Origin: Malacoraja senta
Taxonomy: Eukaryota
DNA length: 64,000 bases
Reading direction: 5' to 3'
NCBI GenBank assembly: GCA_038087875.1
Contig: CM075990.1
Location: 10,788,001-10,852,000 of the forward strand
This document shows positions 1 through 64,000 of this stretch, piece after piece. Position numbers and translations under genes: made by a program. Position 1 is the stretch's first letter; the number at the start of each line of letters is the position of its first letter. The notes beneath the pieces are model-generated. The model had not been told where the DNA came from. It worked only from the letters and a program-made list of their open reading frames with translations, and did not search any database.

Positions 1-2394
1 GGAACCAACGAGAGAGCAGGCTATTCTAGACTGGGTATTGAGTAATGAGGAAGGGTTAGTTAGCAGTCTTGTTGTGCGTGGCCCCTTGGGCAAGAGTGAC
101 CATAATATGGTTGAGTTCTTCATTAGGATGGAGAGTGACATTGTTAATTCAGAAACAAGGGTTCTGAACTTAAAGAAAGGTAACTTTGAGGGTATGAAAC
201 GTGAATTGGCCAAGATTGACTGGCAATTGATTCTTAAAGGGTTGACGGTGGTTATGCAATGGAAGGCATTTAAAGACTGCATGGATGAACTACAAAAATT
301 GTTCGTCCCAGTTTGGCAAAAGAATAAATCAGGGAAGGTAGTGCATCCGTGGATAACAAGGGAAATCAGGGATAGTATCAAAACAAAAGATGAAGCGTAC
401 AAATTAGCCAGAAAAAGCAGCCTACCAGAGGACTGGGAGAAATTCAGAGTCCAGCAGAGGAGGACAAAGGGCTTAATTAGGAAAGGGAAAATAGATTATG
501 AAAGAAAACTGGTAGGGAACATAAAAACTGACTGCAAAAGTTTGTATTGATATGTGAAGAGAAAGAGATTAGTTAAAACAAATGTAGGTCCCTTGCAGTC
601 AGAAACAGGTGAATTGATCATGGGGAACAAGGACATGGCAGACCAATTGAATAACTACTTTGGTTCTGTCTTCACTAAGGAAGACATAAATAATCTGCCG
701 GAAATAGCAGGGGACCGCGGGGTCAAATGAGATAGAGGAACTGAGTGAAATCCAGGTTAGCCGGGGAGTGGTGTTAGGTAAATTGAATGGATTAAAGGCC
801 GATAAATCCCCAGGGCCAGATAGGCTGCATCCCAGAGTACTTAAGGAAGTAGCCCCAGAAATAGTGGATGCAATAGTGATAATTTTTCAAAACTCCTTTG
901 ATTCTGGAGTAGTTCCTGAGGATTGGAGGGTAGCTAATGTAACCCCCCTTTTTAAAAAGGGAGGGAGAGAGAAAACGGGGAATTACAGACCAGTTAGTCT
1001 AACATCGATAGTGGGGAAACTGCTAGAGTCAGTTATTAAAGATGGGATAGCAGCACATTTGGAAAGTGGTGAAATCATTGGACAAAGTCAGCATGGATTT
1101 ACGAAAGGTAAATCATGTCTGACGAATCTTATAGAATTTTTCGAGGATGTAACTAGTAGTCTGGATAAGGGAGAACCAGTGGATGTGTTATATCTGAACT
1201 TTCAGAAGGCTTTCGACAAGGTCCCACATAAGAGATTAGTATACAAACTTAAAGCACACGGTATTGGGGGTTCAGTATTGATGGGGATAGAGAACTGGCT
1301 GGCAAACAGGAAGCAAAGAGTAGGAGTAAACGGGTCCTTTTCAGAATGGCAGGCAGTGACTAGTGGGGTACCGCAAGGCTCAGTGCTGGGGCCCCAGCTA
1401 TTTACAATATATATTAATGATTTGGATGAGGGAATTGAATGCAACATCTCCAAGTTTGCGGATGACACGAAGCTGGGGGTCAGTGTTAGCTGTGAGGATG
1501 ATGCTAGGAGGCTGCAAGGTGACTTGGATAGGCTGGGTGAGTGGGCAAATGCATGGCAGATGCAGTATAATGTGGATAAATGTGAGGTTATCCACTTTGG
1601 TGGCAAAAACAGGAAAGTAGAATAATATCTAAATGGTGGCCGATTAGGAAAAGGGGAGAGGCAACGAGACCTGGGTGTCATGGTACACCAGTCATTGAAA
1701 GTAGGCATGCAGGTGCAGCAGGCAGTGAAGAAAGCTAATGGTATGTTAGCATTCATAGCAAAAGGATTTGAGTACAGGAGCAGGGAGGTTCTACTGCAGT
1801 TGTACAGGGTCTTGGTGAGACCACACCTGGAGTATTGCGTACAGTTTTGGTCTCCAAATCTGAGGAAAGACATTCTTGCCATAGAGGGAGTACAGAGAAG
1901 GTTCACCAGATTGATTCCTGGGATGTCAGGACTTTCATATGAAGAAAGACTGGATAGACTCGGCTTGTACTCGCTAGAATTAAGAAGATTGAGGGGGGAT
2001 CTTATAGAAACTTACAAAATTCTTAAGGGATTGGACAGGCTAGATGCAGGAAGATTGTTCCCGATGTTGGGGAAGTCCAGGACAAGGGAACACAGTTTAA
2101 GGATTAAGGGGAAATCCTTTAGGACCGAGATGAGAAAAAACATTTTTCACACAGAGAGTGGTGAATCTCTGGAACTCTCTGCCACAGAAGGTAGTTGAGG
2201 CCAGTTCATTGGCTATATTTAAGAGGGAGTTAGATGTGGCCCTTGGGGCTAAAGGGATCAGGGGGTATGGAGAGAAGGCAGGTACAGGATACTGAGTTGG
2301 ATGATCAGCCATGATCATATTGAATGGCGGTGCAGGCTCGAAGGGCCGAATGGCCTACTCCTGCACCTATTTTCTATGTTTCTATGTTTCTATG
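1..2394 (+). mobile_element. CR1 LINE, ORF2 3' part (reverse transcriptase) with 3' UTR and (TTTCTATG)n tail; disabled
   Basis: ORFs 38-550, 768-1625 and 1680-2198 carry CR1 RT motifs (NYRPVSLTS, GVPQGSVLGP, FADD at 1455-1466). Stops at 548 and 1623, frameshifts near 720 and 2140; octamer tail ends at 2394. Confidence 0.96.
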
Positions 2395-2689
2395 AGTAGC
2401 AACAATTTAAATTGAAAGGAACATGTTGAAATAAATTGGCCGAAGATCCTGAGAAGAAGATTGTTTGAAAGTATGGTTTCTTACCATCTGGAATATAGAA
2501 ACAGATTCAATAATAACTTGCAAAATGAATATGCATTTAGGATTGAGGTGGAATATATAGAATTCAGAAAACAAAGTTGGAGTACAACTGATTGAATTGC
2601 CCTTCTGAAAGAAATAGAATAAGTACATCAATCCTTCTAAGCTACTGTATCATGGACAATGCATACACCAAGGTGCTCAGTTAATCCAA

Positions 2690-3230
2690 AAATATTGTTA
2701 TGGTCCAATTGGAGTACTGTGTATGCTTTGATTCGCCCTGCTCTAGGAAGGATGTTATTAAACTTCAAATAATGCAAAACAGATTTATAAGGATATTATT
2801 GGGCTGGCCAGAAGAGGATGGGTCTGCCAAGCCTTCTGTCCCTGGAGTATTGGAGACCAAGGGATAGAGGTTTATAAAATCATGAGGGGCAATGATAAGG
2901 TGAATTGCCACAGTCTGTTCCCCAACAAAGGGTAGTCTAAATCTAGAGGGCATAGGTTCAAGGCAAGAGGGGAAAGATTTAAAATGGACCCGAGAGGCAA
3001 CTTCTTCACACTGAGGGAAGTGGAAACATGGAACAAGCTGCCAGAAGAAGCGGTAAAGGAAGGTTCAATTATGACATTTTAAAGACAGGTGGACAGGTAT
3101 GTAGATAGAAAAGCTTTGGAGAGATATGGGCCAAGTGAGGCAAGTGAGACCAGCTTGGTTAGGCAACTTGGTCGGCATTGTTGGTTTGGTCCAAAGCTGT
3201 TTCATATTGCATAGCTCTATAGTTCTCTAT
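2690..3230 (+). mobile_element. Older, diverged CR1 3' fragment
   Basis: Degenerate similarity to 1810-2390 (ggagtactgtgt, tctagagggcataggttcaagg, ctctat tail). Confidence 0.75.
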
Positions 3231-3329
3231 TAAATACACTCACAGCAGATTAGCAAACAGTGCTGAAAACCTTTTTTTGGCAATAAATGAATGTTAATAA
3301 TTTCCAAACATTATTATTACTGTGTTTCA

Positions 3330-3475
3330 CTATTGTTGGTTGTTTATTTTTCTTATAATACTGAACTTTGTTGTTGATTATTGTGTTTACAGAGTTCTAT
3401 GTTTACTTATCTGTTGTAAGAATTCCATCGTTCCCTTTCAGGACACATGACAATAAAACGCTCTCGACTCTTGGA
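3330..3475 (+). mobile_element. LINE 3' tail fragment (Rex1/L2-like)
   Basis: gacacatgacaataaaacgctctcgactcttg end, shared with 9990-10020. Confidence 0.6.
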
Positions 3476-3519
3476 AACAAGAAGTGAAAATGCATACAGT
3501 TCACTTGTACATGACTCAC

Positions 3520-3680
3520 CACCAGCCAGCCACTGCTGGCAATGTCAACATCAGTGGCAGAACGGTGTACCTTGGTCTGCTTCCCATGCTCTGCATACAC
3601 TTCAGAGTCTGAGGTGTAGCCACGATCTGAATTAACTTCACTGGGATGGTAGGATGCAATTTCACTATCAGACTGTGCAC
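3520..3680 (-). CDS. GBF1: GBF1 exon (GAQSDSE...[11 protein letters not shown]...HRSATD...GWLV)
   Basis: TTTAAAAG / GTGAGT, 161 nt. Confidence 0.95.
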
Positions 3681-6600
3681 CTTTTAAAGAAGCACAACAT
3701 TCTTTACTGTAAGATCACGTACACTGAGGTATAGATGCATAAAATCCAAAATAACAAAATCAGAATCTTTATTTCTCGACAGTTCCAACAATATCTGTGC
3801 AAGATATGGTTAACATTTCACGGGAGGCACGATTGCGTAGCGGTAGATCTGCTTGCTGCCTTACAGCAAGCAGACAGAGATCCGGGTTCGATCCTGACTA
3901 CAGGTGCTTGTCTGTACGTTCTCCCTGTGTGTGTTTACTCTGAGATCCTCCCACACTCCAAAGACGTAGAGGTTTGCAGGTTAATTGGCTTGGTATGAAT
4001 GTAAAATTGTCCCGAGTGTGTGAAGGAAGAGGGACAGTAGTGATATATTAAGATCATACAAACCAAAGTCCAGCAGAAGAACTAACGCCAATGTAGATTG
4101 ATTCCATTACTTATTCTTAATGGAACTTGGAATAAATGATGTCTAACCTGAACACATCCCAATGGGGTACAAGCACCCAAGATGCATGAAATTTAAGCTA
4201 TTTTGCTTAACTTTCCCACTGCATCTTTCTACTATTCATGCCAGGAAAAAGAACCTTGGAGCATATTCATGCTATTTTAAATTTTCAAGTTGGTACCAGC
4301 CATGCTGGGAACCATTCAAAGTACAACCCTGATATCAACACTGGGGCCCGCTGCACACATTTACTCCACTAAAACCATCTATTTGCAACCAGATAAAAGA
4401 ACCCACATTGACAATGTAGTTAGTTGCCCAAATCTGAGAGTGAAGCCACTGGATGAAAACCCTTGTATCTTAACTGGTTGCAACCTCATTTGGTTTTGAT
4501 GCATTGGATAATTATATAATCAAACACCGAGCCTGTACTGAATATGGGATTTTTGAGATCAAAATATATGCATCTCCTGCATCCCTCAAAAAAGGAAAAA
4601 TTGAGTATTCAGATATCCTGGGCCACTTACAAATTTCCTTTGACTCTGTAGGTCCACTTTTCAGAGACCAGCTCACCCTGCCTATTCATATGTAGTGTAA
4701 GTGTGACATTGAAGAATGAAGGAGCTAATATTTTAAGGAATTCAAAAAATCTACATACTTCATAATAAATCGCCTAAATTCTGAATGTGATGTGGAAAGC
4801 ACCCTTTCGAGATGATCGCAATGTTTAAAGATGTTTCTGTTAGTTAAAAATGGCAGCAATTCTCTAATACAGCAGAGCATCTTTTACAAATATTGATCTA
4901 TGTTGAGTGTGGATGCACATTTAGATGCAATAAATTCTAATTAATTGCAATTTTAATTCCTACTATAAGATTACAAGACTATTTAGAAATACTTTGCCAC
5001 CACATAATGCCAATTTCCTGTTAGAAAGCCTGCTAAAGAGCAGGATTTCCTATTTTTAAAGTACCTAATTAGCAAAGCCCACCTACCCATGTGTGACATT
5101 TATCACATTTTGTTTACTTATAATAAGCTCAGCTCAAGTTCAGTGTTTATAGCAATGAGTGAAATTCAATACACTGTTTCATTAATGGACCTCTTGTTAG
5201 ATCAATGAGATTTACAGAATATATTAGCGTTAATTAAAAAGGCTTCATTTACAGTAAGCAGCTGAAATACTGGGCATCCAATTTCACTTTGCATCCTTAT
5301 TTTCAGTTTGTTTCCTTCTCCACTATCTTTCCTGCTCTGTTTTGTCATGAATGAACCATCCTACCACAACTAGAGAGCAGTCCTGAACTACTATCTACCT
5401 CATGGGGGACCCTCGGACTATCTTTGAATGGACTTTACTGGCTTTACCTTGCACTAAATGTTATTTCCTTATCATACATCTGTGCACTGTGAGTGGCTCG
5501 ATTGTAATCATGTATTGTCTTTCCGCTGACTGGTTAGCATGCAACAAAAGCTTTTCGCTGTACCTCGGTACACGTGACAATATACTGAAACTAAAAGATT
5601 AACTGAAATGAAGTAAACACCAGCTGCTTGTTAGTGGATATGCTTTCACTTGACATAACATCTGAGCGGCTGCTTAGTAAAGGGTAATTCTGGAAATTAA
5701 CCTGCATCATGGCTATCGACTCCAGATGCTATCTGTAGAGCAGGTGGAGGTTTGACTCCTGCGCCAATACATTCTAGGAGCGTAAACAAGGTACACCAGT
5801 CATCACTCGAGTGAATGTTGGCAGCATTGGTCTTCAGCAGCTCATGCAAGCCATATGCAATTTGTCGGCTCACTCTTGATAAGACAATTGGTTTCATCAT
5901 GAGCAGAACTCTCAAGGAGAGAAGCACCTGAAAAATAAATCAAAATATGTTAGACAAAAATATAATTCATGTTATTTCATTCTATTATTTGAAGTGCGAT
6001 TAGAACTGTCTTGATAGAATACTTCATGAGAAGTGGAAATGGCAGAATCCACATTGGATACTGCTGAGCACTAAGTTTACAATAATACTCCTTTTTTTGC
6101 AGGAATTTACATCTACCAAAGAAAAACTAACATTAGACCAGATTTCACTGGCTAGCTCCATTGTTCAAAATCCAATCTCTGGTGTTGGATGTTTAAACAA
6201 CATTGTCCAAAACATCTGCACATGAACTGTCAAACTGCAGCAACCCAGACTTGCGGACAGATTTTAACTACCATATTTCTCAGTTTACTTCTTGGATTCT
6301 GTACATGATTATAAAAGCAAATGAACAAATGGAATATGATTTTAAAAGAAGGAACTAAACAAGTCAGTGATAATCTGCTGTGTTGTGAATTTGTGGCTTC
6401 ATGTTGGAAGGTAAATTCAATGACTCCTTGAATGTTCATATTCAAATTGGACTTAGTTCACATTCTTTTTAATTTTATTTTTGTTTAAGTCTTTTATGAG
6501 CTTGGTCCTGCAATTCCTCATACCTGTGAACTGATCTCCTCTCTGCGTAGCAACCGTATTGCCAGCCTCAGAAGACCTACAACGGCTCTTTCAACAAGGA

Positions 6601-9600
6601 AACATTGCTCTGTGGCATGAACAGTCAAATGGTACAGATGGTCTCTTACAGTTTGCCAGACACAGGAGACACGATCTCTGTAGGAAAGAAAAGCATCAAA
6701 TATAAAAAAAATAGAAATCTTTCACACGTGAAGTTGCTTAAGAAATCCACGAAGGCGGAAGATGAAACATCTGCCCTTCTAGTTTTACCCTTTCTCTGCA
6801 TTGATGGGCCCTAATCATATCTTCCAGATGTAGCAGCGATGACAAGCATTTCTTCCAATTTCATTTACAGTGCTATGGATTCCTCTATATTGGAGAAACC
6901 AAAGATAGATTGGATATCTTTTTTGAAGCACATTTCTATTCATCCACAAGGATGACTATGAACATTCAATTTTCAATCCCATTCCCACTCTGAATTACCA
7001 CTCTTGGCCTCTTACTGTTGTTCCAATGAAGCCCAATAGAAACTCGAGGAACACTGCATTACAGACCTTAGAACATAACGCCAAATTCAACAATATCAGA
7101 TAATTAGTCTATCCAGATTGTATTGGAACTGGTCAATTCTGAAAGCATCCTTAACCTGCAATGTTAATACGATATCTCTCATCACAGTTGTTGCCCGACC
7201 TGCTGAGTATTACAAGCATAGCCTGTTTTTATTTCAGATCTTCAGCATCTATAGAATCTTGCTTCTCCACACCGTAGCTCAAAGTTCCTGAATTTTCTTC
7301 TTAGTTTTCGCTCTGTTCCAATAAAACACCTCTCACATACAAATCCTCCAGAGATCTTCAAACCTTTATCACTCTCCCAACTAACACCACCACTTGCATC
7401 GTACAATCTGAAAGCTGGCCTACAACTGGCCTGCTTGATCTACAACTTTTCACAGTTCTGACAGAAAGTCATTGACTGTGGACATTAATTTTGTGGTTCC
7501 ATCCATGCTGCTTGATCCAATGAACACTGCCTAGATATCGGGCCCATATTCGGCTTCTGAGAGTGATCAGTTGTTCAACCGTGAGGCAGCCCAGACATTT
7601 TCTTGTACCTGTTTTCCAGCACTATCCGGAGCAGCATCTCAAGGCAAAAAGCCGCATCTTCCTCATCATAGGTCTCCTCGTCTGGTGTAACAGAAATGAG
7701 GGCCTAATGAAATAACAAGTTAAATTAAATTGTTTTAAAGGAAAGATGTCCAAACTAAAGCAAGCTGGTAAAGTTGGTATAAAAACACCAAGGTAAATCA
7801 ACATTGCATTAAGAATTGATCAATCTAACAGCTTTTTGATGAAATTGTCGTGTGGTAGATTCACGTGGGATAGTTATAGGGCATAAACTGATGAAAGAGA
7901 TTCATATAATGTCTTTAGCAGATTCACAGCCCTCCAAAGAATTTGGGTCTTCCATAAGTTACTAAAATGACCTGGATTTGCCTCATCACAGCAAAACTCT
8001 TAACCGAATAGGAGATCAACATTTAAACACAATAACTATGGCCAAGAGACATGATAATCAATGACAAGAGCATGAGATTTGGATTGTTTACTTTATAATC
8101 ATCGAACCTTCATCAGCTCTTGAAGAGACTCCAACTGAAGGAATTTGCTCTCAGTAATCAGCTTCTCAGGGTCACATTGCTGGAATTTAAAAAAAGTTAA
8201 AAGTCATGTCATGACCAATGGGGTTGAGGTAACATCACTGCAGATCATTAAACAATATTTAATCAGTAAATACCCAGATGATATATCCTAACGACACTGT
8301 CAAATAATATGAATAGTCTGAGAAATAATTGAACCTTTGAAAATCTCATGATATTGGAAGGTCATGATACCATCAAGGTTTCCAGTAAATACCACAACCA
8401 CGCCGTGCAATTTATATAAAGAAAAAATAAAATTGAAGCCAGGCCAGTTCTCTTTCAGTATTAACATGGTAAAAGAATGCTAACACACTGTGGGAAGGTG
8501 GCCCCTCTAAGCCTGAAGGATGGGGAACGGACGTTGAGCTGAAAGATTCTACGGAAGAACAGCAGCGGAATATCAGGTCATAGTGTTATTGGTGATTTGG
8601 ATCTCTATTACACAGCTATTGAACTCACAGCCTAATGACATTTATATAATGACATTTGGGAAATTCCATTTCCAGAATTCAAGTTCATCCTCTTATGATG
8701 GCATCACAAGCCAAAATGTACACAGCGTAATTTTAGAGTCTGTCATAAAATTCAAGTTAACCATTCATTAGCACAGAACAGTATAGCACAGAAACAGGAC
8801 CTTCAGCCCAACATGTCTGTGTCAAACATGATGCCGGGTTAAACGAATCTCCTCTGCCTGCACATGTCATTGTTACATTGATAAAAAAATTTTTTAATGT
8901 AGGCAGCTGCAAGGCCCATTTCAGTTCTTTACGGGTATTAATAATGGTATAATCAGAAGGGAAAATTTTAATCTCTGACTAATCTGGTAAGACATTGAGA
9001 AATATTACCAACAAATAGAACAAAAGGAGAACAAAATGGAAAGTGGTAATAGTCTATAAGAATGAAAGGAACACTTCTGTGTAGACAGCACTTGTGTGTA
9101 AACTAATTTTAGAAAACAATATTTTTCCATTTCCACAACAAATCTTTTCTTAAAGGATAAGTAACTTTCAATATATGTCATAAAAGTCTACCAAATGTTA
9201 AACATCTTGCAAAGAAAAACATGTACTCTTTCCAGGCAGTTAAGCAGCATTAACTTTAATTTACCTTAATGCATTCCAGAGCTGCTTGCTTGGCCTCTTC
9301 GTTCTCTATAGAGGGTCCCCTTAGACCAGACTGTTCATTACCACTTAGTGTGAGCCAACTAACGAAACTCAGGACTGTGGATTCACCACTGCATTTCAAT
9401 ACAAAACAATTTAGTACAGCTGCAAATATTTAAAGTCAATATTACACAAAATTATTTAATATTGATCGACTGCACCGTTTAAGATGACCAAGTAGCACAA
9501 ACCATTTTAGTATCAGTTTTTATTTGTAACAGAATTGGAAGAAATTATTTATTTGAAACTAGCTTTAAAATGCAAGACCAGCTATGACCCATTCATTCGT

Positions 9601-12600
9601 TAAATTTCAATAAAGTACATAAGCTACTACACTGCTCCTGGCAAGAGGTATAAAGGGCATCAGAGACCCACCCCATCATGGTCACACACTAATTTCACTC
9701 CTGCCATCGGGAAGATGATATAGGAACTGAAAACCGTAAAACCCAGGTTCAGGAACAGCTTTTTCTCACAGCAATCAGGCTACTAAACACTACAACATCC
9801 AAATAAGCTCTGAACTACATAGACGGGAGCATTGGTTTTGACTTTGTGCACTATTATTATTTGTCTGTATGCGTGTGTATATAAAAATATACTGAACTTT
9901 TTGTTTCCACTTAATATATTGATTAGAGAGTACTATGTTTACATATTTTGTTATTCTGCTGCAAGAAAGAATTGCATTGTTGTGTTTGGGACATATGACA
10001 ATAAAACACTCTTGACTCTTTTTCTGCCTCTACGGTAATTTATCCTGCCAAATTGTCCCATGGTCTCAAAGAGGCATTAAAAATGGGTATACTTTAAAAA
10101 TAAGATAATTTGGTGAAATCTCAGAGATTGTGACTGGAGTGATGCTGTGTGTTGTGATGAAAATCCTGGTTTATGGCCAGAGTTAGCAAATTTACACTCC
10201 AGTAATTATCCAATTATTCTCATCCATTTTGACTTCTAGGCCACCATTTATCATTTCTTGCATTCCTCGTTCAGATTCCCAACCCTCATCGCCTCGTTCA
10301 CGATGCACTCCTCCTCCCAACCCATCTTCCAACAGCATCCCCCAAATTCCATTCTTCCCTTCCCTTCTGAAAGATGCCCTTCTCTCTGCCAATCCTTCAT
10401 CCTTATCCAAGTATATTTTACCTTTCGTAACTTTGGTTTGGTCTCAATTTCACAAAAGCAACACCATGATAAATGAACGTGTTTATATTCCACATATTAA
10501 TAATGCAGTGGTGGTTTCAAATGAATTGTTATTCCAACATTAAAATCATCTCAGTCTGCCATGTTAAGATCCATCCTGAGCAGACAACAAACTGCTGAAG
10601 GAACTTGATGGATCAGGCAGCTGCCTGACCCGCTGAGTTCCTCCAGCAATTTTTTTTCCTCAAGATTCCAACATCTGCTGTCTCTTGTGTCTCTAAATAT
10701 TCTTCCTACCGATTTGAGGGTGTTTCTTCCCGCTGAAGTGAGATTTTCCCATTGGGTTCCACAAAGTCTTCTACCTGCACAAACAAAGATTCACTTGCTA
10801 ACAAAACTCCAGAATAATAATTGATCAACTTAGTCTAAATACTTTCGAACTCAGGTTAGAGAAAGTTATACTCATTTTTTCTTGTTTAAAATAAATCATG
10901 CATAAATCAAACAGGTGTAATAGCTGGGAAAGTAATATGAGTGTAATATGGAGATACTCCAATACAAAATTAAATGTTTTCAAAAAAACCAAAACATGTG
11001 TATATTGTGTGCTTACCATGCTGGAAATTTCCTTAATAACAATTTAGTGGCGACTATTTGCATACCTTGGGTATGCAAGCAAATAATTTCACTGTGACTT
11101 GTCACATGTGATCAAGTATTCATTCACTTCCTTGACCTAAACTATGAACTCTTTCACTTTTGACAGATACCACCTGACCTGAGCAGTTCCAAGATTCATT
11201 ATTACTACTGCAGATTTCCATAACACAGTATTTTGCTTTTGCCATCGCTCTGATCCTCCAAGCAAGGGCATTAAGATGACTTGCAGTCAATATGGTAAGA
11301 AATCATACTCTATTGACTACAGGCAATGCATTTGAATACAATTTAAAAATGGCTTTAAAAATTGATTAGTTGTGACCAGCAGGTGGCAGTATTGCCTCAA
11401 TATTATCACAAATAGGCAACACTAATAGGCCTACTTTTATTAGGAGCTTTTCATTATTACAGACCTTACTGTTATTTCCATATCTTATTTAGAAATATTC
11501 AACCAGTAAGGCAAGAAATAAACTGAAATTAGTTTATAACTTGGGGTATTAACAATCATATTTGTAGATTTCACAACCGAGCTTCCAAGGGATTCCTCCA
11601 CTCGACAAACCCTCTAAAAGTGAACCCAATACCAAATGTCAAGTGTGGAAATCTACAAGTCATGCGCAGTTCTACACCTTCACCCTGCCTGGTGCATATA
11701 TAATGTAGTCAAAGTTCACCTCTCTTTGTCCAATGAAACAATGCACTATTTGTCTTTACAAACATTGTTTTATTTTAATAACCCCTTGTCAAAGTCTCAG
11801 TGGAGCTCACTACTGTTCTGAACTCAGTAATCTCAAGCTCCTCAATTGTAAAGGGCCTGTCCCACTGTACGAGGTAATTCTCCCTAGTTTCCCCTGATTC
11901 GAACTCGGAGAATTACGGTAATAGCCGTTCGTAGGTACTCGGGGCTCTCGTGGACATTTTTCACAGTGCTGAAAAAACGTAACGAGTTACCACGTTTCCC
12001 GAGTACCTGCCGTTAGCATTACGAGCCGCTACGAGACGTCCACGAGCTCCGACGCAGCCGCTGCGTACATTCTACGTACTTACCACGAGTTTGATTTTTT
12101 TTTAAACTCGGGAGAGCTCTTGAATTACCTCGACAGGCCCTTAAGGTAAGTTTGTGACATAAACACTCCAGCTTGGGTTGGGCACAGCAAGATTGAAGGA
12201 GGAGAGAGTAGTCTCTCGCACAGTACCAACTCTTCGTAAAAACATAGTTCAAAGTTCAGATGTATGTAGTAATCCAGAATTTACGCTATGCACAAAGAAT
12301 TTCTGCCACACCACAAAAATGAAAGAGATGACTTGTACTCTGTCAATTCATGCTTCAATGATTCTAACTGAAAAGAAAATGCTGACCCAACACTTTCAAA
12401 TAAATCTGTAATGTCAGTCCAACAGTCAAATTTAACTCGAAAAAAAACCCATGGATTTTATTTCCCTCCCCAAGACCATGATTGTCACAGCATGAAATTT
12501 GAGTGAAAAATGAATGGTTTTATGATTCTGATGGGGAAAAGGAAGCTGCTCCCATTGAAATCATCAATTATATTTTCATTTCTGACGACAGGCTTTTCTC

Positions 12601-15600
12601 TAATCTTTGACTTGTCAAGGTGGAGTAAAAAGAACTCAATGCAACTACTTAACGTTAGGTTAGTGCTCAACAAAATTTCACATCACAACAATTTGTTAAT
12701 AAATCTGAGATTAACATCTAGCTCAGATTTCACCGGATTAATAAAAGTAGCATTCCGAAGCAGTAATTCATGAAAGTTCAATGCATATTCGCTGGTGCAC
12801 GAGGCAATGAACAAGCAGGAAATTACAAAGAGGTGAAGGAAAACTGATGTAACTACAGTTTTAATACTAATGCTACTCCAAAATAATTTACATGTATTTT
12901 GAATGAACATGCTTTGCTTCCGCAAGTCTTTCTGCTCACCAAACATAAATTGGATTATTGTTCATTGAACATTTCCACTCAATATGACCACAATTTCCCA
13001 GAAGTTAAAAGTTAGATTGCTTCAACTCATTCCGATAACCAGCGTGCCATCCTTGACTTTATAAAAAGGTAATTAATAAATTTAATGGCAGTGTTAAAAG
13101 CCGAAAAGGTACAAAGTTCCAGGCAGCACACCCTGCTGATTGGAGTCAGCCTGTGGAAAAAATATAGGAACACAAGTTGAGTAATGGAAGAGAAGAATGT
13201 TGACTGGGTGGGGAAAATGGGACAGGTTGGAATTTGTAAAATGAGTGTTTGGGCTGTTGGAAGAGCAGGAATAAAAATAGAGATACATTTGCAATGAGCG
13301 ACTGGCCAATAGTCTTTGATATGTTATTGTCACATGCACCAAGATACAGTGGAAAAACTGTGTGTTCTATCCAGTCAAGTCAAATCATGCTATGTATGAC
13401 TACAATCAAGTCCTACACAAGTATGCAGGTTCTGCAAAGGGAAAAATACTAGAGTGCAGAATATAATGTTACAGGATTGCAACATTACAGTCCCAGGGAA
13501 AAAGTCCAATGTCTGCAAATATGTAGGTTGGGAGATCAGGACTACACCCTAACTTATGGGAGGATCGTCCAGTACTCTCATGACAAAGGGGAAGTTGTTG
13601 TTCCTGAATCTGGGGGTCTGTGCTTTCAAGCTTTTGTATCTTCTGCCCGTAGGGAGAAGAGTGAATGACCGGAGTTAAAAAGGTCGTTAATTATGTAGGC
13701 TGCATTCCCGAGGCGGTGTGAAGTGTAGATCAAGAGCGTTTAACTGTCAGATGGAGTGGATGGTGGGGAACTGGTTATTGAGACAGGTCACTTTACTTTT
13801 CTTCGGGATTGGAATGATGCAGGTTTCCATTAAGCAGATGTGTTTTTGAAATTGCACGCCAATGAACTGGCCATTTTTCACCAATATCTTCAATCTCTCG
13901 CTTCAACAATCAACTTTCCCTAGTTGCTTCATAGAAAGTGCATCATTCCAGCCCCCAAGGAAAATTACCTGTTACAATGACTACTGCACAGTAGCTTATT
14001 GCAACAGTATCTCAACACTTCTATTGCTGCTCTTTCAATAGCCAAATACTAATTTTACAAATTTCAACTTGTCTCATTTTTTCCCCACCCAGTCAACGTT
14101 CTTCTCATTTATTACTCATCCTGTGTTGTTCCAATATTTTTTCCACAGGCTGGCTGTAATCACTAGGGTGTGCTACCTAGAACTTTGTATCCTTATAGTT
14201 TTTAACCACTTCAATTAAATTTATTAATCACCTTTTCGTAACAATCAACACAGCCGACTTCGCCATTTTTTGTTCCCTCCCTCTTTGTGCAGATCAATCC
14301 TAAAAATAACATTTTGTTTTCTCCTAGTTATAATTTACTTCCAAGCACAATTAACAACTTTGGTCAATGCATGGGCATTGCACGATGGGCATTGCATGCT
14401 TTCAGAGCATTTGCAACAACAACATTTATTCAACGTGTTTAATATATTTTCCCATACTTGCACAAGTACAAGTTTTCAGTAAAATTTTCTGCATTGTACT
14501 GGAATGTTTCTTAATATCAAAGGCACAATACAGTCAACAAATTTGTTCAAAGCAAAACACATTCTTGTGCACCAAGTCTCCCAATAGTTATCCGAATTAG
14601 TGTACTTCAGACATCACAAGTTTCATGAGTAAATGCACTGTGTTCCGACAATTAGGGTCTGGATGAACAGGGTTAAGTTTGGAGGCTTTCAAGAAGCGCC
14701 ATAAACTAAAATTCATCCGATTATTTGATTATTTTCCCCCCATTATTCTCACAAGACTGCATGAATAACAAGCCTCTCCTTGATAGACCATCCTCAATTG
14801 CTTTAGGAAAAAATGGTATTACCCCATGTTCGTAAAATATTATCGTCTATGTAGTGAAGTTACTCCCACAACGGAGATGAGGATTTCTACCAACTATCAA
14901 GATGTATTTATTCCTTATTATTCCATGGATTAAAAATGTCTTTCAGTCTCAAACAATAAATATGGCCCTGCCCATCATGTACGAGGGCTATTAACAGATT
15001 CATTTTTGTCTGAATGTCTGTGCAGCATGAGGTTAGTAACCTAAAGGGGGCAATTTAAGCCATACTGTCTCCCACCAATATCATCATCTCAATTTACTAT
15101 GTGTTGGGATTTATTTTACAAAAAATGTACATGAGCTTGGCTCTGTCACAATAATGTCTTCATCTTTTTGCTTGGAAAAAATTTCTTTATTTCATAGAAC
15201 AACATCACAACGAGCATAAATAGCCATAGGCATTACTGTATTTGTAAACGTCATCTCACATATTCACCATACTTTAACAGTAGGATTTAGTTCTGGAGGA
15301 AATACTTACCTCTATCATGGCTTTGGGCAAAAGCTCGGCACGGAAAAGTTGCAGCATCGCGTCCATAATGTTCTTCCACCCCTCTCTAAGAATGTCGCCA
15401 TGACGATGTGACAAATTAAACACCGTCTTGGCTGCCAGTTGAGCTTTCGCATTGCTACCAAAAACATTTGGAAGATTCTCTACAGACTGCAGGAAAAGAG
15501 CACAATACAGTTAATTTACAGCAAAGCAGCCCATTGCCAATGGTTGATTTAATTAAAAGGGACGGGATCAAATTGACACGGTTAACAACACATGAAAAAC

Positions 15601-18600
15601 TGAAGGAGAAAGATTCAGCCAAAGAAGTTGGTGTAGTATATATAGTGGAGCAACTAAAACAATGCAGAGAGCAGGAAGACAAATGAAATGACAGCTAGTT
15701 GCAAATTTGAACAATGTAGCTCGTGATATAATAAATTAACGAGCAGATTATATATAACAAGTGGATAAAATACCTTGGTGCTATGTATTTTTGAGATTAT
15801 ACATTATGTCACATCATATTATTTAATGATATTAAATAATGAAAGGGGCAGTGTAAATCTGTTGTTCCCCAAAGTATGAGCTATTACATTCATCGTTAAA
15901 ATCTAAAGATAACACTCGAGCCATTTAAAAAATAAAACATAAATGGCAAGGTTTCTTCCCCCTCAAAGCTAGCTGAACTCGCCTTCCTGTGACAGGGCAA
16001 ATACTTTCCATTGATCAGAATAAATCTTCTTGCGAACTAAGGATATCCTAAGTTCATCCAATATACCTGTTTGTAACAAAAAATAAATCTTGGTGGGCAG
16101 CGAGAGAAGGAATTGTAATTTAAATGATCTTGCAGTTCACCATGCCTACAACAGCTCTAGGACCCTTTAAATTCCAGTCGTGCCAATGAGAGTGGCGTGT
16201 ACCCATTATACTGATTCAAGAGATTCAAGATTTTATCCCAATGTTATATTGCGACAGATCTATACCAAACAGTATGGAAGCCCTGGGTCGAGAGTTGGAT
16301 AAAAGCTTGGACTCAATAGAAAGGACCTGGCTCAACTAGGTTCCTGGTGGCATGACCCCAGGGCCTTCTGCAACCAGGAAGTGGGTCTCAGGGCAATGCT
16401 GAAGGCACTTCCTATGACCACCACCCAACAGAAAGCTTCAAAAAAAGTAGTTGGGGCACTGTTGGAGATTTCTAGTCCTCTGTTGTTTTAAGGGAAAACT
16501 GACATCCCACATTGATGCCAAACAAGGCTGTTTTCCTTTGAAACACAGAATGTTCCATACTACACTGAACTGTTTAGAATCGTGTCTAAAAGATGCATGG
16601 CATGATATTATACTTCAGGTGGTTCGGAAAATACTCATGAATAATGGACACAATCATTTAATCAACTGCTATTAATCACATGAGGAATTAAAAGGTTTGA
16701 ATGGGATGAAATTATAAAAATTACATTTTATATTTCAGCAAACAAATTCTTCATTGCAGAATTTATCCCCCAAAAAATGCAGATTATATTTTTAAAATGC
16801 AAAGACAGTCTCAGGAGTTTTATGAAATAATTAAGTATTACAAAGCACCGACCTCACTGCTGAGAGCTGTAAATTTGCACAGGGAAATAATAAGATTGTC
16901 AAACACATCACTTAGTCCATAATGAGCTGAAATCATGGCGCATTTCCTGCAGAGGAGAAGGAAAATGATCATTAACATATCAACTCAATATTGCTCTAAC
17001 GACACAAAAGGGTAAAAAGCATTGAGTTATAATTTGATCTTATATTTATTGGTAGATGGTCTTAATAGGGTTTGTGTAATTCTAAGGAAATACAGGTTTC
17101 GACAAATAAATCTGTTACAACTTCAGTGAACAATGTCGATGAGCACAGGTATAAGGATACCCAAATTAACCAGCTTTCTACTTTCTCAAATTATCAAAGT
17201 ACTAATTTAAGAAAAAGCAATGACTAAGGGGAAAAAAAAAATCAAGAGCTCATCCAAATCCATCCCAATTGTTCTACTTGAGAGGCATTGATCACCAAAG
17301 TCATTCTAAATTATTGAAGATTAACTGCAACTATGACTTTTAAATAACACTCAACAGAATGGGAATCAACTCAAGTTAAGAATAACCACCAAAGGAATCC
17401 AACCCACATTAGAAAAAGCAATAAAGTTGATTCAAGTCAAAGATAAATCAACATGCTTCACTTTGTTGAAAATCTTAATTTTGATATCGAACACACACAA
17501 AAACCTAGGCTATCACTATTCTGCACAGAATTAATTCCATTATGATTACACTCTTAGCACCCATGTTCTATACACACCCTTCTGCTGCCAAGCATAAAAC
17601 TTGTTTTCAATCAGAGATTTTTCCTGTACACATTAATATTAAAACATATAATTGATTAGCATTTGGTAATATTTTACCTGAATCCAGATATTGCCTTCTG
17701 TATTATTGTTTCATCTAAACTCTTGTCAAAAACATAGGAAAGTGCAGCTATAGTAGGACCCCACGTCATGGTGAATAGGTCATGATCAAAGCTTCCTGGA
17801 GGCACATGGAGGAAGATGCCTTCTGACGAGTTCCCACGATTCAAAAGTACATTCCATATATAGTTTTCTCTCACAAAACCCGTTTGTTCCTCAGGCATCA
17901 CAATCTCATCATTCCTAAGGTATAACAACGTTTTTCTTTCAGATATTTGAATTGCACAGAGAGCTGTTATAACATTTGATTCTGTGAATTTAGTTTGAGT
18001 CTCTTTTTCTAATCTGCACTTTATCTACAATGGTAAACTTATTACTTTCTTTAAATATTGCGCATGAGGAAAAGATATTCTGGTGACGTGCATTTTTGAT
18101 TTTCTGTACTACTGTCAGCTTTTGTCAGTAAATTAGGTATAGTTAACATTTGTGCAGTTCAAAAGAAATCCCCAAAGAAATATTTCAACATCAAATTTGA
18201 TCATAAAATCTAGTTTCTGTTCAAATAAAAAAGCTATAATTACAAATGTAACATCTAATTACCACATTGTATGATTTTATAACCTTACCATCTCTTTAAT
18301 CCCATTTGTCTTTTATTTTCCATTAGTTAGTATTTTGATTAACAGTAACAAACAAAAGTTAATTAATAAAGATTAGAAAGATATGATCAAGAAATACGAG
18401 TATTCCACTGAGTAAGTGTACCATCTGCTGTGATACCGAGTTACAAGATGAAAAACCAATTCCTCAGAATTGTTCACAAGATTTGTTGATAGGGATCAAC
18501 TTTTTCCTTATAAAGATCACTCCAACATGCCTTTCAGATTTCAGTCTCCAGAGATAAATGGACCATATGTACTGGTAAAAATCTGAGAATCCCATTCAAT

Positions 18601-21600
18601 AACAATAAATTAACTAATCAGTAGCAATAAGCCAATAACCTTGGTCACCTGTTCACGTACAGCTGCTTTTGAATTGCTGCCTTTTTTTAAATGTTAAAGC
18701 TTGTTTCAATGTCATCGTCTTTTACATTTGCTGTTTCCCAAATTCACATAAATTAGTATCCTGACGAGTAAATTATGCATCTCTCCAAAATAGAAAGTAA
18801 TTAATTGAATGTAAAAGTCTTTTGTTTGCTCAGAAAATGTGATCTTGATTAATAACTGCTTTTTTCTTTCTTTCTAGTTACTTTTGGAAATATGAAATGA
18901 TCCCATGAATCAGATACACTTTCCATTCATCACCATTTCTTATTTAAATTGAAGTTTTTTAACACTGAATCCATGTAAAACTAACTTTAAATAATGAACA
19001 TCATAATTTTCCATAATAAAGCAACCAAGAAAAATGTGGAAACGTTCTGGATCTCAGGCAGTTCGAGCTTAATTTTTGAACTAGCTAACCCATTGTTACA
19101 GTGAATTAAAACAACATCTCTAAAGATCTTTTTGGCTCAAATTGGATAGACTGGATGTGGAGAAGATGTTTCCACTAGTGGGAGAGTCTAGGACTAGTTA
19201 TAGCCTCAGAATTAAAGGGCATTCCTTTAGGAAGGAGGTGAGAAGGAATTTCTTTAATCAGAGGGTGGTGAATCTGTGGATTTTTTTGCATGATTCTTCT
19301 GTGATCTGGCACCAGTCTGGCCTCAATTAATTTTGATTAATTAACTCTATTCTGTCGCAATCATTTCCAAAACCTGAATTGCAAATATCGTTTTATAAAA
19401 TGAAGCGCAGTTACTCACTGCCTGTAGCTCACTCAATAGATTGTTATTAAAACTAAATATATTAAGGAAACTAAAGCTGACAAGGTGAAATATTTTCTTT
19501 AACAAACTTACTTTATTCCATTGTAGATGTCTTCTAACATATCTTGGTCAAAATCTTTGGAGCCATTAACTCCTTTCAAATTCTTTTTGAATTGCTACAA
19601 AGAGAAAGATCACAAAGCAAATTATGATCAAGAATTTATAGTATGATCGCATGATAATTAACAGCACCTTTAATCAGTAGAGAAGACAAAAGGATGGATG
19701 GAAAGTCAAAAATCACAAATTCACATTGGCATTGAAAATAATCAATCACTATCCTTACTAAAATTATCATGAGATATAACTAGTGCTGGTACATATTTTA
19801 ACATTCAGTTTATTAAACTGATTTCAGCGAATAGGTCAAGTAGACTATCTGATGAAACACAGTATGATCCATGGAATCTAAAGGGATTTAAAGGTTTATT
19901 TTACAGTGAACATATAATTACTGTTGACTTTTGCCAAAAGGCTTGTTTCACTTCAAGTTTTAAAAGGTTGACTTTGAGACATCAGTCAAATGTAAAGTTT
20001 CTTCCTTCAGAAAGTAATGAACATTTTATTTAATGGCATAATTAATTACCTTCCAAAATCAGGACAAACCCTTTCTATCAATATGAAGTTCAGAAGCTAT
20101 ATCCTAAAATGTCCCATTTCTAAAAACCTTTACTTTAATCTGTTTATGGAACTGTGATCCATGCAAATTTACTGCCCAATGCTTATGCCAAAAGATTGAT
20201 CGATTGTAATTGATTGGGTCCAAAACACATTGGCCTGAACATGGGAAAGGTATGATATGAATACCTTTAAACTGAAGACATTACCAGCCAAATTCAGTTG
20301 AAAAAATACCTCAAATTGATAATATGAGATGCAGAAACACTGATTAATTTATGCCATTGAAATTAGGAAAATCAATTTTGAGAACCACACTGCAAAATAT
20401 GATCATCTTCAAATATATATATATTTTTTAAACCAGCTACATTGCAGTGTTATTAAATTAAATCTCAAGGCAGCTTTCAAATTACCCTGCCACGAACAGG
20501 CATTAATTTATCATGAATGTTGAGAAGTATTGCATGCCTAACTGCTTTAAACCCAAGTCATTAATGCGAGTGATTTCTATTATGGCAACGGCAACAAGAT
20601 ACCAATTGGTTAAGTGGTCCTTAAAATCTTAATTAAACATCAAACCCTTAGGGGATATTTAAGGACCCTTTTGTTAAAATAATAATAGCAATTTAAAATG
20701 GATAGAATCAGGTAGGTGGCCTTAATCTGTCATGATATGGTACTATTTTCTCAACAGCCTCACACAAACTATAAAAATCAAGGCAGGGAATAATATTTAA
20801 CAGTCAATTAAACAATTTTATAATATATCCTGTACAGGAAAGAGATTATATTTTCAGTAACAAAGCACCTAACAAAGCACCAATATTAAAAATTACCACC
20901 ATAATTTGTCTTTTATCAAAACAAAGCTAATAATGCTGAAGACATCAAACACGGTCAAAATGTGGCAACATTGAACCCATGCAAGTGCTCATCACTGAAC
21001 CTTAGGAGCTTTGACCACCTAACGTTGAAATTTCGGTTCAGCACCATTGCTAAAACTCTCACCCTCAATAGCAAATGGGGTCACCATTGTAATCAGAACC
21101 TTAACTGTACCTGCTACATAAATGTGATAGTTTGAAAAGCAGGTTAGAAGCTGGGTGCCCTTGCAAAGGTGCATCACCTGACGACTCAACACCCTTTCAC
21201 TCCCAACCAGGCACAGATTAATGTGTAGAAAATGTTCTACACCTGATTGAGTATAATTCCAAAGTCAGTCATGCACAAAATCAAATGCTAATACTGAAAA
21301 TGGTGGGAGGAGTGGTTTCAAAAAGAATATGTGCGGATTATGACATGATTACTATGGCTCAATCATAAAAGCTAATGACGCAGGTCTCATGTAGGCGTTG
21401 TTCTGAGATTGAACAGTAAACCCTTTCATCTTTGTCTTGTGTCTTTACATTCTTATTATTACATCAATTAATAATGCAATGTAATAGTGAGGAGTAAATA
21501 TTTTCAAAACTGATTCACCAAAGCTCCTGAAATACCTACCTCCAGTGTCATCGGCACATTTTGCTTACGAACGTTGTGATTATGCTGATCCGTATTGAGC

Positions 21601-24600
21601 ATTATTACAGCATAAGCAAGCGCAAAGCAGGCATCGTTGTTAACAAATGGTGATCCATTAATTTTCTGTACAGAGTAAGAGACAAATGTAGAGATTTACC
21701 ACTCAGTAAATGCGAAAACTGGTTCAACTGTATAATTTTCAATTAGTATCAACGTGCAGATAACCAGGTGAATAAACGTTGAGACACAAACATATACAAG
21801 TTTCCTCTTCTCCTTCCATGGTGTCAATGACATTTTTTTTTAATGACTTTTTGATTGCAACCAGGTGGAGTAACAGGGAAAAACAAATCTTACAACGAGA
21901 AAACACATTGATTAAAATCTAAATCTAAATCCATATATTAAAATTAATCAAAATCAATTCAAATTAAATGTTTTGTGAAATACTGCAAGCTCTTTTAAAA
22001 TGATTTTCATCAGAATTAAAATTTTGAATTTATCACCTCTGAATTAAAAGGCTATCAAAATATTTTCTCCGTTTTCCCCAAATCTTTTGCATTATTGCTC
22101 TCAGCTAAGAATATAACGTGCAAAGATATATAATGTATCGTCTTTCTGCTGACTGGATAGCACACAACAAACTTTTCACTGTACCTCGGTACACGTGACA
22201 ATAATAAACTAAAACTACAGATAAAATACCCCTCTGTTCTCCACCAAAGCTGCAATTAAATCAAGAGAACACGTTCTTGAGCGTCTCTTGTAGTAAAGCA
22301 TCTCCATTAGTAACACAGGGACTAGCTTTCCACAGCGGGAACTTTTGCCACTCTTAAAATATAACCATGGATCTCCAATCGCTGCTACTAATAATTAATT
22401 TAGCAAAAATCTGCCAACAATCATTCTGCAAGGAACACCAACAGCAGAGATGAATAGTACACAAATGGTCTCCAAAGTGCTGTTAGTTGTTGCTGAACAG
22501 TAGCTGTACATTATTATTCCTCAGAATTATTTTTACATATCCATAATTTATTACATTTTTATTTTGTTTTTGAAGTACATACATGCCAATGATCTGTGAA
22601 GACTTCTAATAATCTGTGAATTACAGGGGCTTCACCAGGAAGTCTGAAAGCTTCTAGATATGAGCGCAGTGCTTCATCAATTCTCAATCCTTGGAATGTA
22701 AATGTCCTAATTTTAAAATAAGAGCACAAATTATCAACATAGCCTCTTTACAATTTGAAAAAGAGTTTCACTGACTGTTAATTTCACTGCAATAGTCAAC
22801 ATAATCCCAACGTTAGTAATTTTAGACCACTTATAAAACCCACACTTTTCTCAAATAAACAAAATGAGAATAACTGAAATCTACTTATAAACTAAACAAA
22901 ACATCTAAAAGGGCAGAAAAGTTGTACCTTCCTCATATAATTATTGATGCAGATACTGGAGAAGGATCAGCCAAATATTACATGCAAAACAGAGAATTGG
23001 TTGTGTGGTGGGCTTACTTCAATGGAAATGCAAAAAAAGTAACGATGATAAACGAAACAGGCCATTGCCAGACCAAGGAAACAGGTAGCTGGGGCTACCT
23101 GAAGTGAGAGAAATTAATATTCATACCACTGGTTTCTCTCACTTCAAGGAGCCCCGGCATTCCTTCTCTTTCTATCCCTCCCCCACCCAATTCGCACTAG
23201 CTTCTCATTTTCACCCAACAAACAGCTTATAATGTTTTAAAGAAGGAACTGCAGATGCTGGAAAATCGAAGGTACACAAAAATGCTGGAGAAACTCAGCG
23301 GGTGCAGCAGCATCTATGGAGCGAAGGAAATAGGCAACGTTTCGGGCCGAAACCCTCATGGCCTGTTTCCTTTATCATTGTTACTTTTTTTGCATATCTT
23401 TCATTCATTGTCCTTTATCTCTTCACATCACCGTCTATATCTCTCGGTTCCCTTATCCCTAACCAGTCTGAAGAAGGGTCTTGACCCAAAACGTCACCAT
23501 TCCTTCTCTCCAGAGATGCTGGCTGTCCCGCTGAGTTACTCCAGCTTTTTGTGTCTATCTTCGGTTTAAACTAGCATCTGCAGTTCCTACTTAAACTAAG
23601 GGCCAAATGAGAATCTTTTTCTAATCACATATAAATTAGTTCTCAGTCTTTAACAAACATTGATGTGGAATTATGATATATATTGTGTAATTTTGGAATA
23701 AATTTGAAGCGATTACTCAAAGCCAACATTTAATGTTAACGGATCAGAAAGTGCACAAAAATTTCAAAGACAATTTCTCCAAACACCTTAACTCTTGGAT
23801 CAGATTGTTAAATAAGCACCAAAGGAAAACATATGTTTCTGGGAAAAGATGAACACAATTATTACTGGGAAGCCAGCTAAATCATTTGACCCAAATAAAT
23901 GCAAAATATATATTTATCATTGAAATTGGAGAAATGGATTCCATCCGGGTTATGACATTAACAACAATTGTATACCATGCACTGAAAAACTCAAAACTGG
24001 TTTTGTTAAACAATAATTAATTATGTTTGTAAGGAAATAAGTATTTGATACAATTAATAGTTATCCCCTCCCCTAAAACCTCAGCTTTGGTGGATCAAGC
24101 TAGCAGATCACTGTACTAATCATTGCACTCATAATGCTAAATAACAGTCAATAAACATTTTTACTTTTGACCCTTTCCCCAGGGATATCCACTTAATATT
24201 TTTCATATTATGTTACTCATTGTACTGAAATTATTTTTCTAAAGATGTTTTGAAAATGCATTTCAATACCCAACAAAACTGTCCAGAAGTTCAATACTTT
24301 TCCGATCACTGATAAACTCGCCAATCATTTTCTTGTCCAGGCGTGGATTTTCCCGCAGCCACTGAGCTACCTCGCGATTATCCATGGGAGATGCAAGCAA
24401 GCCCTTTTCCTGAAGAAACTGAATGCCTTTCTTTGGTTTCTGGTTAAATTGTTCCGTTCCAGTGATAAGAAGCTTGTGAAGAAAAAAGATACAAAAACAT
24501 GATACGATTTTTTGAAGTGCTTAGAGGTGCTTATATCTTCCAAAATTAAAGAGCCACATTTTATTAACATTAAATATTTAAGACAATTCATAGTAATCTC

Positions 24601-27600
24601 ATTAACAGAGTGGTCTCACACCTGTTCTTTCAGATTAAGGAAGAGCAGAAATGGGGGTGAACAGTAGCGACCCAGATGCCTCAAGGCAAAACTGCAATTG
24701 GTAGGCGAATGGAAAGTATTGCGCAGGAAGCCAGTATCAGAGGAATGTGGAGTTTACAGGGATCAGGTGTATGGCTAATGCAATACACAGCAATATGGAG
24801 AGGGAGAGAGAGAGAGATAGCCATAAAAATGGATTTATTCATTTGTGTTTTTACCACCACCAAGAAAGATAACAGGCACTTTATGCATGTTCCATGTTAT
24901 TACCATTGGATACATTTCACTCAGAAGCACAGGCTGTAAACTCTGAAGAGTTTCCTTCACTGTGTTCCAAACTCAAGGGCTTGTCCCATTTAGGCGTCTT
25001 TTTAGACGAGTGCAGGAGACTGCGCTCGCCTCATGATCGCCACATGGTCGCCACATGTTCGCTGGTGGTCTCTGGCGAGTCTCCTTCATGGTCGCGAGGA
25101 GTTCCCACATTCTGGGAACTAGTCGGAGCCTCAGTATGGTCGGTGCATATTTTTCAACATGTTGAAACATTTTCTGCGGCCAAAAATTGGTAGCCATGGA
25201 GAAAATCGATAATCCTGTAGTCGTAGGTGCAGTTGTAGTGGGGTCGCCATGTAGTTATGGGTAGTCGAGGTAGTTGTAGGTAGTTTTAGTTATTTGTCTT
25301 TGCTGACCGGGCATTTTCAATGGTCATTGGGGGAAAAAAAACATAAGCACGAGTTTTCAGAACCAAGGATAACCAACCGGTAATGTTAAATGCCAAACTT
25401 CACAGCTGTGTATCTCTGGCTTATTAAAAGTTGTCTGACTTCTTAAAAGTGTCTCCACTCCTTCTCTCTCCTCTTTTAAAGGACTTACCGTACACTGTGC
25501 TAGCCGTCTTAACCTTCCTGTTCATCATGGTGTGTGTCTGTATCACCTTGGCTTTGGACCGTGTGAATTTCAGACAGCACTCCCCCGCTTTCCCTAGCCC
25601 CCGCCTTTGCGGGTGGGTGCGGGTGTGCGTGTGCGTGTTCTCCACTGACAGTCGCCGTTCCAGTTCCCGGTTTTTCAGGGGAGTGCCGCGAACTTGACAG
25701 TCGCTGGCAGTCCGCTGAAAAATCGCCTAAGTGGGACAGGCCCTTCAGGTTCATTTGAGGGAAGCAAATGTAAAGGAATACTGAATGCGTTGGCCCAGTT
25801 ACATAACTTACTTATGGTACTGTGAAAAAAGTATGAAAGAAGTCTAATAATGGAGCAAAAAGTAAAATCTCTCCAAATAGTAGACATATTTGGAAGAAAG
25901 TTTGAAGTTGTAGGACTAAGACCAAGGCAACGATTGCCACAATTCATCCGCACCACACAAATTTACCCAAATGAATACAAGAATTACAAAGTCTAATTAA
26001 CTATTAATCCAATGTCAGTACTAATCCTGCCTTAACATGCCAAATCTTTTAAGCAGAGCAGTTGTCAACGAAGAAATGCAATTTCAGAAGCTTATGTGTA
26101 AATTGTAATGGGATATGCATATTATTCTGACCCAATATATGAAATGTTTACTCTCAAGTTAGTAATACATGTTCTCCTTTACCTTCTTCTTGCCTTTTAT
26201 CTTCAACAATTCTTGAGCAGTTGGTAGGAAAGAAGAGAATCGAGGTGGCTTCTTCGGCGTCTTCTTCTCCACTATAATTAAGCACCAGAATTTATTAACA
26301 TTGAAAGCTTGTCTATATACATGGTAAAGAATACATTTTAACATCTGGCTTTCTAGCTCTTTTCAAGCCATACAATAATAAAACAATCTGCAGAAAGGCT
26401 TTCAGCTTTATGCCTGAATTCTAATCTTAAAAATTATTTCTTTCTAATAAAGCATTGACAATTAAAAATACACACAGAATTTAAATGGTTCAAGATGGCA
26501 GTTCGCCAGCAAATCAAGGGGAATTTTAGATTGGCGATAAATGCCAGCAACATTGACATCTAGAAAAATGAAAAATAATTAATTACATGTGAAGAAGACA
26601 AAGTTGAACTTTTTCCATAAGTCATAGGAGCAGAATTAGGCTATTCGGCCCATCGAGTCTACTCCGCCATTCAATCATGCTGATCTATCCTTCCCTCCTT
26701 ACCCAATTCTCCTGCCATCTTCCCGTAGCCTTTGATACCCTTACTAATCAAGTACTTGGCAAGCTACCATTGTTGCTCCACTGTCATTCCCACTAGGTTT
26801 TATTTCCATTCAATTTTCACCAGCTCCTCCCTTATACCTCTGTCATTAACTTTACTCAACAATAATACCGACACAAATGATTTCATCTTCTCCCTCTCAA
26901 ACTGCAGTTTCAATTTTATCAAATTATGGACACTACTTCCTCGGGGGTTCCTTTACCTTAAACAAATCCAGTTCATGGCACAACAAATTCTGAATTGTAT
27001 TTTCCCGAGTAGGCTCAACGACAAGCTGCTCCAAGAAGCCACTCTACAAATTCCTTGTCTTCGGACCCAGTGCCAACCTGATTTTCCCAGTCTACCTGCA
27101 CATTGAAATCCCGCATGACCACGATAACATTGCCTTTTTTACATGCCAATTGCATATGCTAGTGTGAATTGTACCCTACATCCTAGCTACTGTATATAAC
27201 TTCCATCAGGGTATTTTTACACTTGCAGATTCTTAACTCTAACTACAAGGATTCTACATCTACTGATCCTACATCTACATCTACTGATCCTTGCTGAGGA
27301 TTGAATTTCATTCCTTATCAGCAGTCACCGCACCCATCTGCCTGTCTTTTTTTACGATAGGATATGTATCCTTCGATGTTCAGCTCTCAGTTCTGATCCT
27401 CATTTAGTCACATCTTAGTGAGCTCACAACGTTGCACCTGCCAATTTCTAACTGTGCAATAGGCTCCTCCACTTTTTTCCGTATACTACGTGCAATCAAA
27501 TATAACACCTTTAGTTCAGTATTCACCATCTCTCTTCTCAAATTGCTCCCCATTTTGCCTGAGCTTATAATCTTATTGCGTCTTAAACTTTCTGTCTTAT

Positions 27601-30600
27601 TACTTCTTCTGGAGACTTTAGTAACCTCTCCTGTGCTCCCTTTAACTTCATCCATACCTTTCCAATTTGCTGAACCCAAATTATTCTTTCAATTTATTTC
27701 ATTTCTGGAAACAGATTAGTGCTTACACAAAGGTTTACGACTATGGGAAGAAGATGCCACGCATGTCTCATCCAGTTTATAAACTCATATTTTCAGGTTT
27801 TTGAATAAAAGACACTTATTTTTTCATTCCTCTAAATTGTGGAATTACAATTAAATGTAGCAGCTTCATTACATCCTTACCAAAGACACTGATAAATTCA
27901 GCAAAGACCACAAATTAACCTCAGAGCCTACCATATCCACATCTCAACAGGATTATTTAGAATGTGCCAATTTTTTTATTTTACTCCAAGAGATTATGGA
28001 AATACAAGTCATCTAATCCTTAAACTATTCAATTACTTTTCCAAAAGGATCACACTAAGATTAAATTAAGATCTAACTCTCATTTATTCCAGCTAAATTA
28101 TATTTGCTTCACAAAGAAACTTCTCTTTGTTACTTCATATACTAAAAAGAGCTATACTACTGCCAGAAATGATAGAAAACTGATGAATACATTTTTGCAT
28201 GGGCTTCAAAAGACAGTTTCAAAGGGACCATGTTCTTTCGTAGAATATGACTCTTTTTTTGTTGCAAGATGAACCAAACAGGCAAGCGAAGAGAATCTCA
28301 GATTTCCCACCTGCAGGTTTATTGGCACGTTGGAGTTCTCAAGATGAAAATTACATTTATCTGTATCATAGAAAAACTTTTATACAACCAAGGAAGGTTT
28401 CCACCTACTGCATCTTTACCTGTTTCATTTTCCTCAAGTTGCCGACCTAGTTTCATTTTCTGAGCCATAAGGTGACCACTGGTAGGAGGATGAGGTAGTG
28501 ATGGTTCCACGTCTGAAGGAGCTGATGCAGCACTAACCCCTGCCCTTTCACTGCCTGCAGAGAAACAAAAGACAGCAAACTTCGATGACATTTTACTCAC
28601 AACCTCAGTGTTCAAAAAGAGCTTCACACCCAAATACATATGGACGATTTTCACTGTTGCACCATATCTAAAATTTATTCTGTAATAAATGGGCAGTGTA
28701 AGGTCCCGCAAAGACTGATGTGATAACTGGAGTCAAAAACTGCAGATGCTGGCAGTCTGAAACAAAAGCAGAAAATGGTAGAAGCTCTTAGCAGGCCAAA
28801 ACACCATTGTGAGAAAAGAACCAGAATCAATGTTTCATGTCAGGCATATGTTTCATGTCAGCAGAATTAGATAGCTGAGAAAACAAGACATTTTAATTTG
28901 CTGAGAGGGATGTTGCATACAGATGGTGCACATCCATAATTACATCCATTACATTTAAAAAAAACAGCATTTAAAAACAGAAGAGGGGGAGAAAAAAAAA
29001 TACAATCTCCAGCCATTTCAAGAGGGAGAACAATTGGTGGTTACCCAAAATGTCCAAATGCCAAGGATGCAACATGCCAAGGTGAAAGATGAGGTGCTCT
29101 TCTAGAAGCTTCTACCGAGTACATTGGTGGACTTAGTTGACAAAAGTAGAGAGATTGTGGTGGGAGTGGGATTGCAAAATAAAATGTCAGGTGACTGGAA
29201 ATTCAGGGTTGCCCTGTGAAGATGAACGATATATATTGAATGATAATCCACTGAACCTGGAGGCATATGGGTGGAAGCTGAGGGCAAGGGAGAACCTATC
29301 CTAATTCTGCTGGGAAGAGAGAGGGGGAAACCTCCTCCCTCGCATCCATCCAGGCACCCCAAGCAATCCTTCCCGATGAGACTGAGGTTCACATGCACCT
29401 CCTGTAACCTCATCTCCACATGTTCCTCATGTGGCCTCCTTTACATTGGTGAGGGAGAGGGTGGACCAGGCGACTGCTTATTGAATCGCCCAATTTGGTA
29501 ACTATTTTAACTCCTTATCCCATTCCCGTGCTGACCTTTCTGTCCTGGGCCTCCTCCATTGCCAGAGTGAAGCAACACGGAAACTCAAGGGACAGCCCCA
29601 TATATTCCACTTGGGTAGCTTACAACTTAATGGCATAAACACTGAATTATTTAATTTTAGGTAACTAGCACCCCCCCCCCCCCCCTCCCCCTCTCCCTTC
29701 CTGGACTCGTGGCCATTTCTCCCCTCCCCTACACACCAACCTCTGGCTTCACAATTTGCAACTCTGCTATCCATTCCTCACACCTTTTGTCTTTTCATCT
29801 CTGGCTTTTGTCCAACCATCTGCCTCGCAAACCCCTCCCTCACCTGTATCCACCTATCACTTGCCAGGCTTTATCCTGCCCCCCCCTCCCACCCCACCAT
29901 TATAATCAGTCTGAAAAAAGGTCCTTACCCAAAACATCACCTATTCACGTTCTCCAGAGATGCTACCTGACCTGCTGAGTTACTCCAGCACTTTATATCT
30001 TTTTTGTAAATCAACGTCCGCAGTTCCTTGTTTGCACATTAAAGTATTGCACTTTGTCTTCTGTATGCACATTCCTTGAATTTAAAATTTCATTCCTTCT
30101 CTCCACAGGTTTAACTGCAATTTGTTTTTTCTTTTTTCCCTTCAATTTTTACCTGCTAATTTATACAATAGTTGTTACAACAGCTTCAGTCCACACCAAA
30201 TAACAGATATTCCTCTGTCCTCTCCTCTGCTCTTAGTTTACCACCTCCTTTGGAAGAACACCATTCTTTTAGTACATTGTATTATCAGTCTAAATCCTGT
30301 ATTCAGATCTCTGGAGTGCAACCAAATCATTAAACATCTAACTCAAGGGCATGGGTGCTTTCTTACAGCGACAAAGAATAAAGCATCTCAAAATTTCACA
30401 GAAACCACATGATGCAAAATTAATTATTTCCATCAACTGTATAGAAAATATATTTTTGTTTTCAATTAATTGGGCCGGTTTTCATTGAGATGCATTGTTT
30501 TCACTCACTGCTGTACTGCATTGATATGCATTGTCAGTTCCACAAAGGAAAACTCATTTGACCGAGAAGAGTCTTGAGCCGAGTGGAAAGACATTGAGGA

Positions 30601-33600
30601 GAATCTCATGTGATCACATCACAACACATGGGCTGGACCAGATACGCCTCACCTGTGGATATCATCTGAATAATTGCAAACCCAAATACTTGAAACCACA
30701 CAATACCTCAAACTGGTTACATCTCCACCTACACAAATGTGCTCGCTCTTACAGGTGAGAGATTTTATATTGTTTTCAGAAATATTGTTAACGTGATCCA
30801 ACAAGTTGGAAGATGTGAGAGCAGATCTCCAGCGAGCTGCCACTGTACCAGGGTAACGTAGCCGTAAATCGCAGCCAAGCAATTACCAACAGAGCTCGGC
30901 CAGCAAAGTTACAGCTCGATGGTTCTTTATTATCATGTGTCCCGAGGTATAGTGAAATTCTTTGTTTTTTGCATACAGATCAGTAAAATTATTGCCATGC
31001 ATAAGTACAGCCCCAATTAAGTGTAGAAAGCCTAGAAACAGTCCACCGAGTCCATATGCAGGAGTCGTCAGGTTTTGGCGCCATTTCAAAGTCCCAGTTG
31101 CAGCTGGCCATAAAGGCCTTTTGCAGCTGTTGACATGAACCAAATAGTCACGCAAACTGTTGTCCCTCTCCTTGCCCGGCAAGTTTTGAAACTATGGCAC
31201 ATAATGAAATTATAACCTCAAGTGGGAATTTTTCTGGATGAAATGTCTACTAAATAAACTTCCTTCAGAATCCTTCAGAAGCAATGAATTGTCAAAAACT
31301 GCAACTGTTCAGCATCATTAACTATTTTACATGTTGCGAATTTATAGTGATTTGTCACACCTCTTCATTGATCCTCAAACATTTAAATCATCAAAATGTA
31401 ACCTATTAATTTTTGTACCAACCAAACTGATTCAGCTGTACTTTGTTTCCAGCAAAGGATAGCGAGATGCATTTCACAGCCGTGCATTTATTTACGGCAA
31501 ATATTTTTGTTCAGCAATTGCATTATTATTTACTTAAAGGCTTGCCCTGAAATCCTTAAACACATAACTTGATGGCATGCAGGTGTTCACTAACACATTG
31601 GCATTTACCACCAATAAAAATTCCAAAGGCTATCTTAAGAACACTACTTCAACTGTCCAAGGTGCAAAATAATAGATAATGCCAAGGGCTTACAAAAATA
31701 CAACAGTAAATTACATATTCCCAGCAGGGATAATTAAGTAGAGTAATAGGTGATCTTCCTAACTAGAGCATGAAAAGACAATAAACAAAGAATTGCAATA
31801 TTATTTAGATTGCACGTTACTAATTGTGTCTGTTTTATTATGTGTGCTGTGGCTTTTTTACCTCACTTTCAAGCCTTAAGCCGATTGCTCCCAATTGGGC
31901 CCCACGCCTAAGGGGGCCCCGCGCTAATTTTCCGTATTTCGTACGGAAATACAAATTTGCGTTGTTAAATACAGATTTTTTTTTTAAATTGCCTTGTTAA
32001 ATACGATTTTTTTTTTAAACGACCATGGATAAAAACCGCTGCACCGGCCAGCAGACAAAAACGATTTGTTAACTACCACTGTTAGCACTTGTTAACAGCC
32101 AATAGTTAACAGGTAGTTATATCATGTGTCATCAATGCATCGATCCGCATTCCTCAGTAAATGTCATTGTGTTTTGACCAAGTCTTAATGACGCCGCTAC
32201 CGCGAATTTTATTCAAAGGAACGCGGCGTTATTAATACTTGGTCAAAACACAATTACATTTACTGAGGAATGTAGATCAATGTATTGATGACACATTGAG
32301 AATTTCTTAAAACTCACTGTCATGATTGAGAGCTCCGAAACGTGAGCACGGGCATCTTCTTGGTGTGCAGGTAAAGTCATTCACCTACCGACCCACGTTG
32401 TGTCTCTGTCTTTCGCTCTCTCCCTCCCTCCCTCTCTCCCACACATGTCGTCTCTCTCTCGCTCTCTCACTGCCTCTCTCACCCTGTCCGTGCTCACGTT
32501 TCGGAGCTCTCAATCATGACATGACTTGGCATTCCCGGAATCATTTGACGATTTGCGGTGACAGCTGCATCTGAGGTTCCTTTCTGTTGGGGGTGGGGTG
32601 GGAAGTCCTGGCCCGTGGCGGATCCTGGTCCGTTCCCTCCGCGGATGACGCCTTGCCCGTTGAGTTCCTCCAGCACTCTGTGTTTTTTGTTTGGCTCTGG
32701 AGTTGAAGGTGGACACAGGGGGCTGTGGTGGCTCAGCAGGACAGGGTTGCGTTTTTGGTCGAGACCCTTCTTCAGACAATCACAAGTACTCTCACCGACG
32801 AGAGTTCAGTTCAGTCTGAAGAAGGGTCTTCTCTCCAGCTGCCTGTCCTGCTGAGTTACTCCAGGAGTGTATCTTCAATTTCAGAGTTAAATAACATTTC
32901 TCACGGGGGGGCCGAAGGTTAGGTTGTTAGCCAAGAAAGATCAATCAAGAACGATGTTGCTGTACTGAGGGATAGCCAAGTCTATCCCTCATTGCTAGCA
33001 GCTGATGGGAAGCGGCTGTGAAGTGGAAAGCGGCTGTAAAAGGACTGCGCCGCTGGGGGGGGGGGTGGGGGGGGAAAAGAGTTCCTTTCACAGCATGTGG
33101 GGAGTCTGGCCAGGAGTAAAGTTGCAGGGAGGGCAAGTGCATTGAGAAGGAGGGGGTCGGGGATCATGCTAGCATCCAGCTCAAGAGCGAGTCAGCGGGC
33201 GATGGATAACAGGACAGCGGGCGGTGGAGCTTACTCCATATGTCAGTGCGAGTAACCTCAATTGGTCCCTTGTTCGCGCTGACACAGGAGTAAGCTCCAC
33301 TGCCCGCTGTCCTGTTATCCATCACCCGCTGACCCACTCTGCTCTATGATCTTTGCTCTTGAGCTGGTCCCCTCACTGTTCAGACGGAGAGCACTGCCAG
33401 AGGTGAGTGGGTCGGCAGTAGGCGCTGAGGTCCCGGTGGCCGCTCGTAGCCACGCGAGTTGCTTCCCTCCCAGGCCACAATGCGGTGGCTCCACATCCGG
33501 AGCGCCGCGGCAGCGGTGAGCGAGTGGGTTACTGGCATGATCCCCGACCCCCTCCTTCTCAATGCTCCTGCCCTCCCCACAACTTTACCCCTGGCCAGAC

Positions 33601-36600
33601 TCCCCACATGCTGCGAAAGGAACTCTCCCTCCAATTGGTCCTTTGAACTAGTATTGTCATTCAATAAGATCACAACTGATTCAACTTGTCCCGGTGTGCT
33701 CCCGTTATTCCCACCATCTCTCCGCCTGCCATCACCCTCCAACCCCCACCCATTCAGTTATTCAGAAAGAATGAAATTTGGATGCCTTGGGCAAATTGAA
33801 TTGTTACTTTCTTTATTTTTATTTTTTATTTTTATGGAGAGGAGAACAATCTGCGCATGCGCGGTTTAAGATTTATTTTTTTTAAGCCGACTGACTGCCT
33901 TCCTTTTGTAATTACTCACAGCACGTGCCTGAATATGACTCCTTTATAATTAGATATTTCTATGAAAATTGTTCCCAATTCGGCCCCGCAACACCAAAGG
34001 CCGGCCCTGCTTTCAAGGCATGCAAATGAGAGTCATTCTTTCATTTGCTGCTCACAGGATCGTAAAGGATGTCATTCTAGTTGGGTGGTCTAATATAAAA
34101 ATTAAATCTAGCATCACCTAATCTGATCCAAAACCAAGCCAAGTACTCAAGACAATTTCCCCAATCTAACCCATCATTTTCAGATTGTCTGCCCTCTCCC
34201 TCCAATTCCTTCTTACACACAACGAATGTCAGCCTCTCTCAGACCTTGCGGCATAGCCAGACCCGACCCAAACCTCGAATGTTTTAATTAGGACATATAC
34301 CCAACACAAACCCGGCAACCAGAATCAAGTTCCTGTGGACGCTGATTGGTTAAGCAGACTATCTGCCATTCTAATGTGTAGCACTACCAGTGCTTCCGAG
34401 TAGACTACTTATTGACTTCTTTAAATAGTCAACCATAAAATAATATGGCCATTTCTTTCCATCACTGAAATGAGAATGCTGATATAGGATACTATCCCTC
34501 TCCCCAATAAACTATTTACGTACCGTTATTTAAGCAGAATGCGGCATCGGCTTATTATTTTCTCCAGTGGAGCCAATTCTCTTGAGCCCTTCGAGGAACT
34601 TGAGCCCTTCTCAAGTAATTTATGATCAAACTTGAGTCAATTGCAAACATGGTCAAGTAACACAATCTTTACAAGGACAACGAAATTCAATGACAAAAAC
34701 AGCTGTCACTTTTAACCGTTTGTATATTTGACAGAGCAGCTGATGTACGAGTAGAAAAGACACACGATTATTTCTTTATTGAAAATAATTTTGCAAAACA
34801 TGAGATCATCTAGCAGATTAACCACCCCCCACCTACACGCCTCATCAGTTCCATTAATACATCACAATGTCACAGGAAAAGCATCAACATAATCAAGGAC
34901 CATTTTCACCCCGTCATTCCACCTTCTCCCCTCTCCCAACGGGCAGAAAATACAGAGGCTTATGAATACCGTCAGATTCATAAACAGATTCTTCCCTGTC
35001 ATTACCAGACTTCTGAACGATCCTCCCATGAGCTTGGGGATAGTCCCATCTCCCAACCTATTACAATCTTGCATTTATTTTATCTGCACTTTTTCTGCAA
35101 CTATAATGCTATCACGGTGTAACACTATATTCTGGATTCTGATCGTTTACACTTTGCACTACTTGAACTTGTGCACGGCTTGTTCGTACTCATGTACAGC
35201 ATGATTTGACTGGATGGCTCACAAATTTTTTCACGCTATCACGGTATGTGTGACAATAATAAATTAATATGATACCATTGTGACTGTGGCAGCTCTAAAC
35301 CAACAAACATGTCCCATGTCTCCGGCAGCCTGAAGTCGCAGCCTGAAGTCGCGGTCTGCAGAGCTGGTGCGGCGTCTACAGCCCGGGATCCCTCGTGGGG
35401 GACCCGGGGGAAGAAGAAGAAGCCATCACTGCCGGCCCGCGGCCAACTTCTACCGCGGGGCCGGCATGGACTTACCAACACCCCTGCAGGGGAGCTTCGA
35501 CCGCCGGCCCTGCAGTCTACGGTGCTTCTGGCTGCGGCGGAGACTTTAAATCTCGACAGCCGGCCTGCGGCCTACAACAACTTAAAGCCGCGATCTCCGG
35601 TGAGGAAGAGCCGATCCTGGACTGACTCTGGACTCTGGTCCTGTTCACGGAGGGGAAATGGAGGAGGACTGGCCAAATTTTTGTGCCTTCCACCACAGTG
35701 ATGAATGCTGTGGTGGATGTTTGTGTTACTTTTTGTGTGTTCTTTTTTTATTGTATCGCTGCTGACAACCCAATCCATTGCCGGGTCGCTGCTCATGCGG
35801 TCGACCGGTCGGTGCAGATTAAATGTATTGTTTGTTTAAATTGCCCCTCGGGGACAAATAAAGTGCTTGGTAATTGGTAATTGGTAATTGGTAATCCCCT
35901 GGCTCTATTCCCTCAGAAATACAGTGCCCTGCTCTGCCAGGCCTGTTTTGCAGCCATCTTTAGCTTATGCATGTTTTGGGAGCTAGTCCCCTTCAGTTTT
36001 CTCTTCAGCATATAAAAGGCATGCCAGAAAAGGCATTCAATTGAGTTCAGTTCAGGTGATTGACCTGGCCACTTAAGAATCGACCATTTTTAGGCATTGA
36101 AAAACTCCTTTGTTGCTTTATCAGTATGTTTGGGATCATTGTCTTGCTGTAGAATGAACCGCCAGCCAATGAGTTTTGAGGCATTTGTTTGAACCTGAGC
36201 AAATAGGATGTCTATACACTTCAGAATTCATTATGCTACTACCATCAGCAGTTGTATCATCAATGAAGATAAGTGAGCCAGTACCTTCAGCAGCCATACA
36301 TGGCCAGGTCATAACATCCCCACCACCGTGTTTCACGGATGAGGTGGTATGCTTTGGATCTTGGGCAGTTCCTTCTCTCCTCCATACTTTGCTCTTGCCA
36401 TCTGATATAAGTTAATCTTCATCTCATCTGTCCACAAGACCTTTTTCCAGAACTGTGGTTGCTCTTTTAAGTACTTCTTGGCAAACTGTAACCTGGTCAT
36501 ACTATTTTGCAGCTAACCAGTGGTTTGCATCTTGCAGTGTAGCCTCTGTATTTCTGTTCATGAAGTCTTCCGCAGACAGTGGTCATTGACAAATCCACAC

Positions 36601-39600
36601 CTGACTCCTGGAGAGTGTTTTTCATCTGTCGGACAGGTGTTTGGGGATTTTTCTTTATTATAGAGATAATTTTTCTGTCATCAGCTGTGGAAGTCTTCCT
36701 TGGCCTGCCAGTCCCTTTGCAATTAGTAAGCTCACCAGTGCTCTCTTTCGTCTTGATAATGTTCCAAACAGTTGATTTTGGTAAGCCTAAGATTTGGGTG
36801 ATGTCTCTAACAGTTTTATTCTTATTTCTCAGTCTCATAATGGCTTATTTGACTTTCATTGGCACAACTTTGGTCCTCATGTTGATAAACAGCACAAAAA
36901 ATTTCCAAAGGTGATGGAAAGACTGGAGGAAAGACTAGGTGCTGAGAGATCTCTTATACCTGCATTAAGGAGGCATTTAAACACACCTGAGCAATTACAA
37001 ACACCTGTGAAGCCATATGTCCCAAACACCATGGTGCCCTGAAATGGGGGGGGGGGGGGTGGAGAGAAACTATGTATAAACACAGTTGTAATTTCTACAT
37101 GGTGAAACCAACATGTATAAAAATACCCTTTAATAAAATCTGACAATGTGCACTTTAACCACATGTGATTTTTTCTATTACAAATCTCAAATAGTGGAGC
37201 ACAGAGGCAAATAAATAAATGATGGGTCTTTGTCCGAAACATTATGGAGGGCACTGTAGCCCCAATTTTCTTTTGAAAGATTATTTATTCTGACTGATCA
37301 TGACAGGTAACCCCCAGATAGCCACAATAATTGCATGGTTTTAAGAAAGGAATTGCAAGAAAACTTGAGCAGTGAAACTGCAACATTAATATCTGACAGC
37401 ACACGCAGGGAGCAAGCTTCAGTTGCAAAGTAAGGGACAAACATTGAAATTATAGTTTGACTGAAATTTATCTTCAATAGTTTCCTTATGTTGTAATTAG
37501 TTCCACCTAATATTGATGGTTAGATGTGTGAACATTATTATTTCACAACAGAGTTTCCATTAAGCTTGTCAAAAATACAACATTCATTTGGGTGGCCCTC
37601 AACCACCTGTGGACAATCTACAAAGGAAGTAGTACTCACCATTAGAGTTCTCTTTGCTGTGATTAGTTTCCATTGTCAGCGTACTTCCATCCTTGTCCTG
37701 TTGGAGAGCATTATTGAGAACTCGGGCTTGGCAGTGAGCCTCCGTGCTGTCAATAACTGTTAACAAGGCCTCGAGTGACAACAAGTGAGTGGTGTACAGT
37801 TGTCCAGATACAGGAAAAGCATTCTACAAAGATAGGAAAAAGTGGTTCAGTGTAACTGTGAATACAAATCTGCCAAATAAATCACATTTCCATAAATGCT
37901 TCAATAAGCTTGTTTGTATAACCCATAAAAGTTCACAATTGTAAAATGCACCAAAGTTAAATAACAAACATATTCTGAAGGTGGGGCTGAAGCTGGCTCC
38001 CACAAAGCAGACATGACACGGAGCAATGCAGAAAAAACAATTGCACCAATTCTTATATAACTTCCTATAATTCTATATTATATATTCTATAATTGAATTG
38101 CATAATTAATGTTTTCTTTCAAAATATAACGTAGTTTAACAAACTCATTATTATGTCGGCCTTTTCTTGTGACTAGCATACACTAATGCTTTCCTGATAC
38201 ACATTTTCAAAAGCATGCTTTGTTTACATTTCCTCACTTCTATCATCCAGACAATTATCATAGTACTGATTATGAATTTCTTAATCAATCACTTTCCTCG
38301 ATAAATTAAATTGAGAAATACTACTACAATAAGATGAGAGATGAACATGATCAATAATTCAACAGAGCGAATGTACCAAAATGTACCTTGGAAAGAAGTT
38401 TGGTAAGATCTTCAAAAAGATTACAACAGTAGAAATCACAATCAAAGTTGATGTACAGTTCTGTGGCAAAGCTTGGGATTCGCCAGAGTTGAACTAATGC
38501 CTCCAAAGCCATCTCTTTCATTTCATAAGGCATCTTGGGATTCTCTGAAGTGACCAAATCCATTAGTTTCTTTAAATACATCTAGGGGAAAAGATATCAC
38601 TCCTATAAACTTCAAGAGTAAAAAAATCATGTCACATTACAGTTATCTATATCTAAACTAGAACGTTTTTTTTAGCTTGCTGGAACAGCCACCCAAATAT
38701 GATTTCTGATACCAAACCAACCTACAAGAAAAAGACATCAGTCAAAAGCAAAGTCATTCAAACAAATTAACTTTTGTCACATCAAATGAAAATCTGCCAG
38801 ATTAGTTTAAAGATACAGTATGGAAACAGGCCAAGTCCATGCTGGCCATCGATCACCCATCACACTAATTATATGTTGTCCCACTTTTTCATACATTCCC
38901 TACAGATTAGGAGCAATTTCCACAAGCCAATTAACCTACAAACTTTCACCATTTTGGGATGTGGAAGGAAACCTGAGATTCGGAGGAAACCCATGCAGTC
39001 ACAGGGAGAACGTGCAAATTCCACACAAACAGTATCTGAGCTCAGGATAGATCCCGGGTTTCTGACACTGTAAAGAAGCAGCTCTACCAACTACCCCACT
39101 GTGCCACACAATGGCATAGCTGAAGGACAGAGTGCAATTCTAAATAAAATACAGGACAAGCCCGCATTTAGGTTCTTTGCTGGTACCAAAAAGGCTCAGA
39201 ATTGTTTGGATGCCCACAATTATATTATTAAACCCAATGCAACTGGAAAGTAATTAAGTATTTTGTACCTTAAAAAAGCAACATAAATGTCAACACTGAG
39301 AATATTTTTGGAGATCAAGACAGAAAAATTAGCTAGAAAATTATTTTATAGCCACTCAAACATTCAACATTATATTAATCCTTGTGGTGATAAATTTTAT
39401 GATCCGTGTATTCAGAATTCAAATCTCTTCTGTTTAGCCAGCTGAATATGAATGACACATTTCATCATACTGACTTTTAGTCTGAACAAGGGTCTTGGCC
39501 CAAAACGTCACCCATTCCTTCTCTCCAGAGATGCTGCCTGTCCCGCTGAGTTACTCCAGCATTGCGTCTATCATCATACAACATATTATTTTATGAAGAT

Positions 39601-42600
39601 AAGCCAATTTTAAGCCAATTTGTTCGCCGCGGAGTTTAAAATGAATATTTAAAAAGTAATGCCCAGAAATTTGACACCCAGAACTGAAACACGACAAGAT
39701 CTCTGCATCAAGATTAAAAGAAGTATTAAAATGCCCATTATTGTTGGTTGCCATGAACAGTTTCGTGAAGCAGGTTCAACTACATGGGATTATAGGTTGA
39801 AATACATTAAATTTCACTTACCTCAAGTTGGAACTTAAGATGTTGCCTCATGCTCTCAAATAAAAGGAAGCATAGCCGGAGAGAAGTGGCGTATAAATTA
39901 AGACGTTCTACAATTAACAGCTGAAAAGCAAATGACATGAAACACTTATTCTATAATGCAAAGCCACTAAATGTGCACAGTCACAAAATATTCATGAAAT
40001 TTAAAATTCCTACCTGGAACAGGTGCCGGCAGAGCTCATCTTTAATAAGACCCAGCAATGATGTGTAATTAGCAATTGCTGCTGATTCCAATGCTATGGT
40101 AAGCAACTGCAAACCCATATGAATCATCACGTCAGAGTTGTGGCGATCATGTGGATTGGTGAGGGATATTAGGAAACGGAAGAGCTCTCGGATACATGGC
40201 AAACCATATGGAACCAAAGCAGCACCTGAGAGGGAGACTTGCACATTAGTCCAAGTTACACATAATACCCCATATGAAACATCAGCCTTTCCATCTACCT
40301 CATCTCAACCATTCAGCGCGTCTTTCTGTCCCCAACTCTCACATACTTATTTAGTTTCCTTTCAAAGACATCGAAGCCTCTTGTTATAATGAATGCTACG
40401 GTGTAGATGTTGAAGTTTTTACTATTAATGGCATCACCTTATTTTACATCACTTTAATGAATTCTGTAATGTTGGTTAAATATTTCTAAGCATTTGGTAT
40501 CCATTCTAGCTCTTTTTAACAATGTTGTCTATCTCTATTTACACTCCCATCTTTTCATACTGTGCAGAATTTAACATCTTTCTATCATTGACATTATGAT
40601 GGTCAATCCATATTTCCAGGGTTTAGTTTATCTCAGAGACTCAAAGTCTGAAGACGGATCCTGCCCCGAAACATTGCCGATCCATTCCCTCCACAAATAC
40701 TGCCTGACCTGCTGAGTTACTTCCGTATAATGTGTTTTGCTTTAGATAATAAATGAAGGTGTGAGGCAGGTTTGTTGAGTTGGGGAATGTAAATGTAAAT
40801 CCAGAGGGAGGAAAGTAGCAGGAGAGGGTGGGGTGGTGGATGGAAGAGGGAAATAGGTGGGAGTCTAGGTGGGACAAAGTGGAGGGAAAGATGGGGGGGA
40901 GGGAGGGAGGGGCAAGGGAAATGGGGAAAAGGTTGTTGTGAAGGGTTACCTAAAAGTGGAGAATGCAATATTCATATGTTTGGTTGTAAGCTACACAAAC
41001 GGAATACGAGATGTTGTTCCTCCAGTTTGCATGTGGCCTCATTCGGCACACACCAACTTGACTGAATTATTTACGTTTCCAGTTCAGGCATTATGGTAAA
41101 AAACAAGTTACATTTGTTTCATGATTAAAATGAAAAGGAACCCTTCCATTGCTCTTTGATTAATCTTGTTTCATTCCAAGATATACAAGCACTAACACCA
41201 ACCTTCCTTCTGCGTTGACTGAGTAAACCTAACCCCACGAGGGTTAACATAGTCCATATCATGTACTTCATGGATTGAAGCAGTGTCAGATATTTCTGTA
41301 AGGGAGTCACGATCTTCTAACACTTCTGGAATAGATTCCACCGATGTGAATTGAGCCTTCTCTTCCTTTGGCAAAAATTCATCCAATCTTCCACCCTTCA
41401 AAACAAAATTAGCAAGCTTTAATTCAATTAGCTTACTTAAACCCAAAGATTCACTGTAATAATAATTTAGAACAATGTTCAAACTTCCTACATATAGATT
41501 CATGGAAACATGATCTTCAGCCACATGGACCATCAAACACCCATGTTTTTATTCTCCTCACATGCACATTAACAACTCCAAGATCGTACCACTAACTTGC
41601 ACACTCAGGCAATTTACAGTGGTTAATGACCCTACCAATAAGATGATGGGAAAAGTTATCTGTCACAATCACACAGGGTCTTTAATAGCTTTCTTCTCCT
41701 TCCACTTAACCCGACAGAAGAGATTTAACAAGTTCTGGATTAGGGAGCCGAGGTTTCGAAGGATACTGCAAAGATTCCTTGTTCAAAGAAGTGGGTAATG
41801 TATAATAATAATAATAATAATGGATTTTATTTACGGGCGCCTTATACCGAGGTCTCAAGGACACCATACAGAGATTTATAGAAAACATATAATCAGAATT
41901 TTAAAAAAATAGGTTATAAAGACCAATACATAAATCAGGGACAGAATTCCTTCCAAAAACACAAAAAAAAAGAAAATCAGAAGCACAACTGTTATGACAT
42001 GAAAATATATTGGCTGAACTGATATGCATTTGGCTTTTACACTCTAAGAAAATTCCAATGTTTGCACCATAATAAACTGCTACAAACCGGATTAAAACTG
42101 AAGTACACACCAGAAGGAATCAGAATAATAATTGAACAGGATGTAAAATACAAATTCTTCAACATTTCTTAATGCAATAGCATTTACCTGAGACTCTTGC
42201 TGAGCAAGCGACTCTATCATTTTCTCTTCTGATGGTTCACCGGAAGGGGTGCTTGCTGGAGTGACTTGATCAAGATCAGTGAGGTCTTCTTTTGATGCTG
42301 TCTTTGAAGAAAATTCCACACCACTGTCTGTGGCAGGGCTTAAGAGAATTGATGCATTTTCAGAAATAGTCGTTGAACTTGCACTGCTCACAGGTACCAC
42401 CGAATGTTCCAGGAAGGATGCTTCACCTTTAGACCAATAAATATATCAAACATCGAGATGACAAGATTAGTCTTTATTATCTGTTTGTTCTTTTAACTCC
42501 CAATATGCAATATTTTCTTAAATGTTTAAATTATGGATATGGGCTACTTTTCATTCATATATCTCAAGGTACCATTCTATACAGGTTTTCGATTTCTTAT

Positions 42601-45600
42601 CGCTATTTTCCAGGTTACTTGAGTGTTGTTACTGCTGCATTAGCAGAGAAATCCAAAACAAGATCCAGCCTCTTCAACAAACGTATAACCCATTATAGGT
42701 TGAACTTATGCGCAGATTAATCAAACATTTATAAATTAATCTTTGCCTGCATTTTCACCCCTGTGTACAAATTTAGTGTTGTTTCAAACTCACTTTATGC
42801 AACATCTCAAAGCTAATGTTCTTGCAGAATAGTGGTGCTGAAGAAAAATTATCTTTTCTTTGAAAGGCTAATATTTTTAAACTTAAATTCTCTGAACCTA
42901 GCACCAGAAAAATTGTTTGCAAGATTTTCTTTCTCAGGAACAATGAGCCAAACAAAACATACCTGGATGATTGTTCAAGAGCTGAGGTACAGAACCGACT
43001 GAACCATGCAAGATCTGGCCAGGAACTGACTGCTGATCGGACGTAAGTGCAAGTTTGTTGGCGTGACGAGAAGGTCGTGGTGATTTCTTCTGCTTTTTCC
43101 ACTTGGATGAGTCACTCATTCCTCCAGCCCTCATTTTAAGCTGCAAGTTGAATGTGAACATATTCTAATGCAAGGTCTGCTTTAAAATACTCAGATTCAA
43201 ATCCAGAGAATTATATTTGTTTGCAAACTTCCCTGTTCAGTTTATCACTTCAAGTGAGTGATGCTCGCCGCATAAAATGAAAAACAAAATGGCCACTTAT
43301 TTATTCATACTAAACCAATATTAAGGAATGAAATTTACCCCATGCCTAAACAACAATTAATAACAATGATGAGGTACAACACTGACATGGAAGTGATCAA
43401 AAGGTATTGTTCATTTTTAAATGCTTTGATGTGATTCTGAAAACTAAGTTCTCTGTCTGCTGCTAATTATGAATGAAATTCCTGCAACAGATTTTCACTC
43501 GTTAATATTTTTAACACATTAAATGTATACCCGGACTTTCTTGTTTGCAATCTGAAGGTGAAATATTATTTATCCAGTAGGGCTTATTCACATCATCATT
43601 AAGAGCATTCCAAACCCAACAATGGAATCTTGGCTAGGTTAATTAGTTCTGGATAAACGCTAAGCATACATGGGGGGAGAAAAGCAGGGCACTACAGACA
43701 GAAATAACACAACTTAGGCTATTGCACCAATTCATTTTGATCCAAAGCAAAACTGAAAGTAAACAGTCATTTAACTGATCACCCTCACCACATCCCTCGC
43801 TAAATCTTTACCAAGCAACACAGGTCAGATCCCGGTCCAAGGATGAAAATTACCAAAAATTAACCACCCAAGTTACAAATATCGCTCTTTGCTGCACGTC
43901 GCTGCAGTAGTAAATCACAATGCAGATGGAGGAATGATAGGAAAATATTTCTGAAAGATCCATCAATAATGGTGCTATGTGGGGATGCCACTAAATACAG
44001 CAAAAGTGAAATTATCAGGAATACCCCATATTCTTTAAATGAGCTGTTTGGTAATATTATGGAAATAAAAGGCATTCAAGATAGAAATGAGGATTTCAGT
44101 AATATTGATGTACACAAACACGTAAACTGAGCCTCTCTGCAAATGCATAAGAATCAAATTTGATATTGAAAATGGAAGACCAGTTAAATTACAACAGCAA
44201 AGGATCATAATGCTTATAATATGTTCAACAAATGCACAATGGAAGAACCAAACTTATATTTTGAATAGTTCATAATATACTGAAGGTCTGATTTGTTGGC
44301 ACAGTATGGTACAGTAGCTGTGAACAAACCAAACTCCATCTACATACTGTTGCTTGTCAGAAATTATAGCAAGAAACATCAGATTTCAAGTTGTCCAAAT
44401 CTACTAGTGTATAGAAAGGGAGGTATCATACAAATCAGTTCACAGTGCAACCAACAATCATTTCAAGTGACCAGCATCTGCTGCTTAAGGACCAACTATG
44501 TGCATATCAGGTAACTCCAATCATTACATATATTGATAATTAGAACTGACACCCTGAAGAATTAATTTTCTTAATAGGGAAATGGCGCAAGAGCTCGTCA
44601 ATTTGATGGAAAATATGTATTCTACCTCTCCCCAATAATGAATTTTGAATTTATGGGAGAAAACAACAGGACATTTTCACCTATGTGTTTGATTTACTTT
44701 TTAAAAATTCTAAATAAAACTGTTTTTTTAATTCTTTCATCACAAGATTGTAAATGTTATTTGATGAAATTACATCCAGGATCCCAACTTCCATACTAGT
44801 GTGAACAGTATTCAGACTTTGGGACTTTCCTTCCACTGACAAAGCTTGCATCAGTCTAATATCCTTACCTGCACTCGTTTGTTTTTCCACATGATAGTGT
44901 AAGCCTCAGGAGGAAAAAATGTTGCCAGTAAATAGTAAATTAAAAAGTTGTAAAATGATTGTGGTAAGGGATTTAAAAAATCTCAATTAAACTTTCATCT
45001 ACGTTTTAATTATTTCACATTTGAAAGCATACAAAACTACGGATCCTCTTTATATATATATAGCCATGTATGAATTTTAAGACACAAATTCATGCCTTAG
45101 GATGTCCATCTAAACCATTTGTAGGAGGAACTTCAAAACATGACCATCACCTCATGCAGTGCTTGATGCGAACCATGCAACATAATCAAATACTTTAGAA
45201 TGAGGACACCTTAGATAACTTCAGAGTCTACAAATTTATTTGGATTTACTAATTACCTGCATTCCAACAAGCCAAACATCAAAAAGTTTTAATTGAGCAA
45301 TCAACAAACGTTTGTATGTTTTGGTAATGATATTTTTCAAAAAAAAAGTATTTGCATTTCCGCATATCCATTTCATGCACTGCTTGACAGTCATGTTGTG
45401 CACAAAAACCGTGTATTGAACCTTCACAGGGAGAAGTTCGCTCATTACTCCTGATTACTAGCCATCTTACACATGCGCCAAACTTCTTAAATGTTTTCAG
45501 CATGCTCACACTTCCATTTTAAAAATCCCATTTATTTTATATTTATCGATAGGAAAGATGATTTATTCAAAGACAAGTATTCTGTACAACAGCAAAACAA

Positions 45601-48600
45601 AGTGCTGGAGGAACTCAGCTGGTCAGGCAACATCTATGAAGGGAAAAGGACAGGCGATGTTTCAGGTTTGGACCCTTCCAGACGCCTGTCCATTCCCCTT
45701 CACAAATGTTGCCCGACCCACTGAGTTCCTCTCGCACTTAGAGTTTTGTTCAAGGTTCCCACATCTGCAGTTCCTGTGTCTATTTTGTGCCACAATTTTG
45801 TGAAGAACATAATAATGATGCTCGTGTCGCATTGGTTAAAGTATACCTACATGATCTTCGTATTAAAAACTTTTTTTTAAAAGATTAAACAAACCTGACA
45901 ACATTGGGATGGAAATCAGTGAGGTCAATTGTATGAGAGATAGGTAAATCTACTGGCAGCAGGTTAATATGCTCTGATAATTAACACCACAGTGAAAGAA
46001 GATTTAAGATGTCCAGTCAACATCAGCCCGAACTTGACAATCAGGTCTTGACTCTGACGAGTGGCCTTTGTTGGAGGTATTGAATTAATGTCCTAATCAT
46101 ATTTAATTAATTATCCTGATCTCCCGGAAAACAAATAAAAGGTACATGTGTGCATTTGAGAAATTGTGTAAAACAAACACAGTGAGGCAGGGGAGACGAG
46201 GACAAAAGAAAAAGTGTTTTTCAAAATAGTTTAAAGATTTCCGTGAACTGCATTTATTTCTTGCTTAGTCAATGTCTTTAAATATAACAAAAGTGTCCAG
46301 AAGCGCAAAGTTCCAACATCAAGTATATAATTTGAAAATAAATGCAGCTGAACTTTCAGGGGCAGGCAGCAATGGAATTAAAAATGCAAAAGGTCGACTT
46401 CAAAGACTCCCAAGATGTCTCACAATGCTCTGCTAATGCAAATCAAATCAGTCAGTTTAACAGGAACAGACTAAGCCAAAGTGGATGAACAGTTGTGCAT
46501 TTCCCAAATTCCTTCCATACTTCACTCACAATCACTTAACATATTCCCAATCTTAAAACTCAAACCTTAAATACAGAATTGTCAGTAACTTAAAACTGTC
46601 ATCTCACTTTCCCATTCTATGTGGGATCACTGACCCAAAACTTTGATTAGGTTTCTCCCTCCATAGATGCTGCCTGGCCTGCTGAATGTTTCTACAGAGT
46701 TTGGTTTTTGTTTCAGATTTTCAGCATCTGCAGTTGTTTTAATATTTCGAGAACAATAAAGGAGATTGATCTTCTGTGTAGCACTTACACCAATACTTGG
46801 ACAGACTTTCTCGAAAGTGCAGAAAGTAAGTAAACTACTGGATGCCCAATTAATTATTAAGACTGTTCAAATGACAGTTTCCCATTTATAAAAGGGGTGT
46901 TTTCCATATATTGGGAAAATTCCAAAAGAACACTCAAGCCTCAATTTCCTGTCAAATAATGATTTAGTGTCATTGCAACCTTTTAAATGTTTTTATTTAA
47001 AATTCTGAACTCTTTGAGAAACATTAAATAAGCGTTGCCAGGCACAAAGCAGTCAAAACAAGATCATAATGCATACAAGCAAAGAAAACACACAAAAACA
47101 GGATGAAGTAAATTAAACACACAGCCCTATTTAAGCTAAAAGCCACCATGGAATCAACGGAAAATAAAATATCAGTCTACCTTCTTCATACTGGTTCCCA
47201 CAAAACTTTTGGCTTCTTCTTTAAATTGAGGTAACCTGCAGAACATTAACAAATGTTAGAAAGTATAAAAGTAAAATCCGCAGAATAGTTTCAGTAATAA
47301 GAGGCATAGATAAGTGAACGGTCACAACCTTTTCCCAGAGTAGAGTCTAGAAATAGAGGAATAAAGGGATTCGGCCGAATGCAGGCAAATGGGATTAGCA
47401 TCGATTGAATTTTGAGAGCATGGACGAGTTGGGCCACAGAGCCTGCTTTCGTGCTGCACAAGTCTAGTAATGCATAGACTTATGAAAACACATGAGATAA
47501 ATTACTTTGCAATATATACACCAATGTTAAAAACCACATGAAGTGGATTATTAGGCAAAGAGAGCAGGTGCTAGATCATGCAATCCATGCATTACTGCCC
47601 AAGTTTCATATTCCTTTAAGGAGTAAAGCTGAGGGACTGAGTGTCTTTGTAATAAAGTGCAGCTGCCTTAAAATGAACCACGCAATATCGGAAAAACAAA
47701 GCAGAGAGAGTTTTGGACAGACAAAATACACAATATTAAATTGTATATTAAAACCAATTTAAGATTACAAAAGAGAGAATGGACAGAACTCTCTGGACAA
47801 ACTAAAGATACCAGTTTCTTCTTATAATTCATTGAATATCTGACGATAATCAGACTTTTTAAAGTAATGGTTTATCTTTTAAATGCTGCACGCCTACTGT
47901 CAATTAGTCTACAGTAATTCCCCACTGCTTCCTAAGATTTCTGTCCGAACAGCAGACATGGCTCCACTTCTTCTAGTAATTTATAAACATTTGAAACCAT
48001 ATCTGCTCACCTGAACAGAAATCTTATTGACAGTATGCATGCAACATTTTAAGAGAAAGAATACTATTTTTATTTTTTTAAGTACACAAAAAATGACACA
48101 GGAACAAATATATTGCAGGACTACAGCTGCATGCTAAAGAGCCAGATCATGCCTGTAAAACCTTGTTCCCAATTTTTTTTCCTGAGGCTGCAAAAGGAAG
48201 ATAATTACTCCTTCACTGGGACAGAGAAAAAGCACAAAGGGAGACAAAGTATAGCAGAGACTGTGGATATGCATTTACAATGGACAAAATTTGAAATGCA
48301 GATCAATTTCTTGATCTTCAATATCAAAAGTATTACTTGCATTGGACACAAAATAATAGTGTCACTGGAAAAAAACTGCAACTAATTTGTGTGGAATGAA
48401 ACATCATATAAAGAGAGCTGGGAGGATCAGCTGGGCAGTAGCTACATCAAATGACCCTGCCAGCATAGTGCAGGCAATTCTAAATCCACTTGGTCACGAA
48501 CTTGCTAAGTCGCTCTCCAGATGGTCATATTGGTGTGCAAAGGGTACAATGCAACAGTATCACATTCTGCCACAATTAACATAGAAACTTAAATTTGAGA

Positions 48601-51600
48601 CTCAGAATGAGTTGCAGAAGGAGCTGCAGATGAGATACTGGCTTACCCCCAGCTGATCCCGAGAATGAAGGTTAAGTTGCCCGGTTTATTGTGCTTTGAA
48701 TAGATTAGGCAGCTGCTTTGAACTGACAAAATACCTGTGGATATCCAGTCCATTAAAGTCAGCTTACATTGTTCATACATATATAAAGCACTGTGTCAGA
48801 GGACAAAATTGACCCAATACTAGTATATACAGCCTAATGGCTGGCTCAGTAATCTGGGAGGCAGAGGAGCTAAGTGTCAGTTCAACTAGTGTAAAGCCAG
48901 AGAGAATGGAAAGAGGAAATGTGAAGCTGTGAAATTCTGTGATAGAAGGCTAGGATGATAAAACTGTTACTGAACAAAAACTCGGATTCACACTAACCAA
49001 TATGTTCAAAAGGCAACATCACACAGATCTTCAAAGCATTTCACACCACCATAAACAAGAAAAAATTAACTCAATTCCAAATAATTATAGCTTGACAAAA
49101 CGACCGTTCAATTGAAAATTTAAGAGACCATTTTAGATCAATAGAAGTTTTATATTTGCACTGATGAAATCTAAACAATAATAATGAAACAAGTCCACTT
49201 TTTTGATATTAAGGTATCAACACACAAAATAGTTGCCCTTGGCTAGCCCCAAAGGAGAACTATGACAGGTTAATCTCAGTATTTCTACCTTGAGAACAGC
49301 AGCTGCACCATGTCTACCAGTGTGTGTTCAGCAGATTTCCTCAATAACTCTGCAGAGAGAAAAAACAAATAGCACAGGTGTCATTATGCATTGTGATATT
49401 ATCAAGAGGCTCCAACAAGTAGACCTCCCTCCTAGTTTTGTTTACTAAGGATTAAGCAGAGCTTATTAAACCATTTTAAATTAAACTCAATGCATTTGTC
49501 AGACACAAACAGAAGGAAGATGGCACTGCAGCACTGTCGGTCCTTGCGAGCAGCTGTCTGTTTATCCCTTTACAGCACAAGATGCCCTTTTACTGCTTTT
49601 AATATAAGGCACACATTTCTGAACACACGTCCTTTACTTATATAGTTCTAACAGACACAGATAAAGTCAAATCTTGATGAAATACAAAGCCATTTCTAAT
49701 CTCGAATTTCTAAGACTTTAAAGTGAAGAAATGTTCTATCACAGAGGGTTAAATCTTCAACAGGCAGCTAGAATGGAAAACTTGGATCATCATGATGCTG
49801 CAAAGGTTCTTTAATGGCCTGTGTGGAACGCAACCAAACACTACACACCACCAGCCAGCAATGCACCTTTTATGCAAAATATTTCTTACGCCAACCACAT
49901 TGCAGGTTAGTTAAATATCATGAAACAAATATTCCTAACAAGAGACACTATGAATTTGTTCCACTTGAGCTTAGTAATTTACCAGCGGCACACTCATTCA
50001 ACTTAATTAACTTAGTTATTTATATTTCCAAACACTATGCCTTTTATGAACCTAGTGGGATAAAAGTGCATACATTAAATCCAGTTGCAATAAAATCTAC
50101 TTTGCAACTGATTTTGCAAGAACTCCAAGAATTTAACATGGTTCCTCAATAAACAGCAAAGAGCTAAACTGAGCAAGTGAACTGCATAAAAAGTGGTGAC
50201 ACCAAAAGCTAGACCTTTTTAAAGCACAAATGGGATGGGCAAAGGATGAAGAGTGGCCATGAGAAAACACAAAATGTCCTGCCAGAATTCCAACATAGCT
50301 TTAAGAATTCAGTCTGAGCAGTTAAGTGGGAACAAGTAGTTTGAGTCATTTAAGGGGGTAGATTGTCTGACCTGCTAGTACTCCCCTCCCTCATCACTAC
50401 CACCATCCTTCATGTAAGAAGGCAACATTGAATCTACCATAGCCTACAAACCTGGAAGGAATTTCAACGGGACTGAATGGGACATTTCTTGCTGGTGCAG
50501 TCACAACAAGAAGTTGAGTGGCTGGTGTGTTAGGTTGGATGATCCAGCCCATGAAATAAGTCTATCTGCGTCTAATTAAGAAAAACAAACTATTTACTCT
50601 GATTAGTTTAATGTTGCTACTGCTAATGTTACAAACTACCTGCTCCGATCAGTCTAATTGTTAATTAAATAGTGCTTTGTCCCAGTTTTATGCTTAGATC
50701 CTTTCAATTTAGTAAAACAACCGGCAAGAACAACTGATCACTCTCGTCTTTCCCACAAAATAATTATTGATTGTGGAATGTCCTTGCAGCTTCAATCAAA
50801 GACTGCTATAGAGTTCCATGTGTAATAGTTAAAATATGTTTCTCCTCCAATTCATGATAGACTTTTATTCAAATAATTGTATCTAGATGTTATCACAAAC
50901 TGTATGATAAGAGTGAAGGACACAGCATATCATCAGTACCTATCTATATAGACATCATTACAATTGTTTGGCACTTTCTACTCTTAAACTGTGGGCTACT
51001 TATGGTGATGAGATGCCGCAAAGCACATTGTGCCAACCTGCAGCATTTACTTTCACTACTTGCATACTTCAGGGATATGTGCAGTCTGGTTAGGCAACTT
51101 GATCAGCATGGACGAGTTGGGCTGAAGGACCTGGTTTGGTGCCGCATAGATATACAAATCGAACATTTTTTAAAGGGATGGATCTTCCGGTGAATTCAAT
51201 CTGCACAGCTAAGGAGGGAACAGGAAGCAAGCCACCAGGTTTCAGATCAACAAAAAAAGTGATTCAGTTGTTAACCCATAGTGGGTGGTAGTCGAGCATC
51301 GGTAGAGTTACTGCCTTACAGTGCCAGGGACCCGGGTTTGATTCAGACTGCGGGTGTTATCTGGATGGAGTTTGCACGTTCTCCCTGTGACCGTGTGGGT
51401 TTCCTCCGGGTGCTCCAGTTTGTAGGTTAATTGGCCTCTGTAAATTGTCCCTGGTGTGTAGGATAGAACTAGTGTAGGGGATGATCGCTGGTCGGCGTGT
51501 ACTCAGTGGATCGAAGGGCCTGTGTCCACTGTACATCTAGACTAAAAACGAAACTAAAGAGAACACCAGAAGAAAGGGGGAAGGTTCGCAAAGTGTATGG

Positions 51601-54600
51601 ATTCACATCCCGGGTCTTCATGCAGTCACACCTCACTCATCAACAAGACAGAGCACACTCCAAGTTGAGAGCAGGCTTTAAGATTGAAATAAGACTCCTG
51701 GGTTTGCTCTATTGGAAGCTTTCATGAACCCAATGGGCCAAATAGTCTCCTTCCATACTGTATCACAAAACCCCATTCTCAAACACCTCAATAACACTTG
51801 ACAGGCTTTTAAAATATTTTTAAGTGTCACTGATAGGGACATTCATAAACTATGTATATAGATTCAAATTATTTTTAAAAAATCAAAATTCGATTAAAAA
51901 TAAATCAATCTGTGTGGGATAAACTGCATGTGTGATCTGATAAAGTTGCCAATTAATTACTTCACTTAGTCATCATAAAACAAGAATACAAAAGTTTAAA
52001 AGATAATAGAGAAACAGGCACACAGCCAAGAAAACTCACCACTGAGCCTCATTTCGAAGCATATTCGAAAACATGACTGCATAATTTCACAAACAGATTC
52101 ATTAGTCAGGTGAGCACCAACAGGAGTAAGGAGTAAGGTTCTCAAGACCTAAAAATGATAAAGCAAAATGTTCATGTTTTAATCCATGCAGCCATTCAAT
52201 GCAAACCTTTTTCAGAAATAAACACAAATGTTTAATTCAAGAATTATGCACGCTTTATCCTACACTGTATTAAAATAGATCAATCGGAATCCCTTGTTAA
52301 TTTTATAAACCTGCTGTGAAAGCTCATCAACAAACCAATTTTAAAAGCGGAGATCAATATATGATGTATTTTCAATTGGTCCCTTGATCCAGCACTGCCA
52401 TTCAATATGATCAAGGCTGATCATCTAAAATCAGTACCTCATTCCTGCTTTTTCCCTATATCCCTTGATACCTTTAGCCCTAAGAGCTAAATCTAACTCT
52501 CTCTTGAAAACATCCAGTGAATTGGCCTCCACTGCCTTCTGTGGCAGAGAATTCCACAGATTCACAACTCTCTGGGTGAAATAGTTTTTCCTCATCTCAG
52601 TCCTAAATGGCTTACCCCTTATTCTTAAACTGTGACCCCTGGTTCTGGTCTCCCCCAACATCGGGAAAATGTTTCCTGCATCTAGCCTGTCCAATCCTTT
52701 AAGAATTTTATACGTTTCTTTACGATCCCATCTTATCCTTCTAAATTCCAGTGAATACAAGCCCAGTCGACCCATTCTTTCATCATAAGCCAGTCCCGCC
52801 ATCCCAGCAATTAACCTGGTGAACCTACGCTGCACTCCCTCAATAGCAACAATGTCCTTCCTCAAATTAGGAGACCAAAATAGCACACATTATTCCAGGT
52901 GCGGTCTCACCAGCGCCCTGTACAACTGCAGTCGGACCTCCTTGCTCCTAAACTCAAATCCTCTCGCAATGAAGACCAACATGCCATTAGCTTTCTTCAC
53001 TGCCTGCTGTACCTGTATGCTTACTTTCAGTGACTGATGTACTCTGTCTGTCTTTATTGCCACTTGCAGGGTACCTCTACCTCAAGGTTTCTTCACTCGG
53101 TGTTTTTGGAAGCTGAAAGAGATGCTCATTTTGTATTCACTTTTGTGTTCATGTGGTTACCCTTTTAACTAATGTTCCAAGCAAAAGATGTAGAATCAGT
53201 TTTGTTGGGAGTAAGAGATAGTTAGGAATATGAAGTCACCGATGTAAATCATATATCGGTACCCTAACAGTATTTGCATTGTAGGACAGAGCATGAATTT
53301 TTTTTAAATGGGGAGTTGACAAATGTAACCTTTAGGACAAATTTGTCGATATTTGCTACAGCTACAGCAATAATACTGTGAGTAACCAACCAGAATCAGA
53401 CGATTTGATATCTATTATTGTGTAGTCAGACAGGATTAATTTATCTTTAGCAGAAAATCCTCTCTGAATGAGGGATGATGTTGAGTTTCAAATTCAGTCC
53501 TACCGATGTAGTTTCAAATTCAGTCCTACCGATGTAAGACTAACTGGTCAAAAATTCCCCATTTTCTTTCTCCCTACTTTCTTAAAAAGTGGAGTTACAT
53601 TGGCTCCCCTCCGTCCACAGGAACTGATCCAGTTGAGAGAACATTGGAAAATGATCACCAATGCATCCAGGATTTCTAGGGCCACCTCCTTGAGTACTCT
53701 GGGATGCAGACCTTCAGGCCTGGAGGATTTATCTGCCTTCAGTCACAACAATTTACCTAACACCATTTTCTGACTAATGTGGATTCCCTTCCCCCCTAGT
53801 ATTTCTTGGAGGCTGTTAGTCTCTTCCTTAGTGATGACAGAACTAAAGTACTCATTTAACTGTTATGCCATTTCCTTGTTTCCCCATTATAAATTCACCT
53901 GCCTCTGATTGTAAATGACCTACATTTGCCTTCACTAATCTTTTCATTTTTACACGTATCGAAAGAAGCTTTTAGAGTCAGTTTTTATATTCCCCGCAAC
54001 CTTTCTTTCATGCTCTTTCCCCCACCCCCCTATTAATTAACCCCTTTGTCCTCCTCAGAGTTCTAAATTTCTCCCAGTCCTCTGGTTTGCTGCTTCCTCT
54101 GGCCAATTTATATGCCTCTTCCTTGGATTTAACACAATCCTTGATTTCCCTCGTTAGCCAATGTTGAGCCGCCTTCCCCATTTTATTTTTTCGCCAGACA
54201 GGGATGAACAATTTTCGTTAAATCTTTGCCATTGCATCTCCACCGTCAACCCTTCAAGTATAATTTGCCCGTCTATCCTAGCCAATTCCCGTCTCATATC
54301 TTCAAAGTCTCCTTTCTTTAAGTTCAGATACCCCAATATTGCAATAATTTTAAAGAGCATTTTCAATCAAAAGATGAAATGTATTTTGTTAGTACTTTGG
54401 TTATATGTAAACTTAATTTCAGTTTAAGTTATTTTTAAATTATTTTATTCCTTTTGCTCACCACACATCATTCCAAGAGAAAGTTTATGCATCTATTCCC
54501 AGTCTAAGAGAGCCTTTCGTGGACCATGGGTAGTATACAAGAATATTTCAAATTTCCCATTTTCTCCTACTATTGAAATTATTCAAAATAAAACAAACAG

Positions 54601-57600
54601 AAATTTTGAATTCATCACAAACCAATGCAGCCTACACCACTCGGGGCCCAAAGTTAAAAGTTGCACTCGCAACAAATAACCCCAATTCTCAGTAAATTCA
54701 AGACTACAAATGCAAAATTTTACTTAAATTCAGCACTAATTGGATCCAAAAAGTTGTCATGATGCAGATTACTCTTCTCAGGTTGGTGTATATTGTTCAT
54801 GGTGTAGTTGCTCATGGAGAAAAAAAATTCACTCCACGCTATATTTGCAACTCAAAAAAACCCACATAATTTAAATAAATGGAAAATGTTAGCAGTTTGC
54901 ATTTTAATGCAGAGGTGACTGTATCAAAAATAATTTAAACAAGATGGCAAAGGTCATCCATATTTCAGCCATGGTGAAGCACCATGCATTACATAACTAT
55001 TTGTGCTTGTCATTATGCTCCATTCCTGGACCACACAGAATCCAGTGGCAGAGTCCAGCTTGCTCGAAGTTTTCTCGGGTTTGCTGGGGAAAATTAAATT
55101 AGTCTCACTGTTCTTGTTCAAGCCAAACATACTTATCCTAAAGTTATAATGATGCAGATGATGATCATTTGGCTTGTCAGGTCCATGTCAGCAACCAGGG
55201 GAGTAATCCCATTTTTTTAGCATTCCTGCGCTCATTATTTCCCAATGGCCCTACAACTTATTCTCTTTCACACACGCCATCAATTCCCTTAGGTTCTTTT
55301 TTGCAACCAAGAGTAGTTTACAGTGGCGAACTAACCAACCAACATGTCCTTGTCCTACATGTTCACATGAAGTGATATCATGTGTAGGAAAGAACTGCAG
55401 ATGCTGGTTTAAATCGAACGTAGGCACAAAATGCTGGAGTAACTCAGCGGGACAGGCAGCATTTCTGGAGAGAAAAAATTGATGATGTTTTGGGTCAAGG
55501 CCCTTCTTCAGACTGATGTCAGGGGAGTGGGCGGGACAGATGGAATGTAGTCGGAGACTGTAAGACTGGTGGAAGAACTGGGAAAGGGGAGGGGATAGAG
55601 AGAGAGAGGGAAAGCAAGGGCTGTTTGAAGCTAGATAAGTCAATGTTTATATCACTGGGGTGTAAGCTACCCGAGCGAAATATGAGGTGCTGTTCCTCCA
55701 ATTTGCACTGGGCCTCACTCTGACAATGGAGGAGGCCTAGGACAGAAAGGTCAGATTGGGAATGGGAGGAGGAGTTAAAGTGCTGAGCAACCGGGAGATC
55801 AGGTAGGTTAAGGCAGACTGAGCAGAGGTGTTCAGCAAAACAATCGGCGAGCCTGCGCTTGATCTCGCCGGTATACACAAGTTGAAACCTGGAACAGCGG
55901 ATACAGTAGATGAGTTTGGAGGAGCTGGATGGTGGGTGTTCAGAGAGGGGGGGGGGGGCAAGAGGATTATTGTATGGGTGGAGAATAGCTAGGGCCACCA
56001 TATCATGCCATGTGATATCAAGCAAGTGATATCATGCCATGTATTGTATGATGTGCCCATTGTAAACCGACTTCCATCAATTATACATTTAGAGTGCCAA
56101 GCAAATGGCTGAAGTATGGAATCCATTGTGCCCATGTAACTTATTAGGAGAGGAAGAATTTACCAAAAAGACTAAGTAAACTGAGGACAAGAGAAGGAAT
56201 TAATCAGAACAATGTAGAGTACTATGTAATCCCCTGGTTCACAACAGAGACAAAGGAGAAATCCTGAAGCCAAAACATGGAATCCCCACATGGATTTGAA
56301 TGAAATTGAATACATCATTACTCTAATTACTGACCAAGTAACCAGATTTCATTTTAATACCAGTAACTAATTGGTTCCGCTGTTTTTCTTTGCATTAACT
56401 AACAGGCTCTGCATTCAATACGGTCATCCCCACCAAGCTCACCACCAAACTCCACCAGCTAGGCCTCAGCTCGCCGATATGCGATTGGATCCTGAACTTT
56501 CTGACGGAGCGACCGCAGGCAGTGAGACTGGGCCCGCACCTGTCCTCCACTATCACCCTGAGCACTGGCACACCACAGGGCTGTGTACTAAGCCCCATGC
56601 TCTACTCCCTCTTCACTCACGACTGTGTCCCTGCATTCGACACCAACACCATCGTGAAGTTTGCAGACGACACAACTGTGATTGGGCTGATCACCAACGG
56701 TGATGAAACAAAATACAGAACCTGGCGGACTGGTGCGCTCATAACAACTTGTCACTAAACACCTCCAAGACCAAGGAGCTGATTATTGACTTCAGGAGGT
56801 CCCATAATGGAGAATATGCCCCAATCTCCATTTACTGGGAAAGTGTGGAGAGAGTGTCCAGCTTTAAGTTTCTGGGCACTCACATTTCAGAGGACCTCAC
56901 ATGGTCCACCAACACCACTGCGCTGGTCAAGAAGGCACAGCAACGACTGTTCTTCCTGAGGACATTAAAAAAGACTGGTCTGCCCCAACAGCTGCTGACA
57001 ACGTTCTACCGCTGCACCACAGAGAGCATATTAACGTATGGCATCTCTGTGTGGTATCTCAGCTGCACGGAGGCGGAGAGAAGAGCTCTTCAGCGCGTCG
57101 TTCACAGAGCGCAGAGGATCATTGGGACAGAGCTACCGGCCTTGGAGGGCATCTACCACACACGGTGCCTCAGGAAGGCCGTCAGCATCCATAAGGACTC
57201 ATCACACCCTTGTAACGGACTGCTTGAACTACTTCCCTCCGGCAGACGTTACAAGGCCTTCTACGCCCGAACCTCCAGACTCAGAAACAGCTTTATTCCA
57301 AGAGCTATTGCGGCTCTGAACCGGCCCTGCTGAGTGCCCCCCCCCCCCCCCCCACCCACCCCCCCTGGACAGTCTCCCTCGGATGGTCACGTCACTCAAC
57401 TTGCTTGCTTATTTATTTATTTTACTTTTCCTGTACATCGGTGGAGCTGCATACTAAATCTCGTTGCACTGACGTGCAATGACAATAAAAGATATTATTA
57501 TTATTATTATTATTATTATTAGGCAGCATTACCTGCAGGATTTTCATTAGGACAACTTCGTCACTCGCAGGGTCTGTGCCCACAAAACGAGCATGTGTGA

Positions 57601-57651
57601 CAGCATCAGCCATATTTTCAATTCCCTCTGCTGCACCTTCATGATTAGGGT
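3520..57651 (-). CDS. GBF1: GBF1 (Sec7-domain ARF guanine exchange factor), partial multi-exon CDS, 27 exons in window
   Basis: Spliced translation matches remembered vertebrate GBF1 ([29 protein letters not shown] ... [10 protein letters not shown] ... HRSATD). All introns GT-AG with continuous phases; 3809 nt total. Confidence 0.98.
3820..4025 (+). mobile_element. tRNA-derived SINE (HE1-like), partial
   Basis: A-box-like gcgtagcggtaga and B-box ggttcgatcc; homologous to 51290-51560 and 38805-39105. Confidence 0.8.
5350..5605 (+). mobile_element. LINE 3' UTR fragment (Rex1/L2-like)
   Basis: ctgtacctcggtacacgtgacaat...aaact end, also seen at 22125-22215. Confidence 0.65.
5702..5927 (-). CDS. 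GBF1: GBF1 exon ([12 protein letters not shown]...SHDA)
   Basis: TTTTCAG / GTTAAT, 226 nt. Confidence 0.96.
6524..6677 (-). CDS. GBF1: GBF1 exon ([14 protein letters not shown]...REEISSQ)
   Basis: CTACAG / GTATGA, 154 nt. Confidence 0.96.
6825..7270 (+). mobile_element. Decayed Penelope-like element (GIY-YIG region and terminus)
   Basis: tatattggagaaaccaaa (YIGETK), aaactcgaggaacac, and terminus ttgcccgacctgctgagt...cagcatct. Confidence 0.65.
7609..7703 (-). CDS. GBF1: GBF1 exon ([32 protein letters not shown])
   Basis: CATTAG / GTACAA, 95 nt. Confidence 0.96.
8108..8179 (-). CDS. GBF1: GBF1 exon ([24 protein letters not shown])
   Basis: TTCCAG / GTTCGA, 72 nt. Confidence 0.95.
9265..9388 (-). 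CDS. GBF1: GBF1 exon ([15 protein letters not shown]...LECIK)
   Basis: ATGCAG / GTAAAT, 124 nt. Confidence 0.95.
9655..10020 (+). mobile_element. Rex1-like LINE 3' fragment
   Basis: Decayed DP.HH....LLPSGRR...RFRNSFF coding remnant plus 3' UTR, similar to 57190-57330. Confidence 0.7.
10580..10695. repeat. Palindromic derivative of the PLE terminus
   Basis: tgctgaaggaacttgatggatcaggca-gc-tgcctgacccgctgagttcctccagca foldback. Confidence 0.7.
10710..10774 (-). CDS. GBF1: GBF1 exon ([22 protein letters not shown])
   Basis: GTGCAG / GTAGGA, 65 nt. Confidence 0.95.
11852..12141. mobile_element. PIF/Harbinger-type MITE
   Basis: Terminal inverted repeats AGGGCCTGTC...CGAGGTAATTC / GAATTACCTCG-ACAGGCCCT; 3-bp TAA target duplication on both sides. 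Confidence 0.85.
13310..13740 (-). mobile_element. Rex1-like LINE 3' fragment
   Basis: Reverse complement of the gacaataa tail and of [11 protein letters not shown]...RFRNNNF remnant. Confidence 0.65.
15310..15486 (-). CDS. GBF1: GBF1 exon ([12 protein letters not shown]...LLPKAMIE)
   Basis: CTGCAG / GTAAGT, 177 nt. Confidence 0.96.
16853..16946 (-). CDS. GBF1: GBF1 exon ([31 protein letters not shown])
   Basis: CTGCAG / GTCGGT, 94 nt. Confidence 0.96.
17678..17914 (-). CDS. GBF1: GBF1 exon ([12 protein letters not shown]...ISGFR)
   Basis: CCTTAG / GTAAAA, 237 nt. Confidence 0.96.
19141..19285 (+). mobile_element. CR1 fragment
   Basis: [18 protein letters not shown]...[13 protein letters not shown]. 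Confidence 0.85.
19512..19594 (-). CDS. GBF1: GBF1 exon ([28 protein letters not shown])
   Basis: TTTGTAG / GTAAGT, 83 nt. Confidence 0.96.
21540..21665 (-). CDS. GBF1: GBF1 exon (KINGSPF...[12 protein letters not shown]...MTLE), Sec7
   Basis: TGTACAG / GTAGGT, 126 nt. Confidence 0.97.
22583..22706 (-). CDS. GBF1: GBF1 exon ([14 protein letters not shown]...[10 protein letters not shown]...DHWH), Sec7 glutamate finger
   Basis: AATTAG / GTATGT, 124 nt; catalytic Glu codon at 22631-22633. Confidence 0.97.
23030..23590. mobile_element. Rearranged and nested PLE termini
   Basis: Minus then plus foldback near 23095-23160; minus-strand terminus inserted at 23235-23357; plus-strand terminus to ~23585. 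Confidence 0.8.
24270..24472 (-). CDS. GBF1: GBF1 exon ([16 protein letters not shown]...DSFVG), Sec7
   Basis: TTCACAAG / GTATTG, 203 nt. Confidence 0.96.
24976..25744. mobile_element. Non-autonomous PIF/Harbinger-type DNA transposon
   Basis: Terminal inverted repeats AGGGCTTGTCCCATTTAGGCG / CGCCTAAGTGGGACAGGCCCT; 3-bp TCA duplication. Confidence 0.85.
26183..26271 (-). CDS. GBF1: GBF1 exon ([17 protein letters not shown]...KGKKK)
   Basis: TTATAG / GTAAAG, 89 nt. Confidence 0.93.
26615..26752 (-). mobile_element. CR1 3' end
   Basis: Reverse complement of gatgggccgaatagcctaattctgctcctatgacttatg. Confidence 0.85.
26760..27665 (-). mobile_element. CR1 internal fragment (AP-endonuclease region)
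   Basis: [25 protein letters not shown] matches the CR1 ORF2 N-terminus (LYLNARSIRNK). Confidence 0.75.
28420..28554 (-). CDS. GBF1: GBF1 exon (GSERAGV...[15 protein letters not shown]...NET)
   Basis: TCTGCAG / GTAAAG, 135 nt, phase 1-1; poorly conserved linker. Confidence 0.85.
28730..29320 (-). mobile_element. Decayed PLE fragment
   Basis: actgcagatgctgg terminus; gatgaggtgctcttctagaagctt (KL.EEHLI). Confidence 0.55.
29330..30030 (+). mobile_element. Penelope-like element 3' part (GIY-YIG and terminus)
   Basis: [10 protein letters not shown]...[11 protein letters not shown]; degenerate hammerhead motif at 29911-29938. Confidence 0.85.
31874..34009. mobile_element. Non-autonomous hAT-type element, 2.1 kb, composite
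   Basis: 8-bp duplication CTTTCAAG (31866-31873 and 34010-34017); right end GGCCGGCCCTG; subterminal ATTG.TCCCAATT.GGCCCC at both ends. Confidence 0.8.
34800..35270 (+). mobile_element. Rex1-like LINE 3' fragment
   Basis: KASTIIKD..HP...[10 protein letters not shown]...RFINRFFP remnant and gtgacaataataaa tail. Confidence 0.7.
35300..35895 (+). mobile_element. GC-rich retroposon or repeat ending in aataaa and a (TGGTAAT)n tail
   Basis: CpG-rich body; gggacaaataaagt followed by four TGGTAAT repeats. Confidence 0.55.
35922..37256 (-). mobile_element. Tc1/mariner transposon, decayed transposase, internally deleted
   Basis: TA-CAGTGCCCT ... AGGGCACTG-TA ends; HTH/GRPRK ORF 36497-36838; KHGGG ORF 36136-36336; [12 protein letters not shown] at ~36035-36071. 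Confidence 0.92.
37640..37823 (-). CDS. GBF1: GBF1 exon ([17 protein letters not shown]...KENSN)
   Basis: TTTGTAG / GTGAGT, 184 nt. Confidence 0.95.
38387..38581 (-). CDS. GBF1: GBF1 exon (MYLKKL...ELYINFDCD...TKLLSK), HUS box
   Basis: CCCCTAG / GTACAT, 195 nt. Confidence 0.96.
38805..39105 (-). mobile_element. HE1-like SINE
   Basis: Reverse complement of ggcacagtggggtagttggtagagctgct...aacccgggatctatcctga. Confidence 0.8.
39475..39570 (+). mobile_element. PLE terminus fragment
   Basis: tctgaacaagggtcttggcccaaaacgtcacc...gctgagttactccagca. Confidence 0.8.
39822..39920 (-). CDS. GBF1: GBF1 exon ([10 protein letters not shown]...LKFQLE)
   Basis: TTTTCAG / GTAAGT, 99 nt; preceded by a 93-nt intron. 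Confidence 0.96.
40014..40225 (-). CDS. GBF1: GBF1 exon ([15 protein letters not shown]...CRHLFQ)
   Basis: CTCTCAG / GTAGGA, 212 nt. Confidence 0.96.
40640..41045. mobile_element. PLE fragments (plus-strand terminus abutting minus-strand body)
   Basis: ctgaagacggatcctgccccgaaac; tgttgttcctccagtttgc. Confidence 0.7.
41203..41395 (-). CDS. GBF1: GBF1 exon (GGRLDEF...[10 protein letters not shown]...[17 protein letters not shown])
   Basis: TTTTGAAG / GTTGGT, 193 nt. Confidence 0.92.
41803..41880 (-). repeat. (TAA)n microsatellite with LINE 3' tail
   Basis: (taa)6 followed by tggattttatttacgggcgccttataccgaggtctcaaggacac. Confidence 0.6.
42188..42426 (-). CDS. GBF1: GBF1 exon (GEASFL...TDSGVEFSS...QQESQ)
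   Basis: CTAAAG / GTAAAT, 239 nt. Confidence 0.92.
42963..43140 (-). CDS. GBF1: GBF1 exon ([22 protein letters not shown]...NNHP)
   Basis: TTGCAG / GTATGT, 178 nt. Confidence 0.94.
43531..43551 (-). CDS. GBF1: Candidate alternative GBF1 microexon, 21 nt (IANKKVR)
   Basis: TTTCACCTTCAG acceptor, weak CGG|GTATAC donor, phase 0, no stop codon. Confidence 0.3.
44869..44904 (-). CDS. GBF1: Candidate alternative GBF1 microexon, 36 nt ([12 protein letters not shown])
   Basis: TTTTTTCCTCCTGAG acceptor, CAG|GTAAGG donor, phase 0 matching the flanking exons, no stop codon. Confidence 0.6.
45580..45785. repeat. Head-to-head PLE-terminus palindrome
   Basis: aaagtgctggaggaactcagctggtcaggcaacat ... atgttgcccgacccactgagttcctctcgcactt. 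Confidence 0.7.
47181..47235 (-). CDS. GBF1: GBF1 exon ([18 protein letters not shown])
   Basis: CTGCAG / GTAGAC, 55 nt. Confidence 0.95.
49289..49349 (-). CDS. GBF1: GBF1 exon ([21 protein letters not shown])
   Basis: CTGCAG / GTAGAA, 61 nt. Confidence 0.95.
51290..51560 (+). mobile_element. HE1-like SINE
   Basis: cggtagagttactgccttacagtgccagggacccgggtttgattc...ctaaaaacgaaactaaa. Confidence 0.85.
52040..52148 (-). CDS. GBF1: GBF1 exon ([11 protein letters not shown]...FEMRLS)
   Basis: TTTTTAG / GTGAGT, 109 nt. Confidence 0.96.
52395..53040 (-). mobile_element. CR1 3' fragment
   Basis: ORF 52431-52886 is very similar to 1850-2290. Confidence 0.92.
53528..54330 (-). mobile_element. CR1 internal fragment
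   Basis: [19 protein letters not shown] ... PEDWEKFR, homologous to 165-1010. Confidence 0.88.
55383..55940 (-). mobile_element. Penelope-like element, 5'-truncated
   Basis: GIY-YIG motif [30 protein letters not shown]; 13-bp flanking duplication. Confidence 0.9.
56408..57520 (+). mobile_element. Rex1/Babar-like LINE, 5'-truncated, (TAT)n tail
   Basis: [50 protein letters not shown]; one frameshift near 56720. Confidence 0.92.
57533..57651 (-). CDS. GBF1: GBF1 exon ([10 protein letters not shown]...LMKILQ), DCB
   Basis: TTTTTGCAG acceptor, GTAATG donor, 119 nt. Confidence 0.96.
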
Positions 57652-60528
57652 CTGCAAAAAAAAAACACTTCAGTATTAACATCCCTAAACTTTTAATTTA
57701 TTATATTTCGAACAGAATAACAATATTGAGCAAATTAAGGCTACTTCCAATTAGTCAGCTTAAAATTTGCACTATAGATGTTTCAGAGTTTAACGCTGTT
57801 AATAAAACCAATGATCCGCCATCATTTCTTTGCAACATAAGATTCAGGATTAATTTCATTATTGGTCAATGTGCACTGGCATTTTTTTTCAATTTTGAAT
57901 CAACTCCTGGAGCAAACCTAAAATAGGGTTCAGCGTAGAAACTGTAGCTATTGGACACTTTTGTCATGGACTTTTCACAACCTCATGTCCTTAGTAGGAA
58001 ATATAATCTTCTGACTGGGATGAAACAAACTGGCAATATTGTGGTCTAGGTCCTGGGGTTTTATCCAAACAGGGACTACCATATGCCACTGTGCATCTTC
58101 AACATCAATGTATTTTTCACATTCCTGCTAAGTACATAGACTTTACATAATCTTTCAAATTATCCGTCCATAGCGTGTGGATGAGGAATAGTTTAAGATG
58201 CTGCTGTCAAGTACCTTAGCAATGGCAATAATTAGCTGTGTACTCTGTGGATCTATACGACAAAATGGTCAACTTTGAAAGTTTAGACAAAGGGAGAATT
58301 GGCTGAATAAAAGGTTTTAAATTACATAAGTGAAAATACCTGACTAATGAATCTAACTGCTTCAACAGCATTGAGCTTTCTGAAATTTAAGTAATTTATT
58401 GAAAAATATAGACAATTACAGTTAGAGGTTGGAAAGCTGAAGCATAACTTTACAATGACAGAACTGAAAAACAAAAAAATTCACACTACTTCACTGTCAC
58501 ATAAGGCCTAATTGATTAAAGTAATTGCCATTGATAAGGAAGGAATCGTATAATCCGGAATGGTAGAGCTAAGTAAAATAATTTTCATGCTGGCTGGAAG
58601 CAGAACAGAGGTTTTGTTTTGACTTAGTTGAGTGGCTAAAAGGAAATGTAATGTTGTTTGCCCAAGTTAAAAGCTGCTACACGTCTCAGCTGTGAGGAGA
58701 TCTTGAGCACTGCATTACATAGTTAAACTGCACAGAATGTAACTAACTTTCTCAAAAAGAAATGCAATACTAACATGTTGTGATATAATGACAGTTCAAA
58801 GTTGAACATTTCCCTTGTGTTCAGCATTGCCAAGGATGATGTTCGCCACAACTTTTACACAAAGGCACTGGCAATGACCACAACAGCGAAGCGAACAGCA
58901 AAACTCATAGCACCAAGGATGGACCACAGTAATATCGGAGGTGCCATTGATTTTTTTCCATTATTGATTTTAGTACATATAAAAGATGGGAACAAATTAC
59001 CACAAATAGACAGGGGGCAGGTGATCATTTTCTACCAGTAGCATAACGCCCCCCCCCCTCCCCCCCAAATAAGCTACTTTGTTGAAGTTTAGCAACAATT
59101 TGGCACAACTCCAGGCAGTAATCTGATCCGAGGGTTCTGCCCCAACTCATGCTGGCAACAAGGCATTAGGCAACAATGCCATCATTTATTGCCGTTCATG
59201 TTTAGATAATTATTATAGCAGTACTCCAGTGCATGGACATAATTTATCTATTTGTCACAGGACACTCTTATTACGAAGAAATCTAAATCTGGCAGCAAGT
59301 GAAGAAATGAATAAAAATACCAAGATATAGTTTATAAATCAGATTCACATACATAACAGCTGGTTGGGATCTTGTAGTTCAAAACTGTACCATTCTCTAA
59401 ACCAGCTAAAACTTTGCCCTTTTCTGTAAAGTGCAGTCGTTCCAGCTGCTGGCACAGTTATTAGCAACTTCCTTGCTGACAATTTATACCAAAAGTACAA
59501 AGGGAATTAAAATTTTGATTTTGCTGAAAATACATTCCTCACTTGGGCAAACTACTTATGCGACTACTGAACAATACTAACCTGATTCCACTACTCACTA
59601 TCTTTACAAACTATTTTATCTGTATCTTATTGAAGCTTTAAGTTCACTCAACAGCATTTCCATCAATGAGCAATGGTAATCACTGAGATCCAACAATCAT
59701 GTTGATAACTGGGTCAACTTCATTTTTAAATGGCTCTTTCAGATATCTTCTTCAAACATAAAGGACTGAACTCCAAAACAATTTTGTGCACTCATTTTTG
59801 TTATGTCATATACATTCATCAATTAATACAGCATAATGAAACTGGTGCCCATAGCAAATGTAATCATGCTTGCAGGACCGGACTAAGTTTCCTGACTGGG
59901 ATCAGAGTAGGCGTTGTCCTCCCTGGACTATGCATTTATGGTATAAATGTAACTAAGGGAATGCACAGTTAACATGTGTTATGTTGGCAGTTTTCCAAGC
60001 TTGAGGCCAGACAAATTTCAAAAGATTTGCAAGCCACCTTATTGAAACTGTATTGCGAATCCACAAACACACATGCAATACAATATGAAAAGGCCTTACT
60101 TCCTTTCCCGAGTATTTCTTTTACCACATTGGAGACCATTTGGCCCATCAGGTCCATGTTAGTTCTCGGAGCAAACCCATTAATCCCATTTGCCACACAT
60201 TTCACTGTAACCTATTCTCCCTCATGTGGCTGTCAATTCCCCTGGTCAGTAACCACTAACCTGCACTAAGAAATACTTTTACAAAACAGAGCATCATTAT
60301 AAAATGATTATTACTGTTATGACTACTTTACACTTATTAAATCTAGTTAAATTATAATGAAATAAACACCTGCAACAGTAAACACTGATATTTTATGCCA
60401 AGTTTCAACATTAATTCAGAGCAGGTTTCCAGTTCCCTTCCAAGGACATAATTAAACGGAAAATTTGTAATTCATAATGCAACATTGCTCCTCTTCATTT
60501 ATCAGTTAATTTATTTGTTAATTTACAT

Positions 60529-61405
60529 GTGTACGAAAGAACTGCAATTGCTGGTTTAAATCAAAGGTAGACACAAAGTGCAGGAGTAACTCCGCAGGAC
60601 AGGCAGCATCTCTGGTGAGAAGGAATGGGTGACGTTTCAGGTCGAGACCCTTCTTCAGACTGATGTTCGGGGAGTGGGCGGGACAAAGATAGAATGTAGT
60701 CGGAGACAGTAAGACTGGTGGGAGAACTAGGAAGGGGGAGGGTATGGAGAGAGAGGGGAGGCAAGGGCTATTTGAAGTTAGAGAAGTCAATGTTCATACT
60801 GCTGGGATATAAACTACCCAAGTGAAATATGAGGTGCTGTTCCTCCAATTTGCACTGGGCCTCACTCTGACAATGGAGGAAACCCAGGACAGAAAGGTCA
60901 GATTGGGAATGGGAGGGGGAGTTGAAGTGCCGAGCAACCGGAGATCAGGTAAGTTAAGACGGAGGTGTTCAGAGAAACAATCGCCAAGGCTGCACTTGGT
61001 CTCGCCGAAGTAGAGAAGTTGATACCTGGAACAGCAGATACAGCAGATGAGGTTGGAGGAGGTGCAAGTGAACCTCTGCCTCACCTGGAAAGACTGTTTG
61101 GGTCCTTGGATGGAGTCGAAGGTGGAGGTAAAGGGACAGGTGGTGCATCTCCTGCGGTTGCAGGGGAAAGTACCTGGGGAGGGGGTGGTTTGGGTGGGAA
61201 GGGACGAGTTGGCCAGGGAGTTTCGGAGGGAACGGTCTCTGCGTAAAGCAGAAAGGGGTGGGGATGGGAAGATGTGGCCAGTGGTGGGATCACGTTGGAG
61301 GATGCAAAAATGTTGGAGGATTATATGCTGTATATGACGGCTGATGGAGTGGAAGGTGAGGACAAGGGGGACTCTGTCCTTGTTACGAATGGGGGAGGGG
61401 GAGCA
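60529..61405 (-). mobile_element. Penelope-like element 3' part
   Basis: RQRFTCTSSNLICCICCSRYQLLYFGETK (GIY-YIG); same family as 55383-55940. Confidence 0.9.
60629..60660 (-). ncRNA. Minimal type I hammerhead ribozyme motif in PLE terminus
   Basis: Minus strand reads GT-CTGAAGA-A-GGGT(CTCG)ACCT-GAAAC-GTC-AC: CUGANGA and GAAA boxes, GUC triplet, palindromic ACGT stem III. Confidence 0.7.
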
Positions 61406-64000
61406 AGGATATCAAGGAAATTCCTTTTGGAGTAAATACCACACTGGAGGAATGCTGTGAGCAGCAAAGCAATGTACGAGCTTCATATTTTCCATTCAAT
61501 TAGAGACTTGCTAAAAATTACCACGGCATTGGACACCTAAAGATACACTATTGCTCTTTTGTGACTTTTGCTCTTAACATTGTTCAGTTTCAGATGCTGA
61601 ACCTGAACAATGTTAAGAGCAAAAGTCACAAAAACAAAAAGGTTGCTTTTCTTGATTGCAGAGATGATCAGAATACACAATTTGATAATTAAAATCACCA
61701 AATCTAACTTGCCAGCTATCAGCAATGTAACAGAAATATCCCCTTGGTTATTTGAGCTATTCTGCTAATCATTTCTCATGTGCACAGGAACTGTATCCAA
61801 GTATTTATATGCCTATTCAAATTCTTTTGTTAAATCAGGGAAGATTGAAATTACAACAAACGTTAAAAATGAAATTCAGATTAACTAGAAAATTCAAAGA
61901 ACCAATGTGGTGCAGCAACATCTTTTGCCTCTAGCAGTACATCACCTTGGAATATTGATTATGTTCATTAAAATGAAAATTATGCTTGGAACCACTGTCA
62001 AAAACGTTGAGTAAATGTTCAAAGACCATCTCATAATACAGTTCTCGCACCCAGATTCAACCGAAAACAGATGAATTAACTCATGCCACTGTCATCGGCT
62101 CGTTTTCACAAAGAAAAATCATTGCAAGAAGCACTTAGATATTGACATATATTGGCATAAGGTATTCAAAGTGCATGGATCTTTTTCAACTTCCATGTCA
62201 CTGATCGGCTAAACTCTGCCCAAGTATAAAGCAAATACAGGAAACAAAAAATACATTAATCAATAGAAATAACATTTATATTACAATAATTTACATATAT
62301 ACAACACCCATAATATTAAAACATCAACACATTTTGCAGAAACGATCCAAAACAAACCAACTTCACAATTAAATTAAGTTGAACCGATGACCAAAAGGAT
62401 TGAGGCCCAGAAAGGCAATTCAAAAGCCTCAAACTTGGGTGACTGAAGGCACAGCTGGCAGTAATACGGTCATAAAATTCTGGTTGAACAAGAGGCCAGA
62501 AAAGGATGAGTGACTTGGTCATGGAGGCTACAAAAAAAAAGTTGGGGGGGGGGGGGGAAGGACATAGAGGTGAGGACATGGTGGTGTCTAGAAACAAGAA
62601 TGAGAATATTAAATTCTAAATATTGTAGGACCGGAAACCAATGAAGGCCTGGAATTCACTTGATGGGTGATTAAAGTGCAGGGATCTGAATTTTGTATGA
62701 ACTCAATTCACGGAAGATGAAAGATTCTCTTGCTGTCCATTGAAAAGGAACAATGAAAATTATTTGCTAAGCATTACTGTAGATTGCAAAGAGCGTGTCA
62801 TATTATCAAGACAAAAAAAAGTTGTGAAGCAATGTCAGTTAACCAGTGAACAAAGATAATATTGCAAAAAGCAGCAAAACTTTCAGGGATATTATAACTT
62901 GGGCATGTAGAGACATTTGTTTTCTTAAACTAATTCCTTTTTTATTTGTGTCTGGCATGATACAAAAGCCAACAATGAATGAACTGAAAGATGTGCAATC
63001 ACTAAAACTTGGCATTGCGAATACTCTTTCAGAGACAAACTAGTTCCACTTGCTCTAGCAATGACTGCTTTCCTTGCACATACCATAAACTATAATTAAC
63101 AACTCACAAATTGACACGTATACTCTGTGAAATAACACTTCTTAAAAGATATGTTTCGAATGGAGAAATCAATGCCACCATGAACAGGGACCCAATTTGC
63201 ATCTAGAATACCAATGGCATCCTAAAAGAAATTCAGCACCTAAAGTTAACAATTGGTATACAATTTCCCAATGTTGAAAGGAAAAGGACAAGCTGAAAGG
63301 AATAAATAGTGTTATGTTGCATTTTTACGACTTTCAAAAATACTTCATATGAAAGCCAAAACATAACGTTAATAATAACTACATAATCAATAATTGAAGT
63401 TTTTAGTCAAAAATCATTTTTATTTCTTAATTTTTTAATTAATTCATCTTTTCTCAAAGGATGAACATCTCAAGTAATAGACTTAAACTTTTCAAATCTT
63501 ACTTTATTTGAAGATTGGTTCCTGCTGAGTTCAGCAAACATTTTGTTACGGGACGTTCATATATTTTCCTGCAGCCTTTAGATTTAAATTGCGAAATATA
63601 CTTTTTAACCAAATCTCAAGATTTTAAAAAAAAGTTACATCTCAACCAAATTGCTTCAAACAAACGGGAGGAAAAAAATCACATTTTGCTCACTCAGCAA
63701 ATGCTTATTTTTCTTTCATTTAATTTTTTTTAATTAAAAAAATATATATAAATATGCACACTTGCATTCAGATACTGATTAATTCCAAGATCACCTCAGA
63801 TTTTTTTTCAAAATGATGAAATACTGGAAATTAATGTCCATTTTTTACTTCCATTTAATGACAATCAAACAAGAACTGTGGTCTCATTACCATTTCATTT
63901 GCTTCCTCGTGCTATTTAGCTATATTTCAAGCCCATAATATGCATTTTGATATTCATTTTCTTTTAGCTACTTATAAAGCACTTTTGTATTTTATACAAC

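What the first reader, a model, noticed from the sequence alone, without database searches (positions are those of the whole stretch)
44869..44904. 36-nt frame-preserving GBF1 microexon candidate with a GAG acceptor
Seen: the minus strand reads CATTTTTTCCTCCTGAG|GCTTACACTATCATGTGGAAAAACAAACGAGTGCAG|GTAAGG. It has a clean pyrimidine tract, a near-consensus donor, length 12x3 and phase 0, like the flanking exons (..SMKK | LKMR..). It would insert [12 protein letters not shown] just after the DCB domain, extending a polybasic stretch. GAG is the rarest 3' splice site, which fits regulated inclusion. It is not in the canonical human GBF1 as I remember it. Tissue regulation and any functional effect are inference.
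Basis: partly seen in the sequence, partly recalled or inferred. Interest (0 to 1): 0.7.

Follow-up and report, generated by a model that had tools for sequence, protein, structure and literature searches.

The report
Conserved 36-base GBF1 alternative exon

Summary
Observation confirmed. Minus strand 44904..44869 is an open 36-nt AG..GT segment ([12 protein letters not shown]), phase 0/0, in the 4,040-nt intron between the GBF1 exons ending ..SMKK and starting LKMRAGG.

It is not chance. The same 12 residues sit at the same junction in annotated GBF1 isoforms of skate and catshark (identical), other sharks, sturgeon, gar, teleosts, frogs and birds. Of 277 fetched proteins informative at this junction, 136 carry it and 137 have no insert at all. 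Plus and minus forms are annotated within single species, so it is a cassette exon. Two RNA-seq-assembled teleost mRNA contigs contain it.

Genomic DNA from a shark, a gar and a teleost shows the same unusual GAG acceptor, the same CAG|GTAAG donor and a conserved upstream element. Synonymous sites in the exon are almost frozen (0/10 and 2/10 changed, against about half in the flanking exons).

No mammalian sequence sampled carries it.

Its effect on the protein is inferred only. It adds three basic and two aromatic residues at the start of the DCB-HUS linker, 20 residues before phosphosite S233. AlphaFold2 weakly predicts that it nucleates a helix.

Tissue regulation is untested. I found no paper on this exon. 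It is already known from annotation; interest is modest.

The parts
44869..44904 (-). 36-nt alternative cassette exon of GBF1, phase 0/0, encoding [12 protein letters not shown]
   Evidence: sequence and translation; identical peptide at the same junction in Amblyraja and Scyliorhinus isoforms; 34/36 nt identical to a teleost, 32/36 to gar.
44905..44920 (-). 3' splice site: 12-nt polypyrimidine tract (TTTTTTCCTCCT) followed by the rare GAG acceptor
   Evidence: GAG|GCT is also found in shark L005, gar L001 and teleost L002. It is inferred in birds from ..PLPFSLE-AYSILW.. read-through isoforms.
44921..44939 (-). Conserved upstream intronic element TTTACTATTTACTGGCAAC, probably holding the branch point
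   Evidence: Identical in shark L005. Gar and teleost have TCACTAATCAC(T/G)GGCAC at the same distance. Unique in the window.
44861..44868 (-). 5' splice site CAG|GTAAGGAT, 8 of 9 consensus positions
   Evidence: CAG|gtaagga in gar and teleost, CAG|gtaagc in shark.
44834..45190 (-). Conserved intronic island around the exon: about 286 nt upstream and 35 nt downstream
   Evidence: blastn of the window intron against the shark intron gives its best segment here, 72% identity over 385 columns, E 4e-49.
47181..47237 (-). Upstream constitutive exon (..[19 protein letters not shown]), the end of the DCB domain
42963..43140 (-). Downstream constitutive exon ([26 protein letters not shown]..), holding the polybasic stretch and the SP site that corresponds to human S233

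Best explanation
This is the skate or ray ortholog of an ancient gnathostome cassette exon of GBF1, the cis-Golgi Arf guanine-nucleotide exchange factor.

The spliceosome can join the ..SMKK exon (donor at 47181) directly to the LKMRAGG exon (acceptor at 43140). Alternatively it includes the 36-nt exon 44904..44869, which inserts [12 protein letters not shown] in frame.

Inclusion is probably regulated. The exon pairs a strong donor and pyrimidine tract with a deliberately poor GAG acceptor. It is also wrapped in conserved intronic sequence and has frozen synonymous sites, the usual signs of embedded splicing-control elements.

In the protein, the insert lies between the residues that correspond to human K213 and L214. 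That is the first part of the DCB-HUS linker, 20 residues before phosphosite S233. It adds three basic and two aromatic residues, and may turn a disordered stretch into a helix.

Shown here: the exon, its splice sites, its orthology, its presence in annotated isoforms and assembled mRNAs of other species, and the plus and minus forms.

Inferred: that it is spliced in this species, that inclusion is regulated, and any effect on GBF1 function.
For: - Sequence and phase.
- Best pseudo-exon score in the intron.
- Same insert in a teleost representative.
- Insert present in 84 of the 120 top teleost hits, with 33 lacking it.
- Sharks, skate, sturgeon, gar, frogs and birds carry it.
- Chondrichthyan RefSeq isoforms exist with and without it in one species, e.g. 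Amblyraja X1-X3 with it and X4 without.
- Uninterrupted 1889-aa and 1868-aa ORFs containing the exon lie on 6.4-kb and 7.6-kb RNA-seq contigs.
- GAG acceptor, donor and upstream element are conserved in shark, gar and teleost genomes.
- Synonymous changes are 0/10 and 2/10 in the exon, against 23/39 and 19/39 in the flanking exons.
- The intron's main conserved island is centred on the exon.
- AlphaFold2 predicts helix 206-229 with the insert (pLDDT 45-55), and coil without it (pLDDT 32-37).
- S233 lies in the linker and matters for cytokinesis: PMC10442430.
Against: - No RNA data from this species could be examined, so inclusion here rests on orthology.
- The window's own annotation was not seen.
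- Gnomon isoforms are predictions, though usually RNA-seq based.
- No conserved binding motif for a known regulator was found. UGC near the 3' splice site is present in gar and teleost but absent within 100 nt in the window. GCATG sites are upstream only and not positionally conserved.
- The predicted helix has low confidence. Its hydrophobic moment is no higher than in shuffled sequences, so a membrane-binding amphipathic helix is not supported.
- My recollection that a lipid-binding module lies nearby was wrong: BP3K is residues 886-1370.
Confidence: 0.9

Rival explanations
1. It is a chance pseudo-exon: an open AG..GT segment in a long intron that is never spliced.
For: Introns of 4 kb hold many such segments, 111 here. 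G at position -3 is the least favoured acceptor base (established knowledge).
Against: The peptide matches annotated skate and catshark isoforms 12 of 12 at the same junction. It is 34/36 nt identical to a teleost, with no synonymous change. The splice sites are conserved in four genomes. It is present in assembled mRNAs.
Confidence: 0.01
2. The exon is real but constitutive in this species, and the minus form seen elsewhere is an annotation artefact.
For: In several species the longest annotated isoform (X1) includes it.
Against: Minus forms are annotated alongside plus forms in many independent species. A full-length RNA-seq contig protein without the insert, P0257, exists. In Leucoraja-like entries all three listed isoforms lack it. 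A conserved weak acceptor fits partial inclusion.
Confidence: 0.07
3. The exon is a relic here: conserved in relatives, but no longer spliced in this lineage.
For: No transcript data for this species were available. Mammals seem to have lost or degraded it.
Against: The open frame, both splice sites, the pyrimidine tract and the upstream element are all intact. The upstream element is identical to that of a shark, and the peptide to that of skate and catshark, where the exon is annotated.
Confidence: 0.02

Closest known systems
Annotated GBF1 isoforms carrying AY(N/T/S/A)I(L/M/F/S)WKNKRVQ (e.g. Amblyraja radiata XP_032868447, Scyliorhinus XP_038638745, gar, sturgeon, many teleost, frog and bird XP entries)
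   Same: Same gene, same intron, same phase and same 12-residue insert, identical in skate and catshark. Where DNA could be read, the same GAG acceptor and GTAAG donor.
   Different: None of substance. The window is a different batoid species, with 56/59 identity to Amblyraja in the next exon.
Conserved vertebrate regulated microexons (the class described for neural, SRRM4-dependent exons; the cytohesin-1 3-nt exon is the Arf-GEF example cited in PMC6724607)
   Same: Short, frame-preserving and deeply conserved. It has conserved flanking intron and a weak 3' splice site, and inserts a few charged or aromatic residues next to a folded domain of an Arf-GEF.
   Different: At 36 nt it is longer than the strict limit of 27 nt. 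No UGC motif lies close to the 3' splice site in the window. Tissue pattern is unknown. It is apparently absent from mammals, whereas the core neural set is retained there.
A second alternative exon in the same intron of bony vertebrates ('exon A': IPSCILDK..NQLER, 25-27 aa)
   Same: It sits between the same two constitutive exons and is also frame-preserving. It is annotated in gar, bowfin, basal teleosts, a bat and a pangolin.
   Different: Unrelated sequence. It was not detectable in the window intron, in the shark contig or in a percomorph teleost.

Membership tests
GBF1 (GBF/Gea subfamily Arf-GEF) gene | Collinear exons encoding the DCB, HUS and Sec7 regions, with high identity to GBF1 orthologs | tested here: met
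   26 tblastn segments on the minus strand cover residues 139-1417 of Amblyraja GBF1 at 76-100% identity. Homologs carry PF12783, PF01369 and PF23325.
Orthologous GBF1 12-aa cassette exon | Same intron, same phase and homologous peptide | tested here: met
   the insert lies between ..MKK and LKMRAGG in 136 fetched proteins. The window peptide is identical to the skate and catshark versions.
Orthologous GBF1 12-aa cassette exon | Functional AG acceptor and GT donor conserved in orthologous genomic DNA | tested here: met
   GAG|GCT and CAG|GTAAG in window, shark, gar and teleost.
Orthologous GBF1 12-aa cassette exon | Present in real transcripts | tested here: met
   two RNA-seq-assembled contigs (SRR19345946, SRR11587736) hold the exon inside full-length ORFs. 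These are teleosts, not this species.
Orthologous GBF1 12-aa cassette exon | Included in transcripts of this very species | not testable with these tools
   No RNA data for the window's species could be reached.
Alternative (not constitutive) exon | Both inclusion and skipping forms within one species | tested here: met
   Amblyraja, Cebidichthys, Paralichthys and Hippoglossus each have annotated plus and minus isoforms. These are predicted models.
Neural SRRM4-type microexon | Length of at most 27 nt (strict) or at most 51 nt (broad) | tested here: inconclusive
   36 nt meets only the broad definition.
Neural SRRM4-type microexon | UGC motif shortly upstream of the 3' splice site | tested here: not met
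   the nearest TGC upstream in the window is at -125. Gar has one at -17 and the teleost at -24.
Neural SRRM4-type microexon | Neuron-enriched inclusion | not testable with these tools
   No tissue-resolved data.

The most novel reading that the evidence does not exclude
The exon is a functionally important switch at least 450 million years old. On this reading, its deliberately poor GAG acceptor and frozen synonymous sites are kept by selection for regulated inclusion. The insert would turn the start of the DCB-HUS linker into a helix and so change partner binding or phospho-regulation around S233. Mammals would then have lost or degraded the switch. None of this has been studied.
Probability: 0.3. 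Interest if true: 0.45.

Novelty: already known. Interest (0 to 1): 0.3.

Why it matters
GBF1 is essential for Golgi function and is a host factor for many RNA viruses, yet its isoforms have hardly been studied. This exon shows that most jawed vertebrates can make a GBF1 with 12 extra residues at the start of the DCB-HUS linker, close to a phosphosite linked to cytokinesis. Mammals, where nearly all GBF1 work is done, appear not to. For splicing biology it is a clean example of a GAG acceptor conserved across sharks, ray-finned fish and, by inference, birds. The exon itself is already in public gene models.

Tried and rejected
1. I recalled that the PIP-binding BP3K module lay beside the insert. 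The paper places it at residues 886-1370, so I dropped the idea.
2. Amphipathic membrane-binding helix: the hydrophobic moment is no higher than in shuffled sequences.
3. Known regulator motifs (RBFOX, PTB, NOVA, MBNL, SRRM4-UGC, QKI) showed no positionally conserved site across window, gar and teleost. The exception is ACTAAY at the presumed branch point in the bony fish only.
4. Genomic DNA of skate, catshark and three birds could not be fetched because the genes exceed 100 kb. An osprey contig ended 2,976 nt upstream of the next exon, before reaching the microexon.
5. Exon A was searched for in the window intron and not found.
6. An Rfam scan of the intron gave only sub-threshold miRNA-like hits on an unrelated hairpin repeat.
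7. Six literature searches found no paper describing this exon.
8. The scan's own notes hold nothing on GBF1.

Full report
**1. Observation**

The minus strand at 44904..44869 reads GCTTACACTATCATGTGGAAAAACAAACGAGTGCAG. It is preceded by cattttttcctcctgag and followed by gtaaggat. It is 36 nt, open, and translates to [12 protein letters not shown].

The upstream exon ends ...ACCAGTATGAAGAAG|gtagac at 47181 ([19 protein letters not shown]). The downstream exon begins cag|CTTAAAATGAGG at 43140 ([26 protein letters not shown]...). Both boundaries are phase 0. The window contains no N.

**2. Chance**

I used a crude weight matrix of my own, with frequencies from general knowledge rather than MaxEnt. 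The 4,040-nt intron holds 111 open AG..GT segments of 9-60 nt and length 3n.

- This segment scores 13.3 bits; the next best scores 6.7.
- Only six segments in the 128 kb of both strands reach its score.
- That is roughly 0.2 expected per intron of this size. Splice signals alone are suggestive, not decisive.

**3. Gene context**

tblastn with thorny-skate GBF1 lays 26 collinear segments on the minus strand. They cover residues 139-1417 at 76-100% identity. The window therefore holds about two thirds of GBF1 from a batoid that is close to, but not the same as, Amblyraja: 56/59 identical in the next exon. Earlier notes of this scan also call the genome a skate.

**4. Cross-species protein evidence**

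A library search with the HUS exon returned one full-length vertebrate representative, P0010 from a stickleback relative. It reads ..[28 protein letters not shown]...

- *Teleosts.* A search seeded with P0010 gave 120 teleost proteins. Of these, 84 carry the 12-residue insert and 33 have none.
- *Other groups.* A search seeded with gar GBF1 brought in more lineages:
  - sturgeon and paddlefish: AYNILWKNKRVQ
  - bamboo shark: AYAILWKNKRVQ
  - thorny skate and catshark: [12 protein letters not shown], identical to the window
  - frogs: AYNIFWKNKRVQ
  - many birds: AYSILWKNKRVQ
- *Chondrichthyans.* Listing the cluster members showed plus and minus RefSeq isoforms side by side within single species. 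For Amblyraja, X1-X3 carry it and X4 does not.
- *Overall.* Of the 277 fetched proteins in which the pattern found both flanks, 137 have no insert, 128 have the microexon, 8 have it together with a second exon, and 4 have other inserts. W, K, N, K, R, V and Q are invariant.

**5. Transcript evidence**

Two proteins with the insert come from Logan assemblies of sequencing runs. They are uninterrupted ORFs of 1889 and 1868 residues on contigs of 6.4 and 7.6 kb (SRR19345946, SRR11587736). These must be spliced mRNAs, and the 36 nt are in them. A third such protein, P0257, lacks the insert.

**6. Genomic evidence**

Shark, skate and bird genes exceed the 100-kb limit for fetching DNA. Three loci could be read:

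- alligator gar (L001)
- a percomorph teleost (L002)
- a 25-kb shark scaffold holding a partial gene model (L005, GCF_021869965.1)

All three encode the exon in the orthologous intron. The acceptors are:

| Species | Acceptor |
|---|---|
| window | tcctcctGAG\|GCT |
| shark | ttcctccGAG\|GCT |
| gar | ttttcttGAG\|GCT |
| teleost | tctcttctGAG\|GCT |

The donors are CAG|gtaagg in window, gar and teleost, and CAG|gtaagc in the shark.

A 19-nt element lies 17-35 nt upstream of the acceptor (TTTACTATTTACTGGCAAC). It is identical in the shark and recognisably conserved in gar and teleost (TCACTAATCACTGGCAC). It most likely includes the branch point.

Two bird isoforms start inside the intron and read ..PLPFSLE-AYSILWKNKRVQ. 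E directly before the exon, combined with the obligatory AG, means the bird acceptor is also GAG after a pyrimidine-rich tract. This is an inference from translation.

It is a conserved property of the exon.

**7. Nucleotide constraint**

I counted codons that encode the same amino acid but differ in sequence:

| Region | window vs teleost | window vs gar |
|---|---|---|
| Flanking exons | 23 of 39 | 19 of 39 |
| Microexon | 0 of 10 | 2 of 10 |

With a background rate of 0.59, zero of ten has a probability of about 1e-4.

A blastn of the window intron against the shark intron gives its strongest segment over window 44834-45190: 72% identity over 385 columns. That is the exon plus about 286 nt upstream and 35 nt downstream.

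Frozen synonymous sites and conserved flanks are the established signature of regulated alternative exons.

**8. Mammals**

A search seeded with a bat fragment returned about 13 mammalian proteins that include the junction. They come from human, colobus, macaque, porpoise, deer, lemurs, dog, tuco-tuco, pika and pangolin. None has the microexon.

In the gar-seeded ranking, frog and bird plus-isoforms scored above the cut-off, while no mammalian plus-isoform appeared. This suggests, but does not prove, that mammals lack an annotated version.

One bat protein has VLLFKNLK immediately before LKMRAGG. This may be a decayed remnant, and I did not follow it up.

**9. Protein context and mechanism**

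The insert falls between the residues corresponding to human K213 and L214, counted on P0352. This is just after the last DCB helix, and 20 residues before S233. S233 is a vertebrate-conserved phosphosite in the DCB-HUS linker, and mutating it disturbs cytokinesis but not secretion (PMC10442430).

AlphaFold2 on residues 1-345 of a batoid plus-isoform, using 32 aligned sequences, gives two things:

- a confident DCB fold
- a helix over residues 206-229 that spans the whole insert, though at pLDDT of only 45-55

The matching minus-isoform model has coil after residue 206, at pLDDT 32-37. The difference points to helix nucleation, but confidence is low.

The segment is not unusually amphipathic. 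It is not near the BP3K lipid-binding module, which is residues 886-1370.

It adds net charge +3 plus Tyr and Trp. Its WKNKR resembles the KWKKQK motif 18 residues further on. What the insert does remains an inference.

**10. Regulation**

Motif scans around the exon in window, gar and teleost found no positionally conserved RBFOX, PTB, NOVA, MBNL or SRRM4-type site.

- The window has three GCATG sites 190-275 nt upstream.
- Gar and the teleost each have one GCATG upstream, at other positions.

I cannot name the regulator or the tissue.

**11. Literature and novelty**

Six full-text searches found reviews of Arf-GEF isoforms and GBF1 phosphorylation, but nothing on this exon.

The exon is nonetheless in RefSeq, UniProt and GenBank models of dozens of species, including close relatives of this one. 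I therefore class it as already known, with an unstudied function.

**Verdict:** Interest is modest.

Noticed in passing
window 45600-45740 (-), in the same intron about 700 nt upstream of the microexon: A near-perfect hairpin with a stem of about 60 bp (RNA fold -103 kcal/mol, z -16). It gives sub-threshold Rfam hits to several unrelated miRNA families. One arm has a related copy at 10619-10647 (+), so it looks like an inverted pair of a dispersed repeat rather than a miRNA gene.
   Followed up: partly
L001:63185-63259 (gar); proteins P0237, P0241, P0272, P0276, P0300, P0301, P0351, P0360: A second alternative exon in the same intron of bony vertebrates (IPSCILDK..NQLER, 25-27 aa). It is annotated in gar, bowfin, basal teleosts, a bat and a pangolin. 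tblastn did not find it in the window intron, the shark contig or a percomorph teleost.
   Followed up: partly
protein P0351 (Rousettus), junction region: A bat GBF1 model has VLLFKNLK directly before LKMRAGG. It loosely resembles ILWKNKRVQ and may be a decayed mammalian remnant of the microexon.
   Followed up: no
proteins P0382 (Aquila) and P0392 (Columba): These bird isoforms start inside the intron upstream of the microexon and read through its pyrimidine tract and acceptor (..PLPFSLE-AYSILWKNKRVQ). This suggests an internal alternative promoter or a retained-intron model.
   Followed up: no
proteins P0274, P0314-P0336 (sharks and skates), N-terminal part; probably upstream of window 57652: In chondrichthyan isoforms QFKEE sits at 0-based string offset 197, 211, 225, 237 or 250/251. 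This means further alternative in-frame inserts of about 14 to 54 residues inside or before the DCB domain.
   Followed up: no
proteins P0339 and P0342 (shark); corresponds to the 3' part of window exon 43140-42963: Some shark isoforms skip the roughly 31-residue variable segment (KLPLTSEQ..NNHPG) after ..SRHAS. This implies an alternative donor inside the exon that follows the microexon.
   Followed up: no
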